DNA from: Phytobacter sp. V91
GTDB lineage: Bacteria; Pseudomonadota; Gammaproteobacteria; Enterobacterales; Enterobacteriaceae
Direction of reading: 5' to 3'
NCBI RefSeq assembly: GCF_965644225.1
Contig: NZ_CBFFRJ010000026.1
Coordinates: 21,276-45,275, forward strand
Length of the DNA stretch: 24,000 bases
Shown: one piece after another, positions 1 through 24,000 of the stretch
Numbering within the stretch: position 1 is the stretch's first letter
Layout: every line of letters starts with the position of its first letter
Made by a program: the position numbers and the translations under genes
The notes under the pieces: generated by a model
Databases searched by the model: none
What the model saw: the letters and a program-made list of their open reading frames with translations, nothing else
Told to the model about the DNA's origin: nothing

Positions 1-1398
1 AGTGAACTGACGCATATCGTCGAGGGTCAGAGAGTGGCTAAATACGGTGTGGTGCGCGCCGCCGGCAAGGATCCAGGCTTCGGATGCGGTTTGCAGATCC
101 GGCTGGGCTTTCCACAGAGCGTTGGCAACCGGCAGTTTCGGCAGCGCGTGCGGCGTTTTAACGGCATCGACGCAGTTGACCAGCAGACGGAAGCGATCGC
201 CAAGATCAATCAGGCTGGCATTAATGACCGGGCCGGTTTTGGTGGAGAAGATCAGACGCGCCGGATCCGCTTTGCCGCCAATGCCGAGATACTGCACGTC
301 GAGGATCGGTTTTTCATCCAGCGCAATGGTCGGGCACACTTCCAGCATATGAGAGCCGAGCGCCAGATCGTTGTTCTCTTCGAAGTGGTAGGTATAGTCT
401 TCCATAAAGGAGGTGCCGCCCTGCAGACCGGTCGACATCACCTTCATGATGCGAAGCAGAGCGGCAGTTTTCCAGTCGCCTTCCCCGGCAAAGCCATAGC
501 CTTGCTGCATCAGGCGTTGAACCGCCAGGCCCGGAAGCTGTTTCAGGCCGTGTAAATCTTCAAAGGTGGTGGTGAACGCATGGAAGCCACCCTGTTCGAG
601 GAAGCGTTTCATCCCCAGTTCAATACGGGCGGCATCAATCACATTCTGCCGTTTGTCGCCGTTTACCTGAGCGGCGGCGGTCAGACGATAGCTGCTCTCA
701 TACTCATCAACCAGCGCACTGATATCACCTTCGCTGATGCTGTTGACCACCTGCACCAGATCGCCCACCGGCCAGGTATTCACTGAGAAGCCGAATTTGA
801 TTTGCGCCGCCACTTTATCGCCGTCGGTCACCGCTACTTCACGCATATTGTCGCCAAAACGGCACACTTTCAGGTGACGGGTATCCTGTTTAGAGACCGC
901 CTGGCGCATCCAGGCGCCAATGCGCTGGTGGGCTTTTTTATCCTGCCAGTGGCCGGTTACCACCCCATGCTGCTGGCGCATACGGGCGCCGATAAAGCCG
1001 AATTCACGGCCGCCGTGGGCAGTCTGATTAAGGTTCATAAAGTCCATATCAATGCTGTCCCATGGCAGGGCGGCGTTGAACTGGGTATGGAACTGCAGCA
1101 ACGGTTTATTGAGGATAGTCAGGCCGTTAATCCACATTTTGGCCGGTGAGAAGGTATGCAGCCACACCACCATACCGGCGCATTTGTCATCGTAGTTGGC
1201 ATCGCGGCAGATGGCGGTAATTTCATCCGGCGAGGTGCCGAGTGGTTTCAGGACCAGCTTACAGGGCAATTTGGCTTCTGCATTCAGGGCGTTCACGACT
1301 TGTTCGCCATGCTGCGTCACCTGACGCAGGGCTTCGGGTCCGTACAGGTGTTGGCTGCCAATCACAAACCAAACTTCATAATTATCAAAAATGGTCAT
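1..1398 (-). CDS. araA: L-arabinose isomerase, 3' end truncated by window edge (first 466 codons present)
   Basis: Absent from the ORF track because it runs off the window. My translation of the reverse complement of 1339-1398 gives [20 protein letters not shown], the AraA N-terminus. The reverse complement of 1-57 gives [19 protein letters not shown] in the same frame, which matches the AraA C-terminal region. Lies 10 nt downstream of the araB stop, as in araBAD. Confidence 0.95.
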
Positions 1399-1408
1399 TA
1401 TTGTGTCC

Positions 1409-3103
1409 TTAGTGTGTGAGCGCTGCCTGGGTTGCCGGCGCGACTACGGGGAGATAGTGAAGCTCGGCGCTTTTCGCCCATTGCTGGTAGCGGCGATAGA
1501 GTTGTTCAAAGCGCTCGGCCTGCGCGGCCACGGGTTGCAGCGTATTTTCGATCTGGCTTGCCATCTGCTGTTGTGCGGCTGGAATGTTGCTGTGCACGCC
1601 TGCAGCGACGGCGGCAAAAATGGCCGCGCCGAGCGCACAGCACTGATCGGAGGCGACGATTTGCAGCGGCCGATTGAGCACATCGCAGCAGGCCTGCATG
1701 ATGACCGGGTTTTTACGGGCGATACCGCCAAGGGCCATCACGTTATCCACGGCGATACCCTGTTCGGTAAAACATTCCATAATGGCGCGTGCGCCAAAGG
1801 CGGTGGCGGCAATCAGCCCGCCAAAAAGGGCTGGCGCGTCGGTGGCGAGGTTGAGATCGGTAATCACCCCTTTCAGGCGCTGGTTGGCGTTCGGGGTACG
1901 GCGGCCGTTAAACCAGTCCAGAACCACCGGCAGATGTTCAAGTGAGGGATTTTTCGCCCAGGCGGCGGTCAGGGCCGGCAGCAGTTGTTTCTGGCTCTCT
2001 TTAATCTGGGTTTTCAGCTCAGGATGCGCCAGCGAAAGCTGCTCCAGCGGCCAGCCAAGAATGCGGCCAAACCAGGCGTAGATATCGCCGAAAGCGGATT
2101 GCCCGGCCTCAAGGCCAATAAAGTCCGGCACCACGCTGCCATCCACCTGCCCGCAGATACCCTTGACCGCGCGGTCGCCTACGCTCGGCTTATCCGCAAT
2201 CAGAATGTCGCAGGTGGAGGTGCCAATCACCTTAACCAGCGTGTTGGGCTGCGCCCCGGCGCCGACGGCCCCCATATGGCAGTCAAATGCGCCGCCGGAA
2301 ATCACCACCGATTCGGACAAGCCCAGGCGCTGCACCCATTCAGACGTTAAGGTGCCGACCGGTAGATCGGCGGTAAAGGTCTCGGTAAAGAGCGGCGTCG
2401 GAAGGTGTTTGTTAAGCAGCGGATCCAGCTCGTCGAAGAAACTGGCTGGAGGCAGACCGCCCCAGCTTTCGTGCCATAAGGATTTGTGCCCGGCGCTGCA
2501 ACGTCCCCGGCGAATGTCCTGCGGGCGGGTGGTGCCGGAAAGCAGGGCCGGTACCCAGTCGCACAGCTCAATCCATGACGCCGCAGCCTGGGCGACGTCC
2601 CGGTCTGCACGGGTCACATGCAGGATTTTCGCCCAGAACCATTCGCTGGAGTAAATGCCGCCGATATAACGGGAGTAGTCGGTCCTGCCGGGTTTGTGGC
2701 ACAGCGCAGTGATGGCTTCTGCTTCTTCCACTGCGGTATGGTCTTTCCACAACACGAACATGGCGTTGGGGTTGTCGGCGAATTCCGGACGTAAAGCAAG
2801 AACGCGTCCTTCGGCATCAATGGGGGCGGGGGTTGAGCCCGTGCTGTCAACGCCAATCCCTTTCACGCTCTGACGCTGGGCGTCGGTAAGCTCCGCCAGG
2901 ACGGTTTTGACCGCCGCTTCCATCGACTCAATATAGTCCCGGGGATGGTGACGGAACCGGTTGTGCGCCGCGTCGCAATAGCGTCCTTCCTGCCAGCGGG
3001 GATACCACTCGACGCTTTCGGCGAGCTCTTCGCCAGAGGCACAGTCTACTGCCAGTGCTCGTACTGAATCGCTGCCGAAATCGAGGCCAATTGTAATTGC
3101 CAT
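1409..3103 (-). CDS. araB: Ribulokinase
   Basis: 564-aa ORF starting [21 protein letters not shown], near-collinear with E. coli AraB as I recall it. GGAG RBS upstream. Position between araA and the araC-divergent control region. Confidence 0.97.
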
Positions 3104-3162
3104 CCTGTTGCTCCATGAAGAATAACCTTATGGAGAAACATAGAGATCGACTGAAAAAAGCG

Positions 3163-3200
3163 TCAGGCAGTATTCGCTAATCTTATGGACAATAATGCTA
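3163..3200 (-). promoter_or_regulatory. araI (I2 3163-3179, I1 3184-3200), AraC activator half-sites of PBAD
   Basis: The reverse complement reads tagcattattgtccata..tagcgaatactgcctga, close to E. coli araI1 TAGCATTTTTATCCATA and araI2 TAGCGGATCCTACCTGA (recalled from memory). Correct position upstream of araB. Confidence 0.8.
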
Positions 3201-3210
3201 TGTAAGTGCA

Positions 3211-3232
3211 AAGTGTGACGCCGTGCAAAAAT
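3211..3232. promoter_or_regulatory. CRP site of the araBAD/araC divergent control region
   Basis: aagTGTGAcgccgtGCAAAaat is almost identical to the E. coli ara CRP site AAGTGTGACGCCGTGCAAATAAT. Lies between araI and araO1. Confidence 0.75.
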
Positions 3233-3236
3233 TCGA

Positions 3237-3275
3237 TGTGGACATTTCTGCCACCTTTATAGACACTTTGGTTGA
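3237..3275. promoter_or_regulatory. araO1 (two AraC half-sites overlapping the araC promoter)
   Basis: tgtggacatttctgcca and atagacactttggttga resemble the E. coli araO1 half-sites tgtggacttttctgccg and atagacacttttgttac (from memory). Confidence 0.65.
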
Positions 3276-3394
3276 CCCTTTTGATCCCTTTCAGTTGAGT
3301 AAAAGTGGCATAAATTCTTTTATCTGGCGGGGTTGAAAGTGACGGCGATTTCTTTGTGCCCGGTCAAAATGCGTGCAGAATGAAACGCGTATCA

Positions 3395-3411
3395 ATATGG
3401 ACAATTGGTTT
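3395..3411. promoter_or_regulatory. araO2 distal AraC half-site (DNA-looping operator) in the araC leader
   Basis: The reverse complement aaaccaattgtccatat matches the E. coli araO2 core AAACCAATTGTCCATAT. Lies about 200 bp from araI, as expected for the repression loop. Confidence 0.7.
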
Positions 3412-3439
3412 CCTGAATGACAATCGGAGTATTGCGTTT

Positions 3440-4285
3440 ATGGCTGAGTCTCAAAACGATCCGCTGCTGCCGGGTTACTCGTTTAATGCGCACCTTGTGG
3501 CGGGATTGACGCCCATTGAGTCGGAAGGTTATCTCGATTTTTTTATCGACAGACCTCTCGGCATGAAGGGCTATATTCTGAACTTTACTGTGCGCGGCGA
3601 AGGGGTTGTCGATAATAACGGCAAGCAATACGTCTGTCGTCCAGGGGATATGCTGTTGTTTCCGCCGGGGGAAATTCACCACTATGGCCGCCATCCTGAT
3701 GCCAGCGAGTGGTATCACCAGTGGGTCTATTTTCGTCCCCGGGCGTACTGGCATGAGTGGTTAAGCTGGCCAACGATTTTCGCCCAGACCGGATTTTATC
3801 GTCCTGACGATCGGCATCTGGCGCAGTTTAGCGAACTGTTCGGGCAAATTATTGATGCCGGACAGAGCGGCGGGCGTTATGCCGAACTGCTGGCAATCAA
3901 CCTGCTGGAGCAGTTGCTGCTAAGGCGGATGGACGCCATCAATGAGTCTTTGCATCCTCCGCTGGATAACCGTGTACGCGATGCCTGTCAGTACATCAGC
4001 GATCATCTGGCGGACAGCCATTTTGATATTGCGGGAGTAGCGCAACATGTCTGCCTGTCACCGTCGCGCCTGTCACACCTGTTTCGCCAGCAACTGGGGG
4101 TCAGTGTTCTGAGCTGGCGCGAGGACCAGCGTATCAGCCAGGCCAAGCTGCTGCTGAGCACCACCCGGATGCCCATTGCCAGCGTCGGACGCAACGTCGG
4201 GTTTGAGGATCAGCTCTACTTCTCGCGGGTATTTAAAAAATGCACCGGCGCCAGCCCCAGTGAATTTCGTGCAGGATGTGAATAA
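3440..4285 (+). CDS. araC: AraC arabinose-responsive transcriptional regulator (281 aa)
   Basis: The ORF-track entry 3356-4285 carries a 28-codon extension. Homology begins at [27 protein letters not shown] (ATG at 3440). The C-terminal AraC/XylS HTH region ([19 protein letters not shown]...[18 protein letters not shown]) is present. The extension would run through araO2. Confidence 0.95.
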
Positions 4286-4412
4286 AGGGTAAAGAAGCGC
4301 AAGGAATTTCGCGAGGGGATCGCGGGATCGCTAAACTATTCGGATAATTTAAGATTGACCCTGGCGCTCCGTCCCCGGAGAATTCCGCCATCGTTACTCA
4401 ACCGGATAGTTT

Positions 4413-5177
4413 ATGCAAGCATTGCTGGAACATTTTATTACACAATCAGCCACTTACTCGCTGATTGCGATTGCGCTGGTCGCCTTTTTCGAATCCCTTG
4501 CGCTGGTGGGATTAATTTTGCCTGGCACGGTAATGATGGCCGCCCTCGGCGCGCTGATTGGCAGTGGCGAGGTGAATTTCTGGCATGCCTGGCTTGCGGG
4601 GATCGTCGGATGTCTTTTGGGGGACTGGATCTCCTTCTGGCTCGGCTGGCGTTTTAAGCAGCCGCTGCACCGGTTGTCGCTTCTGCAAAAGAACAAAGCC
4701 TTGCTGGATAAAACCGAACATGCGCTGCATCAACACAGCATGTTTACCATTCTGGTCGGGCGCTTTGTTGGCCCGACGCGACCATTGATCCCGATGGTGG
4801 CGGGCATGCTTGATCTGCCGGTGGCGAAATTTGTCACGCCGAATATCATTGGCTGCTTGTTATGGCCGCCGTTTTATTTCCTGCCGGGGATCCTGGCGGG
4901 GGCGGCGATAGATATTCCGGCGGGTGAACAAAGCGGCGGATTTAAATGGCTGTTGGTACTGGCCGCGGTATTGCTCTGGCTGGCATGCTGGATGTGCTGG
5001 CGGCTGTGGCGCAGCAAGAAAGCTGGGCTTGATAAGCTCTCCACATACCTGCCGCGCCGTCGCCTGTTCTGGCTGGCGCCTTTGTTGATTTGCGCCGCAG
5101 TTATCGCGGTAACGGTGCTGGTACGCCATCCGCTGATGCCAGTCTACTTTGAGATACTCACCAAAGTCGTTATGTGA
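4413..5177 (+). CDS. yabI: DedA/SNARE-associated family inner membrane protein
   Basis: 254-aa hydrophobic ORF starting [12 protein letters not shown], collinear with E. coli YabI as recalled. Conserved position between araC and thiQ. Confidence 0.9.
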
Positions 5178-5865
5178 TCCCCAGCAGGGCAGAAACCGGG
5201 GCTTTGCCGCTCAGCAGGTCATCGGTTTTTCCGTCCCAGGCAATGCGCCCGTCGGCAATCACCAGTGAGCGGGGGGCGATCCTTGCCGCATCTTCGACAC
5301 TATGCGACACCATCAGCAGCGTGAGTTGCTGGCGGCGGCACACGTCCTGAACCAGGGTCAGCATCTCCTGGCGTAACGCCGGATCGAGAGCCGAGAACGG
5401 CTCATCCAGCAGCAGCACCGGCTGCTCGCGCACCAGGCAACGGGCCAGGGCGACGCGCTGGCGTTGACCGCCTGAAAGCGCAGCAGGCAGACGATCCAAT
5501 AGCGTTTCCAGCCCCATGGTGGCGGCGATGGTGTCCAGCTTACTGCTCTGGGCGCTGGACAGTTTCAGGCCTGGATCCAGCCCCAGGCCGATATTCTGCC
5601 GGACCGTCAGATGGGCGAAGAGGTTGTTTTCCTGAAACAGCATCGACACCGGCCGCTTTGCGGGTGCGGTATGGGTGTGCTCGCTATTTTCAATCATCAG
5701 GGTGCCGCTTGCTGGCGTCAGAAAGCCGGCCACCAGATTCAGCAGGGTGCTTTTCCCGGCGCCGCTTGGCCCAAGGACCGCCACCAGCTCCCCCTGTTTT
5801 ACTGACAGGGTGAAGCGCATGGGTAAATGCTGGTACAGCCAGGTTACATCAATCAGTCTTAGCAT
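5170..5865 (-). CDS. thiQ: Thiamine ABC transporter ATP-binding protein
   Basis: 231 aa with Walker [13 protein letters not shown] signature LSGGQRQR and Walker B LLLDEP. Collinear with E. coli ThiQ. Overlaps the thiP stop by 17 nt. Confidence 0.95.
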
Positions 5866-7459
5866 GGCGGCCCGGAAGTTTTTCGATAAGAGTGAACAGT
5901 GAGAAACACAGCACCAGCAGAATAAGCGCGGTCACCGCCCCATCCTGGGTGCGATAAGAGCCTATCTGCTGATAAAGATAGAAGGGAAGCGTGCGAAAGT
6001 CGTCATTACCAAACAGCGCAACGACGCCAAAATCACCGATCGAAAGCACGCAGGCAAAGGCCAGCGCCTGGGCCAGCGGCCCTCTTAGCGCCCGCAGCTC
6101 CACGACCCGCAGGCGACTAAAGCCAGACATTCCCAGCGACTGACAGAGCAGGCTGTATCGCGCCGTCAGATCGCGCATGGGTGTTTCCAGCACTTTTAAG
6201 GCGTAGGGGATCGCCATCAGAGCATTGGTGAAGATAACAATGCCATCGGCGCTGGCGGGCAAACCAATACTGTCATTGAGCAGCAGGAAAAAACCGGTAG
6301 CCAGCACAATTCCAGGCATCGCCAGAATCAGCATTCCGCTCATCTCCAGCGCCTGCCCGGCAAGGGTATATTGGCGGATACGCAGTTCGCGACTGCTCCA
6401 CAGCAACATCATGGTGAGGATGACGCACAGCAGGCCTGCCGAGAGCGCAATGCGCAGCGACGTCCACAGCGCCTGCCAGAGCACTGGCTGGGCAAGGACA
6501 TGCAGCAGACTAAGATTCAACCCATCGAGGATCACCGCCAGCAGCGGCGGTAAAAGCAGCATCAGCGCCAGGGTAATCAATGTGTAATCACAGATGCGGC
6601 TGAACGTTCTGTCCTGCGGATCGCGCCAGCCCTGAATCTGATGACTGCCGACGGCAAAGGCTTTACTTAACCGTTGGCTGAGCAGCACCAGGCCGAGACA
6701 GCAGAGCATTTGAATCAGCGCCAGCAATGCTGCTCTGCCTGGGTCGAAGTCGTAACTAAGCGCCTGGTAAATCGCCAGCTCAATGGTGGTGGCCTGCGGC
6801 CCGCCGCCCAGCGACAGTACGGTGGCAAAGCTGGCGAAACAGAGCATAAAAATCAGGGCCGCAATGGGTGGGATCTGTCGCCGCAGCCATGGCCATTCGA
6901 CGTAACGGAAGAATGACCAGCCGCGCATGCCTAACTGGGCCGCCAGCTGGCGCTGCTCACCGGGGATCTGTTCCAGCGTCTGGAGCAGTAAGCGTGAGGC
7001 CATGGGAAGGTTAAAGAAGACGTGCGCCAGCAGAATGCCCTGTAACCCGTAGGGCGAGAAGGTCCACTCCAGACCTATCGCAGACGATGCCGAGGCCAGC
7101 CAGCCCTGGCGGCCATAGACACTGAGGATACCGAAAACGGCGACCAGCACCGGGAGGATCAGCGTCATGGCGCATAAGCGCAGTAGAGCGAGGCGCCCGG
7201 GGAAACGTCGACGGTACAAGGCGCGGGCGAGAAATATCGCCGGAACGACGGAGAGCAAAGCGGAAAGAAAAGCCTGCCAGAAAGAAAAACGCACCACATA
7301 CCACAGATAGCTGTCCTGAGTCAGGGCCAGAAGATCGGTGGCAGGCGCATGTTTCTGGAGGGCAAAAAACGCGGCTAAGGCCACCGCCACCATGAGGGTG
7401 GCGGCGATCAAACCGGGAGCAAGCCAGCCGGCAATTAACGGCTGACGGCGCGTTGCCAT
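5849..7459 (-). CDS. thiP: Thiamine ABC transporter permease (duplicated permease domains)
   Basis: 536-aa polytopic ORF starting MATRRQPLI, collinear with E. coli ThiP. Translationally coupled to thiB and thiQ by overlaps. Confidence 0.95.
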
Positions 7460-8418
7460 GCACTGATCCAGTCGGCGCGTTGGGAGGAAACCTGCTGTGG
7501 GGTGTATTCCAGAGAGGTCTGCGGTTTTACCAGGCTGTTAAAGCCGTCCGGCAGCGTCACGCTGGTTACCGGATACATCCAGTTACCGGTCGGGATCGCA
7601 TTCTGGAATGCAGGAGAAATCATAAAGTTGAGGAATTTTTCCGCCAGTTCAGGTTGTTTACTTGCTGCGGTGCGGGCTGCGACCTCAACCTGTAAATAGT
7701 GACCTTCGCTGAAGTTAGCCGCCGCATACTGCTCTTTTTTCTCTTCGATAATGTGGTACGCCGGAGAGGTGGTGTAGCTCAGCACCAGATCGCCTTCACC
7801 TTTGAGGAACAGACCGTAAGCCTCGCTCCACCCTTTGGTGACTGTGACGGTTTTGGCCGCCAGCTTTTTCCAGGCTTCCGGGGATTTGTCGCCATAGACT
7901 TTTTGCATCCACAGCAGCAGGCCGAGACCCGGCGTGCTGGTGCGGGGATCTTCATAAATCACCCGCCATTTCTGTTCGCTTTCGACCAGCTCTTTCAGGC
8001 TTTTCGGCGGGTTTTGCAGTTTGGTTTTGTCGTAGACAAAGGCGAACCAGCCGTAATCGAAGGGGACGAAGGTGTCGTTTTTCCAGCCGCCCGGAACGCT
8101 GAGAGCATCGACGGCCACACCGCTTTTAGCAAACAGGTTGGTCTGTGATGCGGCTTCAAGCAGGTTGTTATCCAGCCCCAGCACCACGTCAGCTTTGCTG
8201 TTTTTGCCTTCCATACGCAGACGATTGAGCAGGGATACGCCATCTTCCAGCGCCACGAATTTCAGCTCGCAATTGCAGTCAGCTTCGAAGGCTTTTTTTA
8301 CCACCGGACCCGGACCCCAGTCGGCAGCAAAGGAGTCGTAGGTATAAACGGTGAGCGTCGGTTTGGCAAAAACAGGGGCTGCGACGAGCAGCATGACGGG
8401 CAGAACTTTTTTAAGCAC
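7435..8418 (-). CDS. thiB: Periplasmic thiamine/TPP-binding protein (327 aa, GTG start)
   Basis: The ORF track begins at 8469, but homology to TbpA starts at (V)LKKVLPVMLLVAAPVFAKPTLTVYTYDSF, with a signal peptide ending VFA-KP. The GTG at 8416-8418 is preceded by GAGG with 6-nt spacing. The longer form would run into the riboswitch. Confidence 0.9.
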   Translation of the reverse strand: MLKKVLPVMLLVAAPVFAKPTLTVYTYDSFAADWGPGPVVKKAFEADCNCELKFVALEDGVSLLNRLRMEGKNSKADVVLGLDNNLLEAASQTNLFAKSGVAVDALSVPGGWKNDTFVPFDYGWFAFVYDKTKLQNPPKSLKELVESEQKWRVIYEDPRTSTPGLGLLLWMQKVYGDKSPEAWKKLAAKTVTVTKGWSEAYGLFLKGEGDLVLSYTTSPAYHIIEEKKEQYAAANFSEGHYLQVEVAARTAASKQPELAEKFLNFMISPAFQNAIPTGNWMYPVTSVTLPDGFNSLVKPQTSLEYTPQQVSSQRADWISAWQRAVSR

Positions 8419-8541
8419 TTTGCACCTCAAAAAATGTAGGTGGCAAAGGATTTTGAGCGAGAGCCTCAAATCCCTTCGCCGGCGTTATCCGGATCAGGTT
8501 CGACGGGTATTTTCTCAGCACACGCTTACGCGCAGCACCCC
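8419..8541 (-). promoter_or_regulatory. TPP (THI-box) riboswitch leader of thiBPQ (aptamer about 8471-8541, expression platform down to the SD)
   Basis: The reverse complement reads ggggtgctgcgcgtaagcgtgtgCTGAGAaaatacccgtcgaACCTGATCCGGATAACGCCGGCGaaggga. It contains the conserved CUGAGA and ACCUGAUC-GGAUAAUGCC-GCG THI-box elements. A downstream cacctac segment could pair with the gaggtg SD. Confidence 0.85.
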
Positions 8542-8556
8542 GTTGAGCACCGCAAC

Positions 8557-8584
8557 ATTGTAATGATTTTGTACGTTTTCACAA
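8557..8584 (-). promoter_or_regulatory. Putative sigma70 promoter of the thiBPQ leader
   Basis: On the minus strand: TTGTGA (8579-8584), a 16-nt spacer, then TACAAT (8557-8562), about 15 nt upstream of the aptamer. Sequence pattern only. Confidence 0.5.
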
Positions 8585-8588
8585 AGCG

Positions 8589-10244
8589 TTATGGATCCGG
8601 CGGGGCAAACCATGCGGATTTAAAGTCAAACCAGCCGAGCGTGTTCATCCGTAGCCCACGCATGCTTCGCTGGCCCTGGATTATCAGCCAGTGATGGATA
8701 AGCGGCATCATCGCTTTACTCGCCAGCAGTTGCTGGCACCAGGTCGCAAGATTCATTTCGCCAGCCCGCCAGCGAGCGGCATCGGCCTGCCAGTCGAGCG
8801 GTACGCAGTGCTGAATCAGCGGCACTTCATAGAGGTGCGCGAAGAGTGAAAAATCGAGCGGCAGCGTAAAGTTTGCGCTGTTAAGCCAGATATCACTGAC
8901 CATTTCTCCGGCGTGCCACTGCGCGTACTCGACCTCCTGAATATCAAGGCGTACGCCATGGCTGGCGAGCAGCGCGCTCATAATACTGGCAATGGCCCGG
9001 TGTTCGTTATGGTCGCGGTAAAAAGTCAGGGTCAGCGACTCCAGCCCGGCGGGTTTTTCACCGTTGGCAGGGCGTGCATGATGCCAGCGTGGCAGCAGGC
9101 CGTAGGCAGGGAACCAGTAGCGTTGATAGTGAACGTCGGCGTGGTACAGCAGATTGCTCGGAGACAGCACCTGACTTATCCAGTCGCGTACAGCCTGGTT
9201 GGCGCCGCGCTTTGAGCGGGCATCGAAAAGCAGGTAATAGCAGCCTTCCTCAAGACGACTTTCAACCGCTTTTTCACTGTCGGTGGGGCCGTCAATCGTC
9301 AGGCCGCCATTAGGTTCATCGCCTATTTCGGGTAATACCCAGACGTTAACTTCATCAATCAGGGCGCGAAAACCAAAGTAGTCGTCAAAAGCGTGAATTT
9401 TAAGCTGGTTGTTATTGTTACGCGTTACTGCGTAGGGACCGGTGCCGACCGGATGGCTGGAGAAATGGGGCATCGTGCTCCATTCCTGCGGCAGGATCAT
9501 TGCCGGAATATGGCCTACCAGCCAGGGCAGCCAGTTATCCGCTTGATTCAGATGGATATCCAGTGTCCAGGGCGTCGGAGAGAGCACCTGGGTGATATGT
9601 GAGTAGAGCGGCAGCTCGCTTACTCGCTGGAGAGAGGCGATAACATCGCTCATTTCCAGCTCGCGACCATGATGAAAATGAATGCCGGGGCGCAAATAAA
9701 AACGCCAGTGCAAGGGGGTAATTTGCTTCCAGTGGTGGGCAATATCCGCTTCCAGTTCCCCATTTGCCTCATTTATACGGGTCAGGGCGTTGAAGATTTG
9801 CCGGGCCATATGGGTTTCCGAGCGGCGCAGGGCGGTACCGGGCAGTAAATTGCGTAGCGGCCGGTAGTAGAGCACCCGCAGGATATGTCGCCCCTGACGA
9901 AAACTGCGGCCAAGGTGGGACACCAGCATCTGGCGGACGGCGCTCTTATCGCCGACCAGTTGCACCAGTTGATCAATACGATCCTGCTCCAGCAGGTCTT
10001 CTGCGCGCTGCTGCTGGAGCGCCAGTCCGGTATAGAGGAAGGTCAGCCGCGAACGCTTGCCACGCCCGGCTTCCGCATCCCAGGTCAACCACCCGCGAGC
10101 CTGCATGGTATTGAGCAGGGTACGCATATGACGGCGCGAACAGCTCAGTAACTCTGCCAGCTCATTGAGCGTGGTTTCCTGTGATTTTCCGTCACAGCAT
10201 TGCCACAGGCGGATGAACTGTTGTTGCAGGCGGCCAGAAGACAT
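8589..10244 (-). CDS. sgrR: SgrR, transcriptional activator of sgrS (N-terminal wHTH plus solute-binding-protein-like domain)
   Basis: 551-aa ORF starting [17 protein letters not shown] and ending [14 protein letters not shown], collinear with E. coli SgrR. Divergent from sgrS. Confidence 0.95.
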
Positions 10245-10332
10245 AAAAGGGGAACTCCTGAGGAAAAGTCATCAATTTATTAATCCCTATATTAAGCCAA
10301 TAATTCTCTTCGATGAAAGCGAGGAGGGGAGT

Positions 10333-10485
10333 ATGAAGAGATCATTTACCCGGCAATTTTACTTAGCGTATTTTCGCGCGTCGCAGAGAGCATCCTGGCT
10401 TCAATGCCCGAATGCTGAACAGCGACTGAGAATGCTCGAAGAATTAATGCAGTGGAATGTGACATCCCCGGTCTCTAAACCCTAA
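10333..10485 (+). CDS. sgrT: SgrT small protein (50 aa) encoded within SgrS
   Basis: MKRSFTRQFYLAYFRASQRASWLQCPNAEQRLRMLEELMQWNVTSPVSKP resembles E. coli SgrT (MRQFYQHYF...CWLRWLSVPQRLTMLEGLMQW...). GAGGAGGGGAGT precedes the ATG. The track ORF 10165-10485 is a 5'-extended version. Confidence 0.75.
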   Translation: MKRSFTRQFYLAYFRASQRASWLQCPNAEQRLRMLEELMQWNVTSPVSKP

Positions 10486-10487
10486 AT

Positions 10488-10607
10488 AATTCGGGTTGCA
10501 TCGCGACGGCAAGCGAAGTCATCCCCATGAGCATAGACAACTATGCGACTGGGGTGGGTGAGCGAAGCCAACAAAGAGGCAACGTGAAGTATGACGGGTT
10601 TAAACCC
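10488..10607. repeat. ERIC/IRU (enterobacterial repetitive intergenic consensus) element
   Basis: Contains tcatccccatgagcatagacaactatgcgactggggtgggtgagcgaagccaac...gcaacgtgaagtatgacggg, matching the ERIC core (GTGAATCCCCAGGAGCTTACAT / AAGTAAGTGACTGGGGTGAGCG ... CTTGAAGTATGACGGG). It is an imperfect long palindrome. Boundaries are accurate to about 5 nt. Confidence 0.8.
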
Positions 10608-10654
10608 TGAATTGCAGCCATCATGTGTGACTGAGTATTGGTGCGAATCACCAC

Positions 10655-10683
10655 GCCAGCAGGTATTATCTGCTGGCTTTTTT
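10655..10683 (+). terminator. SgrS rho-independent terminator
   Basis: Stem gccagcag, loop gtattat, stem ctgctggc, followed by TTTTTT. Homologous to the E. coli SgrS terminator CCAGCAGATTATACCTGCTGGTTTTTTTT. Confidence 0.85.
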
Positions 10684-10709
10684 CGCTTCTACGCATGCAA
10701 AGGATTTTT

Positions 10710-11891
10710 ATGCTCTGGTTGATGACGATGGGACGCCGCCTGAACGGCATATACCTCGCTTTTATGATGGTCGCGTTTATGATCGGCGTCGCTGGCGCGC
10801 TACAGGCCCCGACACTGAGCCTTTTTCTCAGCCGCGAAGTGGGTGTTGAGCCCTTCTGGGTGGGGCTGTTTTATACGGTAAACGCCGTGGCCGGTATCGT
10901 GGTGAGCCTCGGGCTTGCGAAGCGTTCAGATAGTCGTGGCGACAGGCGCAAGCTGATCATGTTCTGCTGCCTGATGGCGGCGGGTAACGCACTCCTCTTC
11001 GCTTTTAACCGCCACTACCTGACGCTCATTACCTGCGGTGTGTTTCTTGCTTCACTGGCGAGTACCGCGATGCCGCAGCTTTTTGCTCTGGCCCGGGAAT
11101 ACGCAGACAGTTCGGCGCGGGAAGTGGTGATGTTCAGCTCCATTATGCGTGCCCAGATTTCCGTTGCCTGGGTCATTGGCCCGCCGCTGGCATTTATGCT
11201 GGCGCTCAATTATGGCTTCACCGCCATGTACGTGATTGCCGCCGGGATTTTTGTGATTAGCCTCGTGTTGATTGCTTTATGGCTGCCTTCCGTGAAACGG
11301 GTGGAACAACCTGCTGATATTGCCGTTACCCAGGTGCGCGGCTGGAATAACAGCAATGTGCGCATGTTGTTTATCGCCTCCACGCTGATGTGGACCTGCA
11401 ACACCATGTACATCATTGATATGCCGCTATGGATTAGCTCGGTGCTGGGGCTGCCTGACAGTCTGGCTGGCGTGTTAATGGGGACAGCGGCAGGGCTGGA
11501 AATACCGGCCATGATCCTTGCGGGCTACTACGTTAAGCGCTTTGGTAAACGTAAGATGATGATTGGTGCAGTCATGGCTGGCGTGTTGTTCTATGCGGGT
11601 CTGCTGGTGTTCCATAGCCGCGAAGCCTTGCTGGGGCTGCAAATTTTCAATGCCATTTTTATTGGCATTATCGCCGGGATCGGCATGTTGTGGTTCCAGG
11701 ATTTGATGCCGGGGCGTGCCGGCTCTGCGACAACGCTGTTCACCAACAGTATTTCTACCGGGGTTATTATGGCCGGGGTGATTCAGGGCGCGCTGGCGCA
11801 AAGCTATGGCCATGCCTCGGTATACTGGGTGATAGTCGCGTTTTCGTTGCTGACGTTGCTCCTGACCGTGCGGGTCAAAGAAAGCGCCTAA
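10710..11891 (+). CDS. setA: Sugar efflux transporter A (MFS, SET family), 393 aa
   Basis: Homology to E. coli SetA (MIWIMTMARRMNGVYAAFM...) starts at MLWLMTMGRRLNGIYLAFM (ATG at 10710, AAGGA RBS at 10699-10703). The track ORF start at 10638 lies inside the SgrS 3' domain. Confidence 0.9.
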   Translation: MLWLMTMGRRLNGIYLAFMMVAFMIGVAGALQAPTLSLFLSREVGVEPFWVGLFYTVNAVAGIVVSLGLAKRSDSRGDRRKLIMFCCLMAAGNALLFAFNRHYLTLITCGVFLASLASTAMPQLFALAREYADSSAREVVMFSSIMRAQISVAWVIGPPLAFMLALNYGFTAMYVIAAGIFVISLVLIALWLPSVKRVEQPADIAVTQVRGWNNSNVRMLFIASTLMWTCNTMYIIDMPLWISSVLGLPDSLAGVLMGTAAGLEIPAMILAGYYVKRFGKRKMMIGAVMAGVLFYAGLLVFHSREALLGLQIFNAIFIGIIAGIGMLWFQDLMPGRAGSATTLFTNSISTGVIMAGVIQGALAQSYGHASVYWVIVAFSLLTLLLTVRVKESA

Positions 11892-11900
11892 TCTATAGAA

Positions 11901-11925
11901 CTCCCGGCGGGGCAGATGCCGGGAG
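11901..11925. terminator. Hairpin between convergent setA and the island MFS gene (possible bidirectional terminator)
   Basis: ctcccggc-ggggcagat-gccgggag forms an 8-bp GC-rich stem. There is no strong U-tract on either strand. Confidence 0.45.
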
Positions 11926-11932
11926 CCTCCAG

Positions 11933-13243
11933 TCAATTGAGCTCGATCCGCTTGATATCGCCGATGATAAATATGTAGGCCACCAGACCAATCAACGCCG
12001 TTAAGCCTATGTAGATGAGCGCGTAAAAGAAGTTACCGGTTCCGGCAATAATAAAGCCAATAATTAATGGTGTAATGATCGACGCCATATTGGCACAGAA
12101 ATTAAATATTCCGCCGGTCAGCCCCGCCATATTTTTTGGCGCGATGTCAGAAATTAATGTCCAGCCCAGCCCGACCATTCCCTGACCAAAGAAAGCAACC
12201 GACATAATGACGATGACCAGCGTATTATTGGACACCCAGTTAGCGCTTATAATAAAGCTTGAGAGGAGCAATCCGCTAATGATCGGCAGTTTTCTGCTGA
12301 TGTTTACCGAGGCGGTTTTTTTCAGCAGTTTATCGGATACCCAGCCGCCGAAAATGATGCCAATCGCGGCGGCGAGAAACGGCCAGGTGGCGAACAAACC
12401 CACATGAAGCCAGGGTAACTGGCGCTCCTGAGCCAGATACGTGGGGAACCAGGTCAGAAAGAAAACCAGTGTGGTATTGCCAGCATACTGCCCTAAACTT
12501 GCGCCGATGACCTGCCGACAACAGAGCAGACGTTTGGCATCGGACCAGTTAAAGGGAATATTTTGATTCGCGCTCTCTTTATTTCCAATGCCAATGTAAT
12601 CCAGCTCTTCTTTATTTACGGTCGTAGATTCATGTGGCTCACGGTAATATTTCCACCACACGAAGGTGAATGCGATACCTAACCCGCCGGTAATGAAAAA
12701 GAGCGTTCTCCAGCCATGATGTTCGAGAATTAAAAATAACAGTGGGGAAAATGCAGCAAGGCCGATATATTCCCCAACGGTGTAGGTGGCGGTTGCACGG
12801 GCTCGCTCATGCTGGGGAAACCATGTCCCGACCACCCGGCTGTTGACCGGAAAACAGGGCGCTTCACTGATGCCCAGCCCTAAGCGAAAGAGCAGTAAGG
12901 ATTTTAAACCCAGGGCAAAGCTCTGCATAAGGGTGAAGGTTGACCAGAAAAAGATGGCAAGGGCATAGGTTATTTTGTTGCCGAACCTGTCTAAAAACAT
13001 GCCTCCGGGGATTTGCGCCAGAGCATAGGTCCAGGCAAAAGCAGAGAAGACGATCCCCATCATTGCCGGATCAATATGCAGTTCGCTGGTCAATGCTGGC
13101 GCGACAATACCCAAAATGGTGCGGTCGAGATAATTAATCATTGTGCCAACAGATAATAACAATAAAATTACAATTCTCGCCCGGCTTCTTTTCCTCGTCG
13201 CGGTTAACGGCACGGTGCTTTCCTGATTCGCAATTGTCCTCAT
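11933..13243 (-). CDS. MFS transporter, anion:cation symporter (ACS) family, DgoT/GudP/ExuT-like organic-acid permease (436 aa)
   Basis: The ORF reads INYLDRTILGIVAP...MGIVFSAFAWTYALAQIPGGMFLDRFG...GISEAPCFPVNSRVVGTWFPQHERARA...LTWFPTYL, parallel to E. coli DgoT motifs ([61 protein letters not shown]). I chose the ATG at 13243 (AGGA, 7-nt spacing) over the GTG at 13249. Confidence 0.85.
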   Translation of the reverse strand: MRTIANQESTVPLTATRKRSRARIVILLLLSVGTMINYLDRTILGIVAPALTSELHIDPAMMGIVFSAFAWTYALAQIPGGMFLDRFGNKITYALAIFFWSTFTLMQSFALGLKSLLLFRLGLGISEAPCFPVNSRVVGTWFPQHERARATATYTVGEYIGLAAFSPLLFLILEHHGWRTLFFITGGLGIAFTFVWWKYYREPHESTTVNKEELDYIGIGNKESANQNIPFNWSDAKRLLCCRQVIGASLGQYAGNTTLVFFLTWFPTYLAQERQLPWLHVGLFATWPFLAAAIGIIFGGWVSDKLLKKTASVNISRKLPIISGLLLSSFIISANWVSNNTLVIVIMSVAFFGQGMVGLGWTLISDIAPKNMAGLTGGIFNFCANMASIITPLIIGFIIAGTGNFFYALIYIGLTALIGLVAYIFIIGDIKRIELN

Positions 13244-13267
13244 GTGCACATCCTTTAAAGTTTAAAA

Positions 13268-13299
13268 TATTTTTGCATATATCTGTATATGCAAAAATA
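13268..13299. promoter_or_regulatory. Perfect inverted repeat (14-bp arms, 4-bp spacer) 25-56 nt upstream of the ACS transporter start; candidate operator or 5'-UTR hairpin
   Basis: TATTTTTGCATATA-tctg-TATATGCAAAAATA, read directly from the sequence. Confidence 0.4.
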
Positions 13300-13380
13300 C
13301 TTTCTGGATCCGCTGCTTCTCATATTATGAACCGTTTTGTTACATACTGATCACAGTGCCCGGTAATATTTTGATGTTAC

Positions 13381-13406
13381 ACGGTTATTTTCGCTTTTAT
13401 AACCGT
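13381..13406. promoter_or_regulatory. Dyad ACGGTTAT-N10-ATAACCGT, candidate LysR-type regulator binding site
   Basis: 8-bp perfect arms, 65-90 bp upstream of the LysR gene start. It has the interrupted AT-rich-centred dyad form typical of LTTR boxes. No experimental support. Confidence 0.35.
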
Positions 13407-13470
13407 TGGATATTTCCTTTATGCTATATTTAATGCAGCGATTTTATCTTATATTATACGGTCAAAAATA

Positions 13471-14367
13471 ATGAACCTAAAGCAACTTTATTATTTTAAG
13501 CGACTCTCAGAAACCGAGCATTACACTGAAGCCGCCTCCAGCCTTTTCATCACCCAACCTTCGCTAAGTCATGCTATCTCTGAGCTGGAGAAAGAGCTTG
13601 GCGTATCGTTGTTTGCCAGAAAGGGTCGCAATGTCGAGATCACGCAAAATGGGAAACGCTTTCTTCCCTATGTTGAAGATGCCCTGACGTCGTTAGAGAA
13701 CGGGCGTATGACGTTGCAAAAAAGTGGAATGGATAGCAAAGAAAATATTCGCATTGCTTTTATCTATACCATGGGTGAATATGTTGTTCCGCAGCTAATT
13801 CATCAATATTCTGTAACGCCTTCCCGCCATAATGTAACCTTTTCTTTTACTCAGGGAACGTCACTGACGCTTTTACAGGAGTTAAAGTCAGGGCGTACCG
13901 ATCTGGCTATTTGCTCTTATATTGCCGATGAGCCGGATATCGATTTTATCCCCATCATTCAGCAGGAGTTGGTTGTCGTCACGGCGAAGGAACATCCGCT
14001 CGCAAAATTATACAAAGATGATGTCGACCTTGTTGAAACTATTCATTACCCCTATATCTACTTTTCCGAAAATAGTGGCTTACGGCCTTTTATCGATAAC
14101 GTATTTATTCAGCAGAAGCTGGTGCCGGATATTGCCTGCTATGTTGAAGAGGATACGGCGATGGCGGGACTGGTGAGCATTGATTACGGGATTGCCATCA
14201 TGCCGCGAATTTCTGCACTCGCGAACTACAATGTGCATATCCTGGCGATCAAAAACAAAATACCCCCCCGGTTTATCTATCTGGCGACCATGAAAGACAG
14301 GGTGCTTTCTCCTGCAATTCAGTCGTTTAAAAATTTTGTCATTGATGACAGCCAGAAGAAGCGTTAA
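13471..14367 (+). CDS. LysR-family transcriptional regulator (298 aa)
   Basis: N-terminus MNLKQLYYFKRLSETEHYTEAASSLFITQPSLSHAISELEKELGVSLFAR is a canonical LTTR wHTH. A C-terminal substrate-binding domain is present. Divergent from the ACS transporter gene. Confidence 0.9.
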   Translation: MNLKQLYYFKRLSETEHYTEAASSLFITQPSLSHAISELEKELGVSLFARKGRNVEITQNGKRFLPYVEDALTSLENGRMTLQKSGMDSKENIRIAFIYTMGEYVVPQLIHQYSVTPSRHNVTFSFTQGTSLTLLQELKSGRTDLAICSYIADEPDIDFIPIIQQELVVVTAKEHPLAKLYKDDVDLVETIHYPYIYFSENSGLRPFIDNVFIQQKLVPDIACYVEEDTAMAGLVSIDYGIAIMPRISALANYNVHILAIKNKIPPRFIYLATMKDRVLSPAIQSFKNFVIDDSQKKR

Positions 14368-14369
14368 AT

Positions 14370-14400
14370 CAGTTGCCCGGAGCCTGGCTCCGGGCAACTG
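14370..14400. terminator. Bidirectional terminator hairpin between convergent lysR-family gene and aroD paralog
   Basis: cagttgcccggagc-ctg-gctccgggcaactg, a perfect 14-bp stem with a 3-nt loop, followed by ttt on the plus strand. Confidence 0.7.
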
Positions 14401-14412
14401 TTTCACGGGTTA

Positions 14413-15180
14413 TCAGGACAGGATATCCATCATTTCACGCAACTGAGTAATGGCTATCTGACCCGGCGCCGAGGCCTGACCTGCAGTACCGAATGTCATG
14501 GCTGAACCAAAAATTCGCCCCGTCACACGGCTGACGCCGCCCAGTTTTGCCATCGACATGGTGATGACAGGGCGTGTTGCATAGTGCTCTTTCATTTTCA
14601 GAGTGGCGGACAGTAGCGTCAGCACATCACGCGGCGACTGCGGCATGACTGCAATTTTCGGCAGATCGGCACCGAGATCCTGCATACGGCGAAGGCGATA
14701 GACAATATCTTCCTCGGCAGGGGTTTTGTAGAAATCATGGTTACTCATGATAACTTTCACCCCGTTTGCATGAGCTGTATCGATCACCGTGCGGATCTGC
14801 GCTTCATCGTTGAACAGCTCAATATCAATCAGATCGACCAGCCCACTCTGGGCGGCCTGACGATTGAGTGCAAAGTAGGCCTCGTCACTGATTTCCGTTT
14901 CGCCGCCTTCACGTTTGCTGCGGAAGGTAAACAACAGCGGGATATCTGCCAGCAACTGGCGAATTGCAGCCAGTGCCTGCTGAACCTGCCCTGCGTCTCT
15001 CACCTGAGTAAAATGGTCAACGCGCCACTCAATCAGATCGGCCCCGGCGCTGGTCAGCGAACGGGCATTGGTTTGCAAATCGTCGAGGGTTTTACCGATC
15101 AGCGGTACGCAGATCAGGGTTTTCCCCTCCTGGAAGGTAATATTTTTAACCGTTACTGTATTTATCATTTTGGTATCCAT
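14413..15180 (-). CDS. Type I 3-dehydroquinate dehydratase paralog (255 aa; an alternative start at 15168 would give 251 aa)
   Basis: Collinear with E. coli AroD: EWRVDHF, LLFTFRSKREGGE, VIMSNHDF (catalytic His) and PKIAVMPQS (Schiff-base Lys), ITMSMAKLG and ASAPGQI. Probably not the housekeeping aroD, given its island context. Confidence 0.9.
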   Translation of the reverse strand: MDTKMINTVTVKNITFQEGKTLICVPLIGKTLDDLQTNARSLTSAGADLIEWRVDHFTQVRDAGQVQQALAAIRQLLADIPLLFTFRSKREGGETEISDEAYFALNRQAAQSGLVDLIDIELFNDEAQIRTVIDTAHANGVKVIMSNHDFYKTPAEEDIVYRLRRMQDLGADLPKIAVMPQSPRDVLTLLSATLKMKEHYATRPVITMSMAKLGGVSRVTGRIFGSAMTFGTAGQASAPGQIAITQLREMMDILS

Positions 15181-15200
15181 AATTCTTTTTCGCTGAGCTT

Positions 15201-16415
15201 TCAGACGGTCGCCGTGACGCGCGCAGTTTTGCTGGCAGCATAAACCTGAAACTGACGATACCCGATGTACAGGGCGATCACAAAGCCGATGATGGCGATA
15301 ATTAAATCAAACCACATGATGCTGGCGATGCTAATTTTCGACAGTTTTGCGGTAATCAATGGGATGGTGAAGCTGGCAATGCTACCGGCGGTGTAGAAGA
15401 TCCCTGTGGCTTTGCCTTTCCCGTTCGGGAAGCTCATTGCCATAATGGTTGCCCCCAGTTGCAGCACGCCTCCCGCCGCCGAGAAACCAATGACAAATGC
15501 GAAACCGGTCACAATAAATGCAGTGGGATACAGGCAAACCACCAGTAATGAAACCATTGAAATACCGGTATAGATAACCATCGCCACGGCAGAATTGATG
15601 ACGTTTTTCACAAAGGTTGCAGTGAAGAACACACAGGTCAGTGAACCCGCGGTGTAGATACTCAGCAATTTTATGGCTGATTCGTAGGGGATCCCGGCAA
15701 CATACTGACCGTACTGCGCCAGCCACTGGCTGACCAGATAAAAGGTCGCCATGCCAATATAACCATACAGCGTGAAGATCAGCATATCCAGGCTACTGGC
15801 ATCAGACTTCTGCCCGGCGCTGACGGTGGATTTTTCGACGCTCTGCTTTGCTGCCCGGTGATCGGGGAAGGGCATTTTTATCAGATAGACAGCGCTGATT
15901 ACGATCAGTATTGCCGCAATAATAAATGACCAGCCAAACCACATATCGGCCCAAAGTAACAGACCGATGATAAAGGGCAGCAGGAATTGCCCGGCAGAGA
16001 CAAAGGCCTTGATAAGTACATTGGCCCGGCTTGCCGAATTGGGGAATGCTTCCATTAACGCCGGATAGGTGCCGGAGTCGAGGAAGCTGTTCGCCATCCC
16101 ACCGAGGATGCCAAAGAAGTAGGCGATATAGATATTTTTGGTCAGCAGGATACCGAAGAAAAAGAGCAAATAACTCAGGATACCCAGATAGATAAAGGGC
16201 TTACGTCCGTAACGATCGGAGAGAAAACCCGTCACGATGGTGGCGAGTTTACCGATACCCAAAGACGAAATAACAATCGACACACCGGCCCTGTCCGTTC
16301 CCCACTGCTCCTGCAAATTCGCCATATTGAGGGTAATCAGCAGTACCCCCATGCCGTGGATCAGGTAGTTGAGATACAGCCCGGCCGCGGTCGGGATATA
16401 TTTATTTTTCATCAT
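15201..16415 (-). CDS. MFS transporter, YdiM/YdiN-like (404 aa)
   Basis: MMKNKYIPTAAGLYLNYLIHGMGVLLITLNMANL...SDRYGRKP...GGMANSFLDSGTYPALMEAFP...FYLVSQWLAQYGQ closely parallels E. coli YdiM as I recall it. YdiM is the MFS gene next to ydiB-aroD. Confidence 0.85.
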   Translation of the reverse strand: MMKNKYIPTAAGLYLNYLIHGMGVLLITLNMANLQEQWGTDRAGVSIVISSLGIGKLATIVTGFLSDRYGRKPFIYLGILSYLLFFFGILLTKNIYIAYFFGILGGMANSFLDSGTYPALMEAFPNSASRANVLIKAFVSAGQFLLPFIIGLLLWADMWFGWSFIIAAILIVISAVYLIKMPFPDHRAAKQSVEKSTVSAGQKSDASSLDMLIFTLYGYIGMATFYLVSQWLAQYGQYVAGIPYESAIKLLSIYTAGSLTCVFFTATFVKNVINSAVAMVIYTGISMVSLLVVCLYPTAFIVTGFAFVIGFSAAGGVLQLGATIMAMSFPNGKGKATGIFYTAGSIASFTIPLITAKLSKISIASIMWFDLIIAIIGFVIALYIGYRQFQVYAASKTARVTATV

Positions 16416-16423
16416 TTCGCCCC

Positions 16424-17287
16424 TTAAAAAAGGACATTCTTGACGTAATCCACCGGCATCTCTTTGCCTGTCCAGATTTCGAATGCTTTTGCGCCCTGCC
16501 AGAGCATCATTCCCAGGCCGTTCAGCGTGCGGCAGCCTTTCTTCTCAGCCACTTGCAGCAGGTGGGTTTTGCGCGGGTTGTAAATCACGTCAGAGACGAT
16601 CAGGTCCGGGCGCAGGAAGCTGTCATTCGGCAGCAGCATCTGGCCTTCAAAGGGTTTCATGCCGACACCGGTGGCATTGGTGAGGATCACGCTGCTGTCG
16701 ATTTCCTGGCGCAGTTTGTCGTGGTCGGCAATATCAAACAGGTGGATTTCGCAGTTCGTGTTATTGCGGATCTTGGCGACGGTTTGCTCTGCGTTAGCGA
16801 AGAATTTATCTTTCTGGTTGAAGATAGAGATCTCTTTCACACCATCCAGCGCAGCCTGCACACAAAGGGCTGTTGCTGCGCCGCCTGCGCCCAGTACGGT
16901 CATTTTTTTGCCGATGATATCAATGCCGTCTTCAGCAAGTGCGCGCATGTAGCCGGTGCCATCGGTAATGTGGCCGGTTAACACGCCGTTATCGTTAACA
17001 ACGGTATTGACCGCGCCAACCAGTTCCGCCGCCGGGGACAGTTTGTCCAGATACTGGCAAATCGCGGTTTTGTTCGGCATGGAGACGTTAAAACCCCGTA
17101 GTTTCAGCGCGCGGAAGCCCTGGACAACGTCTTTCAGCTCCTGGTTGTCCACTTCAAACGCCAGGTAGACATAATCCAGGCCCAGATGGGCGAAAGCTTC
17201 ATTGTGCATGGTCGGCGACATGCTGTGACGAATCGGAGTAGCAATCAGTCCAATCAGCTCAGTGTGACCAGTAATACGTTCTGCCAT
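16424..17287 (-). CDS. Quinate/shikimate dehydrogenase, YdiB-like (287 aa)
   Basis: Collinear with E. coli YdiB: ELIGLIATPIRHSMSP, YLAFEVDN, NVSMPNK (catalytic Lys), LVGAVNTVVND, TDGTG (catalytic Asp), GAGGAATA dinucleotide loop, and IFNQKD aligning to YdiB LFNRRD (an acidic residue suggests NAD use). GAGGA RBS. Confidence 0.9.
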   Translation of the reverse strand: MAERITGHTELIGLIATPIRHSMSPTMHNEAFAHLGLDYVYLAFEVDNQELKDVVQGFRALKLRGFNVSMPNKTAICQYLDKLSPAAELVGAVNTVVNDNGVLTGHITDGTGYMRALAEDGIDIIGKKMTVLGAGGAATALCVQAALDGVKEISIFNQKDKFFANAEQTVAKIRNNTNCEIHLFDIADHDKLRQEIDSSVILTNATGVGMKPFEGQMLLPNDSFLRPDLIVSDVIYNPRKTHLLQVAEKKGCRTLNGLGMMLWQGAKAFEIWTGKEMPVDYVKNVLF

Positions 17288-17332
17288 GATAAAGTCCTCA
17301 ATTATTGGAAATGGAATTATTTTTCGTTGCCG

Positions 17333-19330
17333 TCAGCCCAGGACACCCATGTCCTGCAGGGATTCCAGCACGTTGCGCCCTTCGCGCACGCCATCGATAA
17401 TGCGGCGCGCCATCACGCTATCGCCGATATTCATTACCGGGATCTGCCGGGTGCTGGCCCAGTGCTGGACTTCATCAAGGCCGTTTCTGTTGGCGCGCAT
17501 TCCCAGGCATACAAAGCCGTAATCAAAGGGAATGTCATAAGCGCGGTCGGCTTTTTTGACGCTGAAATGGTCCGGATGGACGCTGACGAGTTGTGTTTGC
17601 ATATGCTGTTCCACCTGGTGTTCATCCAGCATGGCCAACATGGCGTTTTTGGTGATGATATCCAGATCGCGTCCCGGGGCATCCTGCATCTCAATCAGGG
17701 TGGTTCGGGCCCCGCGGCCGGAGAAATATTCGATAACGTCCAGGCCTACTGCGCCGCCGCCCACCACGGCGATGCGCTTACCTTCGGCATCGGCAAACCG
17801 CGCAAGATGATGGATCATGCCGGTAATGGAGAAGACATTGCCGCCTTCGACATCAATGCACTCCAGCAGGCCGCTAATCGGTGGTAACAGGGGAGTGGAA
17901 CCGGTGGCATTAATGATCAGGTCAGGATGCAGTTCTGCGATCGTTTCAACACTGGCTTCCTGGCCTACCTGAAGGAGCAGGTTATTGAGGCCTGAGATAC
18001 GGTTTTTCATAAACTGCGGGAAGTCAGCGATGCGCTTTTTCTCCGGCAGCAGCGATATTTCGCTGGCCAGGCCGCCAAGGCTGTTTCTTTTCTCCAGCAA
18101 CCAGGTATGGCAACCCACTTCCGCAGCGGTGCAGGCCGCTTCCATCCCTGCGGTTCCGGCTCCAATCACCACGACACGGGTATCACGGTTAACTTTGCGC
18201 TGTTTGTAGGCATCGCCATGAATAATGTCCGGGTTGATTGAGCAACGCAGGGGGCGAGAGCGGGCAATACGGTGATCGGCGCAGCCAATATTGCAGGAGA
18301 TGCATTTACGCATCAGACGCTCGTTGCCCTGCTGCACTTTCTGTACCCATTCCGGCTCGGCAATCAGCCCGCGACCAATGGCGATAAGGTCGGCATCACC
18401 GCTGGCAATAATATCTTCGGCGACTTTTGGGGTGCGGATGTTGCCCGCGATCACGGTGGGTTTATTAAACTTCTCGCGCACGGCGCGGGAGAGGTACCTT
18501 TTCCAGCCATCCTCGAGAGACATCTGGTCAATTTGCAGATTGAGGCTGTCGTTTTGCGCGGCGGAAACGTTGAGGATGTCGACCTTATCCTGGCAGAGCG
18601 CAAGCATGCGCAAGGTATCATCCAGCGTATTCCCGCCTTTGAGGAAATCATCAGCGCTAAAACGCAGGCTGATGGGGAAGCGGGGGCCGACGCTGGCGCG
18701 CACTTTGTCCACCACCAGGCAGAGCATTCTGGCGCGATTTTCGACGTCGCCGCCAAATTCGTCGGTTCGCTTATTGAACAGCGGGGACAAAAACTGGCTG
18801 ATTAAATATGAGTGACCGGCATGAATTTCCACGCAGTCAAAACCGGCTCGTTTGACGCGTTCAGCCGCTTCGCCAAATTTATCCACCGCATGATAAATTT
18901 CTTCCCGGGTCATTGCCCGTGGAATATTACCGTTCTTTTTCGACGGGGTTGTTGAGGAAGAGAGCGGCTGTTCGCCATTCAGGCGATAAGGATAAGCGGA
19001 AGCACCTGCATGGTTAAGTTGAATAGAGACACAGGCGCCATGTTTATGTAATGTTTCCGTTAATTTAAATAAGCCGGGAATATATTGATCGTTATCGATA
19101 CGTAACTGTGTGGTGCCATTAGAGGCAAAAGGAAAATCGATGCAAATATTCTCAATTGTAATTAAGCCAGTACCCCCTTTTGCCCGCAGCTCGTAGTACT
19201 CAAGCTGTTCGCCGGAGACTTCACCGTTCAGGGTCGCCATGTTGGTGCCCATCGGCGGCATGATGATGCGGTTTTTCAGCGTCATACCGTTGATGGTAAG
19301 CGGGCTAAAAAGGTGTTGATAGTGGCTCAT
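17333..19330 (-). CDS. NAD(P)H-dependent Fe-S flavoenzyme of the 2,4-dienoyl-CoA reductase (FadH) / 2-enoate reductase / BaiCD-BaiH family (665 aa)
   Basis: N-terminal OYE-like barrel (LFSPLTINGMTLKNRIIMPPMG, QLNHAGAS, VEIHAGHSYLISQFLSP..NKRTDEFGG). Cys cluster CISCNIGC-x12-C, comparable to FadH CIGCNQAC-x11-C. Two Rossmann motifs (VVVIGAGTAGMEAA and IAVVGGGAVGLDV). Start set at the ATG at 19330 (GGAGAGG RBS, matches family N-termini) rather than the track start at 19453. Confidence 0.85.
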   Translation of the reverse strand: MSHYQHLFSPLTINGMTLKNRIIMPPMGTNMATLNGEVSGEQLEYYELRAKGGTGLITIENICIDFPFASNGTTQLRIDNDQYIPGLFKLTETLHKHGACVSIQLNHAGASAYPYRLNGEQPLSSSTTPSKKNGNIPRAMTREEIYHAVDKFGEAAERVKRAGFDCVEIHAGHSYLISQFLSPLFNKRTDEFGGDVENRARMLCLVVDKVRASVGPRFPISLRFSADDFLKGGNTLDDTLRMLALCQDKVDILNVSAAQNDSLNLQIDQMSLEDGWKRYLSRAVREKFNKPTVIAGNIRTPKVAEDIIASGDADLIAIGRGLIAEPEWVQKVQQGNERLMRKCISCNIGCADHRIARSRPLRCSINPDIIHGDAYKQRKVNRDTRVVVIGAGTAGMEAACTAAEVGCHTWLLEKRNSLGGLASEISLLPEKKRIADFPQFMKNRISGLNNLLLQVGQEASVETIAELHPDLIINATGSTPLLPPISGLLECIDVEGGNVFSITGMIHHLARFADAEGKRIAVVGGGAVGLDVIEYFSGRGARTTLIEMQDAPGRDLDIITKNAMLAMLDEHQVEQHMQTQLVSVHPDHFSVKKADRAYDIPFDYGFVCLGMRANRNGLDEVQHWASTRQIPVMNIGDSVMARRIIDGVREGRNVLESLQDMGVLG

Positions 19331-19654
19331 TGTTCCTCTCCACAGGATATCCCGAAGGCCGACATGCGGTACTTCTGATATATCCAAAATTAATATGTTT
19401 CTGCGGGAAAGATAACGAGGGGGAAGAGGGAAAAATAATGCTTTTTTTTGCATGAAACCATAGGGTCTTTCTATGCAATTAACCGTTTTTTCACATGCTG
19501 GTATTTATATATTAAATAATTAATCCGTATTTTTACTTGTGCTGGCGAGTTGATACAAAAATGTCAGCGGTCAGGCGGGAATGAATGGCAAAACGGCGAT
19601 AACTTATTTTTAGAAAATCAAATATCCTTTCTTATGGTATGGATTAATGTCGAT

Positions 19655-19676
19655 AATTGTGATGTAGATCACTATT
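19655..19676. promoter_or_regulatory. Near-consensus CRP-like site at the island/leuD junction
   Basis: aatTGTGAtgtagaTCACTatt versus the consensus aaaTGTGAtctagaTCACAttt: 9 of 10 core positions. Lies about 335 bp upstream of the flavoenzyme start codon, so its target promoter is uncertain. Confidence 0.4.
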
Positions 19677-19692
19677 ATGCCGGGCGAAAATT

Positions 19693-19722
19693 AAACAAAA
19701 ATGCCCGGCGCTTTGGCCGGGC
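19693..19722 (-). terminator. leuABCD operon rho-independent terminator
   Basis: On the minus strand: gcccggc-caaagc-gccgggc followed by atttttgttt, 20 nt downstream of the leuD stop. Confidence 0.75.
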
Positions 19723-19742
19723 AGAGATTATCAGGCGCGCAA

Positions 19743-20348
19743 TCAGTTCATAAACGCAGGCTGATTGTTCTCGTAGGCTGCAATGGCCTCTTCATGCTGC
19801 AAGGTCAGTCCGATGCTGTCCAGGCCGTTGATCATGCAGTGGCGACGGAAGGCATCAATGGTAAAGCTGTAGGATTTGTCTCCGGCTTTCACCACCTGGG
19901 CTTCCAGATCTACTTCAAACGAGATACCCGGCCTGGCGTGGACCAGGGTAAACAGCTCATCGATCTCTTCATCGCTCAACTTCACCGGCAGCAGTTGGTT
20001 GTTAAAACTGTTGCCATAGAAGATGTCTGCGAAGCTCGGCGCAATCACGGTTTTGAAGCCGTAGTCTGTCAGCGCCCAGGGCGCGTGCTCACGTGATGAA
20101 CCGCAACCAAAGTTCTCCCGGGCCAGCAAAATGGAAGCGCCTTTATATACCGGGAAGTTCAGCACAAACTCCGGGTTCGGTACTTCTCCCTTATCATCAA
20201 GGAAGCGCCAGTCATTAAACAGATGTGCGCCAAAGCCGGTGCGCGTGACCTTCTGCAAAAACTGTTTTGGAATAATGGCGTCGGTATCGACGTTGGCGGC
20301 ATCCAGCGGGACAACCAGGCCAGTATGTTGGGTATATTTCTCTGCCAT
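19743..20348 (-). CDS. leuD: 3-isopropylmalate dehydratase small subunit (201 aa)
   Basis: Homology starts at [33 protein letters not shown] (ATG at 20348). The track ORF is extended by 14 codons into leuC. Confidence 0.95.
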
Positions 20349-20358
20349 GATTATCTCC

Positions 20359-21756
20359 TTACAGGCTGCGAACGTCAGCGAAATGGCCACTCACCGCGGC
20401 AGCGGCGGCCATTGCCGGGCTAACCAAATGTGTGCGACCACCACGGCCCTGACGGCCTTCAAAGTTACGGTTACTGGTCGATGCGCAGCGCTCACCCGGG
20501 TTCAGGCGATCGTTGTTCATTGCCAGGCACATTGAGCAGCCTGGCAGGCGCCATTCAAAACCGGCTTCGATGAAGATTTTATCCAGTCCTTCAGCTTCAG
20601 CCTGAGCTTTTACCGGGCCGGAGCCAGGGACGACCAGCGCCTGTACGCCCGGAGCCACTTTACGCCCTTTAGCGACTTCAGCCGCCGCGCGCAAATCTTC
20701 AATGCGTGAGTTGGTGCAGGAACCAATAAAGACTTTATCGATAGCAACAGAGGTCAGCGGTACGCCAGGTTGCAGACCCATATAGGCCAGCGCTTTTTCT
20801 GCTGATGCACGTTCAACGGGATCGGCAAAGGAAGCGGGATCGGGAATATTGTCATTCACGGAAATGACCTGGCCTGGGTTAGTGCCCCAGGTGACCTGCG
20901 GAGCAATCTCTTCTGCCTGCAAGGTCACGACGGTATCGAACTGAGCGCCATCGTCGGTTTTCAGGGTTTTCCAGTATTCCACGGCATCGTCAAAATCTTT
21001 GCCTTTCGGCGCATGCAGACGACCTTTAACGTAGTTGAAGGTGGTTTCATCCGGTGCGACCAGACCCGCTTTAGCCCCCATTTCAATGGCCATATTGCAC
21101 AGGGTCATACGACCCTCCATGCTCAGCGCCTGAATGGCTTCGCCGCAGAACTCCACAACATGGCCGGTACCGCCCGCGCTGCCGGTGGTGCCGATAATGG
21201 CCAGCACGATGTCTTTAGCGGTGATGCCCGCCGCAGCTTTGCCTTTGACTTCAATCTTCATGGTCCTGGCGCGGCCCTGCTTCAGGGTCTGGGTCGCCAG
21301 AACATGTTCAACTTCGGATGTGCCGATACCGAAGGCTAATGCCCCAAATGCGCCGTGTGTCGCAGTATGGGAGTCGCCACAGACGATGGTCATGCCAGGC
21401 AGGGTCACGCCCTGTTCCGGTCCCATCACGTGCACGATGCCCTGATACGGGTGGTTCAGGTCATACAGCTCCACGCCGAACTCTTTGCAGTTTTTAATCA
21501 GTTCCTGCATCTGGATACGCGCCATCTCACCGGAGGCATTGATATCCTTGGTCTGGGTTGAGACGTTGTGATCCATGGTGGCAAAGGTCTTGCTTGGCTG
21601 GCGCACCGGGCGTTTGTGCGCACGCAGGCCATCGAACGCCTGAGGTGATGTCACTTCATGCACCAGATGGCGGTCGATATACAACAACGGGGTTTCGTTT
21701 GCCGCTTCGTAGACTACGTGCGCATCAAACAACTTTTCGTACAAGGTCTTAGCCAT
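20359..21756 (-). CDS. leuC: 3-isopropylmalate dehydratase large subunit (465 aa)
   Basis: Starts [18 protein letters not shown] and is near-identical to E. coli LeuC throughout, including the aconitase-type Cys ligand regions (GSCTNSR, GCSMCL). The track start is a GTG 2 codons upstream. Confidence 0.95.
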
Positions 21757-21758
21757 GA

Positions 21759-24000
<2,242 letters not shown>

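Follow-up and report, generated by a model that had tools for sequence, protein, structure and literature searches.

What does an OYE/FadH-type Fe-S flavoenzyme do in an operon with genes for quinate and shikimate metabolism? The question is raised by an island, not present in E. coli, in a 24,000-nucleotide stretch of Phytobacter sp. V91 DNA (the window). Genes for the flavoenzyme (hereafter the reductase), a dehydrogenase, an MFS permease and a dehydroquinase follow one another on the minus strand with gaps of 45, 8 and 20 nt (Table 1), just as described in an earlier reading made from the sequence alone (the sequence-only reading). The four genes of that reading stand, but the unit is larger than it proposed, as it left out the LysR gene, a second MFS gene, a promoter box and a hairpin.

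Table 1. Features of the island and its borders, in window coordinates
Feature	Position	Strand	Size or remarks
Island	about 11933-19701		~7.8 kb, between setA and leuD
Second MFS transporter, anion:cation symporter/D-galactonate-transporter-like	11933-13249	-	436-438 aa
Palindrome TTTTTGCATAT-N6-ATATGCAAAAA	13270..13297		MFS2/LysR divergent region, directly 5' of second MFS gene
QuiR-like LysR-family regulator	13471-14367	+	298 aa
Hairpin	14370..14402		perfect, 14 bp; between convergent dehydroquinase and LysR genes
Type I 3-dehydroquinate dehydratase	14413-15180	-	255 aa
YdiM-like MFS permease	15201-16415	-	404 aa; MFS_1
YdiB-like quinate/shikimate dehydrogenase	16424-17287	-	287 aa
Reductase (RED), OYE/FadH-type Fe-S flavoenzyme	17333-19330	-	665 aa
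Conserved promoter-proximal blocks A8-GCATTATTTTT and CTCGTTATCTT	19411..19449 (approximate)	-	alignment columns
LysR-type (T-N11-A) box, CATAG-N7-CTATG	19459..19475		upstream of reductase gene
Intrinsic terminator of leuD (predicted)	19702..19723	-	8-bp stem, 7 G-C pairs, then TTTTTGTTTA

The predicted terminator of leuD, a gene that ends at 19743, forms the upstream boundary of the island and would split it off from leuABCD transcription. At the other end of the operon, the hairpin between the convergent genes has a folding energy of -31.2 kcal/mol (z = -5.9), and none of 200 shuffled sequences was equally stable. It is likely a bidirectional terminator that marks the operon end.

The reductase begins with an FMN barrel of the OYE type and also carries a 4Fe-4S motif as well as domains for FAD and NADH; Pfam and NCBIfam searches detected Oxidored_FMN (1e-73) and Pyr_redox_2. 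The mechanical ORF extends to 19453, but the ATG at 19330 is the better start because a GGAGAGG lies 6 nt upstream of it, in a block kept in other genera, and the orthologs begin there. The Fe-S motif (C343-x2-C346-x3-C350-x12-C363) does not vary across phyla; H170, H173 and Y175 are likewise invariant, and the protein carries two GxGxxG dinucleotide motifs. Over its full length it resembles NCR (6QKG) and FadH (1PS9) in both sequence and fold, the structure model being of moderate confidence (pLDDT 76, pTM 0.55). Its N-terminal domain shares 37-38% identity with the enone-reducing OYEs TOYE and YqjM, and its segment VEIHAGHSYL contains the same His-x-x-His-x-Tyr site. In contrast, the His pair is missing from the CoA-thioester enzymes FadH (VEVMGSEGYL) and NCR (VEVCAIVGYL). 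The motif thus fits a carbonyl- or carboxylate-activated alkene better than a CoA thioester, with the proviso that OYE sites of the His/His/Tyr type are promiscuous and the substrate cannot be read from them. This agrees with the sequence-only reading, which had placed the enzyme in a family that reduces activated C=C bonds. Ring enones are reduced by other Fe-S flavoenzymes of the family, namely, BaiCD/BaiH in bile-acid 7-alpha-dehydroxylation and DZNR in isoflavone metabolism. Our literature search found no assayed member of the reductase's own clade.

The companions of the reductase were readily classified. The dehydrogenase, with Shikimate_dh_N and SDH_C domains, scored above the NCBIfam cut-offs for shikimate dehydrogenase (NF001313, 564 bits versus 431) and quinate/shikimate dehydrogenase (NF009390, 358.6 versus 349). 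It is approximately 80% identical to Listeria Lmo0490 (PDB 3TNL/3TOZ; E 7e-154) and 51% identical to E. coli YdiB (E 1e-99 to 1e-103 against YdiB structures), and it is probably NAD dependent. The dehydroquinase (DHquinase_I, 1e-81; TIGR01093, 264.6 versus a cut-off of 139.3) matches Salmonella AroD with an E value of 1e-86 and is 52% identical to E. coli AroD. Its catalytic residues, previously read as intact, are His148 and Lys175, which align with His143 and Lys170 of the Salmonella enzyme. The permease, which shares 62% identity with E. coli YdiM and 36% with YdiN, is proposed to import quinate/shikimate or to export the product. The second MFS gene (MFS_1, 1.7e-60; TIGR00893, 376 bits, slightly below the cut-off of 395) is divergent from the LysR gene. 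It belongs to the island, which it accompanies in Phytobacter, Klebsiella, Kosakonia and Pantoea; clostridial loci also hold MFS genes related to it.

Recurrence of the reductase, dehydrogenase and dehydroquinase genes across taxa, a check put forward in the sequence-only reading, was assessed in 80 genomes, counted at species level, that encode a reductase ortholog of at least 55% identity; partners were counted within 8 kb. A dehydrogenase gene was found in 72 of them, a type I dehydroquinase gene in 67, both in 66 and a LysR gene in 70, and an MFS1-like gene stood alongside the reductase in 58. In 46 of the 80 genomes the dehydrogenase gene was within 400 bp of the reductase gene; 7 had a reductase gene with no partner nearby, a point against the reductive pathway proposed below. 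The association with both partner genes is far above chance and was seen in 38 different local gene orders, which lends strong support to the functional coupling proposed earlier between the reductase and quinate/shikimate enzymes. The trio occurs in Enterobacteriaceae, Orbaceae, Listeria, Bacillales, Lactobacillales and Clostridia. Carriers include the Klebsiella oxytoca complex, Phytobacter, Pantoea, Listeria, Enterococcus, Carnobacterium, Loigolactobacillus, Paenibacillus, Clostridium acetogens, Anaerostipes, Blautia and Erysipelothrix; many are strict anaerobes (Clostridium, Anaerostipes, Blautia, Desulfovibrio and Syntrophotalea). Some reductase-dehydrogenase pairs lack a dehydroquinase gene, e.g., an Erysipelothrix locus (L067) or a second reductase with its dehydrogenase, which argues for a dehydrogenase that produces or uses up the substrate or product of the reductase. 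In some Firmicutes the locus is extended by a second reductase, a second dehydrogenase and a dehydratase resembling QuiC2, a gene content that suggests iterative reductive dehydroxylation in these bacteria.

The published counterpart of the operon is Listeria qui1 (lmo0489-0491), which comprises the same trio, with 61% identity between the reductase and Lmo0489, and is activated by QuiR with shikimate as the co-inducer. The sequence-only reading did not mention this close homolog in the same context. The LysR protein shares 53% identity with its Listeria counterpart along its length. Its effector domain matches Lmo0488/QuiR (PDB 5TED) with an E value of 3e-69, versus 1e-21 for the next LysR structure, and two of the QuiR ligand-site residues (I98 and F196) are conserved, with Ser in place of T131. 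On this homology it is orthologous to QuiR, an activator that binds shikimate, and we propose that it activates the operon in response to shikimate. The LysR-type box, whose first base on the coding strand precedes the reductase start codon by approximately 145 nt, is the sole exact match in the window and is kept in 8 of 9 aligned enterobacterial sequences. An identical ATAG-N7-CTAT lies at a similar distance (149 nt) from lmo0489, in the QuiR-controlled qui1 promoter. In 48 of 84 loci, a box was present no more than 400 nt upstream of the reductase gene, compared with 93 boxes in 1.44 Mb overall. The box is thus strongly enriched, upstream of the reductase gene or operon in most loci, and shared across phyla; even stand-alone reductase genes retain it. 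We propose it as a candidate binding site of the QuiR-like regulator, and the operon is probably shikimate induced. Between the box and the start codon, the two conserved blocks may correspond to the activation site/-35 and the -10 element. The palindrome next to the second MFS gene, whose half-sites are unlike those of the ATAG box, is kept in Phytobacter and Klebsiella and less well conserved in Pantoea; it is possibly a second operator.

We consider it fairly probable that the island serves reductive quinate/shikimate metabolism, with 3-dehydroshikimate or shikimate itself as the substrate being reduced. The analysis establishes which genes are present, their cofactor motifs, the linkage across phyla, the orthology of the regulator and the conservation of the box; we infer the inducer, substrate, direction, product and physiological role in the following scheme, the substrate of the reductase being drawn entirely from gene context and motifs. 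With shikimate present, the QuiR-type activator would bind the box and turn on the four-gene operon, and the MFS permeases would bring in quinate/shikimate and perhaps export the product. The dehydrogenase would oxidize the C3 hydroxyl, converting quinate to 3-dehydroquinate and shikimate to 3-dehydroshikimate, and the dehydroquinase would strip the C1 hydroxyl from 3-dehydroquinate to give the enone 3-dehydroshikimate. In the flavoenzyme, two electrons from NADH would reach FMN by way of FAD and the [4Fe-4S] cluster. Its tentative target, at a chance a little short of even, is the ring C=C bond of 3-dehydroshikimate: C1=C2 would be saturated, with His170 and His173 holding the carbonyl and Tyr175 acting as the proton donor. 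The same dehydrogenase would then re-reduce the 3-oxo group, yielding dihydroshikimate (3,4,5-trihydroxycyclohexane-1-carboxylate). The net use of one NADH per quinate or shikimate would make this a cytoplasmic fermentative electron sink and, for quinate, formally a reductive dehydroxylation at C1. If so, fermenting bacteria probably dump electrons onto the plant acids quinate and shikimate.

The same net stoichiometry would result if the flavoenzyme were a true 2-enoate reductase acting directly on shikimate, activated by its carboxylate, with the dehydrogenase and dehydroquinase solely turning quinate into shikimate. Clostridial 2-enoate reductases of like architecture do act directly on alpha,beta-unsaturated carboxylates, the known QuiR effector is shikimate, and gut bacteria convert the shikimate enoate to hydroshikimate, albeit with another enzyme family. 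We nevertheless regard this as unlikely, since it explains neither the tight dehydrogenase-reductase pairing that persists without a dehydroquinase nor the second reductase paralog's own dehydrogenase, and since the His/His/Tyr site and the similarity to enone-reducing OYEs suit a ketone-activated alkene at least equally. A further proposal, prompted by the joint release of caffeate and quinate on chlorogenic acid hydrolysis, is that the enzyme reduces hydroxycinnamates (caffeate or p-coumarate), but this too leaves unexplained why every reductase paralog comes, one to one, with a shikimate-dehydrogenase paralog of its own. Some family members reduce cinnamates, and at the end of the Clostridium sp. 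AWRP locus lie two esterase genes with distant similarity to tannase and arylesterase; yet no esterase gene is present in the window or in the Listeria and Loigolactobacillus loci, and the regulator senses shikimate rather than phenolic acids, making this proposal improbable. Least plausible, to the point of being highly improbable, is an oxidative role as a desaturase or aromatase. Gallate is 3-dehydroshikimate minus 2H and could be the product of such a reaction. BaiCD runs both ways and is oxidative in one bile-acid step, and OYEs can aromatize cyclohexenones (PMC4034509). However, NAD+-linked desaturation is unfavorable for fermenters, which want reductant sinks rather than sources, the gene contexts inspected showed neither a gallate decarboxylase gene nor downstream genes, and our literature search found no report of gallate from carrier organisms.

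The island might instead be an uptake and upper-pathway module that stops at 3-dehydroshikimate and feeds a dehydratase elsewhere, leading to protocatechuate or classical catabolism, with the flavoenzyme as an accessory that, for example, reoxidizes the dehydrogenase's NADH or detoxifies quinones or enones. This is how the orthologous Listeria operons have been read: the published model ascribes protocatechuate formation to qui1 and qui2, QuiC2 (Lmo2234) has dehydroshikimate dehydratase activity, and shikimate-fed Listeria accumulate protocatechuate. In the accessible text of that work, dihydroshikimate is not reported and was apparently not sought, and the oxygen conditions of the cultures are not stated. 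Databases name reductase homologs "NADH oxidase," and quinones and reactive enones are substrates of OYE-type enzymes, among which lmo0489 has been discussed as one without a known substrate. However, the Listeria authors list lmo0489 as uncharacterized, and the strict anaerobes among the carriers mean that O2-dependent NADH oxidation cannot be its general role. A 665-aa NADH-FAD-FeS-FMN enzyme whose identity across phyla stays at 55% or above and which is governed by a shikimate regulator is also unlikely to be a generic detoxifier. As the sequence-only reading correctly held, the island has no dehydroshikimate dehydratase gene; none was detected in the window by Pfam analysis of the other ORFs or by tblastn with a QuiC2 ortholog, and the Pfam analysis revealed no protocatechuate-cleavage genes there. 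Klebsiella reportedly has a dehydroshikimate dehydratase route encoded elsewhere in its genome (aroZ/aroY, Draths and Frost), which could use up 3-dehydroshikimate from the island and counts against a reductive reading. On balance, we judge the feeder-module explanation rather improbable.

Eggerthella and Sutterella are known to use shikimate reduction as an electron sink, a precedent that the sequence-only reading did not mention; their flavin reductase is unrelated to the Fe-S flavoenzyme of the island. Orthologs of the latter are present in Liquorilactobacillus mali and isolate UCMA15818, both presumably of cider origin. Cider lactobacilli reportedly convert quinate into dihydroshikimate by reduction (Carr et al., 1957); in L. 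plantarum the reduction is reported to continue to 3,4-dihydroxycyclohexanecarboxylate (Whiting and Coggins, 1971-74).

Annotation of the four minus-strand genes of the candidate quinate/shikimate operon agreed with the sequence-only reading, which had named an Fe-S flavoenzyme (hereafter the reductase), a YdiB-like dehydrogenase, a YdiM-like permease and a type I dehydroquinase: Pfam, NCBIfam, identities to E. coli proteins and catalytic residues all support those names. The dehydrogenase contains Shikimate_dh_N and SDH_C, scores over both NCBIfam equivalog cut-offs (NF009390, 358.6 versus 349; NF001313, 564 versus 431) and matches the solved structures of Lmo0490 (3TNL/3TOZ) with an E value of 7e-154 and of YdiB (1NPD) with 1e-99; by homology it is a YdiB-type quinate/shikimate dehydrogenase. 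The dehydroquinase matches DHquinase_I and TIGR01093 (264.6 against a cut-off of 139.3), and its catalytic His and Lys are indeed intact, H148 and K175 aligning with His143 and Lys170 of Salmonella AroD. The permease matches MFS_1 and is 62% identical to E. coli YdiM, the dehydrogenase and dehydroquinase being 51% and 52% identical to YdiB and AroD, respectively. No AP_endonuc_2/QuiC2-like match was found within the window, in line with the earlier statement that the island lacks a dehydroshikimate dehydratase and protocatechuate-cleavage genes. The dehydratase and protocatechuate-cleavage genes of classical qui/qsu plus pca catabolism are thus missing from the window, whose other ORFs belong to the ara, thi and leu sets or represent sgrR and setA.

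The co-directional packing of the four genes, with spacings of 45, 8 and 20 nt, was borne out by the ORF listing. The reductase ORF extends mechanically back to 19453, and the ATG at 19330 is the better-supported predicted start because a GGAGAGG Shine-Dalgarno sequence lies 6 nt before it, this block is conserved across genera, and orthologs start at that Met. The likely operon terminator hairpin was detected by folding, not by a generic terminator scan. In a sigma-70/terminator scan of the island, promoter-like and terminator-like counts were at or under shuffled expectation, and the leuD terminator alone was convincing. Approximately 370 nt of AT-rich DNA separate that terminator from the reductase gene.

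Features of the island and of loci from other genomes. Unprefixed positions refer to the window, in which the island lies between the setA and leuD flanks; L numbers are our handles for loci of other genomes.
Feature	Position	Strand	Basis or remark
setA flank	10638-11891		
Second MFS gene, divergent from LysR gene	11933-13249	-	
Palindrome upstream of second MFS gene	13270-13297		
LysR gene, convergent with dehydroquinase gene	13471-14367	+	
Hairpin between dehydroquinase and LysR genes	14370-14402		perfect, 14 bp; folding -31 kcal/mol, z = -5.9
Dehydroquinase gene, 255 aa	14413-15180	-	ORF listing
Permease gene, 404 aa	15201-16415	-	ORF listing
Dehydrogenase gene, 287 aa	16424-17287	-	ORF listing
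Reductase gene, 665 aa	17333-19330	-	ORF listing
Reductase 5' leader	19331-19400		
Box upstream of reductase gene	19459-19475		CATAG-N7-CTATG
Intrinsic terminator closing leuD	19723-19702	-	strong
leuD flank	19743 onward		
Syntrophotalea carbinolica locus	L084 7905-12913		
E. coli ydi locus	L086 695-5774		
Liquorilactobacillus mali locus	L087 3877-12001		
Dehydratase/second-reductase/second-dehydrogenase module, Clostridium sp. AWRP copy	L083 12076-15821		
Two esterase genes, Clostridium sp. AWRP	L083 19172-21084		
Second-module loci besides L083	L033, L036, L038, L040, L056, L058, L064, L066, L070, L074, L075, L077		

Beyond the island, the window consists of enterobacterial core genes: leuDCB flank it at one end, and at the other lie araB, araC, genes for a VTT/DedA-type membrane protein and a thiamine ABC transporter, sgrR and setA. 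The G+C content is 0.43-0.49 at both ends of the island, versus 0.53-0.60 for most flanking DNA. Klebsiella grimontii carries the same six genes at the same setA-leuD insertion site. The island was not found in the 5,347 complete E. coli genomes searched, where the matches consisted of a 129-bp ydiM stretch and of the flanking sgrR and leu genes; among the matches listed, the sgrR-leu flanks are 4.3-5.6 kb apart, and the intervening ~7.8 kb is missing. In the reductase leader, a short GC-rich segment, CCGCATGTCGGCCTTCGGG, sits between conserved promoter blocks and the Shine-Dalgarno sequence, and Klebsiella has a palindromic segment, GCCGTACGGC, at the aligned position. The leader segment could form a small hairpin.

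To place the reductase in its genomic context, we scanned one genome per species, which yielded 80 loci with an ortholog (55-92% identity), and counted partner genes by tblastn with the window proteins within ±8 kb of the reductase gene. The dehydrogenase was a partner in 72 of the 80 genomes, the type I dehydroquinase in 67, a LysR gene in 70 and a YdiM/YdiN-like MFS gene in 58; in seven genomes neither enzyme was nearby. Both enzymes accompanied the reductase in 66 of the 80, across several phyla, so that the question raised earlier, whether the trio of reductase, ydiB-like and aroD-like genes recurs, can be answered positively. The genes around the reductase adopt 38 different local arrangements, and the association therefore survives repeated rearrangement rather than reflecting inherited synteny. 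The partner counts and these arrangements make for a strong functional link between the reductase and the quinate/shikimate genes.

The carriers include Enterobacteriaceae, Erwiniaceae and Orbaceae; Listeria, Paenibacillus and other Bacillales; Enterococcus, Vagococcus, Isobaculum and Sporolactobacillus; one Desulfovibrio; Clostridium, including the acetogens C. ljungdahlii, C. ragsdalei, C. carboxidivorans, C. drakei and C. magnum; and Anaerostipes, Blautia, other Lachnospiraceae and Erysipelothrix. The closest reductases come from two Enterobacteriaceae metagenome-assembled genomes (92%) and from Phytobacter and Kosakonia (88-89%); the enzyme is also present in the Klebsiella oxytoca complex and K. 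pneumoniae ATCC 13883 (84-85%) and in Pantoea (70-77%). A further search recovered orthologs in Carnobacterium, in Liquorilactobacillus mali, L. uvarum and L. nagelii, and in Loigolactobacillus coryniformis, whose locus comprises LysR, an IS element, dehydrogenase, dehydroquinase and reductase. In Syntrophotalea carbinolica, the ortholog is found with a divergent LysR gene, a type II rather than type I dehydroquinase and a shikimate kinase; the predicted shikimate link is preserved there where the partner enzymes differ. No substitute dehydrogenase was found next to the lone reductase genes of Paenibacillus peoriae (L025) and Robertmurraya (L031), the surrounding genes, among them those for an agmatine deiminase-like protein, a CN hydrolase and a glycerate kinase, being unrelated.

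The regulator points in the same direction. The LysR effector domain matched QuiR/Lmo0488 (5TED) with an E value of 3e-69, the next LysR structure reaching 7e-22. Of about ten ligand-site residues three were checked: I98 and F196 are identical to those of QuiR, and T131 is replaced by Ser as in QuiR2. The protein is thus assigned as a QuiR ortholog. In Listeria, QuiR activates qui1 and qui2 with shikimate as co-inducer, and QuiR has been crystallised together with shikimate, according to a 2025 preprint reviewing earlier work. An exact CATAG-N7-CTATG box of the T-N11-A type, unique within the 24 kb, stands upstream of the reductase gene and is kept in eight of nine aligned sequences, the Edaphovirga copy lying further upstream. 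ATAG-N7-CTAT is located 149 nt before lmo0489, 142-149 nt before the gene in enterobacterial loci and 309 nt in Edaphovirga. It occurs at most 400 nt upstream of the reductase gene in 48 of 84 loci (93 boxes in total in 1.44 Mb) and heads the operon in several other loci where the reductase gene is not first. Five lone-reductase loci (Paenibacillus, Robertmurraya) retain the box, with unrelated neighbours in the two inspected. We conclude that the operon belongs to a predicted QuiR-type regulon; activation of the adjacent operon by a shikimate-binding LysR protein is indirectly supported, by analogy with Listeria and by the conserved box.

ATAG-N7-CTAT was not present in the intergenic region between the second MFS gene and the LysR gene. 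Immediately upstream of the former lies a palindrome, TTTTTGCATAT-N6-ATATGCAAAAA, conserved in Phytobacter and Klebsiella. Because its half-sites are unlike the box of the reductase gene, another operator or another regulator may be at work there. Inspection by eye for FNR/CRP sites upstream of the reductase gene revealed a TGTGA half-site that is not conserved in Klebsiella, and we claim neither anaerobic nor catabolite control.

The reductase consists of an N-terminal OYE-type barrel (PF00724, Oxidored_FMN, residues 7-336, E value 1.4e-73) and C-terminal FAD/NAD(P)H domains (Pyr_redox_2 and Pyr_redox matches, GxGxxG at 390-395 and 524-529), with a 4Fe-4S motif, C343-x2-C346-x3-C350-x12-C363. 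Across 12 sequences from three phyla the four Cys do not vary, and neither do the two dinucleotide-binding motifs or residues H170, H173 and Y175. Fe-S flavoenzymes are defined by a CX2CX3CX11-13C motif for a [4Fe-4S] cluster between the domains (2024 review), and the predicted barrel, cluster motif and FAD/NAD(P) domains place the reductase in this FadH/Enr/BaiCD/BilR/DZNR family. According to the same review, function-orphans represent the vast majority of its members, and family members reduce ring enones in bile-acid and isoflavone metabolism; in FadH, electrons pass from NADH to FAD, [4Fe-4S], FMN and the substrate, a path that we assume for the reductase. The three-domain FMN / 4Fe-4S / FAD-NAD(P)H architecture is shared with clostridial 2-enoate reductases (Enr/FldZ), E. 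coli FadH and 2-naphthoyl-CoA reductase (NCR). The reductase aligns full-length with NCR (6QKG) and over residues 4-543 with FadH (1PS9). Its AlphaFold model, of moderate quality (pLDDT 76, pTM 0.55) and weak at the cluster-binding loop, which is to be expected when cofactors are missing, confirms the predicted fold class only: Foldseek returned NCR (TM 0.72) and FadH (TM 0.70), both over ~656-686 alignment columns, as well as trimethylamine and histamine dehydrogenases.

The active site sets the enzyme apart from its CoA-dependent relatives. The barrel resembles TOYE (TMt 0.89), and its identity to TOYE and YqjM, both 'thermophilic-like' OYEs, amounts to 37-38%. Its catalytic strand reads VEIHAGHSYL, compared with VEIHAAHGYL in TOYE, VEVMGSEGYL in FadH and VEVCAIVGYL in NCR. 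The HAGHSY segment aligns with HAAHGY of TOYE (3KRU), follows the OYE pattern His-x-x-His/Asn-x-Tyr and is invariant across the clade; the reductase retains the OYE His/His pair and the predicted Tyr proton donor. Enzymes in which the oxygen of a ketone, an aldehyde or a carboxylate is polarised typically have such a pair. The pair is lost in both CoA-thioester enzymes compared, FadH and NCR, which are only 23-25% identical to the reductase.

Several other identities were discarded. BaiCD is the best NCBIfam model (NF041087), but the score of 458 bits against a cut-off of 825 rules out a BaiCD ortholog, and the context is devoid of bai genes. The protein is not FadH, with which it shares 23% identity: it has IHAGHSYL (His170/His173/Tyr175) where FadH has MGSEGYL, which we take to hold Glu164/Tyr166. 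Because the OYE His/His pair is kept here and lost in the CoA-thioester enzymes, the database name '2,4-dienoyl-CoA reductase' for homologs is probably wrong and 'NADH oxidase' is unlikely; an O2-dependent role is also excluded as a general function, many carriers being strict anaerobes. A respiratory flavin reductase was rejected as well, since the FAD_binding_2 match is marginal and covers the Rossmann motif alone (386-424, 22.9 bits) in a protein made of OYE and Pyr_redox_2 domains.

The gene set, the regulator and the active site fit the oxidise-dehydrate-reduce scheme proposed earlier, an interpretation that we regard as partly supported. The YdiB-like enzyme would oxidise C3 of quinate or shikimate, the dehydroquinase would convert 3-dehydroquinate to the enone 3-dehydroshikimate, the flavoenzyme would saturate its C1=C2 bond, and the dehydrogenase would then reduce the ketone again to yield dihydroshikimate. 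One NADH would be used per molecule, making the pathway a cytoplasmic electron sink. We tentatively favour 3-dehydroshikimate as the substrate of the flavoenzyme, a proposal to which we give somewhat less than an even chance. The flavoenzyme might instead reduce the enoate of shikimate directly, which we consider unlikely. The enone is weakly favoured over the enoate because reductase-dehydrogenase pairs persist without a dehydroquinase, for instance in Erysipelothrix (L067), and because the OYE-like site resembles those of enone reductases.

Other explanations give the reductase a lesser or a different part. The island may only supply 3-dehydroshikimate to a dehydratase encoded elsewhere, the reductase being accessory. 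This would be plausible for Klebsiella, which has aroZ/aroY, and it corresponds to the published view of Listeria, but it leaves the conserved reductase unexplained, and we regard it as quite unlikely. There is a slim chance that the enzyme is a hydroxycinnamate reductase tied in through chlorogenate, a link hinted at by the esterase genes of a single clostridial locus; arguments against such a role are the pairing with the dehydrogenase and a regulator of the shikimate type. That it works oxidatively, as a desaturase or aromatase making gallate for example, seems highly improbable. What probability remains belongs to explanations that we did not consider. In the literature searched, we found no report assigning C=C reduction of quinate, shikimate or dehydroshikimate to the Fe-S flavoenzyme family and no study of the enterobacterial island. 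What appears new here is that a known enzyme family gains a predicted substrate and a predicted pathway, in an operon type known to be shikimate-responsive.

Reductive use of 3-dehydroshikimate might extend to a second round. In Clostridium sp. AWRP (L083), the gene order is LysR, dehydroquinase, dehydrogenase, reductase and AP_endonuc_2 protein, after which come a second Fe-S flavoenzyme of 640 aa, another shikimate-dehydrogenase paralog, and two genes each for MFS proteins and esterases. The second flavoenzyme is 31-32% identical to the first, and the His/His/Tyr motif is also present. The AP_endonuc_2 protein is an ortholog of Lmo2234 (2G0W, E value 7e-96), which we take, from its position, to be QuiC2, the dehydroshikimate dehydratase of qui2. 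The second module was found in 13 loci (12 of the 80, and L083), frequently fused to the first; the gene that heads it is the counterpart of the one that opens qui2 in Listeria. The window holds the first triad only. In Listeria, lmo2234 adjoins quiR2 (lmo2233), itself divergent, directly upstream of qui2 (2025 preprint).

Because there are two parallel triads of dehydratase, ene-reductase and dehydrogenase, the arrangement suggests two rounds of reductive dehydroxylation. In the second round, the C5 hydroxyl would be removed by the beta-elimination that turns unsaturated 3-dehydroshikimate into protocatechuate. The pathway of Whiting and Coggins reportedly leads to 3,4-dihydroxycyclohexanecarboxylate, which this proposal matches. 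The window module would then be the first turn of an iterative pathway, with a second turn leading to 3,4-dihydroxycyclohexanecarboxylate, and would represent the genetic basis of the 1957-74 quinate reduction by lactobacilli; we find this possible but on balance doubtful. The second turn is in the same locus in some Clostridia, Lachnospiraceae and Vagococcus. In Listeria it would lie in the separate qui2 operon, where only the dehydratase Lmo2234 is confirmed. If two turns do take place, they would explain the gut conversion of dietary quinate to cyclohexanecarboxylates, the precursors of urinary hippurate. Protocatechuate biosynthesis by the Listeria qui genes would be the outcome when the reductive branch is idle, QuiC2 then using, in place of its true substrate, the unsaturated analogue.

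The closest known relative of the operon is qui1 of Listeria monocytogenes, composed of a divergent quiR, lmo0489 (reductase, 61%), lmo0490 (dehydrogenase, ~80%) and lmo0491 (dehydroquinase, 57%). Both have a QuiR-family regulator, the three enzymes and ATAG-N7-CTAT ~145 nt before the reductase gene. In contrast with qui1, the window operon has an inserted YdiM-like permease gene, its LysR gene points towards the operon and is transcribed divergently from the second MFS gene, and no qui2/QuiC2 partner was found within the window. The published role of qui1 and qui2 is protocatechuate biosynthesis, with the reductase genes drawn as 'uncharacterized' (2025 preprint), and lmo0489 is described as an OYE with reactions yet to be elucidated. 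Conservation relative to Listeria is uneven. The window dehydrogenase is far nearer to Lmo0490 than to E. coli YdiB, and its neighbours, including LysR (53%), are far less conserved than it is; this pattern points to probable cross-phylum transfer and/or unusually strong constraint.

The E. coli ydiM-ydiN-ydiB-aroD cluster also groups a YdiM-type permease, a quinate/shikimate dehydrogenase and a type I dehydroquinase, but without an Fe-S flavoenzyme or a QuiR-type regulator. In the E. coli locus L086 it is followed by the CoA-transferase gene ydiF, here truncated with an adjacent IS1; an acyl-CoA dehydrogenase and ETF set (ydiO, ydiQRST) presumably comes next. With the ydi set, the same quinate genes may have another system for C=C reduction at their side, one that depends on CoA. 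The bai pathway (BaiCD/BaiH) follows the same logic with Fe-S flavoenzymes of like architecture: a ring hydroxyl becomes a ketone, water is eliminated, and the conjugated C=C and then the ketone are reduced. It differs in substrate, since the window pathway would use a small free acid in place of a steroid or CoA ester, and in the dehydratase, here a type I dehydroquinase instead of BaiE. Eggerthella lenta and Sutterella wadsworthensis reduce the C=C bond of shikimate to give hydroshikimate, shikimate being an electron acceptor for these gut anaerobes (Little et al.). Their enzyme, a flavin reductase of the fumarate-reductase type, sustains growth by respiration and is classed with fumarate and urocanate reductases, whereas the window reductase is predicted to be a cytoplasmic NADH-linked OYE/Fe-S protein with no respiratory-coupling signal. 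In Liquorilactobacillus mali the reductase gene adjoins genes for ApbE, FAD synthetase and an FMN_bind plus FAD_binding_2 reductase, two kinds of C=C reductase thus sharing one neighbourhood; shikimate dehydrogenase, LysR and MFS genes lie 8-10 kb off.

Lactobacilli are said to metabolise quinate and shikimate reductively, as hydrogen acceptors, in work from Carr et al. in 1957 to Whiting and Coggins in 1971-74. The predicted products (dihydroshikimate and, with the second module, 3,4-dihydroxycyclohexanecarboxylate) and the hydrogen-acceptor role match that biochemistry, and the four Liquorilactobacillus and Loigolactobacillus species with reductase orthologs are Lactobacillaceae. No ortholog from L. 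plantarum was among the best 120 matches, and no gene assignment for this metabolism of lactobacilli was found in the literature searched.

Of the plant acids that enter soil, silage, cider and the colon, quinate and shikimate rank among the most abundant, whether free or bound in chlorogenic acids. Descriptions of how fermenting bacteria reduce them date back 50-70 years, and the conversion of quinate to cyclohexanecarboxylate and hippurate in the gut is a classic observation. For the C=C reduction step, the only gene assignment found in the literature searched was that of the unrelated respiratory reductase of Eggerthella/Sutterella. If the clade described here is the missing reductase, a widely distributed group of Fe-S flavoenzymes would receive a substrate, and two unassigned genes of the Listeria qui operons would be explained. 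It would also predict a trait that raises anaerobic fitness, plant-derived acids serving as an additional sink for NADH, in carriers including the Klebsiella oxytoca complex, Phytobacter, Pantoea, Listeria, enterococci and acetogens, and provide a marker gene for diet-derived metabolite flux in metagenomes. A 60-year-old biochemical observation is now directly testable, in organisms that are easy to handle.

The Clostridium sp. AWRP locus ends with the two alpha/beta-hydrolase esterase genes, which have distant tannase/arylesterase-like matches. Their presence hints at chlorogenic-acid-type quinate esters as a natural feedstock.
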